This document shows positions 1-64,000 of a DNA stretch of 64,000 nucleotides, in pieces; within the stretch, counting starts at the first letter, position 1; each line of letters begins with the position of its first letter. The notes beneath the pieces were generated by a model. It was not told the DNA's origin and made no database searches. It was given only the letters and a program-made list of their open reading frames with translations. The position numbers and the translations under genes were made by a program. Source of the DNA: Myxococcota bacterium (GTDB lineage: Bacteria; Myxococcota_A; Bradymonadia; UBA7976; UBA1532). The stretch spans positions 1-64,000 of the forward strand of contig JAYZEG010000024.1 in NCBI GenBank assembly GCA_036337435.1, read 5' to 3'.

Positions 1-1273
1 CCACGGTCCATTCCCATCTCTCGACGCTTCCACCAGGGTCCATAGACGGCGTTCCATCAAGCGTAATAATATCCAGCGGAGGGACGTCGTAGGTTTCGTT
101 GGTCACGATTGGCACCGGGCATTGGTTGTCGACACCTCGACCGAAGAGATCAACGATATGAGGAGACTCAGGCGCATTGCTATAGATTAAAATCCGCCCC
201 CCGTAGGCTTGCACGTCCGTAGGCCAAAAGCCAACGAGCATTTGGGCAGCCGGGCTGGGTTCATTTGGGAGGGCTGCGGCCAATTGGTAGATGGGGTCTC
301 CCGCAGGTACATCCGGGAGATCAATGGCGTTGAAGACGTCATCGTTTCCTTCGAACTCGACCCGGTCGATTCGGAGAGCCGCGGTACCACAGCTTTCCAA
401 AGTCAAAGGAAGTTGGTTTGGGGTGTCTTCTTCATTTGATTCAACGATGAGACCAGATCCGAACAAAAGTTCTTCTGGAACCACAGCGAGGCAGGGGAGG
501 GCACCATTTGCGATGAGGCTCACGCTAAGTCTCGGTGCATTGATTGCATTGCTTTCGATAACGAGCTCGCTATCAGCTCGCAGCGCACCGGCTGGATTGA
601 AAGTGACTGTGACATCAATGGTTTCATCCGGACGAATGACAATGGGTTCTGCCAAACTGTCGCCCAGCGCATCATTGTTCCCAACGCGGGCCGAAAAGTC
701 AGCGCGCCCTTCTACGCTCATTCGGGTAATCACCAGGTCCGCGATGCCAATGTTTGAGACCGTAAATGTTCGATCAGCCGACTCGTTCACCTCAACACGG
801 CCGAAGTCCAGTGTACGTGGCGTTACAGAGATTTCACCGGCTTGACTTCCAATCTGGATTGGTATGGCCGCCTGAAGGGTATCTGGGTCGTTCGTTGATA
901 GGGTGATTCGGCCGGAGTCCGGAAGATCGTCGCTGGGCTCGTAGACAACCGTCAATGAGATCGATTCATCGCCACCGAGCTCAATCAGTTCAGGAACGGC
1001 CGTCAAGTCTTCACCGGCACCCAAAAACAAGGCCAGTTCATTGGCCGACGACTCGTCTTCAAGTCGGATGTCGCTGAGACGTAAGGTGCCCGAGCCTCGG
1101 TTGGTAATCACAACGGTACTGTCGTCAACTTGACCATTGCCCAACTTGGGTAAGCTAAACTGGGGTGGGTCGACCGAAAAGAGTGGCGTTTGGGTACGTG
1201 TTTGTTCGCTACAAGCGAAGCCAAGCAACAAAGCAATGGCGGACAAGAGTCGTATCGAACATTTTGGCTTCAT
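1..1273 (-). CDS. Surface lipoprotein with Ig-like (choice-of-anchor D/ASH-like) repeats and start of a PKD-like domain; partial, runs off the left edge; paralog of 1404-3572
   Basis: Not in the ORF track. Hand translation from ATG 1273 (SD-like GGAG upstream) gives MKPKCSIRLLSAIALLLGFACSEQ (lipobox). The end reads LFGRGVDNQCPVP..VPPLDIITLDGTPSMDPGG..WEWTV, aligning with LLGRGVLNACPQA..VVPLDVVTLDGTPSIDQDG..YEWVI of the neighbour. Confidence 0.8.
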   Translation of the reverse strand, partial: MKPKCSIRLLSAIALLLGFACSEQTRTQTPLFSVDPPQFSLPKLGNGQVDDSTVVITNRGSGTLRLSDIRLEDESSANELALFLGAGEDLTAVPELIELGGDESISLTVVYEPSDDLPDSGRITLSTNDPDTLQAAIPIQIGSQAGEISVTPRTLDFGRVEVNESADRTFTVSNIGIADLVITRMSVEGRADFSARVGNNDALGDSLAEPIVIRPDETIDVTVTFNPAGALRADSELVIESNAINAPRLSVSLIANGALPCLAVVPEELLFGSGLIVESNEEDTPNQLPLTLESCGTAALRIDRVEFEGNDDVFNAIDLPDVPAGDPIYQLAAALPNEPSPAAQMLVGFWPTDVQAYGGRILIYSNAPESPHIVDLFGRGVDNQCPVPIVTNETYDVPPLDIITLDGTPSMDPGGSVERWEWTV

Positions 1274-1319
1274 TATATCGCTTTCTCCATCAACGAATTA
1301 GTCGGAGTCAATGCCTGAC

Positions 1320-1355
1320 AAAAAAGACCCCGGCCGACAGACGGCACGGGGTCTT
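1320..1355 (-). terminator. Rho-independent terminator between the two lipoprotein paralogs
   Basis: The minus strand reads AAGACCCCGTGCCG-TCTGT-CGGCCGGGGTC followed by a T6 tract, about 50 nt after the stop at 1404. Confidence 0.75.
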
Positions 1356-1403
1356 GCAGTTCATGGTAGTTATTGCAGCCTGATCAGGTCAAGCCGATCG
1401 CGC

Positions 1404-3572
1404 TTAAGGTGCGCTCTCGCTATACAAATCACGGACGACGACTTCACCCGATGGCCAGAAGATTTGCGCCACGTACCAAAAATGGTCTTCAGCGATCATT
1501 TCCTTTTCACCCATTTGTTCGTCGCCTTCGCTGCCCTCATATTCCCAGGCCAGTTCTCCGCGAATATAAATCCTCACGCGTGCGAAGCTCGGGCCATAGT
1601 CGAAGCCTGTTTGCCGACCATGGCTGCTGTAGTAGTAGACGCCGACGAGATACGGTGCACCGAGCAGAGTTGTGTCCTGCGGGTTATTCAAACTCACGTT
1701 TTCAGGACCAGCACCATTGATATCGTCGATATCGAGAGACGGGTCATCGTCAGAGTTCTCTAATTGTCCCCAGTCAGGCGTCGGGTTCAGATAGTAACAG
1801 TCATACGCGTCGACGACTTGTCGATTACCCCAGTTCTCAGCACTTGGGTGAAGGAGATGCAGGTCAAGGTCAGACCCCTCTTCGTCGGTCTCATCTTCGT
1901 CGAGTGGCGTACGCCAAACAAGTTGAACATGAATCGCTTCTTCGGGTTGAGCCACGATCGTGACCACCGCCGGGTTCTCGCAGGCGATTGAGTCAAGACC
2001 CAAGTTGTCCGTTACCCGCAACTCGGCTGTGTACGTACCGGCAATATCGACAAAGAAAAATGAACTCGGCGTCGTTAAGTCGTCCTCAGGCCCATCGTTT
2101 GCGGGCTGTGCCGGATCAAAAAACGATTCGCGAGGTTGCGATGTCGAGCCGTCGGGGCGGCTGGTAATGACCCACTCATAACGAACTGGCCGGTTGTCTG
2201 GCCCGTCTTGATCGATTGAGGGGGTGCCGTCGAGCGTGACTACATCGAGCGGCACAACATTGAATTCTTCTTGCACGGCGCGGGCCTGTGGGCACGCATT
2301 CAGGACGCCACGCCCGAGCAGGCTGACCTCCAGTCGGTACCAACACGGATCCATATCAGTGCCGGCACAGCCTGGATTAACAGGCTCGCCGGTTGGGTCT
2401 GTGCTCTCAACGATGAGCTTACCGTTGTGAATTCTCTGTTCACGCGGTGTGAATTGAATCTCAAGTGGCTGACTCGGTGCTGGTGCTCCGGCGTTTTGGT
2501 CTTCTTGGGTGTAGGCTGGAAGTTGTATTGGAAAGTTGACGCCATCTGGCTCTACCAGGTCAAAAGCGGGGTCGCCCTCGTCGGCCAGATACAGTCGCCC
2601 AATCTTTACAGTGGCTCCACCACAACTCTCCAGAGTCAGTGGCCGTGAATCCGTTCGGTTGACGAGGCTCGTGCGAAATTCTAACGCGGGTGGCGTCACG
2701 TTAAGGCACGGAGTCGCCCCGTTTGCTGTAAGGGTCACATTGACTTCAGGACTTCTCGGGTCATTGCTCGAAATGCTGAGCTCAGCCGTGTCCGGTCCCT
2801 CCACTTGAGGTTCGTAGCGCACGGTGATGGTCATATCATCACCTGGCTGCAAGGTCTGGATAACCTCACGGTCAATACGCCGTGGATCTTTAAGTGTTTC
2901 GCCATCTTGTACCAGCGGGATGAAGTCTTGCGAGCCATTGAGGAGGATCTGGTTGATTTCCAATGGCAGTTGCCCCTGATTGGTGACCACAAAATCGTGT
3001 TCCGCAGTTTGTCCAGCAGCGACTCGTCCGTAATCGTACGAGCCTGGAGAGACCACGATCTCAGGCGAGCCCTCGCTGATGGTGATAGGAATGGTGACGA
3101 TGCCCTCATCACTGTCATTAGTTCTCAGAACGACCCGGCCCTCGGGCGTGCCTTCCGTGCGAGCTACATAGTTGAGGACTAGAAAGACTGATTCTTCCGG
3201 CTGGATGACCATTGGGAGTGCTGTTCGAACATTGTCGTCAGCATCGATCAGTAGATTGGACGGGTCGTCTCGGCCATTTTTAAAATACAGCGTGAAGTCG
3301 TCTCTAAACCGCTGATTATCTCCATCAAACTCGATGGTAAAGCTGCTGATCTGCAGCGCACCTGCACCGACGCTCAATATTTCAACCGTTCGGTCTTCGT
3401 TCGCATCCCTTTGAAGTTTACCGAATTGAAAGATTCCACGCGTATCGATCTCTGCTGTGTCGGCAGCGCGAATCTTGTCATCACAGCCGCTCAGACCGCC
3501 AATGGCCACGACGGCTGCAAGAGCCACATAGAAAGCAGTTGCTATTGTCTGTTGAGGGTTAAATTTAGTCAT
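1404..3572 (-). CDS. Surface lipoprotein: Ig-like choice-of-anchor D repeats, PKD-like domain, C-terminal YfaP/DUF2135-like domain
   Basis: Lipobox LSGC. Repeated 'V.P...F....' and 'L.I.SNDP' Ig motifs. PKD-like 'LDGTPSID..YEW..AGTYTAELRVTD'. C-terminal 'SDLDLHLLHP..PSLDIDDINGAGPENVSL'. Confidence 0.75.
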   Translation of the reverse strand: MTKFNPQQTIATAFYVALAAVVAIGGLSGCDDKIRAADTAEIDTRGIFQFGKLQRDANEDRTVEILSVGAGALQISSFTIEFDGDNQRFRDDFTLYFKNGRDDPSNLLIDADDNVRTALPMVIQPEESVFLVLNYVARTEGTPEGRVVLRTNDSDEGIVTIPITISEGSPEIVVSPGSYDYGRVAAGQTAEHDFVVTNQGQLPLEINQILLNGSQDFIPLVQDGETLKDPRRIDREVIQTLQPGDDMTITVRYEPQVEGPDTAELSISSNDPRSPEVNVTLTANGATPCLNVTPPALEFRTSLVNRTDSRPLTLESCGGATVKIGRLYLADEGDPAFDLVEPDGVNFPIQLPAYTQEDQNAGAPAPSQPLEIQFTPREQRIHNGKLIVESTDPTGEPVNPGCAGTDMDPCWYRLEVSLLGRGVLNACPQARAVQEEFNVVPLDVVTLDGTPSIDQDGPDNRPVRYEWVITSRPDGSTSQPRESFFDPAQPANDGPEDDLTTPSSFFFVDIAGTYTAELRVTDNLGLDSIACENPAVVTIVAQPEEAIHVQLVWRTPLDEDETDEEGSDLDLHLLHPSAENWGNRQVVDAYDCYYLNPTPDWGQLENSDDDPSLDIDDINGAGPENVSLNNPQDTTLLGAPYLVGVYYYSSHGRQTGFDYGPSFARVRIYIRGELAWEYEGSEGDEQMGEKEMIAEDHFWYVAQIFWPSGEVVVRDLYSESAP

Positions 3573-3922
3573 CCATGTTCCCCTTTGAACACCCGAAGTC
3601 CATTACTCAGTCCCGGTGGCACTTTTTTGCGCAAGTAAGCGCTTGATAATATTGACGTTTAGCACAACGCTTCCGCAGTGCAAATTTTTTCACTGCGGCT
3701 CACCTCACCTAAACCGGTTTAATTCCATGGTTTATACGTGCAATGAACAAACATTATGCGCCTCGCCCACTTGCTGTCAAATGGTCCGAGTCAGAAACTT
3801 TATTAGTAGACCGATTCGCTGCGTGGATCGTTGACAGTTCGATGGACGTCTGATAGCCCTGCGGTGCTGATTTTGACAAACTCTGGGCTTTGAAGACCCA
3901 GCTTAAACGGAGTAATTTCTTG

Positions 3923-5218
3923 ATGAGTAAACGGAATTGGTTGTTGAGTAGCATTGCTGCTTTCGCACTTTCGGCAACCGCTTGTGATTCGACGGTCGGT
4001 CTCGATCCGACCCAGCCAACGTTTACAAAGCTGTTGGTTCCAGGTGTTTGTCCAGTCTCTGAAAATCTCTCACAGGTCGGTTTGTCCGTCATGCTCCTTG
4101 ACGGACGTTCTGCCCTGGTCCCGGACAGTCGAATTGCTCGAGAGGTCGGTGTCTTGGGCGAGCTGCTTTCGATTCAGAATTTCAGTTTTGACAAAGCGCC
4201 ACAAGACGAGGGCACTCAGATCAACGACCCTGCCGTTGTCGTGAGCGACGACGGCACACCGGATAAGCGGGGAATCACCTTCGCGCCCGTTGGTTTGAAT
4301 TTTGCCTATCCTGGGTCCGAGACGCGGAAGGACCAGAACAAGCTCGTTGTCTTAATCATGGACCATTCGGGCAGTCTATCTGGACTCGACCCGATGACAG
4401 GCCGACCCGACAACACACTTCGAACGGACTATCGTGATGAGCGAATCTCATTTTTCGATCAATTGGTAGGCGGCCTCCCCAGTGATTACTTCGTGTCTCT
4501 CGTCAAAATGAACGACCGAGGTGGTAACATTACCCAGTGCCCGCCTGCTGAAGCGTGTGGCATGCCGGAGCGGGTCTGCTCTAACCCAACGAAAAACAGA
4601 GATCCGGTCAAATGTGGCCTCCGTTCCCTCCAATTCAACGAGCAGGGTCTGACGCCTATGAACGAAACGTTGAAGCGAGCGATGGAGTCAATTATCCGAC
4701 CGAACGCGGACCCCAGTCGAACCAACGACCCGCTCAATCCCGTTGTCGTCGTGTTCAGCGATGGAACGGAAGAGCGCGATCCGTCGGGCGACTTGTTCGC
4801 CGAAGATGGCGCAGGTCCACTCTATGCGCAGGGGATCAACGGACAGCCCGTTCCGATTATCTTTGTCCACCTGGGCGCCCCGCGCACGAGTCGATTTTAC
4901 GAAGAACCATCTGGGCGCTCACAAGATTTTCAAAGGTTGGCATGTGAGACGGGCGGTGAATACGTCTTCTTGGAAGACGCAGCCGAGTTTCTGGACAACA
5001 GTGACTTACAGGCCGTGGTGTCCAATCGCATCGAGGGTGTTTGGCGCCTGCTGACAGACACGAGCCTCTCCTTCGAACAATTTGAATCGGGTGGATACTT
5101 GATGTCGACGTCAGTGACGGTAAGCCTGGGTGGCAAGCAGCGAACACGGGCCTTGCAGAGAACGGTCGAGTCCAGCGGGGCTGGAGAAGACAGCCGCGTT
5201 TGGATGGTCAAACCTTAA
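3923..5218 (+). CDS. cglB: vWA-domain lipoprotein, CglB-like gliding adhesin
   Basis: ATG 3923 with GGAG SD; lipobox SATAC. MIDAS motif DHSGS, 'TPM' and 'VVVFSDG' vWA motifs, several Cys. First gene of a glt-like operon. Confidence 0.6.
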   Translation: MSKRNWLLSSIAAFALSATACDSTVGLDPTQPTFTKLLVPGVCPVSENLSQVGLSVMLLDGRSALVPDSRIAREVGVLGELLSIQNFSFDKAPQDEGTQINDPAVVVSDDGTPDKRGITFAPVGLNFAYPGSETRKDQNKLVVLIMDHSGSLSGLDPMTGRPDNTLRTDYRDERISFFDQLVGGLPSDYFVSLVKMNDRGGNITQCPPAEACGMPERVCSNPTKNRDPVKCGLRSLQFNEQGLTPMNETLKRAMESIIRPNADPSRTNDPLNPVVVVFSDGTEERDPSGDLFAEDGAGPLYAQGINGQPVPIIFVHLGAPRTSRFYEEPSGRSQDFQRLACETGGEYVFLEDAAEFLDNSDLQAVVSNRIEGVWRLLTDTSLSFEQFESGGYLMSTSVTVSLGGKQRTRALQRTVESSGAGEDSRVWMVKP

Positions 5219-5287
5219 AACACTATTTGGAAAATTAACCAACAGCATCTGGGACAAAGCGTGACCCAGTGAGAATGAGAGCAAACT

Positions 5288-6079
5288 GTGAATAAGATCG
5301 GAATGATTCGTCTCTTACTAACGTTGGCGGTATTTATCGCCGGCTTTGTCAGCACCGCCAATGCCCAAGACGTGGGCGCGGGGACAAGCGGCGCCGAGGC
5401 ACCAGCAGAAAACTCAGCTGAAGCGGCGATGGATGAGGATGACAACGCGTCTGCGGCCGAGAAAGACTTGGAGAAAGACCTTGCCAAGATTTGGGGCAAG
5501 CGCCGTGCGGTTCAGGTCGTACAACGACGGCTCTTTCAAAAGGATGCTCGTTTTGAGGCCGCCGTGTTCAGCGGCATCATCCCGAATGATGACTTTATTA
5601 TTTACTACCCAGTGGGCCTGAGGGCGTCTTATCACTTCTCAGAAGCTTTCACTGTTCAAGGGTCGTTTGCACACGCCATTGACTCGCCGACAGCGCTGAC
5701 ATCGTTTCTCACATCCGACGAAGTTGGCATCGATTTGAAAAGGGCTGACATTCAGGAGTACATCCGTCGGTATTTCAACGTGAACATCCTGTGGGCACCA
5801 ATTTACGGAAAAATTAGTCTCTTAGGATTAAAGTTGAGCCATTTCGAGACCTATGTTGGCATGGGTTTTGGATTCTTTCAGACCCACGAAGTCCCTGCGG
5901 ACAACCCCAGTGGAAATGACAAAACCAAGGCCAGCGGGAATACGATCTTCGGCTTCAGGTGGTTTATCACCGACATGTTCAATATCCAAACTGAATACCG
6001 ACAGTACTTCTTCGAGAAATTCGGCGGCGGCGTTTCAATTCCAGTCGAGCTCACCGTTGGGCTCGGAATCACAATTTAA
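5288..6079 (+). CDS. gltA: Outer-membrane beta-barrel protein, GltA/GltB family (myxobacterial OMP)
   Basis: Signal peptide. Motifs 'VQVVQRRLFQKDARFE', 'NDDF', 'YHFSE' and 'WAPIYGKISL' are typical of the myxobacterial/Bdellovibrio OMP family. Lies directly upstream of the gltC-like gene. Confidence 0.6.
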   Translation: MNKIGMIRLLLTLAVFIAGFVSTANAQDVGAGTSGAEAPAENSAEAAMDEDDNASAAEKDLEKDLAKIWGKRRAVQVVQRRLFQKDARFEAAVFSGIIPNDDFIIYYPVGLRASYHFSEAFTVQGSFAHAIDSPTALTSFLTSDEVGIDLKRADIQEYIRRYFNVNILWAPIYGKISLLGLKLSHFETYVGMGFGFFQTHEVPADNPSGNDKTKASGNTIFGFRWFITDMFNIQTEYRQYFFEKFGGGVSIPVELTVGLGITI

Positions 6080-6090
6080 GGAGGTCGTAC

Positions 6091-8031
6091 GTGTTGCGAA
6101 TCACTCCATTTAATCAAAAATGCGGACGACTCTTGCGGGGCCTGGCAGCTGTTTGTCTGTCGATTGCCCTCATGACATCGAGTGCCCATGCGTCTGATAT
6201 GACCGTTGAGCAGGTCATCGGAATGCACAAGGCGGGCCTACCACCGGCACTCATAAAGCAGACCATCCAGAGCACAGGGGCCAAATTTAGTTTGTCAGTC
6301 TCCGACGTGAAAAAACTGAAGAAGGCAGGCGTCGCTCAGTCGGTCATTGATGCAATGACGCAATCCGGTGGCAGTGCGGCTCCGGCACCTGAGCCAGCAC
6401 CGGCACCAGCCGGTCAACCAGACGAGTTGCAGACTCTTCAAGACCAAGAGGCAGCAGAAGTCAGCCGCATCAAGGAAGAAGCTCGAATCCGTGAAGCGGC
6501 ACGACGCGCAGCCGAACGCGAACGTAAGCGAATGGTCGCAGAGGAAAGACGCCGTGTTGCAGCGGCTCTGAAATCGGCACGAGAAGCTCTTGAAGACAAG
6601 CAATACGCAGTTGCAGCTGTCCAATTTGATACCTTCTTGAAGAAAGCCGATCCAGCGAAAGCGTCAACATGGGATGCCAAATTGGGCATGGCCAAGGCCC
6701 TTTATGGGATGAAACTCTATGGCAACGCAGCCGCCAAGTTCCATGAGGTGCTCGCTGCTGGACCAGAAAGCGAAACCTTCGTAGATGCATTTAATGGACT
6801 ACGTAAATGCTCGAAGCGCGTCGCCTACACGCCCGTAACTTTGGAGGCTTTAACGAAGCATTATGTCGGCGACAAAAAGCAGAAGTTTCAAGATTCTTAC
6901 CATTATTTCCTGGGCAAATTCTTTTTCGATTACAACCGCAACGACGAAGCTAAAGTCTATTTGGATAAAGTTGGGGCCAGTGCAGCGGACTACTCTGAAG
7001 CGCAATATCTACGTGGCTTAATCGGTGTAGCCGAGGCTGACTTCAATAAAGACGATCCAAGTTCGTTTGCACGACTCGCCCGTGTTCCAGGCTATTTTCA
7101 AATGGCCGTAACAACAGCGACGAAGAAAGGCGAATACCGAATCGCCCACTTAGCTTATTTAGCCCTCGCACGAATCGCATACACGCTAGAAGCTTACGAT
7201 GTGGCAATCTTTTACTATCGAAAGATTCCATACGATTCGACGAGTTATGTGAATGCCCTGACTGAGGCGGGGTGGTCATACTTCCTCAAGAACGATCCAC
7301 GACGTGGGTTGGGGATTTTTCATACGCTGGAGGGTCCGGATTGGGAGCGAGAGTTTCTTCCAGATATTCACTTGCTGGAAGCCACTGTGTTCATGAACAA
7401 CTGTCACTTCGATAATGCACGGCGTTCTGTGAAGCGTATTGAGACTCGGTTCCTCGCACTCAAAGAACCGCTCGGAAAGTTCTTGGCTGCCTACCCCGAT
7501 CCAGAAGCTCTGTACAAGGCTTTTGTTCTGAAGCAGGGGAAAGCAGGAGTGAATCTGCCGGATAAGCTGAGGAATGCCGTTATTTCCAACACGGAATTCT
7601 ATGATGGTTATACGTCGGTCACCCAATTTCGCCGTGAGGTTGTCCGAGTCGAAAAAGCGCAGCAAACCCTGGGTGATGACTTGAGCATTCGGTTGCTTGA
7701 GACGGTGAAGGAGCAAAAGCAGAATGGTGCCATTGCTCTGGGCCTCAAAATAAATCAGATCCTGCAAGGGTTGAGGGCTGAATTGGATGAACTTGAGACG
7801 AAGAAAACTGAGATTGAGATCGAAATTGATGACACAGCCTCAGAGGAACTCGAGAAGAAAATAGCCGAGACGTATCAAGGTAAGACTGACCTACAGCAAA
7901 AAGCGAGCGATGAGGCAATCGCCTCAATTTTCGTTGGAGACTTATACGTCACGTGGCCATTCGAGGGCGAGTTCTGGTCCGATGAGGTCAACAGCTATCG
8001 AAGTAAAATCAAGGAAGTGTGCAAGAAATGA
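6091..8031 (+). CDS. gltC: Gliding motility TPR protein GltC-like, with an extra N-terminal small helical domain
   Basis: AAGGAGG SD, signal peptide, TPRs. GltC-type motifs 'ALTEAGWSYF..RGLGIFHTL' and C-terminal 'WPFEGEFWSDEVNSYRS...C'. Confidence 0.75.
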   Translation: MLRITPFNQKCGRLLRGLAAVCLSIALMTSSAHASDMTVEQVIGMHKAGLPPALIKQTIQSTGAKFSLSVSDVKKLKKAGVAQSVIDAMTQSGGSAAPAPEPAPAPAGQPDELQTLQDQEAAEVSRIKEEARIREAARRAAERERKRMVAEERRRVAAALKSAREALEDKQYAVAAVQFDTFLKKADPAKASTWDAKLGMAKALYGMKLYGNAAAKFHEVLAAGPESETFVDAFNGLRKCSKRVAYTPVTLEALTKHYVGDKKQKFQDSYHYFLGKFFFDYNRNDEAKVYLDKVGASAADYSEAQYLRGLIGVAEADFNKDDPSSFARLARVPGYFQMAVTTATKKGEYRIAHLAYLALARIAYTLEAYDVAIFYYRKIPYDSTSYVNALTEAGWSYFLKNDPRRGLGIFHTLEGPDWEREFLPDIHLLEATVFMNNCHFDNARRSVKRIETRFLALKEPLGKFLAAYPDPEALYKAFVLKQGKAGVNLPDKLRNAVISNTEFYDGYTSVTQFRREVVRVEKAQQTLGDDLSIRLLETVKEQKQNGAIALGLKINQILQGLRAELDELETKKTEIEIEIDDTASEELEKKIAETYQGKTDLQQKASDEAIASIFVGDLYVTWPFEGEFWSDEVNSYRSKIKEVCKK

Positions 8032-11000
8032 GTCGGATTACATCGGCTGCCATCATTTTGACCCTGGTCTTGGGTTCCCAGGCAGTCGCTCAAAAACGGA
8101 AAACTGCATCTAGCGATGACGGGCTAGGCGTCGGCGGTCAAAAGGCAAAGAACGTTATTAAACCAGATTCTGGCAAAGATACGTACAAGCCCGAAAACGC
8201 AGAAATTGAGAAACTCGTCACAGGCATGGAAAAACGCCTGTCCAAGGTGCGTCAGCGACAAATCAAAAAGATGCGCGACATCCTGGCCAAGAATCCGCTC
8301 TATCGGAACAAAGCAAATTTGTTGTTCCGCATTGCGGAAAAGGAATGGGACGAGGCCAAATATCGTTATGCTCTCGCCCGGGCCGATTATGAAAAAAGAT
8401 ATGAGGCCTTTCTCAATGAAACGTTGAAGGTCAAGCCGAAGGAGCCCGAAGCAGATTATAGTAAGGCACTCAACGAGTACCAGCAACTCTTGAAGGAATT
8501 TCCCAATTATCGGCGTATAGACGAAGTGATGTACTACCTGGGCAAGGGCCTGATCACGGCCGGCAAGAAACGACAAGGTGCAGCGTACATGCGGAAGATG
8601 TTTCTCGCGCATCCAAGGTCCAAATACAAGACGGCCGCTCACCTTGCGGTGGCAGAATTCTACTTCGATGAAGACCTTCTGACTCTTGCCCAGACACAGT
8701 ACATCGAAGTCCTCAAAGATAAGCAAAGCCCTCAATATCCTGTTGCCTTGTACAAGCTCGGTTACGTGCACTACAACTTACAGGCCTATGACGAGAGCAT
8801 TGCGGCTTTCCAAAAGGTAGTCCAACTCTCCAAGGGGAAAGACAAGCGAAAGATCTACTTTACGAACCAGGCATACTCTGCACTCACCCTCGCCTACGCG
8901 GAGACGACCAATGGCTGGAGAAAAGCACAAGAATATTTCTTCGCACAGGGTGGACACAAGCTGGCCAATGGCAAACTTGAGTCCATAGCGCGGATCTACA
9001 ACAAACAGGACAAAAGCCAAGAAGAGGTCGACGTATACGAGTACCTCATTGGCAACAACAAAGAAGGAAAGAAGGTTCCAGAGTACGCCAGTTACATCAC
9101 GAAGTCGTACAAGAAACAGGAAAAAATGGAAAAGGCCGAGGAAACCATCAACCGCTTTGTCAAGTTTCTAGACCCAAAGCGGAAATGGTACTCCATCAAC
9201 AGTCAGTATGAGGAACCTCGAATTCGCTCAAATCAATATCGCGAAGAGGAAATCGATTGGCTAATTACTCGCTTTCACAAAAAAGCGCAGGAGTCCGAGA
9301 AAAAGAAGGACTTGGAGAAGGCGAAGGTCTTCTACGATAAAGCCGTCGTATACTACGAGCAGTATATTGAGTTATTCCCGAAGTCGAAGTTCATCTACGA
9401 GTATGAATTCTTCCTAGCTGAGATTTACTATTTCCAGATGAAGAAGTGGGAAGATGCAGCTAAGCATTATCGGCGTGTTGTTGAAATTGACCCGAAGGGC
9501 AAATACTCCAAAGAGTCTGCTTATGCAGTCATTTTGGCCAAACAGGAGAAAATGGTTGATGCCGGGTTAATTAAGGGGACTGAGAAAACCGGTAAGAAGG
9601 GTAAGAAGCGAAGTCGGATTCAAAAGGCAAGTGTAACCTATGTCAAGACCGATGAAACCGATGACTTTAAGCCGATTCCAAAGAAGGACCTTCAACCTTT
9701 ACAAACTGATTTTCTGGAGGCGTGTGCTTTTTATGTGGACACGTATCCCAAAGATAATCGGGTTCCGGAGGTCTCTTTCCTCTCAGCTGAAATTTGGATT
9801 GATAGCGGGCACTACAAGGAAGGCGTCAAACGTCTCGAAGTACTTCTGGAGTACCACTCCAAGCACAAGTTCGCCGGCCATGCCGCAGCAAAGCTCTTTG
9901 ATGCCAACTACCGTTTGAGGGATTGGGACCAGATGGAACGTTGGGGCCGCTATATGCTCCAAAAGAAGAACTTCAAGGTTCTGTCGAAGAAGAAGTTACT
10001 CGGTGTAATCGCGATTTCTATTAATGAATACGCAACTGAACTCAATAAAAATGGTGAAAAAGACAAAGCGGCGAAAGAAATGCTCCGCTTCGTTGGCGAG
10101 TTTCCGAAGCATGAAAAGGCACCGATAGCCTTGTTCAATGCAGCGGCCATTACCGAGCAGGCCGAGCGAACTAAAGATGCAATTAATCTGTATGAAAAAG
10201 TCATTCGTGATTATGAGAAATCACCTCAGGCGACAGAATCCCATTGGGTTCTTGGTCTCCTGTATGAAAGCCAGACCGACTTTGAGACGGCCGCTAAATA
10301 TTTCGAAAAAATGGCATCCTTCCCTGATGTGCCTCAGATGGCAGACGCATTGTACAACGCGGGCTCAATTAGGGCGGCACTCGAACAATTCGATCAGGCG
10401 ATTCAAATTTTTGAGACCTTCGCTGCAAAGTTTCCGGAGAATGAGACCACACCCGAGCTCATCTTGGAAATTGGCCGAATTCAAGAGAAACAGAAGCAGT
10501 GGACAGCTGCGACTAAAACTTACAACCGATACTTAAAAACCTTTGGCAAGAAAAAGTCAGAAATGGTTCCAGGTATTTTCTTGAAGAAAGCACTTATCAT
10601 CCAGCGTGAAGGCGGCAAGCGTACACGGGCTCGGGCCACTGCAGAGCTCAAAAAAGCTGAGAAGGCCTACGGAAAGCTCGATGAGAAAGGTAAGGAGAAC
10701 GCAGAAGTTCGTCAGGCAATGGCGAAGATCATGTTCCTCCTGGCCGAGTACAAGTACGATGACTTCGAGGCAATTCAGCTCAGCTTTCCTGAAAACAAAT
10801 TGAAGAAAGGTTTGGTCGCGAAGGCAAAGCTGTTAGGTGAGTGCGAAAAACTTTTCTTCGAGGTGACAAAGTACAAGGCCTGGCATGTATCGGCCGGTGC
10901 TTTGTATCGAATCGGTGAGTCATATTACCTGTATTCGAAGAGCCTATTCGATCTGCCCATGCCTCCTGGTTTGAGTGAAGACGAAGAATTTACGTATCGA

Positions 11001-11369
11001 GCGATGCTTGAGGATAGAGCCTCTCCGCTGGAAGAGAAAGCAATTGGCGCAATGAAAAATGCCCTTAAATTGGCTCACAAAAATCATGTTTATAACGAAT
11101 GGTCTCGGAAGGCCGCAGCTCTTCTCGCCAAGAAGGCACCAGAACTCTACCCGGTTATCGCCGATGCGACTGTGAATAGCGAGTGGACTGTGCCAGCGAC
11201 TTTCTCGACGCGATTTAATCCCGACCCAAATGGCAAACTGGATCGACGTCCACCGCCAAAGCCCGTCGTACCAGTCGGACCGGGCCAGCCAGGTAAAACA
11301 CCAAAGGCTGGAGATACGAGTCCGCAGGCGACGTCTGCAGACGGTGCGGCAGCAGGAGCAGTGAAATGA
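8028..11369 (+). CDS. gltD: Gliding motility large TPR protein GltD/AgmU-like
   Basis: ATGA overlap with the gltC stop; many TPRs. C-terminal 'PPGLSEDEEFTYRAMLEDRASPLEEKA..YNEWS' is typical of AgmU/GltD. Confidence 0.75.
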   Translation: MSRITSAAIILTLVLGSQAVAQKRKTASSDDGLGVGGQKAKNVIKPDSGKDTYKPENAEIEKLVTGMEKRLSKVRQRQIKKMRDILAKNPLYRNKANLLFRIAEKEWDEAKYRYALARADYEKRYEAFLNETLKVKPKEPEADYSKALNEYQQLLKEFPNYRRIDEVMYYLGKGLITAGKKRQGAAYMRKMFLAHPRSKYKTAAHLAVAEFYFDEDLLTLAQTQYIEVLKDKQSPQYPVALYKLGYVHYNLQAYDESIAAFQKVVQLSKGKDKRKIYFTNQAYSALTLAYAETTNGWRKAQEYFFAQGGHKLANGKLESIARIYNKQDKSQEEVDVYEYLIGNNKEGKKVPEYASYITKSYKKQEKMEKAEETINRFVKFLDPKRKWYSINSQYEEPRIRSNQYREEEIDWLITRFHKKAQESEKKKDLEKAKVFYDKAVVYYEQYIELFPKSKFIYEYEFFLAEIYYFQMKKWEDAAKHYRRVVEIDPKGKYSKESAYAVILAKQEKMVDAGLIKGTEKTGKKGKKRSRIQKASVTYVKTDETDDFKPIPKKDLQPLQTDFLEACAFYVDTYPKDNRVPEVSFLSAEIWIDSGHYKEGVKRLEVLLEYHSKHKFAGHAAAKLFDANYRLRDWDQMERWGRYMLQKKNFKVLSKKKLLGVIAISINEYATELNKNGEKDKAAKEMLRFVGEFPKHEKAPIALFNAAAITEQAERTKDAINLYEKVIRDYEKSPQATESHWVLGLLYESQTDFETAAKYFEKMASFPDVPQMADALYNAGSIRAALEQFDQAIQIFETFAAKFPENETTPELILEIGRIQEKQKQWTAATKTYNRYLKTFGKKKSEMVPGIFLKKALIIQREGGKRTRARATAELKKAEKAYGKLDEKGKENAEVRQAMAKIMFLLAEYKYDDFEAIQLSFPENKLKKGLVAKAKLLGECEKLFFEVTKYKAWHVSAGALYRIGESYYLYSKSLFDLPMPPGLSEDEEFTYRAMLEDRASPLEEKAIGAMKNALKLAHKNHVYNEWSRKAAALLAKKAPELYPVIADATVNSEWTVPATFSTRFNPDPNGKLDRRPPPKPVVPVGPGQPGKTPKAGDTSPQATSADGAAAGAVK

Positions 11370-12691
11370 GTTCGATATTGTTCAAAAAGCAAGGGTTCTT
11401 GCTGGCCATTTGTGTTTCGCTCCTCGCATGCGGAGGCGCGCCGAAGAAGGCACCTGTTGTAACCAAACCCCTCGAAGACCCACGGGCACCGGGCGTACCT
11501 TCACCTGCGATTGATGCTTTCGAGAGCGGTGTAAAAGCAATGCAAGCAAAGCCTGCGAAATACACGGAAGCCATCGGTGCTTTCAAGAAAGCGGTTGAGC
11601 TCCATCCAGATTACATTGTGGCTTGGCTGAACCTGGCGATTGGGTACGAGAAGCTCGGTCGATATCAAGATGCTGCAGCAACATACCGTGCTCTCATCGG
11701 GCGACGCGTCATCGATCAAGGCGTGCAATTGGCATTGGGGAGAGCCCTGTTATTGAGTGGCAAGCCCGACGAGGCAATAAAGACTTTTAAAGAACTCTTG
11801 CAGACGGACAAGAGCAATTTACAAGCGCAAAACAACCTCGCCGCTGCATATCTCAAAAAACAAGATTTTGACACCTCTCTCGACTACGTAAAGGACGTGC
11901 TGGCTGTGCAGCCAAAAAATGTGCCGGCGATCATTAACCTTGGCCTGCTTTATTTGAAACAGGAAAAGTTGCCGCTGGCACTGCTCATGTTCAAAAAGGC
12001 ACTCGGTTACGATAAGGAAAACGCGCGAGCGCAGAATAATCTCGGGCTGACTTATTATGTCATGTCAATCAAAGATCGCTCTGCTGACACTCTGCCGAAC
12101 GCTGTTGTCGCATTCGAAAAAGCCATTGAGCTCGACCCTACGATGGATGAAGCGCGACTCAACGTTGGCTCAGTCTTCCTTGATTATTTGGATTATCAAC
12201 GTGCTCTGGAGCAATTCCAAGCGGTGCGGAAGCGGTTTCCAAATCATTATCAAGCAATGGTTGGTGAGGCCAACTGCCTTTACGGTGTTGGGAATTACGA
12301 CGAGGCGATGAAGCTTTACCTGGAAACTCTGGAAATGGATGCAGGGTCAAGCAACGGGGAATCGATTTTACGCGTCGGGAAAATATACGAGCAACAGCTC
12401 AATAAGCCCAAGAAAGCATTGGAATACTATAAGCGTTACGTTGCAGTTGTGAATCCACCAAAGACGGCCAAGATCCGACAAACAATCATGTTTCTTGAGC
12501 AGGCTGGACAGCTACAAATGCAACAGACCCAGCAGCCCCAGCCAAACGCGGGGGGAGCTGAGCAAACCCAACCCCAACAAAACGCCGCACCCGAGGGTGA
12601 AAGCTCAGAAACGGACGCGTCTGATAATGGGTCCGGGAATTCTGGTCAAACACAGACGGAAGGTGAGCCGACAACCCCAGGTGATGGCTGA
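11366..12691 (+). CDS. gltE: TPR lipoprotein GltE/AglT-like
   Basis: Lipobox LLAC, tandem TPRs, ATGA overlap, position between gltD and gltF. Confidence 0.7.
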   Translation: MSSILFKKQGFLLAICVSLLACGGAPKKAPVVTKPLEDPRAPGVPSPAIDAFESGVKAMQAKPAKYTEAIGAFKKAVELHPDYIVAWLNLAIGYEKLGRYQDAAATYRALIGRRVIDQGVQLALGRALLLSGKPDEAIKTFKELLQTDKSNLQAQNNLAAAYLKKQDFDTSLDYVKDVLAVQPKNVPAIINLGLLYLKQEKLPLALLMFKKALGYDKENARAQNNLGLTYYVMSIKDRSADTLPNAVVAFEKAIELDPTMDEARLNVGSVFLDYLDYQRALEQFQAVRKRFPNHYQAMVGEANCLYGVGNYDEAMKLYLETLEMDAGSSNGESILRVGKIYEQQLNKPKKALEYYKRYVAVVNPPKTAKIRQTIMFLEQAGQLQMQQTQQPQPNAGGAEQTQPQQNAAPEGESSETDASDNGSGNSGQTQTEGEPTTPGDG

Positions 12692-12840
12692 ATCCGACTT
12701 GGCAAAATGGGCATGCAGCGCGGGCTTTGTTTTTTTGATATGCTCGAAGAAACGGGAACAGTTCGTTAGACTGCCTGTCCTAGATATTAAACGGTGCTGG
12801 GGTCTCCTGGACAGCCACCGGTACTTAGGAGCGATTTGAT

Positions 12841-13092
12841 ATGAAGAAATTGACCATCATTTTGGCATTTGGAGTTGCTTTGGCCATGCCGGTGTTCGCG
12901 TCGGCTCAAGAAGCCGGTGTGAAGACAAAATTTTACAACTTTGATGACTTGCTCATCGATGGTGAGTACAAAAAGCCGCAAATGCTTTACACTGATGCAC
13001 GCCAAAAAGTTAAGTTCGAGCGTTTGCTCAATTTGAAGAAGGACTTCCTGCCGAAATTGAAAGCGACGGCTAAAGACGCTGCCTTAAGGTAG
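12841..13092 (+). CDS. gltF: Small secreted gliding protein GltF/CglF-like
   Basis: 83 aa, signal peptide, 'FDDLLIDGEYKKP....ARQKVKFERLLNLKKDFLPKL' CglF-type pattern, AGGAG SD. Confidence 0.75.
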   Translation: MKKLTIILAFGVALAMPVFASAQEAGVKTKFYNFDDLLIDGEYKKPQMLYTDARQKVKFERLLNLKKDFLPKLKATAKDAALR

Positions 13093-13278
13093 GAAAGCCC
13101 AGGCTCCAGCTTGGCCGCCAGGTGGTTTTGGATAGACGACCGCATCCTTCCTGGGCACTGTTTTGTTTAATTGGTCAATTTGTGTTGGACCCGGCTCTTT
13201 TTGAGCGTCCAAACAACGGGTGTTTTTGACTTAGGCGAGCTCTTTTGTTCTTTCACCCGGCAAAAGTCATGCTGAGAC

Positions 13279-13308
13279 TTGCCACGATTTGGTTGCTGTA
13301 CCTATAAT
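13279..13308 (+). promoter_or_regulatory. Candidate sigma-70 promoter of gltJ
   Basis: TTGCCA-N18-TATAAT, 58 nt upstream of ATG 13366. Confidence 0.4.
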
Positions 13309-13365
13309 CTCCAGGCGAGTTGGTTTCCGAGTCTACTTTGGACATGTCTTCAGGAGCACGGTGAA

Positions 13366-15228
13366 ATGAAAATCAAGTGCGACAAATGTGGTGCTAAATA
13401 CCAGGTGGCGGATGATAAGGTCCGACACAAGGTCTTTAAGATTCGCTGCAAGCGTTGTCAGCACGCAATCATCGTTCGCACTGATGACGAACCACAGGAA
13501 GCAACAGCAGCTCTCAATTCCATTTCTGAGGAAGACGGAACCCGCCAAGAACCACGACCAGATTCCGCCCCGCCAAGCGATGCAATCTGGCACATCGTTG
13601 TGGACCGTCAGCAAGTAGGACCGATGACGCCCGAGGATATTGCGGGCTATTTGGGTCGGGGCGAAGTGGACGGCGATGCTTTTGTCTGGTGCGATGGCCT
13701 CGGCGATTGGCAGAAAATGTCGACAGTCCAAGAGTTTGAGCATCTTTTTGACTCGAGTCAGCCGGTTGAAAGTGCCCCATCGAATCCATTTAGGTCACAA
13801 TCACAACAAGACGAAAAACCTCGTCAAAAAGACGAGCCCCAGGGAGCCGCACCGAGTCAGCCCGGCGACGAGGACGAAGACGAAGACGATGTCGTCATGT
13901 CCGGGCCCGCGCCGGCGTCCGACGGTTTGTTTGGCCAAGTTGACGCTGCCGCGGCAGTCGATTCCGATGGACCCAGAGTCGATGATCCCGACCAGCTCAA
14001 AGACCAACGCAACGACAACTCCGTGCTGTTCAGTTTGGATGCCCTGGACGCAGCAGCTAATGCCCCCAAGGTTTCCAATACAGGTGGGTCTGACGGGTCA
14101 GGATTAATCGACCTCTCTATGTTGAATTCCGGGGCCAGTGGTCATGGGTCGGAGGCAGTCTTTGGTCACGATGCTGGAGGTGGGATAGAGGCAGTTGCCG
14201 CACCTCAGCAAATGGTGCCGCTCGTGACTCGCCGGAGAGGCAATACAGCACTGATTATAACAATCGTCGTGGCGGGTTTGCTCGTGGCCGCAGCTGTTGG
14301 TGTCGCCGTTTATTTCGCAACCAAACAAGACGAGCCAAAGGTGGCCAGTAAACCACCGGTTGAGCAAGCAACCAATAAGGATACAGGGAGAGTCGCTGGG
14401 CGGACGTCGCTCGGTAACGCTAAACCAAAGGCCTCAACGGGTGGCAAACAGGTCGTGAACACCCAAAATGAAAAGGCTGAGACCAACACCGAGTCGGGTA
14501 TCAACAGTGTGACGACAACGAACGCAAAGGCTGAATCTCCAGGGCCAACCCAGAAGACAGCAGCTGCGTCTACTGATCCCAAATCAACTGCTGTCGAATC
14601 GAGCCGGTCGGCCAAGGCAAAAGTAAGTCGGGCCGCCGCACTTCGTAAAAAAACACCGAGCAAATGGACTAAGAAACAACTGGCGGCGAAACAACTGGCG
14701 GCAGCTAAGGCAAAAGCAAAAGCGAAGGCGAGGCGCAAAGCCGCTGAGCCTGTCCGAACGCCCAAGCCTAAGACAACAGCACCGAAGGAGGCACCGAGGG
14801 CCAAGGTTAAGGAAAAGCCTAAGAAGGGCGGCGATGAGGTAGACGCGCTTTTGGGGGCTTTGAGTGGTGGTGGAAAGAAAAGTGCGCGTAAAGCCCCGGC
14901 TAGGGGACCTGCCCCAAGTGCCGCACCAGCGTCAGCCGACCCTCTCTTGCCGCCCAAGCTAGGTAAGCGCGATATCTTACGGGTCGTGAGTCGACACAGT
15001 GGCAAGGTGCTATCATGCAGAAGTGCCGACCCCGAACTGCGCGGTGTCGTCAAAGTTCGAATTGCCATTGTGGGCTCAACTGGTAGGGTCTCTCGAGCAT
15101 CCGTTCTTACCCCCAAGTTTCAGGGGACACCTGTTGGAAACTGCGTAGCTGGCAAAATAAGGAGCCTTTATAAATTCCCGCAATTCAGTAACTCATCGAT
15201 GTCCATCACGATTCCCTTTCGGTTATAG
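13366..15228 (+). CDS. gltJ: GltJ/AgmX-like protein: zinc ribbon, GYF_2 domain, TM helix, low-complexity linker, TonB-C-like C-terminus
   Basis: ATG 13366 with AGGAG SD. Zinc ribbon MKIKCDKC..CKRC; GYF_2 motif 'WHIVVDRQQVGPM...VWCDGLGDW'; one TM; C-terminal 'GTPVGNCV..FPQF'. Confidence 0.75.
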   Translation: MKIKCDKCGAKYQVADDKVRHKVFKIRCKRCQHAIIVRTDDEPQEATAALNSISEEDGTRQEPRPDSAPPSDAIWHIVVDRQQVGPMTPEDIAGYLGRGEVDGDAFVWCDGLGDWQKMSTVQEFEHLFDSSQPVESAPSNPFRSQSQQDEKPRQKDEPQGAAPSQPGDEDEDEDDVVMSGPAPASDGLFGQVDAAAAVDSDGPRVDDPDQLKDQRNDNSVLFSLDALDAAANAPKVSNTGGSDGSGLIDLSMLNSGASGHGSEAVFGHDAGGGIEAVAAPQQMVPLVTRRRGNTALIITIVVAGLLVAAAVGVAVYFATKQDEPKVASKPPVEQATNKDTGRVAGRTSLGNAKPKASTGGKQVVNTQNEKAETNTESGINSVTTTNAKAESPGPTQKTAAASTDPKSTAVESSRSAKAKVSRAAALRKKTPSKWTKKQLAAKQLAAAKAKAKAKARRKAAEPVRTPKPKTTAPKEAPRAKVKEKPKKGGDEVDALLGALSGGGKKSARKAPARGPAPSAAPASADPLLPPKLGKRDILRVVSRHSGKVLSCRSADPELRGVVKVRIAIVGSTGRVSRASVLTPKFQGTPVGNCVAGKIRSLYKFPQFSNSSMSITIPFRL

Positions 15229-15360
15229 ACAGGCCGAGATAGCTAGCCTTCCACGTCATTCTTCGACCAATATTTCTGCCGCTTGTATCACGGAGTCAGA
15301 GCGACACTGTCGTTGGCTCCGTGCATATTTTCGTAAATGACAGCGCTGTGCGGCGCTTGT

Positions 15361-17592
15361 TTATGGTCTCACCGTGTAGCGAATTATTTTGAAATTGTTT
15401 GCACCCGTACCGTCTTCTGCATCTATCCTCAGGACATGCACGCCTGGTCTGAGATTGTCCACGAGAATCTGGCAGCCACGGCCTAATCGGCGATGCTCCA
15501 CTTCATCGATTAGGCTCCAGCGGACTTGATGACATGGCGCATAGCCATCAATCCGGTCAGGGTCTGAGACGCTGACCTGGAATAGGTACACCTGTTCGGA
15601 AAAGAGAATGGCATCATTGGTCGGTTCAATCATTTCAATGGTGGGAGGGTGGTCTTCCAGGTTTATCGAAAGTTGTTTTTGGGTTGTTTGCCCAGAAGAC
15701 TCTACCGCGATAGCTGATATTTGATGCTCGCCGAAATGATTTAAACTGGCCGTAATGTGTTCTCCCTGACCGAGATATCCTTCAATGTCTGAGTACCAAA
15801 ATATGTCGACATTCTGTTCTTCGTCGAAGTCATATGCGGCTCCATTCAATTGAAATGTGGAAAATCGCCTAATTTGGGACAGTCTTTCTTCGGATATTTC
15901 CTCGATGAAAAGGTAAGGTGGCGTGTCTCCGATGAGCTCTCGAATCATCGGGTAGCCTTGAACCACCAAGCCTGGCGTGGATTCGGCGATCGGATGGGCA
16001 TGCTGAATCAGCAAGTCCTTGACTGCTGCCGGTGTTAGCTCAGGGTCTACAAAGAGAGCTTGAGCGGCAAGACCGGCAACGAAAGCTGCCGAAATAGAGG
16101 TGCCCTCAATTTCTCCGACCTCCAGTTCAGCTTGACTTGGATCGAGGTAGCCGTAAGCAGAAAAAGGGCCGTAGATATCGACCGTAGAGGCAATTTCGCT
16201 GGAGCCGAAATTGGATTGTCGGTGATGTGTTTTATCTGATTTCAAACCGCCGACACAGAGGACTGAGCTTGCAGCACACGGAAAGACGACTTCATTACTC
16301 GAGTCTAGGTCACGTCCTCGGTTTCCAGATGCAGCGACGAGGAGAGACGTCTCTCCGATACTTGAAAACCACTCATCCAGGTAGTTATGCGCAAGCCTCT
16401 CCGCGAATTGCATAGGCCCACCGGTCCAGCTCAAATTGACGATATCGGGTTCGCGGCTCAAAGCCATTCTAATCCCACGCAGTCCATTGAAAAGGATGGG
16501 CGGACCATAATCGACCAAGACCAGATCAATTAGGTTACCAGCGACGCCAGCGATGCCAAAGTGGTCATTTCGTTTTGCACCGATCAGACCAGCAATCTGC
16601 GTGCCATGATAATGGGTGTTCTGTATGTCCTGGTCGTCAACAACTGTTATGAATTCGGTCGTTGCATCCATATCATTGGTGTTCACGAAACCACTATCGA
16701 CAACGGCGACTCGCGGGCGAGTACCCTGCGGCCCTCCGTGTTCGATGAGCGACCAGGTTTTGCCGATGCTATAGCCCTCGCCAGAATCGCTATAATTCGG
16801 CCACTGATTTGCGTCAGGTGTGTAATTACCTGAGCCATGCTCTGCTTCATAACTGGCTGCAAAATTAAAAGCAGGCTTAATAATTGGATGGAGCATTAAT
16901 TGGTGGGCTGATGCCTGGCCACTGAGTGAAATGGCAAGGTTGGATAAGATGGACCAATCAGTGGCGACAAGGTGTGAAATGTCGTCTCGGTCCATCAGAC
17001 CATTTAAGTCCTCGATGACCTGGTCTTCGTTGATGGCTGAACGGTCGATGAGCAGACGATGTACGCGGGTTTGTTCGGTCAGGGCCAGTGTGTCGATTAG
17101 AATTAGGTTAAAGCGACGTGTCACATGTTCGAGTTCATCATTTGATTGAGTCACCAGCAAGAGTTCGTCAGACAAATACTCGTGGTCTACCCGTCCATTC
17201 ATTTTGAGTTTGGACACTTTTAGAGCTGTATTTTGAACGATGATTGGATCCGGTCTTAAGTTTGAGAGAATGAGCGGCTGAATGTACTCATTTTGAACGT
17301 CTAATGACCGTTCATCGCGCTCTTGCTGAGCGTCCCGGACTGCGCCCGCGTCAAATTGGGTACGCATGGATTCTGGATGGGGCTGCATGGCGATGTGCAA
17401 GGCTGGACCACAATCATAAGGCGACTCGCACAGGTCGGGTGTAATTGACCGGATGCCATCCTCAGTCGGCCGACCTTGTGGTGTCCCTTCGGCCACACAT
17501 CCAGCCACCAATATAGCCATCACAAGAGGGAAGAGGATTTGTCTCTTAATTGAGGCTGACCTGACCCGCATTCTAAGGTTTCGATCGTACAT
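15361..17592 (-). CDS. S8 (subtilisin-like) serine protease lipoprotein with C-terminal PKD/Ig-like repeats
   Basis: Triad motifs VAVVDSG, HGTQIAGLIG and GTSISAAFVAG; oxyanion AASGN; lipobox VAGC. Likely start ATG 17592 with GGAG SD (the track starts at 17793). Confidence 0.85.
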   Translation of the reverse strand: MYDRNLRMRVRSASIKRQILFPLVMAILVAGCVAEGTPQGRPTEDGIRSITPDLCESPYDCGPALHIAMQPHPESMRTQFDAGAVRDAQQERDERSLDVQNEYIQPLILSNLRPDPIIVQNTALKVSKLKMNGRVDHEYLSDELLLVTQSNDELEHVTRRFNLILIDTLALTEQTRVHRLLIDRSAINEDQVIEDLNGLMDRDDISHLVATDWSILSNLAISLSGQASAHQLMLHPIIKPAFNFAASYEAEHGSGNYTPDANQWPNYSDSGEGYSIGKTWSLIEHGGPQGTRPRVAVVDSGFVNTNDMDATTEFITVVDDQDIQNTHYHGTQIAGLIGAKRNDHFGIAGVAGNLIDLVLVDYGPPILFNGLRGIRMALSREPDIVNLSWTGGPMQFAERLAHNYLDEWFSSIGETSLLVAASGNRGRDLDSSNEVVFPCAASSVLCVGGLKSDKTHHRQSNFGSSEIASTVDIYGPFSAYGYLDPSQAELEVGEIEGTSISAAFVAGLAAQALFVDPELTPAAVKDLLIQHAHPIAESTPGLVVQGYPMIRELIGDTPPYLFIEEISEERLSQIRRFSTFQLNGAAYDFDEEQNVDIFWYSDIEGYLGQGEHITASLNHFGEHQISAIAVESSGQTTQKQLSINLEDHPPTIEMIEPTNDAILFSEQVYLFQVSVSDPDRIDGYAPCHQVRWSLIDEVEHRRLGRGCQILVDNLRPGVHVLRIDAEDGTGANNFKIIRYTVRP

Positions 17593-17786
17593 TTCTTTGC
17601 TCCAAGTTATCGGCTCATTTGCTGCGTTCCAGTTAAAATTACAGGTACGATGCCTGAGCAGTTTTTCGTTTACCAAAAACCACTCGACAGGACGTTTCGC
17701 GTGTTGCACAAAAACGCACACAGTCAGATTCGATGGCCCGTCCTGCACTGGGCGTTGCACAGTAGACGTCAATGAGTGGCAGTGAC

Positions 17787-17815
17787 TTGACAATCAAAGT
17801 CACATGGTAGATAGT
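17787..17815 (+). promoter_or_regulatory. Candidate sigma-70 promoter of rplC
   Basis: TTGACA-N17-GATAGT followed by GC-rich CCGCCCCC (discriminator-like). Confidence 0.45.
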
Positions 17816-17899
17816 CCGCCCCCAACACGTTGGTGATGCCCATTTGGGCCGCTCGCTTGTAGCAAACGTGGAAACAGCAACCCATTTGGAGGTTCAGTC

Positions 17900-18577
17900 A
17901 TGAATGGTATCCTCGGTAAAAAGATTGGAATGACGTCTGTCTTCGATGAAGATGGGCAGCAGATTGCAGTAACAGTCGTTGAGACGACCGGTAACATCGT
18001 CGTCGATAAACGGACCGATGAGCGTGATGGTTACTCTGCTCTCGTATTGGGCTTCGGCGAAAAACGCGCCAAAATTTCAAGCAAGCCAGTTCTTGGTCAA
18101 TTTGAAAAGAATAACCTCGTCGAGACCAAGAACGGCCGAGAGGTCATCAAGAGGCATGTGCGTGAATTCAGAGTTGAAAATGAAGAACTCGACGCCGTCT
18201 CAATTGGTGATGAAGTTGCGGCAGCTGAGTTATTTGACGCTGGCGAGCTCGTGGACGTTGTCGGTACGAGCAAGGGTCGTGGTTTCACCGGCGTAATGAA
18301 GCGTTACAACTTCCGAGGGGGCAAGGCGACTCACGGTGTTCACGAGTACTATCGACACGGTGGCTCCATCGGTATGTGTGCCTGGCCTGCTCGCGTCTTC
18401 AAGAACAAGAAGATGCCTGGTCAACACGGCAACAAGCGGACGACGGTTCAAAAGCTCACGGTCGTTGGTATTCGACCGGAGGATGGGGTTGTCCTCATTA
18501 GGGGTGGTATACCGGGTCCTAAGGGCGGTTTGGTGATGATCAAGAAGGCCATCAAGCGCTCACCAGACATGCGCTAA
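17900..18577 (+). CDS. rplC: 50S ribosomal protein L3
   Basis: 'GILGKKIGMTSVF', 'VDVVGTSKGRGFTGVMKR', 'RHGGSIG...PARVFKNKKMPGQHG'; GGAGG SD. Confidence 0.97.
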   Translation: MNGILGKKIGMTSVFDEDGQQIAVTVVETTGNIVVDKRTDERDGYSALVLGFGEKRAKISSKPVLGQFEKNNLVETKNGREVIKRHVREFRVENEELDAVSIGDEVAAAELFDAGELVDVVGTSKGRGFTGVMKRYNFRGGKATHGVHEYYRHGGSIGMCAWPARVFKNKKMPGQHGNKRTTVQKLTVVGIRPEDGVVLIRGGIPGPKGGLVMIKKAIKRSPDMR

Positions 18578-18637
18578 GCAAGAGGCAGCTTGCCATAGGC
18601 GTAAGAAAGCTCTCTTTGACGTAGCTGACCCATTGAG

Positions 18638-19405
18638 CTACTGCAGACAATCAGCATGTCCGTCGTAGACACGTACGGCTGGCCCTGTCATGATGATGCC
18701 GTTTAATTTCCCAGAGATTGTCAGCGGGCCGCCTGGCAGACAGATCCTTGTCGGCCCGACCTGAATGCGACCCATGACCCACGCCGCGGCGGCTGTTGCC
18801 GTTGCGCCAGTACCGCACGCCTGTGTGAATCCACACCCGCGCTCCCAGACAACCAAATCAATTGATTGGTCTTGATTAAGGCGGGCGAATGAAATGTTGG
18901 CACCTGACTTAAACGCCGGATGCGTACAGAGGATAGGCCCCAGCTTCGATCGGTCGTGATAATGTTTTTCGCCGAACAAGACGAAGTGCGGATTCCCGGT
19001 CGATAAAAATCGTCCAGTTACAATTTGGCTATCCAGCGAGATGTTTTTTTCACCGTGGTCATGCACAGCTCCCATGTGCACACTCACGAGCCCATCTTTC
19101 ATGTCAACCTGAAGAGTGCCGGCCCCAGTTTCGAGCATCAGAGTTTGATCATGCCAAAGTGATTTGTCGACGAGGTACGCTGCGGCGCATCGCAAGCCGT
19201 TTCCACACATCTCTGCTTCTGAACCATCTGCATTGAGCACACGCATAGAATAGGGTGCTGACTGTCCCGGATTGATCAGCAGGACTCCATCCGCTCCGAT
19301 TCCGGTCCTGCGGTTGCAAAGTTTAACGACATCTTGGGTGTCAATATCTGGTCGCTCAACGATGATAAAATCATTTCCTAGACCGTGATATTTGCTGAAT
19401 TTCAT
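18638..19405 (-). CDS. dapF: Diaminopimelate epimerase
   Basis: 'KYHGLGNDF', 'NADGSEAEMCGNG', 'GNPH', 'WERGCGFTQACGTG'. Confidence 0.95.
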   Translation of the reverse strand: MKFSKYHGLGNDFIIVERPDIDTQDVVKLCNRRTGIGADGVLLINPGQSAPYSMRVLNADGSEAEMCGNGLRCAAAYLVDKSLWHDQTLMLETGAGTLQVDMKDGLVSVHMGAVHDHGEKNISLDSQIVTGRFLSTGNPHFVLFGEKHYHDRSKLGPILCTHPAFKSGANISFARLNQDQSIDLVVWERGCGFTQACGTGATATAAAAWVMGRIQVGPTRICLPGGPLTISGKLNGIIMTGPAVRVYDGHADCLQ

Positions 19406-19423
19406 TTTCAAGAATCCCCAACC

Positions 19424-19461
19424 GACAATAAATTGACATTTGTCCTACATTTAACGACAAT
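19424..19461 (+). promoter_or_regulatory. Sigma-70 promoter of the flagellar activator, overlapped by a FleQ-like box
   Basis: TTGACA (19433) -N17- GACAAT (19456). GACAATAAATTGAC at 19424-19437 covers the -35. Confidence 0.55.
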
Positions 19462-19503
19462 TCACTACGTTGACCATATTTGTCTGTTACGTTGGAGTGT
19501 ACC

Positions 19504-20493
19504 GTGAATTCAGGTAAGCTGTCGCGCCCATTAATTGGTGAAGACCCATCTATCCAGAAAGTCCTTAACTTGGTTGCTAAAGTTGCTCCAACTGACAGCT
19601 CCGTATTGGTTTTGGGCGAAAGTGGCACCGGCAAAGAATTGATCGCTCGCGCCCTGCACGAAATGAGTCCCCGTGTTGGTAAGCCATTGGTGCCAATCAA
19701 TTGTGGCGCAATCCCCGAAAACCTATTGGAAAGTGAACTCTTTGGACATGTGAAAGGTGCCTTTACAGGTGCTGCCCAGAACCGCACAGGCCGTTTTGAA
19801 CTGGCAAATGGTGGCACGATATTTCTCGATGAAATCGGTGAAATGAGTCCGACTCTACAGGTGAAACTACTGCGTGTCCTGCAAGAACGATGTATCGAAC
19901 CGGTCGGTGGGGGGCGGAGTGTAGATGTCGATGTCCGTGTTGTGGCCGCGACCAATAAGGATCTTGAAGAGCAAATTGAGAATGGTAGCTTTCGGGAAGA
20001 CCTCTATTATCGACTCAACGTTGTGGAACTCAATCTGCCTGCTCTGCGACAGCGGACCAGCGACATTCCTCATTTGATTCGTTTTTTTAACAACCGCTTA
20101 CGTGAACAACGTAACCGCGGGATTAATGGAATCGCTGATGCGGCTTTAGACAAATTATTGGCTTACGGGTGGCCTGGCAACGTGCGCGAACTCGAGAATG
20201 TAGTCGAGCGGCTGACGGTGTTCTGCCATGACGAGGTCGTTCAATTAGACGACTTGCCTGCCAAAATTTTGTCGCCACGGAAACGAACTGGTGACATGCC
20301 TTACGATCTGCCCGAAGACGGCTGTGACCTGCGCGAGGTGCTAAATAGCCTAGAAGAACGACTTATCCGGCAAGCTCTTGATCGAACTGGCTGGAATAAA
20401 AACAAAGCGGCATCACTTTTGCGTATGAACCGGACGACCTTAGTTGAGAAACTAAAGAAAAAAGAGATATTGAGTCCGAACGAGGAAAAATGA
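19504..20493 (+). CDS. Sigma-54-dependent activator (AAA+ and Fis HTH), FleQ/FlrA-like flagellar master regulator without N-terminal sensor domain
   Basis: GESGTGKE, ESELFGHVKGAFTGA, FLDEIGE, WPGNVREL, C-terminal HTH. Likely start GTG 19504 with GGAG SD (the track gives TTG 19480). Heads the flagellar cluster. Confidence 0.9.
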   Translation: MNSGKLSRPLIGEDPSIQKVLNLVAKVAPTDSSVLVLGESGTGKELIARALHEMSPRVGKPLVPINCGAIPENLLESELFGHVKGAFTGAAQNRTGRFELANGGTIFLDEIGEMSPTLQVKLLRVLQERCIEPVGGGRSVDVDVRVVAATNKDLEEQIENGSFREDLYYRLNVVELNLPALRQRTSDIPHLIRFFNNRLREQRNRGINGIADAALDKLLAYGWPGNVRELENVVERLTVFCHDEVVQLDDLPAKILSPRKRTGDMPYDLPEDGCDLREVLNSLEERLIRQALDRTGWNKNKAASLLRMNRTTLVEKLKKKEILSPNEEK

Positions 20494-22979
20494 ACGATAA
20501 CCAGTATAAGACAGTACGAAAGATGCAGACGCGACCTTGTGGCTGCAGCCGTACGCATCGTCTTCTGGTCCAATGTTCCATCGGAGCATGCCTTCTGATT
20601 CTGGCCCTGACAGTGACACCGGCCTTTGGCCAGGGACGTGTTGCTACCGTAAAGGAAAAACTCGACCCCCTTCCGAATTTCCGCAGAATCGAATTGCGGG
20701 TATCGCCGGAATTTTCTGCAAAATGTCGCCAGGCTGGTCGGAAAGTAACCTGTGCTGTATCAAAGTTGCCGGACCGTTTTCCAGAGTTGATGGTTGGTCT
20801 TCGTGGCGGAAACATGGCCGGCATAGAACTGGTTGAAAAACGGAAGAAAACCCAGATTGTCTTTAAGCTAAAACAACCTTCTTATGGCTTTCAAGACCGC
20901 GTTCTTAGCTATCCCACGAGATGGGTGCTCGAATTTGGAGCACCTTTGGTTTTAATGGGCGCGGTAGAAGAACAGTTCCCCTTCAGACCATATCCGGTAC
21001 CATCCACCAACATCAGTGCCAAATTGCCTCCAGCAAATCTTCATGAATTAGCACCAGGTCCAAATGAAAATCGACTTTTGAATGCGTGCTATAAATTATG
21101 GCGTCAACGCCGGATGCTTGAAGCCATCGACATTTGCAACGAGGCGATTGAGTCTAAGGCCGATTCCGCGGCGGGGGTGATGGCGAAAAAAATTCTCGCT
21201 GAAATCTGGATGGGATTTGTCGATCCAAAAGTGACCGACAAGCTACCCAAGATTATTAAGGCACTTGAGGATGCCCAAGACGCGTCAAAACAACCGGAGG
21301 ACGGTGCGCGATATTCGCTGTTGGTCGCTCAGACGCTCGAGGCTGTAGGCTACTTAAACCGAGCCGAGATGAAGCTTGCAAACGCCGTTGCAAAGTATGA
21401 GAAAACGCGCGCTGCATCATATCTGCTCGCCGCCAGGGCACGTATGCTCATGCGACTCAAGGAAAGCGGTAAGGCGCGTGCCGTGTTACAAAAGCTGAGG
21501 GAAATTCGCAGTGGACAACCAACAGTTGGGGCCGCTTTATTAGCCCTCGGCGAATTGGCATACAACGAAGGGAATTATGTCACTGCAATTGGCTTATTTG
21601 ACAATGTGTCCGCGAAATGGCCCGAGCTTTTTAATGCCAATTCGACAGCGGTATTTCAAGCAGCCGAATTGTATCGTTTATTTGACCGTGGTGACGAGGC
21701 AAAGACGGCTTATGAGCGCTTCTTGAAGTTGCCCATCAAGACCATTCCGGATTGGATGGCAAACATCAGGTTGCTTGAATTGAAAACAGCTGACGCGCCG
21801 GAGATGGCGGCAGCAGGCTTCAGAAAACTTGCGCTTTCCCTCTCGAAGACGGAAGGACAGGATCTCGCCTTCATTCGCTTCGCTCGTCTCACAGATAAAG
21901 CGTCTGAACGGCGTCGAATTCTTCAAAGTTTGGCAGCTGCTTCGACGACCCCATACGTATTCGAAGAACTGACGACATTGTCCATTCAGCAAGCACTTGA
22001 GGATGGTTCGTTGGACGATGCATATCGATTTGCTAGCACCCTTTGGCGCGAGGTGCCGGACGCTTACGTCCTCAAGGCTGCCCCGCTGCTTTTCGAACGG
22101 GTTTTAACCTTGCAGTTGCTCAAGCAGGTCGCGGCCAAAAAAAATTTCGAAGTCTTGAAGCTGTATTACCTCAAAAAACAAAGATTCGAATCCCATCGAA
22201 AACGTGGTGCGATTCATTTGCTTGTGGCGAAGGCTCTTCGGTCATTGTTCATGCTCGAAGAAGCTCGTTTGGTTCTCCAGAAAGGCCTTGGTGGGCGCGT
22301 CATTGAAAAAGAACCAGCTGTCACAGCCCAGCTGTACTTAAATATGGCGGCCGTTCTCCGTGAGCAGAAAGACCAATTTCGTCTCGGAGAAATACTTGCC
22401 TACATGGATGATCGCTACCCAAAGCGCTTCGATAGCTACGATTATTGGTTGTCAAAGGTGTACCATGCCTGGTGGTCGAAGGACCTTAAAAGGGCGAGAA
22501 AGATGTTAGTTTATGCCTTAAATGGACCGATCTCTGATCGGCAAAAACTGAGTCTAATGGATCTTTTGGCGGACCTTTATTTGGAAATGAAAGACCCGGT
22601 TGCAGCGACCAAAACTCTGGAAGCGTTGATCAAGGAACATGACCGACAGGGTGGTGCACGGGCCGACACGCGTCGAAGGCGGGCGCGTTGGCGCTTATGC
22701 GAAGTTTGGATGGGTCAGTCTGATCAAGGGACGACTCTGGCCCATTTGTTGCGCTTTCTGGAAGAATATCCTGAAGACGGCCATCGATTCGAGGCCCGCT
22801 ATTTTGTTGGTAAAGCATTTATAGAACTGGACATGCCGCAAAAAGCCAAGCGCCAATGGGATATCGTTTCGAGAGAAGACTCTGCCGGCGTTTTTGGTAA
22901 ACTGGCCAAGTTGGAGCTCAAAATGTTGGCCTGGCGTCAGAATCAACTGAACAAAGTTCTCAAACCAATCAAATTGTAA
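20490..22979 (+). CDS. Large exported TPR protein associated with the flagellar cluster
   Basis: Hydrophobic signal-like segment, beta-rich N-domain, then TPR-like helices; ATGA overlap with the activator. Confidence 0.7.
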   Translation: MNDNQYKTVRKMQTRPCGCSRTHRLLVQCSIGACLLILALTVTPAFGQGRVATVKEKLDPLPNFRRIELRVSPEFSAKCRQAGRKVTCAVSKLPDRFPELMVGLRGGNMAGIELVEKRKKTQIVFKLKQPSYGFQDRVLSYPTRWVLEFGAPLVLMGAVEEQFPFRPYPVPSTNISAKLPPANLHELAPGPNENRLLNACYKLWRQRRMLEAIDICNEAIESKADSAAGVMAKKILAEIWMGFVDPKVTDKLPKIIKALEDAQDASKQPEDGARYSLLVAQTLEAVGYLNRAEMKLANAVAKYEKTRAASYLLAARARMLMRLKESGKARAVLQKLREIRSGQPTVGAALLALGELAYNEGNYVTAIGLFDNVSAKWPELFNANSTAVFQAAELYRLFDRGDEAKTAYERFLKLPIKTIPDWMANIRLLELKTADAPEMAAAGFRKLALSLSKTEGQDLAFIRFARLTDKASERRRILQSLAAASTTPYVFEELTTLSIQQALEDGSLDDAYRFASTLWREVPDAYVLKAAPLLFERVLTLQLLKQVAAKKNFEVLKLYYLKKQRFESHRKRGAIHLLVAKALRSLFMLEEARLVLQKGLGGRVIEKEPAVTAQLYLNMAAVLREQKDQFRLGEILAYMDDRYPKRFDSYDYWLSKVYHAWWSKDLKRARKMLVYALNGPISDRQKLSLMDLLADLYLEMKDPVAATKTLEALIKEHDRQGGARADTRRRRARWRLCEVWMGQSDQGTTLAHLLRFLEEYPEDGHRFEARYFVGKAFIELDMPQKAKRQWDIVSREDSAGVFGKLAKLELKMLAWRQNQLNKVLKPIKL

Positions 22980-23087
22980 GCGTCTGTTGTCCACTCGCCA
23001 ATGACTCGAACAATGTCATGGTCCACGAAGCCAAGTTCAATCGAACAGACGCACCATCGACGATTTCCTCCTTCATTCAAAAAAAGA

Positions 23088-23101
23088 GTCAAAAGCCTGA
23101 C
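23088..23101. promoter_or_regulatory. Candidate activator-binding site (FleQ-like box) upstream of flgB
   Basis: GTCA-AAAGCC-TGAC palindrome about 65 nt upstream of the -24 element. Confidence 0.45.
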
Positions 23102-23164
23102 GGGAAATCACACAGGCTTGGCAGTTTGAGTTCGTGAGTCCCTCATTTTTAGGGGGGGAGAGAT

Positions 23165-23180
23165 TGGCACGCTTCTCGCA
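23165..23180 (+). promoter_or_regulatory. Sigma-54 (-24/-12) promoter of the flgB operon
   Basis: TGGCACGCTTCTCGCA, with GG at 23166 and GC at 23178 (exact 12-nt spacing). Confidence 0.75.
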
Positions 23181-23221
23181 TTGACACTTATTCGGAACGA
23201 TGTCGCTAAAGGAGTGGCGCC

Positions 23222-23623
23222 ATGAAATTACTTTTTGATCGATTAGGTTCAACGCTCGAACATGCACTTGATTTCCGTCTCGAACGCGGAAACATGATCG
23301 CGGCGAACCTCGCTAATGTGGATACGCCCGGTTACACGCCGGTCGAACTCAAATTTGACGAACAGTTGGGTGACTTCCTGTCCGGAAAGAATCCACCAAA
23401 CGTCTCTCAGACCCAGGCAACACATTTAGGCCCATCGGAGCTCGCTCCTCGAGGTGATGTCGAATTTGACTATTTCTCGTTGCCCAATCAGGACGGAAAC
23501 TCGGTCGACATGGATCATGAAATGTCCAAGTTGGCTGGGAATCAATTGCTCTACAGGGCAACTACCAAAGTTTATACCAAGCGGATGGCATTGATTAAAT
23601 ACGCGATTCAGGAGGGTGGTTAA
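23222..23623 (+). CDS. flgB: Flagellar basal-body rod protein FlgB
   Basis: 'IAANLANVDTPGY', 'DGNSVDMDHEM'. Confidence 0.95.
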   Translation: MKLLFDRLGSTLEHALDFRLERGNMIAANLANVDTPGYTPVELKFDEQLGDFLSGKNPPNVSQTQATHLGPSELAPRGDVEFDYFSLPNQDGNSVDMDHEMSKLAGNQLLYRATTKVYTKRMALIKYAIQEGG

Positions 23624-24066
23624 TGGATTTCTTTACAGGACTTAAGATCGCATCGACCGGATTGAGCGTTCAACGGACGCGCATGAATATCACAGCGAGT
23701 AACTTGGCCAATGTTGAGACCACACGGACTGACGGTCCGGAAAGCGGCCCGTACCGTAAGCGTTCCGCAGTGGTCACGGCTGTGCCTTTGTCAGAGACTT
23801 TTGAGGAAGTTTTTGGGGATGCACTGCACGACAAAACTCATGGTGCTGCCGTTTCGTATATCCATAAAGATGAGACGACTGGTCGATTGCAGTTTGATCC
23901 AGATCACCCCGATGCAAATCAGGATGGCTATGTCGAAATGCCCAACGTCAATCCAATTGACGAAATGGTTAACATGTTGACGAGCCAACGAAGCTACGAT
24001 GCCAACGTCACGGCCGTTCGAGCGATTAAGGGCATGGCCCAGAGTGCTCTTGAGATAGGAGACTGA
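23623..24066 (+). CDS. flgC: Flagellar basal-body rod protein FlgC
   Basis: 'QRTRMNITASNLAN', 'DPDHPDA..DGYVEMPNVN..EM'. Confidence 0.95.
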   Translation: MDFFTGLKIASTGLSVQRTRMNITASNLANVETTRTDGPESGPYRKRSAVVTAVPLSETFEEVFGDALHDKTHGAAVSYIHKDETTGRLQFDPDHPDANQDGYVEMPNVNPIDEMVNMLTSQRSYDANVTAVRAIKGMAQSALEIGD

Positions 24067-24068
24067 TC

Positions 24069-24401
24069 ATGGCGGGACCAATGGGACTGAGTCAATTACC
24101 GAATCTTTCAATTCAGACAGAGTCTAGACCAGGGGTACGCCTCGGTCATATGGCTAAAACAGAGGGCCCGTCAGGCGTTCAGAAGTCTTTTTCAGAGTTC
24201 TTGGACGCCCAACTTGAGGATGTGAATACGGCGCAGATTGAAGCTGATAAAGCGGTTGCAGCAATGGCGACAGGGCGTAGTCACAACATTCATGAAATGA
24301 TGATCGCGCTTGATAAAGCTGACGTTTCGTTTCGCTTGGCAACAAAGGTTCGAAACAAAGCTGTCGAAGCGTATCAAGAAATCATGAGAATGCAGTTCTA
24401 A
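24069..24401 (+). CDS. fliE: Hook-basal body protein FliE
   Basis: 'HEMMIALDKA..F....VRNKAVEAYQEIMRMQF'. Confidence 0.95.
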   Translation: MAGPMGLSQLPNLSIQTESRPGVRLGHMAKTEGPSGVQKSFSEFLDAQLEDVNTAQIEADKAVAAMATGRSHNIHEMMIALDKADVSFRLATKVRNKAVEAYQEIMRMQF

Positions 24402-24421
24402 GGCTGTTGGAGTAACTCGTC

Positions 24422-26113
24422 ATGGAAGAACAATTACCGAAGAGTCCAATCGCCCGAACCATCGAGCGTCTACGGGAGATTAATGATCGCCTGACAAACG
24501 TTCAAAAGATGGCGGTGAGCGCATTGATGATCGCCTTGGTGCTGGGCGTCGCGTTGGCATTTTGGTTTGCTAACGATCGCGAATACGCAACCCTGTACTC
24601 CGACCTCGATGAGCAGCAAGCGGGTCGAGTGACGGAGGAACTCAAGAAGCGTAATGTCGATTATCAACTCGGCGCAGGTGGGACCAATGTGATGGTTCCA
24701 TCGGACCAAGTGTACGAGCTGCGACTTCAACTGGCCTCGACCGGCGCCACCAGTGGAACCAATGTTGGTTATGAATTGATTGACCAGAATAAGTTCTTCG
24801 GCATGCCCGCAGATGTACTTGAGGTCACCAAGAAGAGAATGCTTGAAGGCGAGTTAGCTCGGTCTGTAAGTAGCCTCTCCGAGGTGAGTGCGGCGCGAGT
24901 TCACTTGGCCACACCGAAGAAAACCATCTTTGTCGAGGAGCAGAGACCCCCCTCGGCCTCTGTCGTCGTTCAGCTAGAGCGGGGCGGCACGCTGACCCAA
25001 TTTCAAGTCAAAGGCATTGTTAACTTAGTCTCCGGGGCTGTGACCAACCTTGAACCTGAAAATGTCACAGTCGTCGATCAACGGGGTAAGGTACTCAACC
25101 GGAAGACGCCTGATTCTGTAGAAGGAGGCACGACTTTTGAGTACCAGCAGACTTTGGAACGCACCCTTGAAGCCAAGGCGACAGAGGTATTGGAGCGAAT
25201 CGTTGGGTCGGGCCGAGCCGTCGTTCGAGTTCGAGCAACATTAGACTTTAGCCGAGAAGAGCGGACTGAAGAATTATACAACCCTGATGGCCAGGTGGTG
25301 AGAAGTGAAGAGTCGCTCAACGAAATTCGCCAAAATGGCGGGAATCGGGTGGGCGGTGCAGCCGGTGCAGCCGCCAACAATCAAAACGTAGCGCAAGGTG
25401 TGGTCCGTGTTGGAGATGCAAGCAATGCGAACCGCGAAAAGGTGATCACCAATTATGAGATCAATAAGGTTGTAAAGCGAGTCAAGGGACCATCGGCACA
25501 GATTCAGCGCTTGTCTATCGCTGTGCTTGTAGCCAATAAGATCGTGACACCAGAGCCAAAAGAAGATGCGGAAGGCGATGAGGCTGTCCCTCAGCCCCAA
25601 TCGGTTGCCCGGACGAAAGAAGAACTGGTTGCCATTGAGCAACTCGTAAAACAAGCAGTTGGTTTTCACAACAGTGATGCCCGCAAGGACGTCATTACAG
25701 TTCAGAATGTTGAGTTCACCGATGAGGACACAAAACTTGCTGAAGCCCAGTTGCGTGCGGCTGAGCTCCGGGAGGCTGTGCGGTTCTGGACCCGTATGGG
25801 GATCGTCCTGGTCGTGGCTTTGCTCTTGGTGTTCCTGGTCTTTAGACCAATGGTTCGCACTCTGACCGAGCAGCCTGAACTGGCAGAGGTTCTTGATGGT
25901 CAGTTGCCCAAGTCGGAGGACTCAGCACTGCCGGGTGAAGAACTATTCGACGAATCCGAATACGAAATGGTCCCGATAAATGAGAAACTTGTGGCTTACT
26001 GTAAGGCTAATCCACAAACAGCGGCGGATGTACTCGCTCACTGGTTGCGTTCTGAGAGCAAACAAAAGAACATGCATGAAGAACTCGAAGAACTGGAAGA
26101 GTCCGCCGCATAA
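24422..26113 (+). CDS. fliF: MS-ring protein FliF
   Basis: Two TMs; 'LEGELARSV', 'ARVHLA', 'PSASV', 'NYEI', 'RLSIAVLV'. Confidence 0.95.
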   Translation: MEEQLPKSPIARTIERLREINDRLTNVQKMAVSALMIALVLGVALAFWFANDREYATLYSDLDEQQAGRVTEELKKRNVDYQLGAGGTNVMVPSDQVYELRLQLASTGATSGTNVGYELIDQNKFFGMPADVLEVTKKRMLEGELARSVSSLSEVSAARVHLATPKKTIFVEEQRPPSASVVVQLERGGTLTQFQVKGIVNLVSGAVTNLEPENVTVVDQRGKVLNRKTPDSVEGGTTFEYQQTLERTLEAKATEVLERIVGSGRAVVRVRATLDFSREERTEELYNPDGQVVRSEESLNEIRQNGGNRVGGAAGAAANNQNVAQGVVRVGDASNANREKVITNYEINKVVKRVKGPSAQIQRLSIAVLVANKIVTPEPKEDAEGDEAVPQPQSVARTKEELVAIEQLVKQAVGFHNSDARKDVITVQNVEFTDEDTKLAEAQLRAAELREAVRFWTRMGIVLVVALLLVFLVFRPMVRTLTEQPELAEVLDGQLPKSEDSALPGEELFDESEYEMVPINEKLVAYCKANPQTAADVLAHWLRSESKQKNMHEELEELEESAA

Positions 26114-26140
26114 GGCGGCCAGATAAGCTAGGGCACGGCA

Positions 26141-27136
26141 ATGAATATCTCATCACAAAGCAAAGCAGCACTGGTCTTACTGATGCTCGGCGAAGAACTC
26201 GCAGGGGACATCTTTAAGAGGCTCGGGACCGATGATATCCGACTCTTGAGTCGAGGTATGCACGAGTTGCCGGCACTTGAGGACCATGTTCGAGATGATA
26301 TTCTAGAGGAATTCTATGACCTTTGTATCAAGGGCGATCCGCTCTTACTGACCAATGGTGTCGCTTTCTTGAACACCTTGGCGGAGAAGTACTTGGATGC
26401 GGAGGCAAACAAGGCCCTTCAAGAAGCACTGGTTATGGACAAACAGGCCAAGCTCGAGCTGGAAATGGTCGACTCGAAGATTTTGGCTAACTTGATTCGA
26501 AAAGAGCACCCGCAGACCATCGCATTGATTCTTGCTTATACAGACTCAGGAAAGAGTGCGGAGGTCTTGTCTCAGCTACCGGTCGAGATTCAGGTCGAAG
26601 TCTGCTTGAGAATGGCGAGTTTAGACACGGTAACACCGCAAACACTCAAGGCCGTCGAAAGTGCACTTCTGAGCGAATTGAAGGGATTCTTAGACTTGGA
26701 GGCCCAAGAGGCTTCGGGTGTCGTTCTTGTCGCCGAAATTCTAAATGCCATCGAGAAGTCTCACGAGGAGCGTATTTTCGAGCAGTTGATGGAGATCGAC
26801 CCAGAGCTTGCCGAAGAAATTCGCAACAACATGTTCGTTTTCGACGACTTGGTAAACCTGGACGACAGAGGTGTGCAGCAACTCTTAAGGTCAGTCGATA
26901 ACCAAACATTGCTCTTGGCTCTGAAGACTGCAGACGAGGTGATTCAGACCAAGATTATGGGCAACTTATCGAAGCGCGCAGCTGAGATGCTGATGGAAGA
27001 TATGGAAGTGATGGGGCCTGCGCGCTTGAGCGATGTCGAAAAGGCTCAAACGCAAATTACACAGCTGGCATTGAAGCTTGAGGCTGAAGGTAAGATTCAG
27101 ATTGCAAGAGCTGGCTCTGATGATGAGTTCGTTTAA
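26141..27136 (+). CDS. fliG: Motor switch protein FliG
   Basis: 'EHPQTIALIL', 'MFVFDDL', 'GPARLSDVEKAQ'. Confidence 0.95.
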   Translation: MNISSQSKAALVLLMLGEELAGDIFKRLGTDDIRLLSRGMHELPALEDHVRDDILEEFYDLCIKGDPLLLTNGVAFLNTLAEKYLDAEANKALQEALVMDKQAKLELEMVDSKILANLIRKEHPQTIALILAYTDSGKSAEVLSQLPVEIQVEVCLRMASLDTVTPQTLKAVESALLSELKGFLDLEAQEASGVVLVAEILNAIEKSHEERIFEQLMEIDPELAEEIRNNMFVFDDLVNLDDRGVQQLLRSVDNQTLLLALKTADEVIQTKIMGNLSKRAAEMLMEDMEVMGPARLSDVEKAQTQITQLALKLEAEGKIQIARAGSDDEFV

Positions 27137-27158
27137 TAGGTAAGGGTGGTACGGATAA

Positions 27159-27929
27159 ATGGGCATCATATCAAAAGAACATGCTGACCAAGTTCAGTCA
27201 TTTAGCTTTGCCGATTCCAACGCATCTGCAGCAGAAGCGTCTTCTTGGAGTCTCGCTGCACAGCAACCTGACGCTTTACCCGGCCCTCAGCCAGCCCAAG
27301 AATTGACCGGAGAGCCGACGCAACAGCACTCTCCAGAGCCGTCACCCGGCTCAGACGTGCAAGCCGCGGCTCATGAACCACAGGGGGCACCTGAGCTTGT
27401 GCAGCCAGTTTTTCAGGTTCCCGAAGAGACCTTAGGGCAGTTCTATGAGCAAGGGCTCCTAGCAGGCCAAGAAGAGGGTAAGAACCTCGTCTTCGCAGAA
27501 CTGACGATTCTCCAAGAACGATTTGCAGGAGCCTTGGATAATCTAGTCGGTGTTAGCAGGGAATTGTCCAGTCAAAACCAAATTCAGGTGATGACGCTCG
27601 CGTGTCAAATCGCAGAAACGCTTCTTCGAGGGGAGTTCAAAACCAATCCTGCCAGGCTGGTTGATCTCATTCGGGATGCCATTTCAAAGCAGACGAGTCA
27701 ATCTGAGGTTCTTGTGCGTTGCAGCCCGGGAGACTTTGAGTATATCTCAGGCCAGAAACCGCATCTCGTGGATGGACTCGACGGCGCTTTTTCGGTTCGC
27801 ATTGAGGAAAACCCCGAACTGGAATACGGCGATTTTCAGATCGAAACCAAAAAAGGCCAGATAGATGGCCGATTGTCGACCCGACTCGATGAGGTTCAGA
27901 ATGCACTGGAGGGGGACGGACATGTTTGA
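27159..27929 (+). CDS. fliH: Flagellar export protein FliH
   Basis: GxxxG repeat 'YEQGLLAGQEEG', C-terminal 'GDFQIET..GQIDG'; between fliG and fliI. Confidence 0.85.
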   Translation: MGIISKEHADQVQSFSFADSNASAAEASSWSLAAQQPDALPGPQPAQELTGEPTQQHSPEPSPGSDVQAAAHEPQGAPELVQPVFQVPEETLGQFYEQGLLAGQEEGKNLVFAELTILQERFAGALDNLVGVSRELSSQNQIQVMTLACQIAETLLRGEFKTNPARLVDLIRDAISKQTSQSEVLVRCSPGDFEYISGQKPHLVDGLDGAFSVRIEENPELEYGDFQIETKKGQIDGRLSTRLDEVQNALEGDGHV

Positions 27930-29265
27930 AACCAGCCAGTTTGGTGTCGATCTGAACGCACTCTCTCGTCGACTGGATGGGACCGGTGAACTGAAGGCGG
28001 AAGGCAAGGTGACCAAGGTCATTGGTCTCGTAGTCGAAGGGTATGTTCCGGGGGCATCCGTCGGGGCTTTATGCCAGATTTTTGCCGAAGGCGGTCGGGC
28101 TATCTCTGCTGAGGTCGTGGGGTTTCGAGATGATACCGCGCTGATGATGCCCTTGGGTGATATTGGTGGGATTCAGATGGGAAGTCGAATTAGACGCGTG
28201 AAAAGTCGCGCCTCCGTGCCCGTGGGACACGAGATGCTTGGACGCGTATTCGACGGGCTTGGCAATCCTCTCGATGGAAAACCGGAACCCAATTACGAAG
28301 GCGAGACCCCTCTATACGCTGACCCCATCAATCCGATGAAGCGGAAGCCAATCGATGAACCTGCTTGGATGGGAATCAAGGCCATCGACTGCCTGATGAC
28401 CTGCGGCCGCGGCCAACGTGTCGGTATTTTTGCTGGCTCCGGGGTTGGTAAGTCGGTCACACTCGGCATGATTGCGCGGCAGTGCAGTTCAGATATCAAT
28501 GTCATTGCTATGATCGGTGAGCGTGGCCGAGAAGTACTCGGCTTTATTGAGAAAGACCTTGGACCAGAGGGCTTAAAACGATCGGTGGTTGTTTGTGCAA
28601 CCAGTGATACCGCGCCTCTAATCCGCTTGCGGGCAGCTTGGTACGCCACGGCGATTGCAGAATTCTTCAGGGCACAAGGCAAGAATGTCGTTTTAATGAT
28701 GGACTCATTGACTCGTTTCTCCATGGCTCAACGTGAGATTGGTTTGGCCATCGGCGAGCCGCCCGCTACCCGCGGCTACACACCGAGTGTGTTTGCGCTT
28801 CTCCCAAGATTACTCGAGCGTGCTGGTCGCGATGATGGACCGGGTTCCATCACAGGCTTATACACGGTTCTCGTCGAGGGAGACGACTTGAATGATCCCA
28901 TCGGAGATGCTGCACGGTCCATTCTTGATGGACATATCGTTCTGAGTCGAGATCTTGCGGCTCAAAATCATTATCCGGCGATCGACGTTCTGGTGAGTGC
29001 GAGCCGAGTCATGAATGATGTCGCAAGTCGCCAGCATCGAGATGATAGCGGCAAAATCAGAGAGCTGATGGCGGCCTACAGAAAGGCCGAAGACCTCGTC
29101 AACATTGGCGCTTATCGACAAGGAGCTAATCCGACCATCGATCGAGCACTGTCACAAATTGATTCTATCAATCAACTCTTGAGACAACGAATCGAGGAAG
29201 ATGCTTCTGCGGATGCAGCCCTCGGAATGATGAATCAAATCGTCCAGGCAGGTGGTGGCGTATGA
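27922..29265 (+). CDS. fliI: Flagellar export ATPase FliI
   Basis: Walker A 'AGSGVGKS', 'MMDSLTRF', 'LLERAG', 'SILDGHIVL'; start ATG 27922. Confidence 0.96.
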   Translation: MFETSQFGVDLNALSRRLDGTGELKAEGKVTKVIGLVVEGYVPGASVGALCQIFAEGGRAISAEVVGFRDDTALMMPLGDIGGIQMGSRIRRVKSRASVPVGHEMLGRVFDGLGNPLDGKPEPNYEGETPLYADPINPMKRKPIDEPAWMGIKAIDCLMTCGRGQRVGIFAGSGVGKSVTLGMIARQCSSDINVIAMIGERGREVLGFIEKDLGPEGLKRSVVVCATSDTAPLIRLRAAWYATAIAEFFRAQGKNVVLMMDSLTRFSMAQREIGLAIGEPPATRGYTPSVFALLPRLLERAGRDDGPGSITGLYTVLVEGDDLNDPIGDAARSILDGHIVLSRDLAAQNHYPAIDVLVSASRVMNDVASRQHRDDSGKIRELMAAYRKAEDLVNIGAYRQGANPTIDRALSQIDSINQLLRQRIEEDASADAALGMMNQIVQAGGGV

Positions 29266-29927
29266 AGCGTTTAGAGAGCACGATCTTGATTGTAGTGCTG
29301 TTTCTCATGCCGGGGGTGTTGCCTGCACAGGCACCAGCAGACAAGAATCGTAGCGCGGCACAGGCGCCTAAAAAAAACGAGACGAACAAGAAACAGCAAA
29401 AAAAGATTGGAGAAATCGCTGGGCAGCGGACTTTGGTTGATGCCCTCGATGAGCAGGTCCCCTTGGAAATTGGCGTTCAGCTTAGGATTTTTCGGCAGGC
29501 GCGGACACGCCGGAGTGAAATCGAACGGTTGGAAGGGGAGCTCGATCGTCGGTCGGCTCGGCTCAAAGGCCTCATTGACCAGGTTGAGTCACGCTATAAG
29601 ACATTGCGGATGATCCAAGACGAGTTGGCTGTCACCGCAGAGGAAAGTCAAGACACGAGCAGAGCAGACGAACCCGATGTGAGCGATGAAGAGAAGAAGC
29701 GAAAGCAATTGGAGAAAGTTGCTAAGCTCGCAAAAGTATTTAACAAAATGAAGGCAGAGGACGCAGCGAAGATGATTCCATCAATGGAAATCGATTTGGT
29801 TGTTGCTGTCATCGAACGGATCAAACCCAAACAGTCAGCAAAAATACTCAGCAAAATTGACCCAGAAAAAGCGGCCCAGATCACCGGCATGTTAACCGGC
29901 ATGGGCACTGGGAAAAAACGGAACTAG
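29262..29927 (+). CDS. MotE/YlxF/FlbB-like flagellar protein (coiled coil and MgtE-N-like helical domain)
   Basis: Signal peptide, coiled coil, 'KLAKVFNKMKAEDAAKMI..AKILSKIDPEKAAQIT'; between fliI and fliK. Confidence 0.75.
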   Translation: MKRLESTILIVVLFLMPGVLPAQAPADKNRSAAQAPKKNETNKKQQKKIGEIAGQRTLVDALDEQVPLEIGVQLRIFRQARTRRSEIERLEGELDRRSARLKGLIDQVESRYKTLRMIQDELAVTAEESQDTSRADEPDVSDEEKKRKQLEKVAKLAKVFNKMKAEDAAKMIPSMEIDLVVAVIERIKPKQSAKILSKIDPEKAAQITGMLTGMGTGKKRN

Positions 29928-29990
29928 ACGCCTTAGCACGTTTGGTACCCATAAGACGGCTCGACATGGAGTTGAGCAAGGAGGGAGCAC

Positions 29991-31559
29991 ATGGATGTGA
30001 ACAGCTCTCCGGGCGTGGTTGCTTTCCCACGGCCGGACGGAAATGGAGTCGAGCGACCGAATGGTCTCATGTTCGATTCATTTCTTAGCATAGCAAGTGG
30101 TCTTGGGGCCATTGAGCAGCCCGACCATGACGAATCACAGCATCAGCGTGGTCAAGACGATGGAGATTTGGATGCCAAGTCATCGGTCGAAAACCGTAAG
30201 GCCAGACAGGATGATGATTCGGATCGAGACCGGTCAGATGACCGGCATCTCAGCCGGCGTATGGCGGGAGGAAATCAGCTCAGGACGCTCATTGACCGTA
30301 CGGACACCCAGACCGTAGCCGACCATGAGACAATGTCTGACAAGACGGGTGTCGACAGAGGCAAGGAGTCAATCGACGGAAACGGCGGTTCGGCTGAAAC
30401 CAAAGTTGACCTTTCTGAAGAAACGCAGAGCAAAGACGATCATGAATCATCGGACACAGCGATTGCTGTCGATGTTGATGTAAAGGCTTATACAAAAGCC
30501 GTTGACCTATCAAAGCAGTCCGATGAGGGCTTTGAGTCGATGCCCATTGCCGCAAAGGATTTTGAGACGATTAAGACTCAGCGTTCGAACGACGCCGGGC
30601 AGGACGCCGTGGGCGAGACTGTTGAGGGTGAGGACGTGTCCGAGCTGCTCGAAAGCAAGCGGGCCCTCCATCGTTTACTAGAACAAGAGTTAAATGGACG
30701 AAGATCGGCTGAGTCGAAAACCAAACCGGAGCAATCAATCGAGACGAAAACGAACTCAGATGTTCTCTTAATGGGCGATGACGACGGGGTAGATAAAGGT
30801 CGTTTTCTAGACCGTGAATTGGTCCGTAGAGCCCAGAGTCAGATGGATAAAATGAATGGTCAGTCAGACCTTAAGTCCAGCCATGGGCAAGAACAAAAAG
30901 AGGTTGGTGGCAAAGAAGAGTGGAACAGACTTCTCCAGTTTTCGGCTTCAAATGTTCGACAAGGTGAACAGAAGACTGTCACTGATGGTCAGGCGATGAA
31001 GCTGTTGACATCGGCGGGTCGCGGAACGGAATCAGATGCCACTGCGCCGAAACTATCTCCAACTGCGACAGCAGCGGCTGGACGGACGCCGACCAAAACA
31101 AGCGTGGCCAGCAGTAAAGCGAATGTGCAGAATGCGTCGCTTACACGGAATTTACCTGACGGTGTCGATGATTTGTCGATTCTTCGTCAAATATCAGACG
31201 GTTTGAAGCTGAAAAGTGGGCGATTACAGCGCGCACAGATCCGATTGAATCCAGAAGAACTCGGCACTGTTGATATCAAGATGCAGATGAAGGGCGATTC
31301 TGTGCGGATTTCCGTCTCAACGGAGCACCAATCCGTGGCTGAAATCCTGGCAAATAACCTTGAACAACTCAAACGTGAAATTTTGGCACAGGGTCTGCAT
31401 ATAGAACATGTCGAAGTAAATGGTCAGCTCGCTGATGATGGAACCGGTCAAGGTTCTGACACGACTGAGCAGGATGATTTACAGGAATTTGAACAGGTGG
31501 AAAACCATGATGAAGCTGAGACGCGAACACATGATGGCTTTCTTAATGTCAAAGCGTAG
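29991..31559 (+). CDS. fliK: Hook-length control protein FliK
   Basis: Long low-complexity N-terminus; C-domain 'IRLNPEELGTVDI..L..L...GL....V'. Confidence 0.9.
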   Translation: MDVNSSPGVVAFPRPDGNGVERPNGLMFDSFLSIASGLGAIEQPDHDESQHQRGQDDGDLDAKSSVENRKARQDDDSDRDRSDDRHLSRRMAGGNQLRTLIDRTDTQTVADHETMSDKTGVDRGKESIDGNGGSAETKVDLSEETQSKDDHESSDTAIAVDVDVKAYTKAVDLSKQSDEGFESMPIAAKDFETIKTQRSNDAGQDAVGETVEGEDVSELLESKRALHRLLEQELNGRRSAESKTKPEQSIETKTNSDVLLMGDDDGVDKGRFLDRELVRRAQSQMDKMNGQSDLKSSHGQEQKEVGGKEEWNRLLQFSASNVRQGEQKTVTDGQAMKLLTSAGRGTESDATAPKLSPTATAAAGRTPTKTSVASSKANVQNASLTRNLPDGVDDLSILRQISDGLKLKSGRLQRAQIRLNPEELGTVDIKMQMKGDSVRISVSTEHQSVAEILANNLEQLKREILAQGLHIEHVEVNGQLADDGTGQGSDTTEQDDLQEFEQVENHDEAETRTHDGFLNVKA

Positions 31560-31577
31560 TTTTTCGGAGGTCCAATA

Positions 31578-32231
31578 ATGGATATCGCATCTGCAATGAG
31601 TTCGGCTCGCAACGTTGGAGCGGCGACGGCTGAAGAGAGAACATCCATAGAAAAGGAAGGTTTTCTCAAGTTGCTGATCGCTCAGCTGAGTAATCAGGAT
31701 CCGATGCAGCCCCAGGACTCCGAGAAGTATGTTCAACAGTTCACCCAGTTTTCAAATCTGGAGCAGCTGATGAACTTGAATAAGGGTGTGGATCAATTAT
31801 CGATTGGTCAGCTCAGTAACAATACCCAAGAAGCAATTCGATTCGTCGGCCGAACGGTGGTGGCGAAAGGGGATAGCTTACATTGGGATGAATCAGGGAT
31901 TGCGCCAGTTAAGTACAGTGTTCCGCAGGATGCAGAGAGTGCTGTTGCAACGATTTACGACGCCACTGGAGAGGTGGTTAGAACGGTTCCTGTCAATAGC
32001 AAAGCTGGTCTGCACCAGTTCCAATGGGATGGAACCGATGAAGATGGACGCATGCTGGAGCCAGGCGAATATTCCGTGAATGTTCAGGCCATAGATGCGG
32101 AGGAGAATGAGGTGCCGATAGATACCTATGTCCGCGGTCAGGTCGACGGCATTCGCTTTGATAATGGTTACCCAGAGTTACTCGTTGGCGGGCGCCGCCT
32201 GAGGATGAGTGACATAACAGAGGTTCATTGA
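31578..32231 (+). CDS. flgD: Hook cap protein FlgD
   Basis: 'FLKLLIAQLSNQDPMQP', 'QFSNLEQ', 'FQWDGTD..G'. Confidence 0.95.
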   Translation: MDIASAMSSARNVGAATAEERTSIEKEGFLKLLIAQLSNQDPMQPQDSEKYVQQFTQFSNLEQLMNLNKGVDQLSIGQLSNNTQEAIRFVGRTVVAKGDSLHWDESGIAPVKYSVPQDAESAVATIYDATGEVVRTVPVNSKAGLHQFQWDGTDEDGRMLEPGEYSVNVQAIDAEENEVPIDTYVRGQVDGIRFDNGYPELLVGGRRLRMSDITEVH

Positions 32232-32632
32232 TGGGCAAATACGATGTGTTCCTTAAGGGCGCTTTACATCGGAGCATCGTGGACCCGGTCAATACAGCTG
32301 AATCCTCTTCGAGCCAGGAGGTACGGGGGGGCATCAGTTTTGAGCAGATTTACGCAGCTCAGCTACCGGCGGGCAGCGTAAAACTCTCGCAAGAGGCTCA
32401 GGACTCGCTCAAACGAGCGGGGATTGAGTTGACCCCATTAGAGTTGGACCGGATGGGTCGAGCGATTGATGGATTGAGAGAGGCTGGCGGCCGTAAGGGG
32501 TTGCTGGTGACAAACAAGGTTACGGCAGTCGTTGATGTGACGGAACGTCTCATCACGGCAGCTCAGACCAGACAAGAAGCTAGGGACCAAGTCTTTTGTC
32601 ATGTCGACAGCGTGATGCTGACCGACGACTAG
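32231..32632 (+). CDS. Flagellar operon protein (TIGR02530-like)
   Basis: 'VKLSQEAQDSL..G' and 'ITA.....VF..VDS' pattern; position between flgD and flgE. Confidence 0.7.
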   Translation: MGKYDVFLKGALHRSIVDPVNTAESSSSQEVRGGISFEQIYAAQLPAGSVKLSQEAQDSLKRAGIELTPLELDRMGRAIDGLREAGGRKGLLVTNKVTAVVDVTERLITAAQTRQEARDQVFCHVDSVMLTDD

Positions 32633-32744
32633 ATTTGACGTACGAAATTCGACCAGGGAAGGGTTCGAATTTCAGCGTACTGAGTTGTCAGTACGTTAAT
32701 CGAGCGTGGAGCTTTGCCTCGCGCCATGCACAGGAGGTCTGGCT

Positions 32745-34046
32745 ATGCCAGGACTATTGGGTTCATTGTTTGTTGGCCAAGGAGGCCTGAACACCTCCGG
32801 TATTGGTATCAGTGTTATTGGTGACAATATCGCAAATTCAAATACGACGGGTTTTAAGACCGCTCGTGCGCACTTCGAAGATCTCTTAAGTGAGTTCATT
32901 GTGGGTGCTGCAGGTGCTAACCAGTTGGGTCGTGGTGTGACCCTTCAACGGATTGAGAAGAGTTTCAGCCAAGGTAGTTTTCAGAGCACGGGTGTCCCCA
33001 CGGATCTCGCTATCTCTGGTAACGGGATGTTCGTGTTGAGTGGACTGGCTTTAGGGAAATCTCAGAACGTCTACACGCGTAATGGTGCATTTAGATTTGA
33101 TGACGAAGGGTTCCTTGTCAATCAGGCAGGATATCGAGTTCAGGGTCACAATTCTTCAGAAGCCGGTGAGGTCAGCTCCATCGTAGAAGATGTTAAGATC
33201 GCGCCGGGCCGTTTGCTACAGCCCAATGCAACCGATGAAGTCATCATCAACGCCAACTTTAGACCTGATGATCCGATTTTCGCCTTCGACGTCAACAATC
33301 CTGAAGACACTGCGACCTTTAGAACATCGGTCGTCGCTTTTGATGGGTTAGGTAATCCCCATGAAATCACCGTGTATGGTAGCCGGACTGCGGCCAACGA
33401 GTGGGACATGAACGCCGTGGTTGATGGTGCTGATATCGCCGGTGGTGCTGCGGGTGTCCCAACCCTAATTCCACTGGGCACCTTATTGTTTGATCAGCAG
33501 GGACAGTTGCTCGATGAACAGATTAATAACCCCATCAACATTCCGTGGGCTGGCACAGTTCCGGGTGATGTCACCTTTGAGTTTGGTGATGCCATTAACG
33601 ATGGTGGTACAGGACGTGAGGGCACCACTCAATGGAATGAAACATCGGAAAGTGTCGCTCACTACCAAAGCCAAAATGGGTATGGCACCGGCGAACTCGA
33701 TGGGATTTCCATCGATGACCGAGGTCAAATTATTGGTGCGTTTACCAATGGTAGACAGCAGATTTTAGGCCAGGTGATTTTGGCTAAATTCGCAGACCCA
33801 ACTGGATTGGCGATGGTCGGTGGGAACAACTTTGTTGCGACAGCCGCCAGTGGTGAGGCCATCGTTGGTGAAGCGCGCGGAGGCGGGAGAGGCGCGATCG
33901 TTGCATCAACCCTCGAATTGTCGACCACTGAGCTGAGTGGTCAATTTATCGATTTGATTACCTATCAGCGCGCATTTCAGGCGAATTCCAGAACGATTCA
34001 AACAGCAGATGGCCTGTTGCAGGAGATATTCCAGATTCTAAGATAG
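32745..34046 (+). CDS. flgE: Hook protein FlgE
   Basis: ATG 32745 with AGGAGG SD; 'IGDNIANSNTTGFK', 'DLAISGNG', 'YTRNGAF', 'LELS....QF...I..QRAFQAN'. Confidence 0.95.
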   Translation: MPGLLGSLFVGQGGLNTSGIGISVIGDNIANSNTTGFKTARAHFEDLLSEFIVGAAGANQLGRGVTLQRIEKSFSQGSFQSTGVPTDLAISGNGMFVLSGLALGKSQNVYTRNGAFRFDDEGFLVNQAGYRVQGHNSSEAGEVSSIVEDVKIAPGRLLQPNATDEVIINANFRPDDPIFAFDVNNPEDTATFRTSVVAFDGLGNPHEITVYGSRTAANEWDMNAVVDGADIAGGAAGVPTLIPLGTLLFDQQGQLLDEQINNPINIPWAGTVPGDVTFEFGDAINDGGTGREGTTQWNETSESVAHYQSQNGYGTGELDGISIDDRGQIIGAFTNGRQQILGQVILAKFADPTGLAMVGGNNFVATAASGEAIVGEARGGGRGAIVASTLELSTTELSGQFIDLITYQRAFQANSRTIQTADGLLQEIFQILR

Positions 34047-34078
34047 CGACATCTCAATTTAACTAAATGACGGCATCT

Positions 34079-34563
34079 TGATCGATGTTGGGTGCATGAC
34101 CGCTCGGCGGTGGCTGGTCCAGGGAAGGACCGGTGGTTCGCAACAACTGACCACGGAAGGAAAGGTAACGGACCAGGCACGGCCAAGCGGTCGGCACCCA
34201 GCTGATCATGCTCTAGGATGGAGCATAACGAGATGACCGAAGGAGCAAACGGGTAGAAGACAAAATCAACCTCACCGAGGGGTTGAGCTTTTGACAAATG
34301 ACTCCATGAATCTAGCGACGCACTCGCATCGCTAGATCCTCGCGCATGTACCTGAGGAATACCCAGCCTCATAACAGGGTGCATGTGCAAAAAAAGAGAT
34401 GGGATAGACCCATTTCCCATCTCACAAGGCGCCAACAAGACCCATAACCGATTGGTGCTTACTCGAGTGCCCGGTAGCTACCCACTACCGGGCACTCATC
34501 CCCCTCTCTTTTTGATTGGGGTTGAAGATTGGAATTTGGTACCGCACGATTTTCTCACGTGCG
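34079..34563 (+). ncRNA. Putative highly structured non-coding RNA or UTR between flgE and fliL (multi-hairpin, ANGGA and ACCCA loop motifs); family unknown
   Basis: About 10 consecutive stems read by eye, including perfect 13-bp and two 9-bp stems. The wobble pairs are G-U on the + strand. No credible ORF. Confidence 0.6.
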
Positions 34564-34640
34564 TGTAGACGACATTTGGTTTAATCTCCCACAAAGTAGG
34601 TCAATGTCCTACGGTGGCAGAATGGAAGTTAGGTGCCTTC

Positions 34641-35192
34641 ATGGCTGAAGAGAATGAAGATCCACAGGCAGAAGAAGAGGGCGGAGAAGAGTCCGAAGGC
34701 TCTGGTGGTGGTGGTAAACTGGTCCTAATTATTGGTCTAATCAACACCATTGGACTTATCGGTTTGGCGTACATGGGCATGACTGGTGGCTTCGGCGGCG
34801 GGGGCGGTGGTCCAACGCTCAGTCCAGAGGCCATGGGAGAAAGTGCGCTTCAGGGTAAGAAAACCGTTGAAGACCGGCCCTCGGCCGCGCCCGGACCTAA
34901 AGTAGAGCTTGGTGAGTTGGTGGTTAACCTCAAGGAACCCACGGGCGATCGCTTTCTGAAAATCAAAGCCGAGCTGGAATTAGACAGCGAAGAGACGCGT
35001 GCGGAAGTTGAAGGTCGTTTGACATCGATTCGTTATGAACTCAATCTATTGCTCTCTGGGCAGCGGGTCGTCGATGTCCAGGGGCCTGATGCCATAGAAA
35101 CCCTACGTAAGGCCATGATTAGACGGGCTAATTCTCGATTGGCCAAAGGGCGGATTGTGAACGTTTGGCCCGGCGAGTGGATAGTGCAGTAA
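34641..35192 (+). CDS. fliL: Flagellar basal body-associated protein FliL
   Basis: One N-terminal TM; 'LVVNL....RFLK'; C-terminal 'EWIVQ'; upstream of fliM. Confidence 0.9.
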   Translation: MAEENEDPQAEEEGGEESEGSGGGGKLVLIIGLINTIGLIGLAYMGMTGGFGGGGGGPTLSPEAMGESALQGKKTVEDRPSAAPGPKVELGELVVNLKEPTGDRFLKIKAELELDSEETRAEVEGRLTSIRYELNLLLSGQRVVDVQGPDAIETLRKAMIRRANSRLAKGRIVNVWPGEWIVQ

Positions 35193-35213
35193 TCTTTCTG
35201 GAATGATGAACTG

Positions 35214-36284
35214 ATGGCAGAGCAAATCCTATCGCAAAATGAAATTGATGCCCTCCTTGCGGCCGTCAATGAAGGTGAGCTCGAACTCGACGAAGAGACT
35301 GACAGTGGTCGTGAATCTAGTTCTGATGCGGCGGCTTTTGCCGTCAAATACGATTTGCTCAGTCAAGACCGCATCATTCGCGGTCGAATGCCGACACTCG
35401 ATATCATCAACGACCGCTTTGCCCGACAGTTTCGCATTACGTTGTCCAACAGCCTTCGAAAAATCGTTCAGGTGAACGTCGAAAGCACGAGCTTGATGAA
35501 ATATGGGGAGTTTTTAAATTATCTCCCCATTCCCAGTTGCCTTAATTTGATGAAGCTGAATCCGTTACGCGGGTCTTCAATACTCGCCATCGAGAGCAAA
35601 TTAATTTACGCCTTTCTAAACAATTGGTTTGGCGGCGCAACCAATGCTCAAGAACGTATAGAAAGCCGAGATTTTACCGCCATTGAACTGATGGTCATCA
35701 AGCGGGTTATCGATTTTTTGACATCCGAGTTGGAAAGCGCATGGCAACCCGTCCATCCGATTCAATGCAAATATGTCCGCACTGAGGTCAATCCACAATT
35801 CTTGGCCGTAATCGCACCGAGTGATGTCGTAGTTTTGACGAGTTATGAAATAGAAATTGACGGTTTACGTGGTTCTGTCCAGTTGGTGATTCCATATAGC
35901 TCAATCGAACCCATCAGGCAGCACCTGTCTCGCGGTATCGGGGCGGATGCGGAAGGCGACGATAATGCATGGCGTAATTTGCTGACGGAAAGCCTCAATG
36001 ACGTCCAAACGCGCAGTCAAGTGATTCTGGGCACCAGTCGGATCACAATTCGAGACTTGTTGAAGCTAAAACCGGGTGAAATCATTACTTTAGGCACGAA
36101 CAGGACCGATACCTTGGACTTCATTGTTCAGAAGTCTAAGAAGTTTGAAGTGGTCCCAATGGAACAATCAGGGTATTTAGCTGGCAAGATTACCAAGGAC
36201 ATCCCCCCCCGTTTACCAGACGCATTAACGTTCTTAAAAATAGATAATGAAGACGAAACCGGGGACGAAGATGACGACATTTAG
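35214..36284 (+). CDS. fliM: Motor switch protein FliM
   Basis: 'LSQNEIDALL' CheY-binding motif, 'RMPTLDIINDRFAR', 'EVNPQF'. Confidence 0.95.
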   Translation: MAEQILSQNEIDALLAAVNEGELELDEETDSGRESSSDAAAFAVKYDLLSQDRIIRGRMPTLDIINDRFARQFRITLSNSLRKIVQVNVESTSLMKYGEFLNYLPIPSCLNLMKLNPLRGSSILAIESKLIYAFLNNWFGGATNAQERIESRDFTAIELMVIKRVIDFLTSELESAWQPVHPIQCKYVRTEVNPQFLAVIAPSDVVVLTSYEIEIDGLRGSVQLVIPYSSIEPIRQHLSRGIGADAEGDDNAWRNLLTESLNDVQTRSQVILGTSRITIRDLLKLKPGEIITLGTNRTDTLDFIVQKSKKFEVVPMEQSGYLAGKITKDIPPRLPDALTFLKIDNEDETGDEDDDI

Positions 36285-36310
36285 ACCAAATAAAAGCCAT
36301 TCAATAAAGT

Positions 36311-36326
36311 TGGCACGAGTCCTGCT
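36311..36326 (+). promoter_or_regulatory. Sigma-54 promoter upstream of fliN
   Basis: TGGCACGAGTCCTGCT, with GG at 36312 and GC at 36324. Confidence 0.7.
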
Positions 36327-36353
36327 TTTAGCTTGTGGTGTGGAGGGTCCACG

Positions 36354-36629
36354 ATGAACGACCAATCGAGAGATATTAACTTTCTGTATGATGTTGAACT
36401 CGAATTGTCGGTTGTCTTGGGTACGAACCGCATGCTGATAAAGGATTTACTGCAATTGCAGTCAGGTTCAGTCGTTGAACTTGGCAAGCTGGCAGGCGAG
36501 TCACTTGACGTTGTTATAAACGATAAGATCGTGGCTCGAGGCGAGGCTGTTGTAGTCAATGAGAAGTTTGGGATTCGGCTGACTGAAGTTGTCTCTCCCT
36601 TCGAACGTGTTCAGCATTTGCGGGACTAG
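36354..36629 (+). CDS. fliN: Motor switch protein FliN
   Basis: 'GSVVELGKLAGE', 'ARGEAVVVNEKFGIRLTE'; ATG 36354 with GGAGG SD. Confidence 0.95.
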   Translation: MNDQSRDINFLYDVELELSVVLGTNRMLIKDLLQLQSGSVVELGKLAGESLDVVINDKIVARGEAVVVNEKFGIRLTEVVSPFERVQHLRD

Positions 36630-36716
36630 CTGTAAAAACAGCGTCGTACACAATACACATCAAGGACCCCCGGATATTAACCGATGCGTCTCATGACGAG
36701 ATGATTAGGGGGCCAT

Positions 36717-38063
36717 ATGTACCGCAAGATTCTTATTCTCTTATTCGCAGTCATTGCACCGACTGCTCTCCTGGGCTCAGCCGCTCATGCGAACACATTA
36801 AACGATGTTCTGTATACCGGCTCGTCTGACCGAATTGAATTCCGATTCAAGACCAACCAACCCGTTGAAGCCGATTCCATCTCGGCGCGGACTGAAGGGG
36901 CTGTGTTGGTCGTCACTTTGTCTGAGACCAAGGTGAAGAGGCACTGGCTGAATCTGAAGGATGTGGATATCAAGCGCGCTTTGGTTCACCCGTCTCGTCG
37001 GGGTGCTGACGCGCGACTTCGCGTTCGGTTTCATCAGGCACTCCCAAACGCGGTGATCCAAAATATCCGAGTACGCCAGGAGAACGGGCGTCTCGTTATC
37101 TCCATCCCCCGTGATGAGAAGACGGCATTGTATTGGTCGTCAAACCAACCTTCGGCTCCGCAAAATAAAAATGCAAAGCCGCAAACAGACGCGGCTCAGA
37201 GACCGGCCATAGAGCCAACCAAGACCATCGCCCAAGCTGAAACAAAATCAGCACCCGTGGTAGCGGCTACACCAGCAGTTGAACCCACATCTCAGGTTGA
37301 CAGAGAGCCTGTGGAGACACCGATTGCAGACAAAACCTCAAAACAAACAGCCACAGTCGGTAGCGACGAGAAGCCTGCAGACGCTAATCCGGTTACGCCC
37401 CAAACCACAAATGCCCTTGGGCAAACATCGAACGACGGCCCTCGGATCGGTGCCTTTGCTATGGCTATGCTCTTCTTGGTCTGTGTTGGCTTGGTGATGT
37501 TTAGGAAGCTGCGTAACCGAACGACAGCACCGGGTGATGGCCCTATGATCAAACCAGTCAGCACCCACATGCTTGGGCCGAAGCAAGGTCTACTTCTTGT
37601 GGATGTTGCCGGCGATATGGTTTTACTCGGCACAAGCGACAAAGGCGTCCAAATGCTGACCAAGATTGATGGTCGTGAAATGGTCGATACCGACGCGTTG
37701 TCAAAGCAGGTCACACCGACAGATACACAGATTCCAATGTCCGCTATCGAGGCAAATCAGCGGCCGGCTTTCGCAGAGCGCTTTGGACGCGCAATCAGTC
37801 GGATTCGAGAAGCGACCCAGGGAACACAGCAGTATGCAGCCTATCACGCGAATGCAACCCGTCGTCAGGATGAAGAATCCGGCCACTTGGACCACCTTCT
37901 CAACAAGGTCGAGGATGTACACCACGGTGCCTCTGGACGAAACTCGAGACGTGACTTTGCGCCCCTTGAAACCCGCGCTGAAGAGTCGGTCTATGCGGCG
38001 CAACCTCCCGTTGTGCAAAACGATGACCTTTTGAACAAACTCCGAAGTCTACAGGGCGCATAA
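36717..38063 (+). CDS. fliO: FliO with large N-terminal periplasmic (AMIN-like) domain and long C-tail
   Basis: Signal peptide, beta-domain, linker, TM, then the FliO core 'LGPKQGLLLVDVAG...LLG'; between fliN and fliP. Confidence 0.75.
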   Translation: MYRKILILLFAVIAPTALLGSAAHANTLNDVLYTGSSDRIEFRFKTNQPVEADSISARTEGAVLVVTLSETKVKRHWLNLKDVDIKRALVHPSRRGADARLRVRFHQALPNAVIQNIRVRQENGRLVISIPRDEKTALYWSSNQPSAPQNKNAKPQTDAAQRPAIEPTKTIAQAETKSAPVVAATPAVEPTSQVDREPVETPIADKTSKQTATVGSDEKPADANPVTPQTTNALGQTSNDGPRIGAFAMAMLFLVCVGLVMFRKLRNRTTAPGDGPMIKPVSTHMLGPKQGLLLVDVAGDMVLLGTSDKGVQMLTKIDGREMVDTDALSKQVTPTDTQIPMSAIEANQRPAFAERFGRAISRIREATQGTQQYAAYHANATRRQDEESGHLDHLLNKVEDVHHGASGRNSRRDFAPLETRAEESVYAAQPPVVQNDDLLNKLRSLQGA

Positions 38064-38067
38064 GACC

Positions 38068-38856
38068 ATGTATCGCTTCAAACTAAAGCTCCTGATTGCC
38101 TTTGGTGCCTTACTTGCTTTGAGTGGCGTCGCTTTGGCCCAGGGTCAAACGCTCCAAGCTCCAGCAGCACCATTAGATCCGTTCAGCTTACCGAAAGTTG
38201 AGATGGTTGTCGGCGGTGGAAACGGAGATTGGGTGGGCGTTCTGCGCATTCTTGGCATGCTTACCGTGCTCACGTTGGCGCCTGCAATCTTGCTGACCAT
38301 GACGAGTTTCACGCGGATCATCGTCGTTTTCTCTTTTTTGCGGCAGGCGTTGGGTACACAGCAAGCACCGCCAAACCAGGTGATGATCGCACTGGCTCTA
38401 TTTATGCCCGTATTCATCATGCAGCCAGTTTGGTCGAAGGTTCACCGAGAGGCGATCCAGCCATATTCTGCCGGAACAATGAGCCAAGCTGAAGCGATGG
38501 ATAACGCCATGGCACCCATACGCGCCTTCATGTTTAAGCACACACGCCAAAAAGACCTTGGATTATTTATCACCGCAGCAGGCGCCGACAAGCCGCGCAA
38601 TAAAGAGGATGTTTCTAACTGGCAACTGATTCCCGCCTTCGTTTTAAGCGAATTAAAGACATCCTTTCAGATGGGCTTCATGCTCTATGTCCCATTTCTT
38701 GTGCTCGACATGGTGGTTGCTTCAATTTTGATGGCGATGGGTATGATGATGCTACCGCCGATACTTATTTCGTTGCCGTTTAAGGTGATGCTGTTCGTCT
38801 TGTTAGATGGGTGGAATCTGCTCGTCGGCAGCCTGGTAGGGAGTTTCGGGGTATGA
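38068..38856 (+). CDS. fliP: Export gate protein FliP
   Basis: 'TSFTRIIVV..LRQALG.QQ.PPNQ', 'PAF..SELK', 'GMMMLPP..ISLPFK..LF...DGW'. Confidence 0.96.
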   Translation: MYRFKLKLLIAFGALLALSGVALAQGQTLQAPAAPLDPFSLPKVEMVVGGGNGDWVGVLRILGMLTVLTLAPAILLTMTSFTRIIVVFSFLRQALGTQQAPPNQVMIALALFMPVFIMQPVWSKVHREAIQPYSAGTMSQAEAMDNAMAPIRAFMFKHTRQKDLGLFITAAGADKPRNKEDVSNWQLIPAFVLSELKTSFQMGFMLYVPFLVLDMVVASILMAMGMMMLPPILISLPFKVMLFVLLDGWNLLVGSLVGSFGV

Positions 38857-39128
38857 CATCCGCATTTGTTGTTACTTTTTTTCAAGAGGCGATTCAAATG
38901 GCTGGGATGCTGTCACTGCCCGCATTGATGCTTGGCTTGGTCGTCGGTCTCCTGGTTTCGATCTTCCAGGCTGTGACTCAAATCCAAGAGCAAACCTTGG
39001 CTCTGATCCCTAAGATTATTGCCATTGTCGTTGCCCTGATGGTGTTCGGCAGTTGGATGCTTTCGCAAATGGTCTCTTATACTGAAGGTGTGTTCGCTCA
39101 GATGGCTGCAGTCGGGCTCGGCGGCTAA
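38853..39128 (+). CDS. fliQ: Export gate protein FliQ
   Basis: 'GLLVSIFQAVTQIQEQTL..IPK'; ATGA overlap with fliP. Confidence 0.95.
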   Translation: MTSAFVVTFFQEAIQMAGMLSLPALMLGLVVGLLVSIFQAVTQIQEQTLALIPKIIAIVVALMVFGSWMLSQMVSYTEGVFAQMAAVGLGG

Positions 39129-39134
39129 AACGTC

Positions 39135-39938
39135 ATGAACTTGGGGAACCTTGACTTCCACGGGATTTACGCTGTCTTCGGGCCGTGGATACTCACGTTT
39201 GTGCTCGCGCTTGTGCGGGTAGGAAGCTTGTTTATCATCGCCCCTCTCTTCTCCATGAGGGCGGTTCCATCAGTTATAAAATTGGGTGTGGTTGGGACGC
39301 TGACGCTCATGGTGATGTCGACCCTTCAGCCTCGCCTTGACCTGATGCAGTTTGGTGCATTCGAAATTGCAGGTGCTGTTTTGACGGAGGCTTTGGTCGG
39401 TGGCATCATGGGGTTTGCCGTCATGATCTTGTTTGGCGCCCTGGCTTTCACCGGTCAATTGATCGGAATTCAGATGGGCTTTGCGATCGCTAATGTTGTC
39501 GATCCATCAACTCAGCAGCAGTCGGGTATTCTGTCTCAGGTTTTGAACATTTTTGGATTGGCCTTATTTCTGGCAGTCGATGGCCATTTGGTTCTGCTAA
39601 AAGCCTTGTTTCAGAGTTTTGAGACTGTACCGCTCGGTGGGGCGGACCCGCAGCAGATGGTGCTTTTAAATGCGCTAATCAAGCAAGGCGCAGATATCTT
39701 TTCCCTCGGGCTCAAGATCGGACTTCCCGTCGTTTGCGTTGTACTGCTGGTCAATGTTGGGCTCGCGACACTCGCGAGAACCGTCCCACAGATCAATATC
39801 TTCGTTATCGGCTTTCTCATTACGATCAGTATCGGTTTGCTGCTCCTCGCATTGGCAATTCCGACGACGGGTGATGTTTTCACGAAACTGATTGAGGACA
39901 CCCTCCGTAATGGGGTGGCATTGATACAATTCTTTTGA
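39135..39938 (+). CDS. fliR: Export gate protein FliR
   Basis: 'GQLIGIQMGFAIANVVDP', 'DGH', 'RTVPQINIF'. Confidence 0.95.
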   Translation: MNLGNLDFHGIYAVFGPWILTFVLALVRVGSLFIIAPLFSMRAVPSVIKLGVVGTLTLMVMSTLQPRLDLMQFGAFEIAGAVLTEALVGGIMGFAVMILFGALAFTGQLIGIQMGFAIANVVDPSTQQQSGILSQVLNIFGLALFLAVDGHLVLLKALFQSFETVPLGGADPQQMVLLNALIKQGADIFSLGLKIGLPVVCVVLLVNVGLATLARTVPQINIFVIGFLITISIGLLLLALAIPTTGDVFTKLIEDTLRNGVALIQFF

Positions 39939-39950
39939 ATCGTACAAAGT

Positions 39951-39966
39951 TGGCCCGGTCGTTGCT
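39951..39966 (+). promoter_or_regulatory. Sigma-54 promoter upstream of flhB
   Basis: TGGCCCGGTCGTTGCT, with GG at 39952 and GC at 39964; same AAAGTTGGC context as the fliN promoter. Confidence 0.65.
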
Positions 39967-39979
39967 TGTCTAATGCAGT

Positions 39980-41095
39980 ATGTCTGATGAAGCCGGCGAA
40001 AAGACCGAAGCCGCCTCCGAAAAACGGAGGCAGGAATATCGGGAAAAAGGTGAGATTGCTCGCTCCCGCGACATCTTATCGGTCCTTGTGCTGTTTTGCG
40101 CACTTGGATACTTTTCTTTTTTCGGCGAGTTCATTCTTGACGGTTTCAGCAAAATTTTGACGCGCTACTTCAGCTTCCGACCCGACCTGTCATTAACCCC
40201 TGAAGATGTCGTGCAGATGGGCGATGAGGCAATCCTCGATATGGCACTCATTATGTCACCACTCGTCGGTGCCATCGTGGTCGTAAGCATTGTTGGTAGC
40301 CTCGCTCAGACCGGTGTGATCGTGACCACCAAACCACTGGAGCCAGACATCACTCGCCTCAATTTCTTTACCCGCTTTTTTCAAACATTCTTTAACAAAC
40401 AAGCAGTGGGCAATTTGGTGGGTAGCTTGGCTAAGATTGCTGTCGTTGTCACGGTTATCTATCTCACACTGAGTGGGGATGGCGAATACATCAAAGCAAT
40501 TTCTAGCCTGAGTCTCGAGGATGGCATCGCTTTTTTGCTGGGTCGTTGTCTAGACGTTCTCTTGAACGTCAGTATCGTTTTGATCTTTATCGCGGTCATC
40601 GACTACGCGTGGAATCGCTATGTCATGGAAGAGAAAATGAAGATGACCAAGCAAGAGGTGAAGGATGAACATAAGCAGTACGAAGGTAATCCTGAACTCA
40701 AGGGGAAGCGTCGTCGCATTGCTATGGAAATGGCCAATCAAAGAATGATGCAGGCAGTGCCCGATGCTGACGTTATCGTCAATAATCCAACACACATTTC
40801 GGTCGCTCTTCGCTACAAGCAGGGCGTTGATGCCGCGCCAGTCGTTTTGGCCAAGGGAGCCGATTTCATGGCTATGCGTATCCGGCGTGCTGCTCGGGCC
40901 AATAACATCCCGATGGTGGAGAATAAACCTTTGGCACGGAGTTTGTATAAAACAGTGAAAGTGGGCAAGCCTGTGCCATCGAAGTTTTATCGAGCTGTGG
41001 CTGAGGTACTCGCCTACGTTTACCGAGTGCGCAAGTCCAAGTCAGGGACACAGAATGTCCCTGTGAGCAATGGGCTGAGGAGTAGAGACCGATGA
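39980..41095 (+). CDS. flhB: Export apparatus switch protein FlhB
   Basis: 'EKTE', 'EG.P..K', autocleavage NPTH, 'PVVLAKG'. Confidence 0.96.
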   Translation: MSDEAGEKTEAASEKRRQEYREKGEIARSRDILSVLVLFCALGYFSFFGEFILDGFSKILTRYFSFRPDLSLTPEDVVQMGDEAILDMALIMSPLVGAIVVVSIVGSLAQTGVIVTTKPLEPDITRLNFFTRFFQTFFNKQAVGNLVGSLAKIAVVVTVIYLTLSGDGEYIKAISSLSLEDGIAFLLGRCLDVLLNVSIVLIFIAVIDYAWNRYVMEEKMKMTKQEVKDEHKQYEGNPELKGKRRRIAMEMANQRMMQAVPDADVIVNNPTHISVALRYKQGVDAAPVVLAKGADFMAMRIRRAARANNIPMVENKPLARSLYKTVKVGKPVPSKFYRAVAEVLAYVYRVRKSKSGTQNVPVSNGLRSRDR

Positions 41096-43269
41096 TGGAA
41101 AAAATCTCGAAACACAACAATCTGATATTTACCTGCGCCGTCGTCGGATTGTTGCTCCTCATGGTTTTGCCAATTCCGACATTTCTGCTGGACCTCTTTC
41201 TGGCATTGAATATCGCATTGGCTGTGACCGTACTGGTCGTCTCGTTGCACATGAAAACGGCCCTAGACTTCTCCGGCTTTCCAGCCATGCTGCTGGTCGC
41301 TACCCTGTTTCGTCTGACCCTGAACATTGCGTCTACACGCCTGATCTTATTGAAAGGGGCCGACGGTCCTGATGCGGCGGGCGACATCATTTCGACTTTC
41401 GGTAACTTCGTCGTCGGTGGCAATTATGTGGTCGGTATCATCGTATTCATTATCCTGGTCATCATTAACTTTGTTGTTATCACGAAGGGGTCGGGCCGTA
41501 TCGCAGAGGTTGGTGCTCGATTTACCTTGGATGCAATGCCCGGTAAACAAATGGCCATCGATGCTGATTTGAATGCGGGCCTGATCAGTGAGGGCGACGC
41601 CAAAAAGCGACGAAAGCAAATTGAGTCTGAAGCGGACTTTTACGGTGCGATGGATGGTGCGTCTAAGTTTGTGCGCGGGGATGCCATAGCCGGCATTTTA
41701 ATTACAGTGATCAATATCATCGGTGGGTTCATCATCGGGATGACTCAGCACGGTTTGCCGGCTGGACAAGCCGCCGCAACCTACACAATCCTCACGGTGG
41801 GTGACGGTCTGGTCTCGCAGATTCCCGCTCTGGTCATTTCTACCGCTGCTGGTATTATTGTATCGCGCGCTGCCGGAAGCTCAGACCTTGGCACTGAATT
41901 GGTCGAGCAGCTGTTCTCGGCTAAGCGTGTCATGTACATCGTCGCGGCTATTCTGTTTGGATTTGGACTGCTCCCAGGGATGCCATTTATGGTCTTCCTG
42001 GGTATCAGTGGCTTCATGATCTTTGTTGCGCGACAATCCAAAGAAGAAATTGATCCGGTGACAGGCGAATTAACACCAAGGACGACTGAGACGCCGGGCG
42101 ACAGTAACGTTCACCTCAGTGCGAATGAGGAAGGTGCTGGAGAGAAGACCGGCTCGCAGAAGATTGAAAGCCTTTTGCCACTCGACCTTCTGGAACTTGA
42201 GGTTGGCTACGGTTTAATTCCTCTAGTTGATCGAGAACAGAACGGTGAACTACTCGATCGAATCCAAAATATTAGAAAACAGTTTGCAAGCCACATGGGC
42301 ATCATCGTGCCGCCCATTCACATTCGAGACAATCTACAATTACCGCCGGGAGGTTATTCCCTATTGATCAAGGGTGTTTCCGTTGCTGAAGGCCAACTTG
42401 TTCCAGAGAGATTTCTGGCGATGAATCCAGGAGAAGTGGTCGGTACAGTACCTGGCATCGAGACAACAGAACCAGCATTTGGTTTGCCAGCCATTTGGAT
42501 TACTGAGGAGCACAAAGAGCAAGCCGACCAACTTGGATACACTGTGGTTGATTGTGCAACAGTCATTGCCACTCACTTATCCGAATTGCTCAAAGACAAC
42601 GCGCATGAACTCGTTGGTCGTCAAGAGATGCAGGAACTACTGGACTTGTTTGCGAGAACATCACCCAAGATGATTGAAGACCTTATTCCGGAAAAATTCC
42701 AGCTTGGCGATATCCTCAAAGTGGTGAAGAACCTTCTGCGTGAGCAATTGAGTGTTCGCGATTTAAGGACAATTCTTGAAGCACTCGCGGATCATGTTCA
42801 TCTCACCAAGAATACTGAGATTCTGACGGAATTTGTCCGCCAACGGCTTGCACGATACATCTCATCGCGTCTCAAAGCTGAGGATGAAATGATTCATGTT
42901 CTGACGTGCAGCGGCGACCTAGAAGAGGCGTTCCGTGGACAAATTCAGCAATTAGATGGGGATTTCCACCTTGGTGTTGCGCCTTATGTCGCAGAACGGT
43001 TGATCGCTGAGTTGGAAGAGTCGATGACGCAGATGTCAATGATGGGTCTTCAACCGGTTCTCTTGATCTCCCCCGAATTAAGGCGTCCGGTGCGTAATTT
43101 ACTCGAGAGGTTTCTTCCCCAGCTGATGGTGATATCTCATAAAGAAGTCGCGCACGGGATTCAGATCCATTCTGAGGGTGAGGTCGGTATCGGGTTGGCA
43201 GAGTTGATCGCGCCAGCCTTACCAAATCAGCCTGTTGGCGCTGCCGGCGCCGTCGCCGCCCCGGCCTGA
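41092..43269 (+). CDS. flhA: Export apparatus protein FlhA
   Basis: 'LFRLTLNIASTR', 'RIAEVGARFTLDAMPGKQMAIDADL', 'FYGAMDGASKFVRGDA'. Confidence 0.97.
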   Translation: MMEKISKHNNLIFTCAVVGLLLLMVLPIPTFLLDLFLALNIALAVTVLVVSLHMKTALDFSGFPAMLLVATLFRLTLNIASTRLILLKGADGPDAAGDIISTFGNFVVGGNYVVGIIVFIILVIINFVVITKGSGRIAEVGARFTLDAMPGKQMAIDADLNAGLISEGDAKKRRKQIESEADFYGAMDGASKFVRGDAIAGILITVINIIGGFIIGMTQHGLPAGQAAATYTILTVGDGLVSQIPALVISTAAGIIVSRAAGSSDLGTELVEQLFSAKRVMYIVAAILFGFGLLPGMPFMVFLGISGFMIFVARQSKEEIDPVTGELTPRTTETPGDSNVHLSANEEGAGEKTGSQKIESLLPLDLLELEVGYGLIPLVDREQNGELLDRIQNIRKQFASHMGIIVPPIHIRDNLQLPPGGYSLLIKGVSVAEGQLVPERFLAMNPGEVVGTVPGIETTEPAFGLPAIWITEEHKEQADQLGYTVVDCATVIATHLSELLKDNAHELVGRQEMQELLDLFARTSPKMIEDLIPEKFQLGDILKVVKNLLREQLSVRDLRTILEALADHVHLTKNTEILTEFVRQRLARYISSRLKAEDEMIHVLTCSGDLEEAFRGQIQQLDGDFHLGVAPYVAERLIAELEESMTQMSMMGLQPVLLISPELRRPVRNLLERFLPQLMVISHKEVAHGIQIHSEGEVGIGLAELIAPALPNQPVGAAGAVAAPA

Positions 43270-43295
43270 GTGATAGACACTGCTTAATGAGCTCT

Positions 43296-43326
43296 AAGGC
43301 CACCCTGTTTTGGGGTGGCTTTTTTT
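43296..43326 (+). terminator. Rho-independent terminator after flhA
   Basis: GCCACCC..GGGTGGC stem followed by T7. Confidence 0.8.
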
Positions 43327-43351
43327 ATGTGGGCAACGCTTGAAAAAAAAC

Positions 43352-43367
43352 TGGCATAGCTCTCGCA
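43352..43367 (+). promoter_or_regulatory. Sigma-54 promoter of flhF-orf-flhG-fliA
   Basis: TGGCATAGCTCTCGCA, with GG at 43353 and GC at 43365, directly after the flhA terminator. Confidence 0.7.
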
Positions 43368-43491
43368 TTATAAGGGTCGTGAACAGGCAAGGAACGCCAG
43401 CTTATGGGGTTTTGAGTCAAAGGGTGCGGCAAGTTGCTGACAGCGATTGTCGATGTTTTGACACTCAGCACATCCGGAGGGATACGAGGTA

Positions 43492-45138
43492 ATGAACGGT
43501 CAAATGTACGAACAAGCACAAGAACAGGTCTTTACCTTCAGGGGTAAGAGCATGCGTGAAGTGGTTTTACAGCTTAAAGATGCTCTTGGTGAAAATGCCG
43601 TAATACAAAGTACCCAGCGTGTCCGCGAACCGGGTGGTGGGTATGTCGAAATTACCGCACGACCGGGGCCGACACCCAGTGCACCCTCTCAGGTAAACCA
43701 GACTCAGCCCGTTCAAAAGAAACCGGTCTCCCATCAGCTCGGTCATGCCCGTGGTCCGGGGGCATATGCCCACACAGCGAAATCAACCAATGTTGATATC
43801 GCAAAAGCAACTCAGAGTGGTGTTCGAACTTTGGCTGCGACCCAGCGCTTGGTCTCTGGTAAGGAGACACCATTTGCCGAACGTGCAGCTTGGCTTGCAG
43901 CCCAAATTGAGCAGCGGCAGCGGGACGAGGGGATTTCGACGACAGCGAACGCTCCAGTTCGTGAATTACCTCCAGAATTACAAGCATTGCAACGTGGTGC
44001 GCTCCCAACCGGACATCAAGAGCAAGCGCAGACTCAGTCCGCCAGCAAGCGTCCAGTAAATTATGCTGATATCGACCCAATTACAGCGGATTTGCCTGCA
44101 GACGTTCAGCCTGCTCAACGGACCGAAGTGGATGCGCTTCGTGCTGAACTGGCAGAATTGAAGGAACTGATAACGAACCAAAATAGCAAGCTTGATGACA
44201 CAGAAAATAAACCTGAAATTGTCGCCGAATCCAAGGAGACCACAGGGGTTCAATCAGTTCTGTCGGGGCTCGAGTCCAAAATGGGCGAATTGATTGAGCT
44301 TATCCAATCGGAACAGAGTCCGAGCCAAATTACATCCCAAGAGCTGTTGTCAGATAGGTTGCAAGGAATTGGTATCCTAAAAGTCCATGCAGACGACCTG
44401 GCGTCTCGTGTGTGTCGGGCTATTCCCGAAGGCACGGTCGATGATGGAGATGTCCTCGACCTGTTAGAGGGGTTTATGAGCGATGACATCATGTGTGAGC
44501 AAAGTTTTGGTCAATCCTCAACGTCTGCCAAGGTGATGGCTTTCGTTGGCCCTACGGGTGTTGGTAAGACAACCACCATTGCAAAAGTTGCGAGCCAAGC
44601 GCGCTTAGAGGGAAAGCGCGTGGCACTCATTACCGTTGATACCTGCAGGGCCGCTGCGGTTGAGCAACTCGCTGTTTATGCGGATGTACTCAATGCACCC
44701 TTGCGAATCGTTAAGCGTGCAGATGAGCTGCGCGGTGCCCTAGATGAACTCAGCGGCCATGACCTGATCTTGGTCGACACGAACGGGCGTAATCCCCGCG
44801 AGTTAGATCAAGTTCAAGATCTCAAGTCGTTTTTTCCTTCCGATTGGGGGGGGGAATTGGTTTTGACCATTGCGTGTAGCACCCGGGAGAGCGATTTGAG
44901 GACGGCAGTCGATGCCTTCGGTGCGTTAGGTGTATCACGACTTTGCATCACCAAAACCGATGAGACGGTAGACCTTGGCGTCGTCTACAGTCTCGCACGA
45001 CGGGCATGTCGACCACTGACCTGGACGACGAATGGACAACGGGTGCCGGACGATATCGAAGTGGCAAATAGTACGGTGTGGGCGCGAGCTTTCATCGCTG
45101 AATTGAGCCGACGCGATGTCGTTAAGAAAGCGAGTTGA
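43492..45138 (+). CDS. flhF: SRP-family GTPase FlhF
   Basis: 'GPTGVGKTTTIAK', 'DT.R.AA.EQL', 'TK.DET', 'GQRVPDD'. Confidence 0.92.
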   Translation: MNGQMYEQAQEQVFTFRGKSMREVVLQLKDALGENAVIQSTQRVREPGGGYVEITARPGPTPSAPSQVNQTQPVQKKPVSHQLGHARGPGAYAHTAKSTNVDIAKATQSGVRTLAATQRLVSGKETPFAERAAWLAAQIEQRQRDEGISTTANAPVRELPPELQALQRGALPTGHQEQAQTQSASKRPVNYADIDPITADLPADVQPAQRTEVDALRAELAELKELITNQNSKLDDTENKPEIVAESKETTGVQSVLSGLESKMGELIELIQSEQSPSQITSQELLSDRLQGIGILKVHADDLASRVCRAIPEGTVDDGDVLDLLEGFMSDDIMCEQSFGQSSTSAKVMAFVGPTGVGKTTTIAKVASQARLEGKRVALITVDTCRAAAVEQLAVYADVLNAPLRIVKRADELRGALDELSGHDLILVDTNGRNPRELDQVQDLKSFFPSDWGGELVLTIACSTRESDLRTAVDAFGALGVSRLCITKTDETVDLGVVYSLARRACRPLTWTTNGQRVPDDIEVANSTVWARAFIAELSRRDVVKKAS

Positions 45139-45724
45139 TGGTGGATAACTTAACAATAGATGAAGTGCAGAACAGAACCCCCAATGCCTTTGCTGTGTTC
45201 GGTGCGGATAGAGCCATCGACAATAGCTGTATGTTGACAGCAATGGATTTACTGTGTGCTCAGCCTGGGCGTTGGTGCGATCAGTGGCTCGGACGCATCG
45301 TAAGTTCGATTGTGTCTGATGATAGCAGCGGTGTGATTCAGGAGTGGGCTCGGTTGAGGCGTCTCGATTACGAGCAGTTCGGCTTCCACATGGACACCGA
45401 CCCCGAATGCGTTATGGGTGCTGTTGCGGTGAGTAAAGATCCACGGACATGCCAAACCATTGCTCAGTGCATTTCCGAGGGGATAAAATGCATTGCAATC
45501 GACACGGCTGAACTTGACGTCATTATGCTTTCGGAGGACACTTTCGAAGCATGGGCGGGGGCATCTATTCACTCATTGTTAATGATGAAATTCGATAGTG
45601 AAACCGGTGTATTGAACCAAGCACCATTAAACGACGCTGCAGAGTCCCTATTTTCTCTGGAATCTGCTACAGTTAGAGCCAAGTTAATTGGGACTCCAGC
45701 AGCTGAAAAACGAGATGGAGATCG

Positions 45725-46528
<804 letters not shown>

Positions 46529-46535
46529 GGGTTTC

Positions 46536-47288
46536 ATGAAGCAGGGGATCCAGGCATACCAGCGACAAGCGCAAGTATCGCAGCGACGTCGCCAAGAAGA
46601 GATGGTCAAAAAGTATGCACCGCTTGTGAAGAAAGTTGCGTACCGAATGGTTCATCGCTTGCCATCATCTGTTGAAGTGGAAGATTTGATTTCTGTCGGA
46701 ACCATCGGACTCCTGCAAGCCTTTGATAATTTTGATGATAGCAAGGGCACGCGCTTCGAATCCTTTGCTGAATTTAGGATTAAAGGAGCCATGCTGGATG
46801 AGCTTCGGACCTACGATTTCATGTCGCGGGCGGCTCGCGGAAAAGCCAACAAAGTTGAAAAAGCACGAGCCATCCTAGAGGCGGATTTAGGTCGAGCACC
46901 GACCGTCGCAGAAGTGGCTGAATTGACTGAAATGACGGTCGCTGAAGTCGACTCTATCTTGGCTCAAAGTGAGCAGGTGGCGTTTCTCACACTCGATGAT
47001 TTAGGGAATCTTGCTGTCGACCAGACTGAAGTGCCTTGGGAACTTTTGACTCAAAGTCGACCTGAAGACCCCTTCGGGCACACATTTTTTCGCGAATTGC
47101 GAGACCAGCTGGTCGAAGCTCTTGAGAATATGCCTGAGCGTCTCCGTTTGGTCATGTCCTTATATTATTACAATGACCTCAACTTTAAAGAGATCGGGCG
47201 TGTATTGGACCTCACGGAGTCTCGCATCAGTCAGTTGCATCTGGAGTCCGTCAAATATTTACGGAAGAAGCTGCGGGGCGCGCACTGA
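46536..47288 (+). CDS. fliA: RNA polymerase sigma-28 FliA
   Basis: 'RLPSSVEVEDL', 'RIKGAMLDELR', 'KEIG.VL.LTESRISQLH'. Confidence 0.95.
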   Translation: MKQGIQAYQRQAQVSQRRRQEEMVKKYAPLVKKVAYRMVHRLPSSVEVEDLISVGTIGLLQAFDNFDDSKGTRFESFAEFRIKGAMLDELRTYDFMSRAARGKANKVEKARAILEADLGRAPTVAEVAELTEMTVAEVDSILAQSEQVAFLTLDDLGNLAVDQTEVPWELLTQSRPEDPFGHTFFRELRDQLVEALENMPERLRLVMSLYYYNDLNFKEIGRVLDLTESRISQLHLESVKYLRKKLRGAH

Positions 47289-47378
47289 GGTTGGCCCAAT
47301 CAACTGGGCTTCCGTGGTTCTGGGCACGTCCCAGCAGCGACCGGGCCTTGTGCGTCGCTACCGGTTGCGGGATTGCGC

Positions 47379-47702
47379 TTAAATCAGTGGTGTCGGCGCG
47401 TTGGTGTCTTCGTTCACCGGCTCGCTGTCCGATGAACTTGCCGGGCTCGCTTGCTCTAGCTGCTGCAACCGCTGAGATACAACGTGTGCGCCATCGGAGA
47501 GGAGTGCAGCATCGATTTCTTCGCGAAACCGAACTTTTTTCCCAGCGATTTCTCTCAGAGCACAAACAACATCTTTGTTCTTATTATCGATGAGGCGGTT
47601 TGCGCCTCGGTGAAGTTGTCGATATCTCTGAGCCGCTAGATGAACTAGGGCAAACTGGTCAGTCACGTTTTCGAGGCAATCTTCAACAGTAATCCGAGCC
47701 AT
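47379..47702 (-). CDS. rpoZ: RNA polymerase omega subunit
   Basis: 'MARITVEDCL', 'F.LV.LAA.R.RQL', 'ALREIA'. Confidence 0.95.
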   Translation of the reverse strand: MARITVEDCLENVTDQFALVHLAAQRYRQLHRGANRLIDNKNKDVVCALREIAGKKVRFREEIDAALLSDGAHVVSQRLQQLEQASPASSSDSEPVNEDTNAPTPLI

Positions 47703-47753
47703 TTCTGCTCTCCTGCAAGCTTTTGGTGATTAATTCAGGTTCGAAGACTTGGT

Positions 47754-47782
47754 AATATGCTGATCTAAGGCAATAATGTCAA
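47754..47782 (-). promoter_or_regulatory. Candidate sigma-70 promoter of rpoZ
   Basis: Minus strand TTGACA-N17-CATATT. Confidence 0.45.
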
Positions 47783-47808
47783 TGAATACGAATCGCCTTT
47801 AGTGAACG

Positions 47809-48249
47809 ATGAAGAAGTTTGAATTTAGACTGGCTGCTGCCTTGATGGCTCGAAATGCACATCTTGAATTGGTGCAGGGGGAGTTGGCGAATGTGAACAG
47901 TCGCTTGAATCTTGCCGAAGAACTTCTGCATAAGCGAGACAGACTCTTTCAAGAATTAGCTGGCCAGACGCCCAAGAGCGGCACATCATTCGAACCGGCA
48001 CTGGCATTACAACATCAAAGACACCTTGACCAACTACGAGAAGAAATTAAGCGTAGAACAGAAATTGTGCGGCAGTTAACAGAAGAGCGGAATGAAGCTC
48101 AAGACCGCGTGGCCGAAGCGTACAAAGATGTTCGAGCCCTCGAAATACTTCAAGAAAAAGACAAGGGGAAATGGCTTCTTGAGATGAAACGGGAAGAGCA
48201 AAAAGCGGCCGATGAATTGAATGGACAGCGGCATTTGAAGGAGACTTGA
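47809..48249 (+). CDS. fliJ: Flagellar export protein FliJ
   Basis: 146-aa coiled coil with 'MKKFEFRL' start and 'LEIL.EK.......REEQK..DE' end. Confidence 0.85.
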   Translation: MKKFEFRLAAALMARNAHLELVQGELANVNSRLNLAEELLHKRDRLFQELAGQTPKSGTSFEPALALQHQRHLDQLREEIKRRTEIVRQLTEERNEAQDRVAEAYKDVRALEILQEKDKGKWLLEMKREEQKAADELNGQRHLKET

Positions 48250-48260
48250 TGCCACGCTCG

Positions 48261-48995
48261 TCAGGACAGTGACAGACCTCCATCTACGCCGATTGTCTGA
48301 CCGGTGATGTACCCGGCCTTGTCACTCGCCAAGAAGTAGACCAAATCAGCGACCTCATCTGATTGACCGAATCTAGGGATCGGGATTGACTTTACGAGCT
48401 GCGCTTCTGCCCGTTGTCTGAGCTGTTCGCTCATATCGGTTTCAATGATGCCTGGTGCGACTGCATTGACGGTGATGTTTCTGGAGCCCAATTCAACTGC
48501 CAAAGCCCTGGTGAACGCTTCTAAAGCACCTTTACTCGCCGCGTAGTTTACTTGTCCTCGATTGGGTCGACGGGCGGCGACGCTGCTCATGTTGATGATC
48601 CGCCCAAAGCGTCGTTTCATCATGGTTTTTGATGCAATTCTGGATGTGTAGAAGGCTGAATCGAGATTCGTTTTCAACACGGCATGCCAGTCATCATCCT
48701 TCATTTTCATGGACAGCTGATCGGCCGTCATACCAGCGTTATTGACCAAGACATCTAGATGGCCGAAGCGCTCCACGCAAGCGTGAACAAGATCGCTCGC
48801 CGCGTTTGAATCGCTTATGTCTGCCTGAACTAGAAAAACCTCCGCGCCGAGGTCTTCACACGCTAAGGCCACCGTTTCGGCGGCAGCTTGATTACGTCTG
48901 TAGCACAGGCAAAGTTTTACGTTCCCTACGCGTGCAAATCTGAGTGCGATAGCACGTCCAATACCCCGACTTGCTCCTGTAATCAGCGCGATCAT
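48261..48995 (-). CDS. fabG: 3-oxoacyl-ACP reductase (SDR)
   Basis: TGASRGIG, NNAG, 'GQVNYAASKG', 'YITGQ..VDGG'. Confidence 0.85.
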   Translation of the reverse strand: MIALITGASRGIGRAIALRFARVGNVKLCLCYRRNQAAAETVALACEDLGAEVFLVQADISDSNAASDLVHACVERFGHLDVLVNNAGMTADQLSMKMKDDDWHAVLKTNLDSAFYTSRIASKTMMKRRFGRIINMSSVAARRPNRGQVNYAASKGALEAFTRALAVELGSRNITVNAVAPGIIETDMSEQLRQRAEAQLVKSIPIPRFGQSDEVADLVYFLASDKAGYITGQTIGVDGGLSLS

Positions 48996-49257
48996 GTGGT
49001 CCCCTTTATGTGGTGAATGTCATCGCGGTGCCCATACTGCGCTAAGCACTCATCGAAGGTCAACTAATCAGATGCTGTCTTTAGCATGCTGAGTGAGAAT
49101 AGCCTCTGCGGGGTGGCGATTAGTGTGTTCGCCGTTATTTCACCAATCGGTTTTCATCATTTGATGGTTTTTGAGATACGTCGTGGACCCAGGTACCTCC
49201 AGTGCTGTATGGTGTGGCCCGTCCAGAAGATAAACTTTTGCGGTCTTGGAGCGAAGC

Positions 49258-51504
49258 ATGATTCGAGCATTTTATGTCTTATTACTGGTGGTCGGCATCT
49301 CCTCGCATGGGTGTGGAGGCGATTCGAGTGATAACGGCGGCACGCGCACGGGGATGGATGCGTCCGGAAGCACAGATGCTGGCATCGATGGGGGTCAAAA
49401 CGATTCAGAGCCCGATGTTTTCTCTGGCGCGCCGCAGTGTAGCGATAACACGGACAATGATGGTGACGGGCTGATCGATCTGGCAGATCCGGGTTGTGAT
49501 GATGCTCTCGACAACGATGAGCAGCAGCGCCAATGCGCTGACGGCGAAGATAATGATGGTGACGGTTTGACCGACTATCCGGCCGATCCCGGTTGTGGCT
49601 CGGCGGGAGACAACGACGAACTCAATCCGCCGCAGCCACCCCAGTGTGCGGATGGCGTTGATAATGATCGAAATGGCCTTGTCGATGAGCAAGATCCTGG
49701 ATGCGCGTCCGCAGCTGATACCAGTGAACGGGCGGGTGAGGAAGCGGCTCAGTGTTCCGACCTAATCGATAACGATGGTGATGGCGTCATTGATTTTCCA
49801 GACGAACTTGGATGCAGCGCAGCAGGCGACAATGATGAGAGCGATCCAAGAACCACACCGCTTTGTGCGAATGAGTTTGACGATGATATGGACGGCCTCG
49901 TTGATTATCCTGCCGACCCAGGATGTTTTGGTCGGGGCGACCGCGATGAAACTGATAAGCCGGTTACCCCGGCATGCGCCGACAGCGTCGACAATGATCG
50001 TGATGGGCAGACTGATTTTCCCGACGATGAGGGGTGTACATCGGCTTCAGACTCCAATGAGAAAGGGGCCTGTTTAGACGATTATGACCCGCCCACGCTG
50101 ACCGCTGATTCAGCGATTGTCATTGACTCAAGCCGCGGTGTTTTTGAGTCCGAGGGCACCTGCGGTGGGCGTGGCAGCCCTGAAACCGTCGTTCGCTACG
50201 TTCTAGACAGTGAAGTTGATGCATTGGTCTTCAGCACACGAAATGAAGGTACGCAGGCAGCGAGTACATTGTATATTCGCTATCAGCAATGTCTAAACAG
50301 TGCCACTGAGATCGCATGTAATGCGGAGGTGCCCAATACGCCCGCACCAGGGCAACGTCTGCGGATCGAGAAGCCGGTTGTCGGCGAATATTTCATCTTT
50401 GTCGATGGTGTTGCTGGTGCCGGCGGCCAAGTTGAACTGAGTGTCACAGAAGTGCCCCGTGCAGCGTGCCTCAATGAAATCGACGATGACATGGATGGGT
50501 TACTCGACTACCCCGAAGACCCCGGTTGTTTGTTGCCCAGTGACCGGGATGAAAGCGATCCCGCCAGCGCACCCGTTTGCGCTAATCAGATCGATGACGA
50601 TGGAGACGGACAAATCGATTTCCCCAACGACGTGGGTTGTTTTGCTGCAGCCTGGGATAGTGAGGCCGACTTGTGCGGCTCGGGCGTGGTGGTTCGCGAA
50701 TATTACCCCGATGCAGCCTTCATCATCGGCGATACAAGTGCTGATGATGCGTCCAATGTATTGGATCCCAACAGCTTAAATTGTGGGCGTACATCGAAAC
50801 CAGAAAATGTCTTTGTTTATCGAAACCGCTATCGCGCTCGACTCACAATTTCGACTGATTACCCGGAAACCAGGACGAACACGGCGGTGTATTTGCGTTC
50901 GACGTGTACATCGGGTCGCAGTGAATTGGCATGTGGTGATGGTGCAGCTGACGGTAGCAATCATGGTTCGGCCGTCGTTGAAGCGGTTGAACCGGGCTTG
51001 TATTTTATTGTTGTTGATACCTCGATCGGATTACCGGGTCCCTTTAAATTGACGGTTCGGTCCGAATACGATGAACTACAATGTTCGGATCATATCGACA
51101 ATGACGGTGATGGAAGAATCGATGATGATGATCCGGGCTGCAGTGGACAGGATGACCGCAGTGAGCGGCAATCCTCAGGCATACCAGAATGCAATAATTC
51201 TGAAGATGATGATCGCGATGGACGGATAGACTGGCCTTTAGATCCTGGTTGCGAAGCGCGTGGCGATGATAGTGAACAAGACCCGGTTCCGCTGCCCGAG
51301 TGTGCCGATGGGATTGATAACGACGGTGATGGTCTGATCGACATTCCAATGGATCCTGGTTGCACTTCGAGGGGCGACCCATCGGAAGAAGACCTTCGTA
51401 TCAGCCCGGCATGTTCCAATGGCAGGGATGATGACGGCGATGGTCTAACGGATTTTGGTGAGGACCCTGATTGTATGTTTGCGGGCGACCGTGATGAGGG
51501 CTAG
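49258..51504 (+). CDS. Secreted lipoprotein with 12 Cys-bracketed Asp-rich (Ca-binding-like) repeats and two PPC-like beta domains
   Basis: Signal with Cys (HGCGG); repeat C-x-D-x-x-D-N-D-G-D-G-x-x-D-(F/Y)P-x-D-P-G-C; 'GEYFIFVDG' and 'PGLYFIVVD' domains. Confidence 0.8.
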   Translation: MIRAFYVLLLVVGISSHGCGGDSSDNGGTRTGMDASGSTDAGIDGGQNDSEPDVFSGAPQCSDNTDNDGDGLIDLADPGCDDALDNDEQQRQCADGEDNDGDGLTDYPADPGCGSAGDNDELNPPQPPQCADGVDNDRNGLVDEQDPGCASAADTSERAGEEAAQCSDLIDNDGDGVIDFPDELGCSAAGDNDESDPRTTPLCANEFDDDMDGLVDYPADPGCFGRGDRDETDKPVTPACADSVDNDRDGQTDFPDDEGCTSASDSNEKGACLDDYDPPTLTADSAIVIDSSRGVFESEGTCGGRGSPETVVRYVLDSEVDALVFSTRNEGTQAASTLYIRYQQCLNSATEIACNAEVPNTPAPGQRLRIEKPVVGEYFIFVDGVAGAGGQVELSVTEVPRAACLNEIDDDMDGLLDYPEDPGCLLPSDRDESDPASAPVCANQIDDDGDGQIDFPNDVGCFAAAWDSEADLCGSGVVVREYYPDAAFIIGDTSADDASNVLDPNSLNCGRTSKPENVFVYRNRYRARLTISTDYPETRTNTAVYLRSTCTSGRSELACGDGAADGSNHGSAVVEAVEPGLYFIVVDTSIGLPGPFKLTVRSEYDELQCSDHIDNDGDGRIDDDDPGCSGQDDRSERQSSGIPECNNSEDDDRDGRIDWPLDPGCEARGDDSEQDPVPLPECADGIDNDGDGLIDIPMDPGCTSRGDPSEEDLRISPACSNGRDDDGDGLTDFGEDPDCMFAGDRDEG

Positions 51505-51585
51505 TTCGAGTCCCTCGATATAAATTCGATTTGTGCTGTGCCTCTTTTGTGGCACTCGAACTGTTAATGATATCGACCCGGTGAG

Positions 51586-53148
51586 ATGGCTTTATTCGTT
51601 TGTCTTACGACTTTTTGGTTTCTTTATTTTTTGCGTTCAGCGAAGGAAGATGCAGCCCCCCTACCGGACCCATCGACGGAGTCGTTTTCATACACCTTAT
51701 GGACGACGGATTCGGATACGCAACATCTATTTGACCCCAGCCCGACGCACGTTGTCGCGACAAGAAATGAGTTACCAGACCGTGGTTGGATTCTTTTCTT
51801 GGGACAAGGCGTTTCTGGAGATTCGTCCCTGCCTCGACGTTTGCTTGCGTGTCAAAATCGCTACATCGATGTACGACTATCCCAGGCAGATACCCATCGG
51901 AAAGCCTCGGTCGACCGATTGGTCCGTGATCACTCGCTGACCGGCCAAACACTTGATTCGCGTCGTTTGCTCGCGCACACCGATGAGCAATGTGTTTGGT
52001 TTCGTGCAGAAGATTTTCCAGATTTGCGGGCGACCGCTCGCACCAGTTTAGGGCAATGGCGTAAAAATTTAGGGTTTGGCGTCTCGTTGAGAGCCGGTGT
52101 AGACCAGGACAATCAACCGGTGGTTACTGGCCATTTTTCCCTCGAGCACGCGTTTCAAATTCTGACTCTGCGGTACCAACACATCCCTTTACTCGCGTCG
52201 GTGCTTTGGATCAAAATTGCGTCGCTCTATTTGCTGCCCCTCGCGGGTCTGCTTTTTACGCCTACTCGGCCCTACGCTGCCCTGGCCATTTTGCTCATGC
52301 TTCTGACACGCTTAGGGCAGGATATTAGGTACTCATACCCTGGATTTTCCTTTTTGACCGACTGGGTGCTGCGCCCCTATTTACTTGCGACGCTGGCTCG
52401 GCATGATTCAGGAATCAGTTCTACACAGGCCCACTCGAAGGGACGAGTTCCTGCTGTCACTCGTGAACGAACACATTTTTTGATGAACGGAGATGGGTTT
52501 GCTTTGGGCAAAGAAGCCTCAGACCGAACACAGTTGGAAGCTCATATTATGTTGGGTGAAGCATCAGGTGCTGGTCCAATGGGCTTTCTGATGGATAGAT
52601 GGTTATTGAACAGGTCTGTTTTTCGGGGCTTGCGGTGGGGCAGTGTGGTGGTTGCACGCGCATTAGGCGAACTCAAGCCGGCGAAGCTGATGGCGATCGG
52701 TCACCTGTCAATATTGTCAAGTCAGCACTATCAGGATGGACGGGTTTGGTTTGTGGATCCAGACCAGACGCTGGTGGAAAGGTACGCTGTCAGGGCAGGC
52801 AAACATGTCCCTTGGGTATCAGCGATCGATGCTTTACCTGAGGAGATCTTCGACTGTGTTGTCTTTCAACATGTTGCAGAATTTGTGGGTGATGCGGCAC
52901 TGCGGCGACAGCTAAAAGCAATATCGATGCGACTCGCAGAAAACGGCAATTTGATCATTACCACCACACACCCTCATGGACTTGTTAGCATGTTGGAAAC
53001 CCATCTGAACTGGCCGACGAGAGTTCGAAGCGGTGTCGGCGTCGAATCACACCTCGTTGCAAGTGAGTACCAGGTGCGCCGGCGATTTGTTGATCCAGGA
53101 GAAACACAATCGGTTTTGATCGCAGGAAAGAGAAATGTCCGCCATTGA
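51586..53148 (+). CDS. Hypothetical membrane protein with C-terminal methyltransferase-like fold
   Basis: 520-aa ORF with hydrophobic segments. 'FDCVVFQHVAEFV..L.ENG.LII' resembles the class I SAM-MTase C-terminal strands. Confidence 0.5.
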   Translation: MALFVCLTTFWFLYFLRSAKEDAAPLPDPSTESFSYTLWTTDSDTQHLFDPSPTHVVATRNELPDRGWILFLGQGVSGDSSLPRRLLACQNRYIDVRLSQADTHRKASVDRLVRDHSLTGQTLDSRRLLAHTDEQCVWFRAEDFPDLRATARTSLGQWRKNLGFGVSLRAGVDQDNQPVVTGHFSLEHAFQILTLRYQHIPLLASVLWIKIASLYLLPLAGLLFTPTRPYAALAILLMLLTRLGQDIRYSYPGFSFLTDWVLRPYLLATLARHDSGISSTQAHSKGRVPAVTRERTHFLMNGDGFALGKEASDRTQLEAHIMLGEASGAGPMGFLMDRWLLNRSVFRGLRWGSVVVARALGELKPAKLMAIGHLSILSSQHYQDGRVWFVDPDQTLVERYAVRAGKHVPWVSAIDALPEEIFDCVVFQHVAEFVGDAALRRQLKAISMRLAENGNLIITTTHPHGLVSMLETHLNWPTRVRSGVGVESHLVASEYQVRRRFVDPGETQSVLIAGKRNVRH

Positions 53149-53150
53149 GC

Positions 53151-55541
53151 TTATGGCTTTATAGATGGGATTCCCTCGCTGATTAAGTCTTGCAGAAATT
53201 CTTTAATATCTTGAACAGCAGTTGGTTCGGAAAACAAAGTCGACTCACTGTCCTCAAGACTCCGACTATACTGTTTTGCGCCCTGTGTTGCCTCGTTTGC
53301 CACATTGGCCTTGAGAACCCCCTCTTCACTGATGTCTGCGGTGCGCACAGAAGACAGCTCCATGATGGGGTCGCCGACAAGTGCCAATCGCATCGAAATT
53401 AGCAGCGATTCGACGAGTTTTTTTGGGGTTTCCTGATCGGCGACGTCATGCATGTAGAAAATATGTTTCCTAGGTTCCCCATCATTCGGGGTTCTGATCA
53501 GCCCACCGTAATTTTGGGGATCCCTGGAATCAAGCCAAGATTGAAATAGTTGGAGTGCCGGATGCATAGCCTCCATCTTGGCATCAGCCAGCCGGAGTCC
53601 CAGCTCCGCTGCGATGGGGTGGGGGGTGTTCTTGAGTCGAAGCATGTCGACCATACTGGCACCGAACCCAGTCAGGATCGCAGCAGAAAGAGTTGGGTTG
53701 TTGGCAATGAAGGGCATGGCAACCTCGGCACCATATCCCGCCCCAATGAAGACAAAGCGATTCGGGTCAAAACCAATACGGCTTTCCGGAAGCTGAAGTT
53801 CCGCGGTCCGCAGATAGCTGACAATCCCGTGTAAATCAGTTACAGCTTGTGCGCCTTGGTCTCGCAAAAAACGGGGGTTATCTAAGTTGTATAGTGCACT
53901 CGCGATGTCGGCCTTGGTGGGGATTTCTGAGCCGTTGTAGCGTTCACCATGTAGAATCCCATCGAAACCAATGACGGCCCACCCAATACTCGTTAGCATG
54001 GCAGCCAGTCCATTTTCGATGGCCGACCGAAAACCACCGCCGATATCATGGCCAAAAATAACAATCGGCCAGCCGGCTTGCGGGACATCGCCAGTTGGGA
54101 CAGCGATAGAAACACATGTCGGCTGAGTGTTTTGTACGACGGGCCGACGCCCCCTGAATTGCACGAATCCGCCAGAGGATTGATAGGGCGGCTCTCCAAT
54201 AAGAATATTCGGGAGTTCAAGGCGCCCATGCAGTTCGATAAATCCTGGTGCCGCAGCCCCGCAGCCCCGACCCGGTCCGCCCCCGCAGGGCGAGATAACT
54301 CCGCTGTCGCACTGAGATAGATCGCTGATAGACGGTGCTGGGCGCTCGTTTACAGACGCGACTGCGCCGAGAACGCCTTCTGTCGGGTTACCTGTCGTAA
54401 ACACGGTGGCGCCGATGACGTCCTCGACAGGAATCTCCTGATCGAGCAGATAGCGTCTGAGTGGTGCATATGCGGCCCATGCTTGCTGAATGATGGCATT
54501 GGTCGGCGGTGATTGCCCTAATACGAGCGATAGATGTTCGCTGGGTTCCAGCGGCACTCCGTTGACGTCGGTAATCCCGCGCCGAAAAATAACCGCATAG
54601 GTTGTGAGCGGGGCGAGTGGGCTTCCTTCAGAGGGCCTTATGCCCAGCCAATTTGGGCAGACGTATCGATCTCCACCACCGGTTGCATAGAATCTTGACC
54701 GTGGTGGTAGACCGTAACGGTTTGTGTTCGGTGTGATATTAACAAAGGAAAAATTTGCACCATTACCACCAAATTCAAGGGTGTCATACTCGACCCGCCC
54801 ATCGAATCTAAAGATCACAGCTTCGTTCAATCCAAAACCATATCGGGGCGTTTCATTTGCACTGACATATTGACTCAGCAGCTCGGCTGGTGTCGGAAAA
54901 TTCGTGCTCCCAGGGAAACCAGATAGGTCCGTGATGGTTTGTTGCCGACGGATGTCATTTGGATAGGGCAAGGTAAAAAAGTCAGTGGTCGAGTTCAAAC
55001 CGGGAATGACGAAACGTAGGCCCGGAACTCCGTCAGGCGTGTCGATTGAACATTCACTTGGGGTCCATGTCGGTAGCACAACACAGAGACGGTCGGTTCC
55101 GCATGTCATGCCAAGTCCGCAGTCGGATGCGGCTTGGCATGATGTGTCCAATTGGTTTGTGCCTGGCTCACCTAATTCTTGGCATCGGGCTTCACTGGAG
55201 CAAACTAAATCACCGTTACAATCGTCATTCGATGAGCAAACTGCATCCGCATCTTGGTTCCTTGGCGTACTGCACAGGCCCTTGGCATTGCAGACAAAAC
55301 GGCTTTGGCAGTCAGCGTCTTCGCTGCATGGAGCCCCCGACGTCAGCGTACCCGGACTGCCAACCGCAGCGCACACTTTCTCGCGGCTGCACAGTAGGCC
55401 AGCCGCACAAACGGCATCGGTTTCGCACGCTTGCCCTGTCGCCAACGGTAGAGCTTCATTGTCACGAAATGGCTCGCACGACGAGAGCGATATGACGATG
55501 GTCGGTACAAGAACAAGCAATGAGGCTCGTTGAGGGTTCAT
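53151..55541 (-). CDS. Lipoprotein: Cys-rich repeats, Ig-like region, alpha/beta-hydrolase (lipase-like) fold; catalytic residues appear lost
   Basis: Lipobox LSSC; C-x5-C-x5-C repeats; 'FFTLPYPNDIR', 'PL.P.TTYAVI', 'AT.FTT', 'GWPIVIFGH' myxobacterial lipase-family motifs. Confidence 0.7.
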   Translation of the reverse strand: MNPQRASLLVLVPTIVISLSSCEPFRDNEALPLATGQACETDAVCAAGLLCSREKVCAAVGSPGTLTSGAPCSEDADCQSRFVCNAKGLCSTPRNQDADAVCSSNDDCNGDLVCSSEARCQELGEPGTNQLDTSCQAASDCGLGMTCGTDRLCVVLPTWTPSECSIDTPDGVPGLRFVIPGLNSTTDFFTLPYPNDIRRQQTITDLSGFPGSTNFPTPAELLSQYVSANETPRYGFGLNEAVIFRFDGRVEYDTLEFGGNGANFSFVNITPNTNRYGLPPRSRFYATGGGDRYVCPNWLGIRPSEGSPLAPLTTYAVIFRRGITDVNGVPLEPSEHLSLVLGQSPPTNAIIQQAWAAYAPLRRYLLDQEIPVEDVIGATVFTTGNPTEGVLGAVASVNERPAPSISDLSQCDSGVISPCGGGPGRGCGAAAPGFIELHGRLELPNILIGEPPYQSSGGFVQFRGRRPVVQNTQPTCVSIAVPTGDVPQAGWPIVIFGHDIGGGFRSAIENGLAAMLTSIGWAVIGFDGILHGERYNGSEIPTKADIASALYNLDNPRFLRDQGAQAVTDLHGIVSYLRTAELQLPESRIGFDPNRFVFIGAGYGAEVAMPFIANNPTLSAAILTGFGASMVDMLRLKNTPHPIAAELGLRLADAKMEAMHPALQLFQSWLDSRDPQNYGGLIRTPNDGEPRKHIFYMHDVADQETPKKLVESLLISMRLALVGDPIMELSSVRTADISEEGVLKANVANEATQGAKQYSRSLEDSESTLFSEPTAVQDIKEFLQDLISEGIPSIKP

Positions 55542-55754
55542 CTGGTCTCCCGAAATTCGATTTGGGCTCGCCGATTCAATCGGTTGTGATTCCTAAGTTG
55601 TTGTTGATACATCCTTAGAAACCGTTGATAAATTGACGCATTACCAAGGCTACTTTGGCGGTCTTATGCTGCCAGAACATCTAATTTGAGTACAACATAA
55701 GTTGGCCCACCATTTGCTGAAGAGTAACCCAGAACACCAACTGGAGTCGACAGC

Positions 55755-56852
55755 ATGTTTTCGAGTAACAGAACAATCAGTCCTCAAAGCGACTTAATTC
55801 CACTCGCCGAGTCACTGGCGGATGTTTTAGTGGATATTGGTGACTCGTCAGCGGCAGGGGATGTGTTGTCATTGGTTTCGAAGCACAGCGTATCCGATGG
55901 GGTTGCTCTTCGTCGGGCCGAACAAAGTTTTATCAATGGAGACGCAACAGCAGCTTTAGACGCGTTGGTGCCTGCTTGGGAAGCGGGGTCAGACGATCTC
56001 CATCTCGAAGTCCAAATGGGTCTGGCTGCGCTTGCACTTGGCTTATACGATGTGGTTGAAACCCTGACAGACAGAGATGATTTTAGCTTAGAACATTCTA
56101 TTTTGAGGTGGTTGTCAGCTTTGAGCGACGGCACGGAATTGCCCAACCTGGACTGGGCTCATGGACCAACGATTTGGTCGGCGACCGCCATGCTCACGAC
56201 CCTATCTCGATGTGGGCGTTTGGACATCGCATTTAGGGTGAAGTGCTTTGCGAAAGACAATTCGCAAGAGGATCTTTATCGGTCTATCTCGCGGATTCCA
56301 TCCGCCGAACCTGTTCATTCGCAACCTGCGTCTCCGCCTCTGAATGGCCGGGAACAATTTAGAGAACAGTGGACTCATCCGGGTGCCGATGTGGTCTTCA
56401 ATTGGGTGTGGAGTTCTGCGCGTCAAGTCTTTACAGGAGAGCGGGTGTTCATGGCCGGGCCTCAGGCAGAGCTGTTGGCCCCATTTGCTGAACATGCGCT
56501 CTCTGATAGTCACGATTCCCTCAATGAAGAGGGGACGAACTCTGTCATTAAACCAGGCCGTTTTGAACATATTATCTCGATCTTCGACATCAATTTCGGT
56601 CTAAGTCCGGTTGAGACAATGCAATCCTATGCGCGCGGCCTCACCCATGAAGGCCAGCTCCACATGCTTGTTGCAGCACAGTGTAAAAACACATGCTTTG
56701 ACCTAGCACTGTCCTACGCTGCCATCGTCAACCTCTGCCACCGGGCAGGTCTTGTGATTACCGGCTGCGATTCACGGGACCTCAGCGGTCTCCCAGTCGC
56801 TCACGACGAGGCCGATGTCCACCTTTTCCGTGTTGAAAAAAGAATTATTTGA
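55755..56852 (+). CDS. Hypothetical protein (TPR-like N-terminus, possible degenerate methyltransferase-like C-terminus)
   Basis: 365-aa ORF with GGAG SD; no confident family motif. Confidence 0.55.
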   Translation: MFSSNRTISPQSDLIPLAESLADVLVDIGDSSAAGDVLSLVSKHSVSDGVALRRAEQSFINGDATAALDALVPAWEAGSDDLHLEVQMGLAALALGLYDVVETLTDRDDFSLEHSILRWLSALSDGTELPNLDWAHGPTIWSATAMLTTLSRCGRLDIAFRVKCFAKDNSQEDLYRSISRIPSAEPVHSQPASPPLNGREQFREQWTHPGADVVFNWVWSSARQVFTGERVFMAGPQAELLAPFAEHALSDSHDSLNEEGTNSVIKPGRFEHIISIFDINFGLSPVETMQSYARGLTHEGQLHMLVAAQCKNTCFDLALSYAAIVNLCHRAGLVITGCDSRDLSGLPVAHDEADVHLFRVEKRII

Positions 56853-56864
56853 GTTCGATGCGAT

Positions 56865-57248
56865 TCACCTGGCCCGACAAGCTGTCGCACCGATTTCGAC
56901 AATCACATCTTTTGGAAGGCGGCTGACCTCCACGGTTGCCCGTGCAGGCGGTGGTGTTGGCATATAGCTCGAGTAGACGGCATTGACCGCGCCGAAATCG
57001 TCCATATCTGTCAGAAATATCGTACACTGAACTAAGTCATCGTACGTAAAATTCGCAGCGTTCAGAACTGCCCCTAAATTCTTCAGCACCTGGTCTGCCT
57101 GCTCTGCAGCATTTTCACCAACTAAGGTCATCGTCTTCGGATCCAAGGCGATTTGGCCACTGACCCAGAGCATGTCACCGACCTGAATCGCTTGGGAGTA
57201 AGGACCGATCGCCGCAGGCGCAGCGACCGTTTTGATTGCACGTTTCAT
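56865..57248 (-). CDS. ridA: RidA/YjgF family enamine deaminase
   Basis: 'APAAIGPYSQA', 'SGQI', 'PARATVEVSRLPK'. Confidence 0.93.
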   Translation of the reverse strand: MKRAIKTVAAPAAIGPYSQAIQVGDMLWVSGQIALDPKTMTLVGENAAEQADQVLKNLGAVLNAANFTYDDLVQCTIFLTDMDDFGAVNAVYSSYMPTPPPARATVEVSRLPKDVIVEIGATACRAR

Positions 57249-57293
57249 GAATGTGTCCCGGTCTGCTGCACAGCGGTAACCCTCAGTCGAGGG

Positions 57294-57620
57294 TCAAACG
57301 CTCGCCTGTCGGATAGACACAGCACCCTTCCTGAAAGACTCTGGCCGATGCTGCGCTTTGCTGACTTGCCGGGAAATTTTGTCGATGGTCTCATCCGCGG
57401 CTTTTATAAGGTCGTTACTGATGGAGTTAGCACTGTAGTCATGGCCTGCATTCTGGAAATGTATCGCACAGCCAAACTGATTGTTGGGTATTGTTTCAAG
57501 ACGGACTCTCACGAATAAGTTCTGCCCGAGCCGCTTTTCCAGCTTCGCAAGTTTAGCTTCGATGCGATTTTTGACCATCTTAGATGGATTCAGATCCTTA
57601 CCGATGACTTCTAGATTCAT
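57294..57620 (-). CDS. hpf: Ribosome hibernation promoting factor (HPF/RaiA family, short form)
   Basis: 'M..EVIGK.L', 'KL.KLEK', 'DL..A.D....K..RQ' sigma-54-modulation/S30EA pattern; GGAGG SD. Confidence 0.8.
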   Translation of the reverse strand: MNLEVIGKDLNPSKMVKNRIEAKLAKLEKRLGQNLFVRVRLETIPNNQFGCAIHFQNAGHDYSANSISNDLIKAADETIDKISRQVSKAQHRPESFRKGAVSIRQASV

Positions 57621-57690
57621 CCGGTCCTCCCCGCGGACTCTCTTTAGCCCGCTCGTCCATTTGGGCTCTCGCCCAACCGTATACCAAATT

Positions 57691-58368
57691 TCAGAGTGCT
57701 AAACGCACCCCGAAAGCCCCATTGATAGCCAGCACTGCTTGCCCATCAGGGATATCAGCGCCGGCAAAAAAACCTTGTATACTGAGATTCGTTACCCAGC
57801 CAAAAACATCATTCACGGGTACGTACAAACCACCTCCCAGCTCGACGCCCAACCGTCGAACCGGTGCGACGTACCAGGGTAGCCCTCCGAATGCGTACAA
57901 TTCGCTCGTGCCGACGTCACGCACCAATTTAATCTTTGGATTCAACGCCAGCACAACCTGCTTTTCCAGTTGAATAATGGTGCCCATAACCCATTCCAAC
58001 TCGCGATCGCCATCGAACATGAAGCCTACGTCAAATTGAAGGTTGGTGGGCGCACGAGACGTGGTGGTATTCTCATCGCCGCTGCTGGTTAGCGTACCCG
58101 ATCCTAATCGGGCATCAACGGCAAGATCGAGCGTTTGAGCGTATGCAGCGGTTTGCGGCACGATAGTTGCTAGCAATATCAGCAAGATGGAAACTGCAAG
58201 TGTACGAATGCTCGGATACACCGATTCGGTAAGGGTCGCCAATGGAGACGTCGAGTGTAGCGTTGTTAAAGACGACCAATGCACCGTTGCGTGTAGCCCT
58301 GAATTCGGTTCGGACCCCGAAAGTTCCCTTGTACCTTCGAGGTTAGCGTCCGGATTCAATCTGGGCAA
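57691..58368 (-). CDS. Hypothetical outer-membrane beta-barrel-like protein (true start probably downstream)
   Basis: Signal-like segment ending AYA, alternating beta strands, terminal 'GVRLAL'. Confidence 0.55.
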   Translation of the reverse strand: MPRLNPDANLEGTRELSGSEPNSGLHATVHWSSLTTLHSTSPLATLTESVYPSIRTLAVSILLILLATIVPQTAAYAQTLDLAVDARLGSGTLTSSGDENTTTSRAPTNLQFDVGFMFDGDRELEWVMGTIIQLEKQVVLALNPKIKLVRDVGTSELYAFGGLPWYVAPVRRLGVELGGGLYVPVNDVFGWVTNLSIQGFFAGADIPDGQAVLAINGAFGVRLAL

Positions 58369-58409
58369 GGTATTATTATTGTCGACTCAAACCTAGGCTA
58401 TGTGAAAAC

Positions 58410-59351
58410 ATGACTAACCACTTAAAAACCATGGATTATTGGGGAGCTAAAAAAGTGACCAGTTGGATATCTGTGAAATCGCTGACATTAAGTCTTGCTA
58501 GACCGGGCCAAAATTGGCGCTATTTGAGTATTTTCGTCATTCTTTTGGCGGTTTGGACGTCGGGATGCAGTGAAGGCAGCTGCCAGTTCGAGAGTGACTG
58601 CGCTCAGGGGCAGTCGTGCCTTGAAGGCCTCTGTGTTTACGTTTGCAGCGAAAACACCGATTGTCAGGCGGGCTATGCTTGTGTCGCGGGCCGCTGCGAA
58701 ATTGACAACAGCGAAACTGGCTGCACCGGCTCAGAGTGTGTTGACGCAGCCAGGGAACTGGACATGTCGATTGAGCCTGTCGATCTGGCCATCGTTGACT
58801 CCTCTATACCTGATTTTGCCTTTGAGCTCGACGGCGATACGACGGGTGCGGATGAGGGGGTTAACTCAACGCCTGATACGTCCTTTGTTGAACCCGATTT
58901 TGCCCAACAACAACCGGATTCTGGTGTTGTCAGTCGAGGTTTTGACCTAACGGGCCTGTATACCGTTACATCGACGGTTCTGGTTACAACGGGCGGCGAA
59001 TTCGAGGAGGGTCAGGAACTGAGGACGATCGTCTCCTTAACCCGACTTCAGGGGACGCGATATCGGCTTGAAGTCTACAATCTGGATGGGGTGCGTCAAT
59101 ATCTCATTCCTGCCGTCGACTTCATCGCGCCAGGCGGGGCAGGGCGCTATCAATTCGAATACACGCGACGCGAACCGTTTCGAAACAATTGCGACCAGGT
59201 TGAGGTCCGTTTTGAACGTGGTCGGTATTCGTCCGCTACCCATGGCTTCCAGCTGACTGGGGCGGAAGAACGCGCATTTTCTATCGTTGGGGACTCATGT
59301 TCTGGTGGATACATCGTTCGCACCGATTCGGTCTGGATCCCCTTGCCCTAG
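58410..59351 (+). CDS. Cys-rich lipoprotein, hypothetical
   Basis: Lipobox TSGC, two C-x4-C-x5-C-x4-C modules, acidic linker, beta-rich C-domain; start uncertain. Confidence 0.65.
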   Translation: MTNHLKTMDYWGAKKVTSWISVKSLTLSLARPGQNWRYLSIFVILLAVWTSGCSEGSCQFESDCAQGQSCLEGLCVYVCSENTDCQAGYACVAGRCEIDNSETGCTGSECVDAARELDMSIEPVDLAIVDSSIPDFAFELDGDTTGADEGVNSTPDTSFVEPDFAQQQPDSGVVSRGFDLTGLYTVTSTVLVTTGGEFEEGQELRTIVSLTRLQGTRYRLEVYNLDGVRQYLIPAVDFIAPGGAGRYQFEYTRREPFRNNCDQVEVRFERGRYSSATHGFQLTGAEERAFSIVGDSCSGGYIVRTDSVWIPLP

Positions 59352-59379
59352 CGTGTCTTGTATCTGGAAATCAAGAATC

Positions 59380-60273
59380 TCAAATCTGTTCAACAAGACC
59401 TAATTGCACATTGAAATAAATGCAGCATACAACCACCGCTAAATACAAAATGGCAATGGCTTGGATACTGCGGTCCCGCAGAACAATTTCCGTCGGAGAA
59501 CCGCCCTGGTGACGTTGATGAACCAAATAAAGATACCGGAATACGCCCAGCAGGACGATTGGCAAAGTCATCAACAGTCCATCGGTTCCTAAACGAGCGA
59601 TCACTGTCGGATCAATGGTGTATAAGGCATAACTCATGACGGTCATTGATGCCAAGGCAGAGACCATCTTATCAATAAAAGGAGTTGAGTATTCCGCCAA
59701 AATACCTCGGTGCGAAGCGGCGTCTTCTCCAAGACTAACCAACTCGTGCCGCCGCTTGCAAAACGCGAGAAACAATGCGACGAAAAATGTACACAAGAGA
59801 AGCCAGGGGCTGACAGGAACGCCAATCGCGAACGCGCCCGCACTCACTCGCAACAGGAAGCCTGCCGCGATAATGAACACGTCCAGCAGGACGATGTGTT
59901 TCAACCGAAAGGAATACGCGAGATTCATCACGCCGTAAACGGTGAGCACGATGCCGGTTGCCCGGTTCAGATACCAAGCAAGGCCAAGACCCGTTGTCGC
60001 CACAAAAATGGCCATAACCACCGCTGTGGGGCGCTTGACCTGGTCGCTTGCGATTGGCCGTTTTGATTTCTTCGGATGCAGCCGGTCCCGTTCATAGTCG
60101 GCTACGTCGTTAATTAAATAAATTGAGCTGGCTGTCAGGCTGAATGCCATAAAAGCCATCACCGATTGAAACAAAAGATCCGTTTGCAGCAAGTTTCGCG
60201 AGAAAATCAATGCTGCGAAGACGAAAACATTTTTGACCCACTGGTGTGGTCTAAGTGCGCGTATGTGATTCAT
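59380..60273 (-). CDS. Decaprenyl-phosphate phosphoribosyltransferase (UbiA prenyltransferase family)
   Basis: 'RPHQWVKN', 'Y..ND..D...DR.HP.K..RPIAS', 'KRRHE', 'SPT'. Confidence 0.88.
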   Translation of the reverse strand: MNHIRALRPHQWVKNVFVFAALIFSRNLLQTDLLFQSVMAFMAFSLTASSIYLINDVADYERDRLHPKKSKRPIASDQVKRPTAVVMAIFVATTGLGLAWYLNRATGIVLTVYGVMNLAYSFRLKHIVLLDVFIIAAGFLLRVSAGAFAIGVPVSPWLLLCTFFVALFLAFCKRRHELVSLGEDAASHRGILAEYSTPFIDKMVSALASMTVMSYALYTIDPTVIARLGTDGLLMTLPIVLLGVFRYLYLVHQRHQGGSPTEIVLRDRSIQAIAILYLAVVVCCIYFNVQLGLVEQI

Positions 60274-60356
60274 GCTGGCCAATTACCACAGAGTGGACAA
60301 AAAAAACATTGCGCCCATTCACTTCGGGTTGATATAAGCGCGCGTCCCTTTTGTTT

Positions 60357-60431
60357 GGGTGATTAACTCAGTGGTAGAGTGCTTCCTTCACACGGAAGAA
60401 GTCACTGGTTCAAATCCAGTATCGCCCACCA
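60357..60431 (+). tRNA. tRNA-Val (anticodon CAC)
   Basis: Acceptor GGGTGAT/ATCGCCC, D-arm with TGG, anticodon stem CTTCC/GGAAG with loop TTCACAC, GTTCAAA T-loop, encoded CCA. Confidence 0.96.
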
Positions 60432-60432
60432 G

Positions 60433-60459
60433 AAAAGCTCTGCTTATGCAGGGCTTTTT
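60433..60459 (+). terminator. Rho-independent terminator after the tRNA
   Basis: AAAAGCTCTGC-TTAT-GCAGGGCTTTTT. Confidence 0.75.
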
Positions 60460-60535
60460 CATTTTGATGCGGTCGGGAACGGTGCATACTCATCCCAAGA
60501 AAACCCTAGCCGTTGTATAGGACACGGAGCCGACC

Positions 60536-61027
60536 ATGAGTAATTCCCTAAGTGACCAACTCCTCAAACTCGGCCTTGTCGACGAAAAAAGCGTTAAAAA
60601 AGCCCAGCACACAAAAAGGCAATCCAATAAGAAGCTTGGTCGGCACGGCGTGGAATCCGAGAAGTCTGCACGCCAGGCCCGTGCAGCTGAAGCACGCGAG
60701 CAACAGAGGGCAACAGATCGTCAGCGAGGCAGCGAACAGATAAAGGCGCATCAGGCAAAGGAAATACAGAACCAAGTTCAGCAACTGATCGAGAATGGTC
60801 GCCTGACGGGTCGAACCTCTGGTCGGCGGCGATTCTATGTGGTCATGCCTGATGGTCGGATTCCATATCTCGAACTCAACGATCAAGTCCTCGACGACTT
60901 GGATCGTGGCCGGACAGCGATTGCCTATGGAGACAATCAGGATGCAGTTCTCATTACCGGTGATGCAGCTGCTCGGATTCTGGCCGTTGATGCCAGTCGA
61001 ATTCTGGTTTTGAGTCAGGGCAGATAA
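60536..61027 (+). CDS. DUF2058/YaiL-like protein
   Basis: 'SL.DQLLK.GLVD.K' N-terminus, 'Q.QQLIE', 'L..G..AI'. Confidence 0.75.
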   Translation: MSNSLSDQLLKLGLVDEKSVKKAQHTKRQSNKKLGRHGVESEKSARQARAAEAREQQRATDRQRGSEQIKAHQAKEIQNQVQQLIENGRLTGRTSGRRRFYVVMPDGRIPYLELNDQVLDDLDRGRTAIAYGDNQDAVLITGDAAARILAVDASRILVLSQGR

Positions 61028-63096
61028 TTAGTCGCATCTTGGATATTGACGTTTTGTGCAGCTTTTTCGCTCAGCTTAAGCCGGCCTCGACTGTCAGCTC
61101 CAAGCACTCGTACCATAATTTTATCGCCAGGCTTGTAGCTTTCCAAAGTTTGGCTGTTACGTAGTTCACTTAGATGGACCAGGCCTTCATGTTCGCTAAT
61201 GCGAACAAAGATTCCGAACTCTTTTTGATTGGATACCGACCCGATATAGACACCGTCTTTCCTTAAGTCGGCCGTCATTAACTCAATTCGTCGTTTCGCC
61301 TCGGAAACAGCCTCGACGTCCTGTCCCAGAATCAGCACATGTCCATCCTTCCCGACTTCAATCCTGGTGTTGGTATCAGCTTGCAGCCCCTGGATGGTCT
61401 TGCCTCCAGTTCCAACAACCAGCCCGATTTTGTTGACGGGTATTTTTAGGGATTGATGACGCCCTTGCCGATTATACTTGTCTCCTGATTCTTGCTCGAT
61501 CAGGGGATTCATCGCGTCGAGGATGTGCAGCCTGGCCGTTCTCGCCTGCTCAAGCGCTTTCGCCAACAAGTCCATCGGTAGACTTCCGAGCTTGTTGTCT
61601 AGTTGGACAGCCGTTATTCCTTTCTTTGTCCCAGCGACCTTGAAATCCATATCGCCCAAATGGTCTTCCTCGCCCAAAATATCGGTCAGTATGATCGAGG
61701 AATCGTTTTCGACCACTAGACCCATAGCAACTCCCGCCACTGGTGCAGTCAACGGGACACCTGCGTTTAAAAGAGCAAGGCATCCACCGCAGACTGTTGC
61801 CATGGATGAAGAGCCATTGGATTCCGTAATGTCGGAGACGATTCGGGTTGTGTAAGGCCAACTGTCCTGCGTTGGCATCACGCCCAATAGTGCCCGTCTA
61901 GCAAGAGAGCCGTGACCGATCTCGCGCCGACCTGGGCCACTGGGCCGTCTCGTTTCACCGACGGAGAAACCAGGAAAATTGTAGTGGAGTATAAACCCGC
62001 GTTTGACCATGCCCGAGAGTGTCTCCATGTCTTGTCCTTCCCGCTGACTACCAAGGGTGGCACTGACGAGCGCCTGCGTATCGCCGCGGGTAAAAAGCGC
62101 AGAGCCATGGTTATGCGCGAGCAGCCCAACCTCACACTCGATGTGTCGGACAGTCTTATGGTCTCGGCCATCAGCCCTCCGGCCTGACAGTATCCGGTGC
62201 CGAGCGGCCTGTTTAATCTGCCGGTCAACAATTGTCGAAATGACATCCGCAGGATATTCTGTGATGGTTTCAAGTGCAGACGAAGCAAGTTGGTCGAAAG
62301 CGAATCGGCGGGTCTTCTTATCCGTGATGTCCAATGCGTCGTTGAGCGCATCTCGGATCACACGACCGACATGGTCCACGGCATCGGTTGGCATCTCCGG
62401 CTTCTCAAAAGAAACTTTCGTTTTTCCGACCTCGTTGCGCCACCGCTCGAGTTGGTTAAAGACCGGTGCTAACAACTTGCCTGCGTCCCTCAATAGCGTT
62501 GCGAGCTGTGCCTCTGTGCCTTGATTCGAGTCACCTTCCATCATGACCAAACCATTCGGGCTGTAGCTGACCACGAGGTTAAATTCGTGACTTGAATCGA
62601 TGCTTTGGTCGGGAAGCAGGTGTGCATGTCCATTCTTTAACTGCAGAGTGCCTCCGATGACTGGCCCATCGAATGGGACGTCCGATAGGCAGAGAGCCGT
62701 CGACGCAGCCAAGATCGACAAGGCGGTCAAATCACTGCTCTCATCGGCACTGTACACAGTGACCGTCACGACAGTCTCTTTGTTAAAACCTGAGGGAAAA
62801 AGAGGCCGAAGTGAGCGGTCGATAAGTCGGCTGGTCAATGTTTCGTTTTCGCCAGCCCTAGTTTCTCGCCTGAAGAAGTTACCTGGTATCCGTCCCCTGC
62901 TCGCCATTTTTTCTCGATAGTCGACGGTGAGTGGCAAGAAGTCCGCCGAACTCGGGCCATGATTGCAGGTGACTGTTCCAAGAATGAAGCTGCCACGATG
63001 CTCAACGACGACGGCCGCATTCGCTTGACGTGCAATTCGCCCTGTTTCTAAGCGGATAGACGTGTTGTCTATGCTCAGCTCTAGTTTCGAAAGCAT
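61015..63096 (-). CDS. pnp: Polyribonucleotide nucleotidyltransferase (PNPase), divergent
   Basis: 'ETG.IARQA', 'PLTVDY.EK', 'FFRRE', 'HGSALFTRG.TQ', 'SNGSSSMA', 'ED..GDMDFKVAGT', KH and S1 domains. Confidence 0.92.
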   Translation of the reverse strand: MLSKLELSIDNTSIRLETGRIARQANAAVVVEHRGSFILGTVTCNHGPSSADFLPLTVDYREKMASRGRIPGNFFRRETRAGENETLTSRLIDRSLRPLFPSGFNKETVVTVTVYSADESSDLTALSILAASTALCLSDVPFDGPVIGGTLQLKNGHAHLLPDQSIDSSHEFNLVVSYSPNGLVMMEGDSNQGTEAQLATLLRDAGKLLAPVFNQLERWRNEVGKTKVSFEKPEMPTDAVDHVGRVIRDALNDALDITDKKTRRFAFDQLASSALETITEYPADVISTIVDRQIKQAARHRILSGRRADGRDHKTVRHIECEVGLLAHNHGSALFTRGDTQALVSATLGSQREGQDMETLSGMVKRGFILHYNFPGFSVGETRRPSGPGRREIGHGSLARRALLGVMPTQDSWPYTTRIVSDITESNGSSSMATVCGGCLALLNAGVPLTAPVAGVAMGLVVENDSSIILTDILGEEDHLGDMDFKVAGTKKGITAVQLDNKLGSLPMDLLAKALEQARTARLHILDAMNPLIEQESGDKYNRQGRHQSLKIPVNKIGLVVGTGGKTIQGLQADTNTRIEVGKDGHVLILGQDVEAVSEAKRRIELMTADLRKDGVYIGSVSNQKEFGIFVRISEHEGLVHLSELRNSQTLESYKPGDKIMVRVLGADSRGRLKLSEKAAQNVNIQDATNYLP

Positions 63097-63160
63097 AGGT
63101 CTTTTCCTTCATTATTGAGTGGGGAAAGGGGAGAACAAGATATTGGTTTTATGTTGCATA

Positions 63161-63200
63161 ACAAAGACGCTGTTAGCCGTTGGCTCGGTGTCTTTTTTGT
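63161..63200. terminator. Terminator-like hairpin between the SCP2 gene and pnp
   Basis: AAAGACGC..GTGTCTTT stem with inner AGCC/GGCT and A/T tracts on both sides. Confidence 0.5.
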
Positions 63201-63285
63201 AGATTTAGGAATGGACATTTCATCGGACCCGCGAGAGCAGGTGAGATGGTGAACCCGGCGCAGCCAGCCCCGGGTTCGTAAACTG

Positions 63286-63609
63286 CTATCGCAGTACGTC
63301 ACCGAGTTTCATGGCTAAGGCCATGTTGCCGGCAATTTGAAGTTTACCCATCATGAACAGTTGCGGACCCTGAATCGAGCCGTCTACAAGGCCGACAAAA
63401 TCTCCTGAATCGATAGTGATCGTGCAGTGGGCATCGCCGTTTGTACCGCTTGATACTTCGCAGTTCTGCAGGTCGACAACCCAGTCTCCACCGTCGTCAC
63501 CTGTGACATGGAATTGATAAACGGCGTCCAATTCTTTCGCGCTCGCCTGCTGTGCAGGATCAGCTAAACGACTGGCGATTTGTTCTTCGAAAATCTGTTT
63601 TGGTGTCAT
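63286..63609 (-). CDS. SCP2 sterol-binding domain protein
   Basis: 'YQF.V.G..GG.W.VD', 'LFMMGKLQIAGNM.LA.KL'; ATG 63609 with GGGAG SD. Confidence 0.88.
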   Translation of the reverse strand: MTPKQIFEEQIASRLADPAQQASAKELDAVYQFHVTGDDGGDWVVDLQNCEVSSGTNGDAHCTITIDSGDFVGLVDGSIQGPQLFMMGKLQIAGNMALAMKLGDVLR

Positions 63610-63736
63610 CAAATTACTCCCCAATTGAAAATCGTTGCCGGAGGTTGTGCGAGCTGCCTAATCCTCCGAAAATAGCGGTGGAACATACCGGTGCCTGGCC
63701 CCGAATGTCAACCGTCAACAGCCCTAAACCTGCCCA

Positions 63737-64000
63737 TCAGTCATCGTTCGGACCAAGAGTCTTTGATCTGGCGATGCCCCGTTGGCTGTTTAGGACAAAT
63801 CCCATGAACGAACGAACGGATTCGAGGGGGCTGTCAAGCAGGCTATTCTGCGTTTCAAGATCGAGTTTTTGCTTGCGTCTGCAGATGACTCTGAAAACGC
63901 GTCCGATCTCGGCCCGCTCCTCCTTCGAATAGCCTGACCGTTCCAGACCAGTCGAGTTGAGACCGAGCAGGCGGGCCCGGTCCCCTGCAGCCATGCAGAA
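63737..64000 (-). CDS. lpxA: UDP-N-acetylglucosamine acyltransferase LpxA, C-terminal part (runs off the right edge)
   Basis: 'G.RA.L.GLN..GL.R.G' and 'F...SQRGI' LpxA C-terminal helical domain. Confidence 0.8.
   Translation of the reverse strand, partial: FCMAAGDRARLLGLNSTGLERSGYSKEERAEIGRVFRVICRRKQKLDLETQNSLLDSPLESVRSFMGFVLNSQRGIARSKTLGPNDD

Follow-up and report, generated by a model that had tools for sequence, protein, structure and literature searches.

Between the genes for the hook protein FlgE and for FliL, the flagellar cluster of a bacterium from a marine family of Myxococcota contains a real, conserved and structured regulatory RNA of about 450 nt (430-470 nt), which lies on the + strand and is apparently undescribed. 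It keeps its place beside flgE across relatives, carries two repeated loop motifs, one of them complementary to the translation starts of flagellin mRNAs, and is present in RNA libraries. Judged from its motifs and complementarity, it is best read, with somewhat more confidence than doubt, as a hook-linked, trans-acting RNA that would control flagellin translation through two modules.

Locus, fold and conservation

The window, as the term is used here, is the whole 64,000-nt stretch that was analysed (contig JAYZEG010000024.1 of assembly GCA_036337435.1), and coordinates refer to it. In the flagellar cluster, a gap at 34047-34640 separates flgE from fliL on the + strand, and the RNA sits midway in the gene order flgB to fliA, all of it on one strand. 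The flanking genes are as follows.

32706..34046, + strand, flgE (hook protein) coding sequence, with Pfam domains FlgE_D2, Flg_bbr_C and Flg_bb_rod
34641..35192, + strand, fliL coding sequence, ATG at 34641 and an in-frame GTG at 34614, Pfam FliL

The ORFs within the gap have no Pfam match and none is conserved, translated similarity appearing in all six frames and the frame shifting between relatives; a small protein gene in the gap, FlbD-like for example, is ruled out on these grounds.

The sequence-only reading of this DNA had described the gap as tiled by the stems of a + strand RNA, and all the stems that it listed are present in the + strand minimum-free-energy (MFE) fold or in a repeat scan. 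At -249.2 kcal/mol the + strand of the gap folds far better than chance (100 dinucleotide shuffles give -184.7 +/- 8.4; z = -7.67). Folding of the opposite strand is just as good (z = -7.65), so energy alone gives no choice of strand. That choice falls on the + strand because the scores of a covariance model are strand-specific (65.7-149 bits on the flgE strand versus about 15-31 bits for antisense matches) and because G-U pairs, which would be A-C on the other strand, are conserved, with U-G at one pair in 17/17 homologues and G-U at another in 12/17; the assignment drawn earlier from wobble pairs is thereby borne out.

Covariation among relatives supports the structured RNA first proposed. 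In a MAFFT alignment of nine spacers analysed by RNAalifold, 25 of 49 pairs are compensatory, and in a model-fitted alignment of 17 sequences, from as many genomes, 93.1% of cells are paired and 30 of the 49 pairs are compensatory, a level reached by 0 of 500 shuffles, with slid controls at most 45.4% paired. One stretch of 21 nt, overlapping GGA site 1 (see below), is 100% identical across genera. No Rfam family attains its gathering score anywhere in the window; at E up to 10, positions 33900-34800 give no sensible match reaching even E = 1 and no Csr/Rsm family, and the loci of eight relatives give no match at E up to 1, which is consistent with the earlier suggestion of an undescribed RNA. 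The open-access literature searched yielded no paper on a Myxococcota RNA located between flgE and fliL. Within the 4.38-Mb assembly the element occurs once, its sole significant match in its own genome being the locus itself; its stem sequences differ from one another and each genome has one model match, so that a REP, a MITE or another dispersed palindromic repeat is ruled out, as the sequence-only reading had held.

Among the 28 genomes of the family, the RNA occurs in 17 of the 20 that bear flgE, with exactly one model match in each positive genome (17/28, all holding flgE), and matches are found in none of the eight that lack flgE. Without exception the matches follow flgE and share its strand, the order of flgE and then RNA holding at all 17 homologous loci, and all eight metagenome contigs found with the core pattern share the same build. 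A cluster of DNA palindromes, a decayed mobile element or mere chance, with no function as RNA, would suit the equally good folding of both strands by energy but is scarcely credible for an element that is single-copy, syntenic in 17 genomes and eight metagenome contigs, rich in strong compensatory changes, strand-specific in its covariance-model scores and covered by RNA-library contigs that are deeper than those over the flanking genes.

Expression and relation to flgE

Contigs assembled from metatranscriptomes cover the RNA. In four RNA studies they are deeper over it than over the flanking genes (27.3 against 8.1 for flgE and 6.5 for fliL in run X1; 12.9 against 4-6 for flgE in run X5; 48.7 against 7 for flgE and 3.3-4.3 beyond the terminator in run X3), contig depth being a single strandless figure per contig that is unsuited to ranking genes. 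In this genus the rod at the start of the RNA comes only about 30 nt after the flgE stop, and one RNA-library contig bridges the two (33976-34140); an origin as the flgE 3' UTR is therefore plausible. This would suit one half of the earlier proposal, that of a 3'-UTR-derived or leader RNA. The other half, a leader of fliL, falls away, as the structured part ends at a conserved terminator (34465-34497) some 110-140 nt before fliL.

On the + strand around the RNA, a scan for sigma-70 promoters gave no candidate, and in six relatives a sigma-54-like TGGCACG-N4-YTSMA follows flgE directly, ahead of the RNA. Within the loop of hairpin L3, at 34435 and 34440, contigs from two RNA studies run into sequencing adapter, which gives a weak hint of a processing site. 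The contig starts at 34110/34111 were considered as an end of the RNA and rejected; most likely they mark the point at which relatives diverge in the assembly graph.

The 5' module and CsrA

The 5' module comprises a 33-bp rod and three hairpins with ANGGAN hexaloops. The features of this part of the RNA are listed here.

34079..34208, + strand, 5' rod, with strands 34079-34120 and 34170-34208, from the MFE fold
34116..34131, + strand, GGA site 1, GGUCC-AGGGAA-GGACC, ANGGAN hexaloop possible
34151..34160, + strand, GGA site 2, CC-ACGGAA-GG at the rod apex
34208..34226, + strand, GGA site 3 hairpin, AUGCUC-UAGGAUG-GAGCAU, from the MFE fold or repeat scan
34240..34245, + strand, Shine-Dalgarno-like AAGGAG that precedes no start codon
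34266..34286, + strand, hairpin from the MFE fold or repeat scan

Rod helix 1 has 33 pairs in the 17 sequences, of which 23 are changed on both sides, with 95.7% of cells paired. Its top is closed by CUGGUCC/GGACCAG in a three-way apex. The rod thus stands as first described, except that the innermost of its named stems, GTGGTT/GACCAC, is confined to this genus, other genera building the three-way junction with a different hairpin. GGA site 1, a possible local hairpin that competes with the closing stem of the rod, reads A[GC]GGAN between GGUCC and GGNCC in 17/17 homologues, and GGA site 2 reads CCANGGANGG in 17/17. The 6-bp stem flanking site 2 (helix 3) has compensatory changes at four of its six pairs and is weak in this window (GACC../..GGAAAG). 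At GGA site 3 (helix 4), 92.6% of cells are paired, two of four pairs are compensatory, and the loop in relatives is AGGGAA, AGGGAC or AAGGAU. All three ANGGAN hexaloop sites are kept in 17/17 homologues, and most relatives have an extra, fourth GGA-loop hairpin upstream of the rod. At 34240, (A)AGGAGG is aligned in six of nine spacers and is absent from L009 and L011; the AAGGAG at 34240-34245 may offer CsrA an additional site or pair with CUCC at 34302-34305.

ANGGAN hexaloops are described as the high-affinity form of RsmE/CsrA sites (PMC7652899), and in the source genome csrA (76 bits) and fliW are adjacent to each other. By the resemblance of their motifs, the three conserved GGA hairpins are candidate sites for CsrA, a flagellar repressor. 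The protein sponge or scaffold imagined in the sequence-only reading thereby gains a concrete candidate in CsrA, through ANGGAN sites in 17/17 homologues and the csrA-fliW pair, but the loops of the RNA suggest an antisense role as well.

In the purest form of that idea, the GGA hairpins would soak up CsrA and flagellin translation would rise once the hook genes are on; the ACCCA loops of the 3' module would contribute to stability or processing, or serve some other protein, and would match flagellin starts by coincidence. Such a sponge accords with the three hexaloops in all 17 homologues, with the additional upstream hairpin of most relatives and the conserved AAGGAG(G), and with csrA and fliW in a genome whose flagellin Shine-Dalgarno (SD) hairpins have the form of the RNA's GGA hairpins. 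It sits less well with the number of GGA sites, three to five as against the 22 given for CsrB (PMC7652899), and with the relatives G004 and G009, which keep ACCCA hairpins and lack the 5' module entirely, and G015, which has lost the rod. All three of these genomes nevertheless have csrA, so the co-occurrence of csrA with the 5' module is not discriminating. A bias towards GGT at flagellin codon 2 and UGGGUC loops in flagellin leaders, both described below, are also hard to explain without pairing. A pure sponge is thus unlikely, if the least so of the alternatives considered here.

The 3' module and its terminator

The 3' module is made of three to five hairpins with (G/U)ACCCA loops, the last of which is an intrinsic terminator. 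The sequence-only reading made no mention of this second repeated motif. The features are given in order.

34301..34314, + strand, anti-SD element ACUCCAUGAAUCUA, conserved within the genus (W, G001, G003)
34310..34337, + strand, hairpin AUCUAGCGA...UCGCUAGAU, inverted repeat I4, arms of 12 nt that are 92% complementary
34342..34388, + strand, hairpin enclosing L1, from the MFE fold or repeat scan
34353..34371, + strand, loop hairpin L1, UGAGG-AAUACCCAG-CCUCA
34396..34423, + strand, loop hairpin L2, perfect 9-bp stem with loop UAGACCCAUU
34427..34460, + strand, loop hairpin L3, with AAGACCCAUAA (34437-34447) in the loop, from the MFE fold
34465..34513, + strand, predicted intrinsic terminator, perfect 13-bp GC-rich stem at 34465-34497 (inverted repeat I2)
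34543..34563, + strand, small hairpin CGCACG...CGUGCG, from the MFE fold, conserved only within the genus

The equivalent of the hairpin at 34310-34337 carries a CACCCA loop in several relatives (ctagcggtaCACCCAtgtcgctag, cgatgcccgggtCACCCAgcccgggcgtcg), and the stem of L1 covaries among them (GAGG/CCUC, GAGGG/CCCUC, GGGGG/CCCCC, GAGAG/CUCUU). The terminator has the loop CUACCCA at 34478-34484 and is followed by CCCCCUCUCUUUUU and a U run displaced to 34509-34513; in this window a simple terminator scan does not call the 34465-34497 stem. It is canonical in at least nine relatives (G018, G043, G008, G020, G041, G006, G022, G014 and G004), where a stem of 12-14 bp with compensatory changes and the loop CGACCCA leads directly into 5-9 U, as in gaacgcccggcgCGACCCAcgccgggcgttc followed by TTTTTTT. 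The hairpin at 34543-34563, downstream of the terminator in the upstream region of fliL, probably lies outside the RNA.

Of the 12 closest loci, 11 have [GT]ACCCA-loop hairpins downstream of flgE, one to four in each, and none of the 12 has any on the opposite strand; among the other 66 loci scanned, which are more distant, only two have a single such hairpin. The flgE-fliL locus is the only cluster of at least three such hairpins in the 4.38-Mb genome. Genome-wide, GACCCA lies in hairpin loops no more often than other tested motifs (8.9% versus 8.8-10.6%), so the ACCCA loops are not a general feature of terminators.

The terminator could instead make the element a cis-acting checkpoint in a long flagellar operon, where the 34465-34497 stem would attenuate read-through from flgE into fliL...fliA and a loop-recognising factor, or CsrA on the 5' module, would set the passage of transcription. 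The position in the middle of the one-strand flgB-fliA order, the conservation of a terminator whose loop motif is that of the upstream hairpins, and the lower contig depth beyond it than over the RNA are compatible with this, and a 13-nt inverted repeat that spans the terminator region (34391-34403/34501-34513) could form an alternative structure there. Yet no antiterminator pairing is conserved across genera, and a checkpoint leaves the match of the loops to flagellin starts and leader loops unexplained. G004 has a separate flgE terminator and then a minimal three-hairpin RNA with the appearance of an independent gene; in six relatives the sigma-54-like motif comes directly before the RNA; and tblastn found no fliL downstream in the sequence examined of G004, G009, G018 and G007. 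Among the alternatives that grant the RNA a function, this is the most improbable.

Complementarity to flagellin mRNAs

The (G/U)ACCCA loops are complementary to AUGGGUC starts of flagellin genes and to UGGGUC loops in their leaders, which points to antisense regulation and not to protein binding alone. Three of the seven flagellins of the source genome start with ATGGGTCT and two with ATGGGTAT, and between the RNA and five of the seven starts (fla1, fla3, fla4, fla5, fla7) there is perfect complementarity over 7-12 nt. The fla4 start AAAUGGGUCUAU is perfectly complementary over 12 nt to the L2 loop with one closing base on each side (34404-34415), the fla3 start UUAUGGGUCUU over 11 nt to AAGACCCAUAA of L3, and AUGGGUAU of fla5 and fla7 over 7 nt to the loop of L1. 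The single-stranded ACUCCAUGAAUCUA is complementary to the SD hairpin region of fla1 (12 nt) and fla3 (13 nt).

By a two-segment perfect-complement score, with 2,186 start regions of the source genome as controls, fla3 (24) and fla1 (21) are reached by no control, fla4 (19) by one and fla5 (18) by five, which places four of the seven starts in the top 0.25%. The other three, fla2, fla6 and fla7, do no better than these controls, and the flgM start region, at 14, shows no special complementarity (364 of the 2,186 score at least as high). Ranking by RNAduplex energy gave no enrichment of flagellin starts, 91-505 of 600 sampled controls doing at least as well, and the longest match over 230-nt flagellin regions gave no signal (cognate 10.5 versus non-cognate 9.7; sense strand 9.7). 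The complementarity that is universally conserved amounts to 6-7 nt, and beyond that core none was found in G004, G014 and G015. In shuffle tests genome by genome, the signal is clear in G000, G006 and G007, lesser in G009 (1-2 of 100 shuffles), and weak or absent in G004, G014, G015, G011, G018, G021 and G008. Loop variants fit the paralogues present: UACCCA loops face GGU-AU starts in the source genome, and in G006 a 13-nt AAACCCAUUGUUU stretch fits its AUGGGUUUG flagellin. In G008 none of the four flagellins examined has UGGGUC, yet its RNA keeps the loops.

UGGGUC occupies positions +2..+7 in 39 of 78 flagellin genes from 11 genomes, and 1 of 22 flagellin starts in outgroup genomes without ACCCA loops. 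In seven high-GC genomes, codon 2 of flagellin is GGT in 26 of 41 glycine cases, compared with 32 of 435 glycine codons (7%) in flgE of the same genomes, flagellin paralogues and related genomes being non-independent samples for this argument; the preference could have another cause. The 7-mer ATGGGTC was rejected as a flagellin-specific mark: it opens 32 ORFs (at least 100 aa, without an upstream ATG), of which three are flagellins. Within 14,888 nt of flagellin leaders, TGGGTC appears 17 times versus four for GACCCA; 12 of the 17 lie in predicted hairpin loops, and these loops are about 70-180 nt upstream of the start codons. GGGTCG is the seventh most common hexamer of the leaders, the commonest being CAAGGA, AAGGAG and GGAGGA. 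ANGGA is found in 62 of 78 flagellin upstream regions and as a loop of 5-6 nt in 38 of them, and the flagellin SD hairpins share the form of the RNA's GGA hairpins.

The same pairing could also have the opposite sign, activating or stabilising flagellin mRNAs, for instance if kissing of the leader loops displaced CsrA from the SD hairpin; in that case the RNA, like FlmE in Campylobacter, would favour filament synthesis. The leader UGGGUC loops, at 70-180 nt from the start and hence away from the ribosome site, would suit such a role, as would predicted CsrA decoy hairpins on the same molecule and the reported up-regulation of late genes by the flgE-linked sRNA of C. jejuni (PMC11187230). Against it, complementarity is best conserved over the AUG and codons 2-3, and in this genus includes the SD; pairing at the AUG or SD normally blocks initiation. 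Activation is accordingly unlikely, and stands between the sponge and the checkpoint.

A model for hook-linked control of flagellin

In the preferred reading, that of a trans-acting RNA with two modules, the RNA would be made with or right after flgE and would end at its own terminator before fliL. The loops of the 3' module, together with the genus-specific ACUCCAUGAAUCUA, would pair with the AUG-GGU-CU start, the SD hairpin and the UGGGUC(G) loops of the leaders, the last by loop-loop 'kissing'. The most direct outcome would be occlusion of the ribosome binding site, and flagellin synthesis would be held back during hook gene expression. The three ANGGAN hairpins of the rod would mimic flagellin SD hairpins and bind CsrA, which would tie the RNA into the FliW-CsrA-flagellin partner switch. 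We infer pairing between the RNAs in vivo, binding of CsrA, and repression in preference to activation; CsrA may be titrated by the RNA, stabilise it or aid the pairing. The two modules would have opposing effects on flagellin translation, the CsrA decoy raising it and the pairing at the AUG lowering it.

More broadly, and more doubtfully, a single hook-linked RNA might be both a decoy or carrier for FliW-partnered CsrA and an RNAIII-style antisense tuned to individual flagellin paralogues. The occupancy of CsrA, reset by FliW on flagellin export, would then decide how long the RNA persists and flagellin stays silent. If true, this would be the first RNA partner of the FliW-partnered type of CsrA, and a molecular link of hook-stage expression to filament synthesis in flagellated Myxococcota.

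Comparison with known regulatory RNAs

RNAIII of S. aureus is a long multi-hairpin RNA in which a C-rich motif recurs in several apical loops, including that of the terminator; through these loops it pairs with target mRNAs, at their translation start regions and at their hairpin loops, and it also encodes a peptide. The Myxococcota RNA likewise repeats one C-rich motif, in the loops AAUACCCAG, UAGACCCAUU, AAGACCCAUAA and CUACCCA, complementary to target starts, but it is unrelated in organism and sequence, has no conserved ORF and is matched to targets of one paralogous gene family.

The FlmE sRNA of C. jejuni is about 90-100 nt long, unlike the Myxococcota RNA of about 450 nt, which in addition has repeated identical loops and GGA hairpins. 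FlmE (CJnc230) is reported to lie downstream of flgE and to be processed from flgE mRNA, whose transcription depends on RpoN, with its own promoter as a second source, and to base-pair with the mRNAs of flgM, which it represses, and of a regulator of flagella interaction (PMC11187230). The likeness, as far as that account describes FlmE, lies in the place directly downstream of flgE on the same strand (17/17 homologues) and in base pairing, predicted here, on mRNAs of the flagellar hierarchy from the hook stage to late genes; the matches here are flagellin mRNAs, whereas the flgM start does not rise above controls. No sequence relationship to FlmE was seen, the RNA having no Rfam match.

With CsrB, CsrC, RsmY and RsmZ, as characterised in PMC7652899, the RNA shares repeated GGA in hairpin loops, the ANGGAN form and a host that encodes CsrA. 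It differs from them in having three to five sites as against up to 22, in matching no Rfam model, in its antisense module and in a host CsrA of the flagellar, FliW-partnered type. In E. coli, McaS and GadY act by base pairing and also bind CsrA (PMC7652899), the Coxiella sRNA CbsR12 is described as dual-mode in the same sense, and CsrA is reported to promote sRNA-mRNA pairing in B. subtilis (PMC6546359), a parallel for a possible part of CsrA in RNA-RNA pairing. McaS, GadY and CbsR12 resemble the Myxococcota RNA in joining GGA motifs and an antisense function, predicted here, on one RNA; unlike it, they are, in the accounts drawn on, short, with no flgE link and no arrays of identical seed loops. 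Terminator loops of E. coli sRNAs are reported to serve target pairing (PMC11979758), and the terminator loop here is likewise predicted to carry regulatory sequence. Unlike that case of one loop on a short sRNA, it repeats the motif of the upstream hairpins.

Significance

In flagellar assembly, flagellin is withheld until the hook is finished. At the post-transcriptional level, the mechanisms described so far are, to our knowledge, the FliW-CsrA switch and, in model pathogens, a few short sRNAs. Here, a large conserved RNA family from an uncultured marine lineage appears to combine the principles of CsrA and of sRNAs on one molecule, aimed at 4-11 flagellin paralogues per genome. The covariance model R1 offers an annotation resource for an RNA that is seen in marine metatranscriptomes. 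The finding also makes it possible to ask whether CsrA of the FliW type does, after all, have an RNA partner, how large a set of paralogous mRNAs repeated seed loops can control, and whether an sRNA maintains the synonymous codon choice at codon 2 of flagellin.

The RNA locus and its strand

The flagellar cluster of the window lies on one strand (19480-47285) in the order sigma-54 activator, TPR protein, flgB, flgC, fliE, fliF, fliG, fliH, fliI, an MgtE_N-like gene, fliK, flgD, an unknown 134-aa ORF, flgE, the RNA, fliL, fliM, fliN, fliO, fliP, fliQ, fliR, flhB, flhA, flhF, an unknown ORF, a MinD-like flhG and fliA. This order resembles that of the Bacillus subtilis fla/che operon, where a small gene stands in the place of the RNA. 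The 134-aa ORF (32228-32632) has no Pfam match, and the FliO-domain ORF (36717-38063; 448 aa, domain at residues 266-359) is far longer than its domain. The flgE-fliL gap spans 34047-34640.

Features of the flgE-fliL region
32706-34046, + strand: flgE (Pfam)
34079-34226, + strand: 5' module, a 33-bp rod and three CC-ANGGAN-GG sites
34116-34131, + strand: GGA site 1, junction, GGUCC-AGGGAA-GGACC
34151-34160, + strand: GGA site 2, apex, CC-ACGGAA-GG
34208-34226, + strand: GGA site 3, hairpin, AUGCUC-UAGGAUG-GAGCAU
34300-34513, + strand: 3' module, hairpins with (G/U)ACCCA loops
34353-34371, + strand: loop hairpin L1, AAUACCCAG
34396-34423, + strand: loop hairpin L2, UAGACCCAUU
34427-34460, + strand: loop hairpin L3, containing AAGACCCAUAA
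34465-34497, + strand: terminator hairpin of the 3' module, loop CUACCCA
34641-35192, + strand: fliL (Pfam; alternative start 34614)

Every stem listed by the sequence-only reading, which had proposed a multi-hairpin RNA here, was recovered in the minimum free energy (MFE) fold or by an inverted-repeat scan, although the innermost rod stem is confined to this genus and is not general. Folding on the + strand gave -249.2 kcal/mol, better than the -184.7 +/- 8.4 of 100 dinucleotide shuffles (z = -7.67). Since the opposite strand folds as well (z = -7.65), the strand is not given by energy alone; conserved G-U pairs, such as a U-G in 17/17 sequences at one position, are compatible with the + strand only.

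The proposal that the RNA belongs to no known family agrees with the Rfam searches, which gave no match for it in the window at gathering scores or in 33900-34800 at E up to 10, where three hits of 13-15 bits were noise. The sole Rfam match in the window is a tRNA gene (60357-60428, 69.3 bits). Only one copy of the element is present in the 4.38-Mb assembly (87% complete), which bears out the view that it is not a dispersed repeat and excludes a MITE or REP. A coding gene hidden in the gap was likewise rejected, as its ORFs lack Pfam matches and translated similarity to relatives falls in all six frames, the frame shifting from genome to genome. A 146-aa ORF antisense over the RNA (33998-34438, minus) is spurious, its similarity to relatives being broken over three frames and a Pfam match being absent.

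Conservation and covariation

The RNA is conserved and tied to flgE. A BLAST search of 40 relatives gave syntenic matches in 8, all members of the same family and each match downstream of flgE, with a 21-nt stretch 100% identical between genera; the flgE-fliL spacer remains 540-740 nt long even at FlgE identity as low as 52%. Aligned with MAFFT, the 5' parts of nine genomes fold into a long rod, a branched apex and then a hairpin, with compensatory changes at 25/49 pairs. R1, the covariance model built here from the RNA, matched exactly once per genome in 17 of the 28 genomes of this marine Myxococcota family, all 17 belonging to the 20 that hold flgE; it had no match in the eight family genomes lacking flgE or in three sister-family genomes. 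Its scores were 65.7-149 bits in sense and about 15-31 bits in antisense. The alignment of the 17 sequences, fitted to R1 and hence biased towards the model, has 93.1% of cells paired, both-side changes at 30/49 pairs and a covariation score of 0.477. None of 500 shuffles attained its pairing, compensation or covariation values, and slid controls peaked at 45.4% paired and a score of 0.099; covariation supports the fold. Apex helix 2 is weak, with 80.8% paired and a single compensatory pair. Eight metagenome contigs retrieved by the core pattern all share the build.

Of the 12 closest loci, 11 have hairpins with (G/U)ACCCA loops after flgE on the + strand and none has them on the opposite strand; the scan of the other 66 loci, which are more distant, gave one such hairpin each in just 2. 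The 20 spacers of the family contain 62 ACCCA and 10 TGGGT, and in 43 of the 62 ACCCA the MFE fold leaves CCC unpaired. GACCCA in hairpin loops is not enriched genome-wide, and the RNA locus is the sole cluster of at least three such loop hairpins in the genome. The relatives' terminators have the canonical form: GC-rich stems of 12-14 bp, which vary through compensatory changes, close a CGACCCA loop and lead straight into 5-9 U. In the window the U run is shifted by about 11 nt, and a simple terminator scan missed it. L2, L3 and the terminator lie between the arms of a 13-nt inverted repeat (34391-34403/34501-34513, AAAAAGAGAUGGG/CCCCUCUCUUUUU, 92% complementary), which overlaps the U run; an alternative structure is conceivable.

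The two modules can occur separately, as shown by three relatives in which R1 has no match (G004, G009 and G015). In G004 (locus L118) the flgE terminator is followed by three CGACCCA-loop hairpins, about 230 nt overall, the last being a canonical terminator, and G009 (L119) has three such hairpins after flgE; both lack the 5' module. G015 (L117) has a reduced form without the rod that keeps one GGA hairpin and two ACCCA loops.

Complementarity to flagellin starts

The window's genome has seven flagellin genes, fla1-fla7, on contigs C28, C30 and C62 (loci L120-L126); C28 carries five of these genes, close to flgM, csrA and fliW. Their starts read ATGGGTCT in 3/7 and ATGGGTAT in 2/7, and the loop motifs are exact complements (GACCCA/UGGGUC, UACCCA/UGGGUA). 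Perfect complements extend over 12 nt between the L2 loop region and the fla4 start, 11 nt between the L3 loop and the fla3 start, and 12 and 13 nt between ACUCCAUGAAUCUA (34301-34314) and the Shine-Dalgarno (SD) hairpins of fla1 and fla3. Some 95 nt before their starts, fla1 and fla3 also have a hairpin whose loop repeats the start region (AAGAUGGGUC). Summing the two longest non-overlapping perfect complements between each start region (-30..+15) and 34230-34512 gave the following.

Two-segment scores, with controls (of 2,186 start regions) scoring at least as high
fla3: 24; 0/2,186
fla1: 21; 0/2,186
fla4: 19; 1/2,186
fla5: 18; 5/2,186
flgM: 14; 364/2,186
fla2, fla6, fla7: 13; 756/2,186

The sole non-flagellin start region scoring 20 is that of a 636-aa ORF (contig C31, minus strand, start 10255), which begins UUAUGGGUCUU, perfectly complementary to the L3 loop over 11 nt. 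This ORF could be an additional target or a chance match.

In a survey of 78 flagellin genes from ten relatives and the window's genome, counts that are non-independent owing to paralogues and kindred genomes, UGGGUC lies at +2..+7 in 39, and of the 62 genes with Gly at codon 2, 43 use GGT. For seven high-GC genomes the latter figure is 26/41, and their flgE genes use GGT for 32/435 Gly codons (7.4%). The flagellin leaders (14,888 nt) contain TGGGTC 17 times, 12 of them inside predicted hairpin loops, and GACCCA four times, with GGGTCG seventh among their hexamers; as leaders are free of codon constraint, this excess is an independent line of evidence. Five outgroup genomes without loop hairpins have UGGGUC at 1/22 flagellin starts.

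Several results count against pairing. Duplex-energy ranking did not set flagellins apart, a comparison of cognate and non-cognate RNA-flagellin pairs over 230-nt regions gave no signal, and the 7-mer ATGGGTC alone has no specificity for flagellins. In per-genome shuffle tests the signal was clear for the window's genome, G006 and G007, lower for G009 (1-2 of 100 shuffles), and weak or absent for G004, G008, G011, G014, G015, G018 and G021. UGGGUC is absent from all four examined flagellins of G008, though its RNA has the loops.

The 5' module and CsrA

All three CC-ANGGAN-GG sites are retained in 17/17 homologues, and in most relatives the rod is preceded by a fourth GGA-loop hairpin. As described in PMC7652899, CsrA targets GGA within hairpin loops, most of its SELEX ligands have six-nucleotide loops, and high-affinity RsmE targets are ANGGAN-hexaloop hairpins, the exact form of the three conserved sites. 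An AAGGAG(G) at 34240, 3' of the GGA hairpins, has no start codon downstream. ANGGA lies within 35 nt of the start in 62/78 flagellin leaders and forms a 5-6 nt loop in 38/78; their commonest hexamers are CAAGGA, AAGGAG, GGAGGA and CATGGA. These leaders carry a GGA-type hairpin spanning the SD, of the same kind as that of the 5' module, which points to the module as a mimic of putative flagellin CsrA sites. In the window's genome csrA adjoins fliW, on one contig with flgM and five flagellin genes nearby. Since csrA occurs in 20/28 family genomes, among them the three in which the RNA has no 5' module, co-occurrence argues neither for nor against the CsrA link.

Expression and origin of the transcript

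Part of the window's stretch was found in 19 RNA runs from 11 studies, and contigs from four metatranscriptome runs (four studies) were placed on 33000-35500. Contig depth, a single strandless figure per contig and unsuitable for ranking genes, was 27.3 for the RNA contig 34111-34440 in X1 (flgE 8.1, fliL downstream 6.5), 12.9 for 34111-34435 in X5 (flgE 4-6) and 48.7 for 34330-34481 in X3 (flgE 7.0, beyond the terminator 3.3-4.3), a hint of an RNA species more abundant than its neighbours and stopping at the terminator. In X2 the core 34110-34140 lies within contigs of depth 68-146 whose sequence then diverges; they represent homologous RNAs of other strains. At 34435 and 34440, within the L3 loop just before GACCCA, two contigs from two different RNA studies run into sequencing adapter, which weakly hints at a cleavage site.

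As the rod lies a mere 30 nt or so past the flgE stop in this genus, the RNA is likely co-transcribed with flgE here; one X1 contig spans the flgE-RNA boundary (33976-34140). In six relatives of three genera (loci L114, L112, L113, L110, L107 and L117), a sigma-54-like motif, TGGCACG-N4-YTSMA, also written (C/T)T(C/G/T)(A/C)A, lies within 30 nt past the flgE stop, which suggests an RpoN-dependent start of its own. The window encodes a sigma-54 activator (19480-20490) and fliA (46536-47285). Both routes may serve the RNA, by analogy with CJnc230, for which flgE co-transcription and an own promoter are described (PMC11187230).

Function and novelty

The best-supported reading is of a hook-linked, trans-acting RNA whose repeated seed loops would pair with flagellin starts and leader loops, and which bears putative CsrA-type sites. 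Pairing across the AUG, and in this genus the SD too, points to repression, whereas a CsrA decoy alone would point to activation. The two could be reconciled if CsrA on the 5' module stabilised the RNA or aided its pairing, and if FliW, released upon flagellin export, stripped CsrA and so ended both kinds of repression. CsrA is described as shielding CsrB from RNase E (PMC7652899) and as promoting an sRNA-mRNA complex (PMC6546359). The 33-bp rod would be long enough for an RNase III substrate.

A published description of the RNA was not found among the open-access papers searched. CJnc230/FlmE is the nearest known case in position and logic, but the RNA differs from the FlmE kind by target. 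RNAIII is nearest in architecture. By GGA sites the nearest are the Csr/Rsm sRNAs and the dual-mode sRNAs McaS and CbsR12, yet model search places the RNA outside the Csr/Rsm families. The RNA is a new family, in which known principles are newly combined.

Follow-up and report, generated by a model that had tools for sequence, protein, structure and literature searches.

A conserved structured RNA between flgE and fliL in a family of marine Myxococcota carries ACCCA in the loops of four hairpins at its 3′ end

The assembly of flagella is a classic example of genes expressed in order, and to our knowledge RNA-level links between the hook and filament stages are known in only a few model pathogens, namely through the RNAs FlmE and FlaX. 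In the RNAIII-type sRNAs of Staphylococcus, C-rich loops on several hairpins pair with G-rich initiation sites without Hfq. Sponges of the CsrB/RsmZ type, of which CsrB itself acts on CsrA, carry one short motif on many hairpin loops of a single RNA, and McaS is a dual-function RNA. Cultured Myxococcota are known for gliding rather than swimming.

In Campylobacter jejuni, the sRNA FlmE (CJnc230) has its locus immediately 3′ of flgE and is processed from the flgE mRNA. It is an RNA of 88-98 nt with one single-stranded pairing region, by which it pairs at the ribosome-binding sites of flagellar mRNAs, including flgM, and links middle- to late-stage expression; a flaA reporter was not a target (PMC11187230). 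FlaX of Vibrio cholerae is an sRNA of ~265 nt from the flaA 3′UTR with three pairing sites on the flagellin mRNA leader. It blocks 30S binding and depends on ProQ, and its sites differ from each other (PMC11879080). The terminator loop of OxyS forms a kissing complex with fhlA, as cited in the discussion of PMC11979758.

The window analysed in this study is a stretch of 64,000 nt at the start of contig JAYZEG010000024.1, from a Myxococcota bacterium. The spacer between flgE and fliL in this window is 567 nt long, with a fold z of -9.7 over its whole length, and it sits within a + strand flagellar operon of at least 25 kb. Directly upstream of flgE are fliK and flgD. The order past fliL is fliM, fliN, fliO, fliP, fliQ, fliR, flhB, flhA and flhF, followed by a gene for a MinD/ParA-type ATPase at the place of flhG and then by a sigma-factor gene. 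The spacer encodes a conserved, previously undescribed, structured RNA, the 3′ end of which is formed by hairpins H1-H4 (Table 1). A search of the whole window against Rfam 15 at gathering thresholds returned tRNA only. With permissive filters, the best scores over 33950-34700 were 13-15 bits against thresholds of 38-45 (the MS2 operator reached 13.5 against 40). A description of a flgE-fliL spacer RNA was not met in a literature search that was not aimed at exclusion.

Table 1. Coordinates of flgE and of the parts of the spacer RNA, in positions of the window
Feature	Position	Strand	Remarks
flgE	32706-34046	+	Pfam FlgE_D2, Flg_bb_rod, Flg_bbr_C
flgE-fliL spacer RNA	34047-34515	+	Directly 3′ of flgE, same strand
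5′ GGA-rich rod	34087-34202	+	Context, outside the 3′ module
Rod core	34116-34176	+	GGUCCA.GGA.GG.CC...CGGACCAG; conserved
Anti-Shine-Dalgarno element	34301-34314	+	ACUCCAUGAAUCUA; single-stranded; overlaps start of the 34312-34335 hairpin
H0	34312-34335	+	Hairpin CUAGCGACGCACUCGCAUCGCUAG ahead of the 3′ module; loop variable among relatives
H1	34342-34388	+	Two-tier hairpin; outer stem 34342-34353/34377-34388, inner stem 34354-34357/34367-34370
H1 loop	34358-34366	+	AAUACCCAG; ACCCA 34361-34365; MFE fold
H2	34396-34423 (loop 34405-34414)	+	9-bp hairpin; loop UAGACCCAUU; ACCCA 34408-34412; MFE fold
H3	34427-34460 (loop 34436-34451)	+	9-bp hairpin; 16-nt loop CAAGACCCAUAACCGA; ACCCA 34440-34444; MFE fold
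H4	34465-34497 (loop 34478-34484)	+	13-bp terminator-like hairpin; 7-nt loop CUACCCA; ACCCA 34480-34484
U-rich tail	34498-34515	+	AUCCCCCUCUCUUUUUGA; directly 3′ of H4

The spacer RNA joins flagellar operon-derived sRNAs such as FlmE and FlaX, but it is built differently, and none of FlmE, FlaX and OxyS is homologous to it. It resembles FlmE in lying directly downstream of flgE on the same strand. It differs from FlmE in its length (~200-480 nt among the members), in having about four identical loop seeds, an anti-Shine-Dalgarno element and, in most members, a GGA-rich domain, in that flagellins are its top predicted targets, and in belonging to an unrelated lineage with no sequence or Rfam match between the two. 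With FlaX it shares multi-site pairing to flagellin paralogues, which is proposed here in silico only; unlike FlaX it comes from the flgE side and uses one repeated word, and ProQ was not found in its genome. The display of short loops, that of the terminator included, which match a start region recalls OxyS and the RNAIII-type sRNAs. In contrast to these, ACCCA would face UGGGU at codons 1-2 rather than UCCC facing a Shine-Dalgarno sequence, each RNA carries 4-6 copies, and there is no homology. Repetition of one short loop motif is a feature of CsrB, RsmZ and McaS as well, and the 5′ half of the spacer RNA has GGA and its genome has csrA-fliW; the word of the 3′ module, unlike that of CsrB and RsmZ, is ACCCA and not GGA.

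An exact search placed ACCCA on the + strand at 34196, 34361, 34408, 34440 and 34480. The MFE fold of 34330-34520 has an energy of -79.6 kcal/mol (z = -7.2), and none of 200 shuffles was equally stable. It had been claimed in the first-pass annotation that four of the copies are displayed in the loops of separate stems, and this is what the MFE fold gives, all four lying fully within the loops of H1-H4. The fifth copy (34196-34200) was likewise found as claimed in the fold of the whole spacer, paired with UGGGU at 34089-34093 in the 5′ rod. Two preceding hairpins had been said to show the variants ACCGA and ACUCG. Both words are present in the sequence, but 'variant' is an interpretation, and the loop of the 34312-34335 hairpin differs freely among relatives; in the G003 lineage this loop bears CACCCA. 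GGA motifs are confined to the 5′ rod and occur in none of the four module loops. Since the word in those loops is ACCCA and not GGA, the 3′ module is not a CsrA site. A simple consensus terminator scan made no call for H4 in its own genome, because the T5 run begins too far from the stem (12 nt after it). A minus-strand reading was considered and rejected: its terminator-like site (34413-34399) needs an A run that is absent from relatives, and the conserved G-U pairs fit the + strand only.

Conservation of the stems was assessed in alignment A4 (12 sequences, model-guided), which leans towards the model structure because it was fitted to that structure; 89.4% of its cells are paired, against 43-48% with slid partners. 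Both sides have changed in 29 of the 45 pairs, and 0 of 500 shuffles reach any of five measures. Such both-side changes affect 11 of 12 outer-stem and three of four inner-stem pairs in H1, eight of nine pairs in H2 and six of 13 pairs in H4, in which 100% of cells are paired. The stem of H3 is near-invariant in the low-GC clade and has a G-U pair in all nine sequences; this pair and several U-G pairs in H1 are compatible with the + strand only.

It is apparent that the loop word has been retained while the stems changed. The 26 homologous 3′ domains (6,035 nt) contain 97 copies of ACCCA, 53 of them lying wholly within hairpin loops of the MFE fold. For nine permuted 5-mers, the same domains have 3-17 copies each, 76 in total, of which six are in loops. 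Retention in loops extends across genera of ~46% to 73% GC, and the H1 loop keeps UACCCA in most homologues. Free variation of the loops among orthologues, which the first-pass annotation had raised against its own proposal, is thus not what is seen: ACCCA is kept in loops, and the stems covary. In G003 and L030, H3 has ACCCU and H4 a GGCC loop, and ACCCA is found instead in H0 and in one hairpin further upstream, so that with two loops lost and two gained there are four again. In 17 of the 26 homologues, the loop of the terminal strong hairpin includes ACCC, by a heuristic scan in which a few rows were mis-picked. Termination needs no loop sequence, and this retention therefore counts for a role in recognition. 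By the same heuristic scan, a run of at least four T lies within 18 nt of that hairpin in 15 of the 26, in several cases right behind the stem, and one of at least three T in 22 of the 26. The presence of ACCCA on four hairpin loops is real and strongly conserved.

Clustering of ACCCA, taken alone, is weak evidence and not remarkable, as the genome has 16 clusters of at least four copies per 160 nt against ~12 by a Poisson estimate. Nor is the word enriched in hairpin loops genome-wide, with 25.7 per 1000 occurrences as compared to 24.7-29.9 for nine permuted words. Each of the other 15 clusters falls within an open frame 183 codons long or longer and has 0-3 of its copies in loops. The spacer cluster is the sole non-coding one of the 16, and its loops hold four of four copies. 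A genome-wide regulon of ACCCA loops was sought and none was found. With the other 15 ACCCA/UGGGU clusters being coding and no loop enrichment, neither a partner sRNA with UGGGU repeats nor a further ACCCA-loop RNA came to light.

A BLAST search of 61 related genomes matched the spacer in eight other genomes, all of the same family. Named genome records, and six true homologues among 24 metagenome loci, came from exact-pattern scans for the 5′ core; these scans of metagenomes and genomes gave many chance matches, one of which, locus L017 of Pseudomonas putida, was discarded on that ground. In all of the homologues found by BLAST or pattern, the RNA lies between flgE and fliL and has 2-5 copies of ACCCA 3′ of the core. 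The flgE locus was also inspected in 13 flagellated family members without a BLAST match. The gene was found in 12 of them, the thirteenth (G002, 81% complete) lacking the locus, and in all 12 the 750 nt that follow the gene contain 2-6 copies of ACCCA, most of which sit on hairpin loops; among these hairpins is a terminal one with the loop CGACCCA. A homologous RNA is accordingly present 3′ of flgE in 20 of 20 flagellated family members with an assembled flgE locus. Three of the 12 further homologues (G004, G009 and G015) lack the GGUCCA..GGA core and keep the ACCCA hairpins, and the 3′ module is therefore more widespread than the 5′ rod.

Outside this family the RNA was not seen. Covariance model R1 of the module, applied to 113 genomes of the class, gave matches in this family only, plus one borderline partial match. 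In 11 flagellated genomes from four other families there is no ACCCA in the gap 3′ of flgE. In the sister family (f2) the gap between flgE and fliL is 5-76 nt and holds no RNA, and 80 kb of flagellar loci in one of its genomes have no ACCCA cluster. A search of f2 for H4-like hairpins with the pattern CCGG..ACCCA..CCGG was set aside as uninformative, its counts being at or near those of the reversed-pattern control.

The complement of the loop word [G/U]ACCCA is UGGGU[C/A]. Five of the seven flagellin genes in the genome start with AUGGGU (MGL, MGM or MGI), the others with AUGGGC and AUGGGA, and UGGGU occupies positions +2 to +6 in those five and in flgM, which has a sigma-28-like promoter and the start AUGGGUG. 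GACCCA fits AUG-GGU-CUN, and the UACCCA of H1 fits AUG-GGU-AUN. Among 10,254 candidate start regions, 87 open with ATGGGT; along the window itself 29 starts are listed, mostly of the early flagellar operon, and all of these begin otherwise. A regular expression for sigma-28 promoters, tried as a definition of the late regulon, was too loose on two occasions and was abandoned; only the promoters of flgM and of three flagellins are clear.

Longer matches accompany the seed. AUAGACCCAUUU in H2 is perfectly complementary over 12 nt to one flagellin start region, and for AAGACCCAUAA in H3 the complementarity to a flagellin start region extends over 11 nt. Both loops complement 8-12 nt at the start codon and at the apex of an upstream UTR hairpin; this flagellin UTR hairpin is conserved, with GAUGGGUC at the apex in two genera and different stems. 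A hairpin loop in the flgM 5′UTR has UGGGUAG, the exact 7-nt complement of the H4 loop. The single-stranded element ACUCCAUGAAUCUA is a perfect 12-13 nt complement of GAUUCAUGGAG, the Shine-Dalgarno hairpin at -21 to -9 of the genome's own flagellin mRNAs. The 11-mer GATTCATGGAG occurs three times in 4.38 Mb, at two flagellin Shine-Dalgarno sites and as the antisense of the element itself. CTCCATGA was seen again in seven of the 12 further homologues, and the high-GC genomes G021 and G011 have the variant (C)UCCUUGAAG, which matches CUUCAAGGAG Shine-Dalgarno sites. Perfect matches to flagellin start or Shine-Dalgarno regions are 8-13 nt long in G000 and G001, 10-11 nt in G021 and 10 nt in G011. 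The in silico sites of G000 and G001 are the Shine-Dalgarno hairpin (12-13 nt), the region of the start codon (8-12 nt) and the apex of the UTR hairpin (8 nt).

Duplex energies were scanned over all 10,254 candidate start regions of the genome. Flagellins take ranks 3, 10 and 11 for the anti-Shine-Dalgarno element, 4, 15 and 63 for the H2 loop, and 2 and 3 when the scans are combined; first place in the combined scan goes to a site inside an unrelated frame. The flgM duplex has an energy of -11.2 kcal/mol against a first percentile of -10.3, but a combined rank of only 1043 of 10,254. The first-pass annotation had suggested that the C-rich loops pair with UGGGU-type targets. With these ranks, and with UGGGU at +2 to +6 of flagellins and flgM, the suggestion gains substance for targets in trans, but not for the internal partners that had been proposed.

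The matches differ in reach. The universally conserved seed is 5-6 nt only, and the longer matches are genus-specific. UGGGU is enriched significantly in flagellin 5′UTRs of the low-GC genus only: there are 11 copies against 3.6 expected in G000 and eight against 2.0 in G001, with 0 of 200 shuffles reaching these values in each, and in G011, G021 and G025 the observed number is reached by 36, 25 and 82 of 200 shuffles. The antisense control yields 8-9-mer matches in equal numbers. Genome-specific co-variation of RNA and targets was not seen, cross-genome matches in the high-GC genera being as long as own-genome ones. The flagellins of f2 have the same UUCAAGGAGUGAAUC-AUGGGU starts without the RNA, and AUGGGU thus predates it. 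A preference for GGU at codon 2 was considered as a trace of pairing. In the high-GC members of the RNA-bearing family, GGT is the codon in 14 of 20 flagellins with Gly at position 2, against 37 of 253 Gly codons in the gene bodies. The same bias is seen in f2 (13 of 17 at codon 2; in the high-GC genome G030, three of four against five of 40 Gly codons in the bodies), so it cannot be credited to the RNA and was dropped as an argument.

The function favoured here, which we regard as quite possible and hold tentatively, is that the ACCCA loops are repeated antisense seeds for U(+2)GGGU(+6) at the starts of late flagellar mRNAs. A stable RNA particular to the family would arise from the 3′ side of flgE, with the four hairpins as its effector end; its 5′ end may be produced by read-through from the hook-gene transcript or by a start of its own, and its 3′ end would lie at H4. 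Each loop would present one short single-stranded seed, [G/U]ACCCA, to U(+2)GGGU(+6)[C/A] of the flagellins (AUG-GGU-CUN or AUG-GGU-AUN) and of flgM, and the element at 34301-34314 would pair with the flagellin Shine-Dalgarno hairpin. As this element lies 5′ of the anti-start loops, one continuous duplex is impossible and the contacts must be separate. Duplexes over the start codon and the ribosome-binding site would presumably block initiation, and the synthesis of filament protein would thereby be tied to expression of the hook gene, the multivalent design serving many flagellin paralogues. Neither Hfq nor ProQ (PF04352) was found in the genome, which is 87% complete; this fits the display of pre-formed loops rather than chaperone-assisted pairing.

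Contigs from RNA libraries bear on the transcript. Mean word depth over the RNA in four metatranscriptome libraries from four studies is 27 (X3), 115-146 (X8, a 30-nt conserved-core match from relatives), 49 (X12) and 79-105 (X17), and in the same four libraries it is 7-19 over flgE and 2.7-6.5 over fliL; contig depth of this kind cannot rank regions and gives neither ends nor strand, and such libraries may contain DNA. The pattern hints, weakly, at a stable RNA and at reduced read-through. Contig ends common to two RNA libraries (34330 and 34481) were rejected as RNA ends, both being in hairpins, where assembly graphs break.

The same loops might serve a protein instead. A single-stranded-RNA protein which takes a C-rich word, for example of KH or cold-shock type, may bind them, with the RNA acting as a sponge or assembly platform; we consider this unlikely, while granting it real weight. 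One strict 5-mer on about four different stems, the copy number of which is kept as positions turn over, is the pattern of a sponge, and the sequence on either side of ACCCA is more variable than a long antisense site could tolerate. The same RNA has a GGA-rich domain of the CsrA-sponge type, in a genome with csrA-fliW. Moreover, as f2 has AUGGGU starts without the RNA, the RNA and these starts need not be partners. Against a protein stand the failure to find a candidate and the lack of an ACCCA-loop regulon, there being no genome-wide loop enrichment and the 15 other clusters being coding. The ORF at 32231-32632, the only family-specific neighbour tested, was rejected as the partner, its product being flagellar and similar to flg_new (TIGR02530 with E 2.3e-10, short of the curated cut-off). 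The loops range from 7 to 16 nt, the place of the motif in them varies and some copies lie in a single-stranded linker, which argues against a reader of fixed loop shape. Binding of a protein would also leave the complementarity to flagellin and flgM starts, and the anti-Shine-Dalgarno element, unexplained.

Three further readings place the function of the RNA in cis. The stacked hairpins and a partial terminator could shield the flgE mRNA from 3′ exonucleases and cut read-through into fliL-fliM, setting the ratio of hook to motor protein with no recognition role for ACCCA. The module does follow directly after a highly needed hook gene in a long operon, most homologues combine a strong H4 stem with a U-rich tail, and fliL depth below that of flgE in the four RNA libraries is a weak hint in the same direction. 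Neither stability nor termination calls for a particular loop sequence, but the loops have kept ACCCA across genera, and the operons of the sister family have no spacer RNA at all; we consider this reading improbable. An internal switch, proposed in the first-pass annotation, in which the loops pair with UGGGU at 34089-93 or GGGUAG at 34251-56 and open the GGA-bearing rod, fares worse still and is very doubtful. UGGGU at 34089-93 is present here and paired to the fifth ACCCA in the MFE fold, and GUUGGGUG is invariant in three genomes of the genus. The fifth ACCCA itself (34196, offset 19 after the core) is found in only two of 14 homologues, G001 having GCUCA, and in other genera the rod is closed by unrelated sequence; even within the genus, GGGUAG at 34251-56 has not been kept. 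As G004, G009 and G015 keep the hairpins without a rod core, opening of the rod cannot be the general job of the module. A cis-acting element for processive antitermination, which would let RNA polymerase finish the long flagellar operon and would resemble the EAR element of the Bacillus eps operon, is just as hard to credit. It would suit a structured, conserved spacer RNA which precedes a terminator-like hairpin and lies in an operon 25 kb long or longer, but there is no Rfam family match, the sister family transcribes the same operon without the RNA, and neither the repetition of a 5-mer nor the match to flagellin starts would be explained by such an element.

An uncultured marine lineage of Myxococcota (the metagenome runs that contain the stretch are from seawater or otherwise marine) thus has, at the place of FlmE, an abundant-looking RNA with one five-letter seed on about four hairpins beside a CsrA-type domain. 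Should the seeds pair as proposed above, this would be a case of convergent evolution of flgE-linked riboregulation, and of multivalent, chaperone-free seed display aimed at a paralogue family via its shared first two codons. Should a protein bind ACCCA, the loops would point to a new RNA-binding regulator of motility. Either way, the RNA family can be modelled for RNA databases.

The two halves of the RNA could also act together as a flagellar checkpoint, a speculative and on present grounds unlikely scheme, in which the rod would capture CsrA while the loops and the anti-Shine-Dalgarno element would hold the starts of flgM and of all flagellin paralogues by multivalent kissing contacts. If so, one RNA made with the hook gene would couple hook-stage transcription to filament-stage translation, beside the FliW-CsrA switch, with CsrA perhaps handed over to the tethered mRNAs. 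The csrA and fliW genes lie downstream of flgK-flgL on another contig, and the flagellin leaders have a CsrA-type hairpin at the Shine-Dalgarno site, AUUCA-UGGAG-UGAAU.

The 5′ domain of the RNA, a long rod, contains GGA-rich motifs and a conserved core that looks like a group of CsrA sites (see the table below). This core is kept in most genera of the family and is missing in three of its members (G004, G009 and G015). A locus in a Pseudomonas putida record (L017), which matched the core pattern exactly, is a chance match and was rejected as a homologue: its inner sequence is unrelated and no ACCCA lies downstream.

The RNA may be transcribed from its own late-class start, at the promoter-like site that precedes it. 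That site is similar to the sigma-28-like promoters of the flagellin and flgM genes in the same genome (AAGTNN-N12-CCGATGT, then GGGUG), and its –10-like part is conserved only in part in the relatives G001 and G003.

Features of the flgE–fliL spacer and its surroundings (window positions)
Feature	Position	Strand	Description
Small ORF between flgD and flgE	32231-32632	+	Weak TIGR02530 (flg_new) match, E 2.3e-10, below cut-off
Promoter-like site before the RNA	34064-34093		TAAA (34064-67), 14 nt gap, TCGATGT (34082-88), then UGGGUG
5′ domain of the RNA	34087-34260		Long rod; GGA-rich motifs CAGGGAAGGACC, CACGGAAGGAAAGG, CUAGGAUGGAG, GAAGGAGC
Conserved core of the 5′ rod	34116-34176		GGUCCA.GGA.GG.CC..CGGACCAG
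Hairpin H2	34396-34423		5′ arm GAGAUGGGA

In hairpin H2, the 5′ arm (GUGAUGGGU in locus L039) is itself similar to the flagellin start word and is paired to CCCAUC, so that the hairpin looks like a built-in version of the proposed RNA–target duplex. The copy in the H2 loop could exchange with the 3′ arm.

Flagellins of the sister family (G028, G029 and G030; loci L159-L175) begin UUCAAGGAGUGAAUC-AUGGGU, and GGU is strongly preferred as their second codon, even at high GC. Despite these starts, an ACCCA RNA was not found in the flagellar loci searched. The flagellin mRNA 5′UTRs are apparently long, at 190-340 nt judging from promoter-like sites (own-genome loci C28:41325 and C30:60812 (minus strand); relatives L086, L088, L075 and L078). 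The apex GAUGGGUC(U) of one 5′UTR hairpin is kept in two genera whose stems differ; the same word recurs at the flagellin start codon and is predicted to be able to fold there into a small hairpin that would hide the AUG.

With regard to the neighbouring genes, a search with the small ORF as query found no counterpart in the sister family (0/3), in which flgD and flgE are approximately 140 nt apart; a counterpart adjoins flgE in both G021 and G025. The start of fliL is probably the ATG at 34641 (AUGGCUGAAGAG), which aligns with G001 and G003 (window 34614-34643), rather than the GTG at 34614 given by the ORF finder; with that start, the spacer would therefore comprise 34047-34640.
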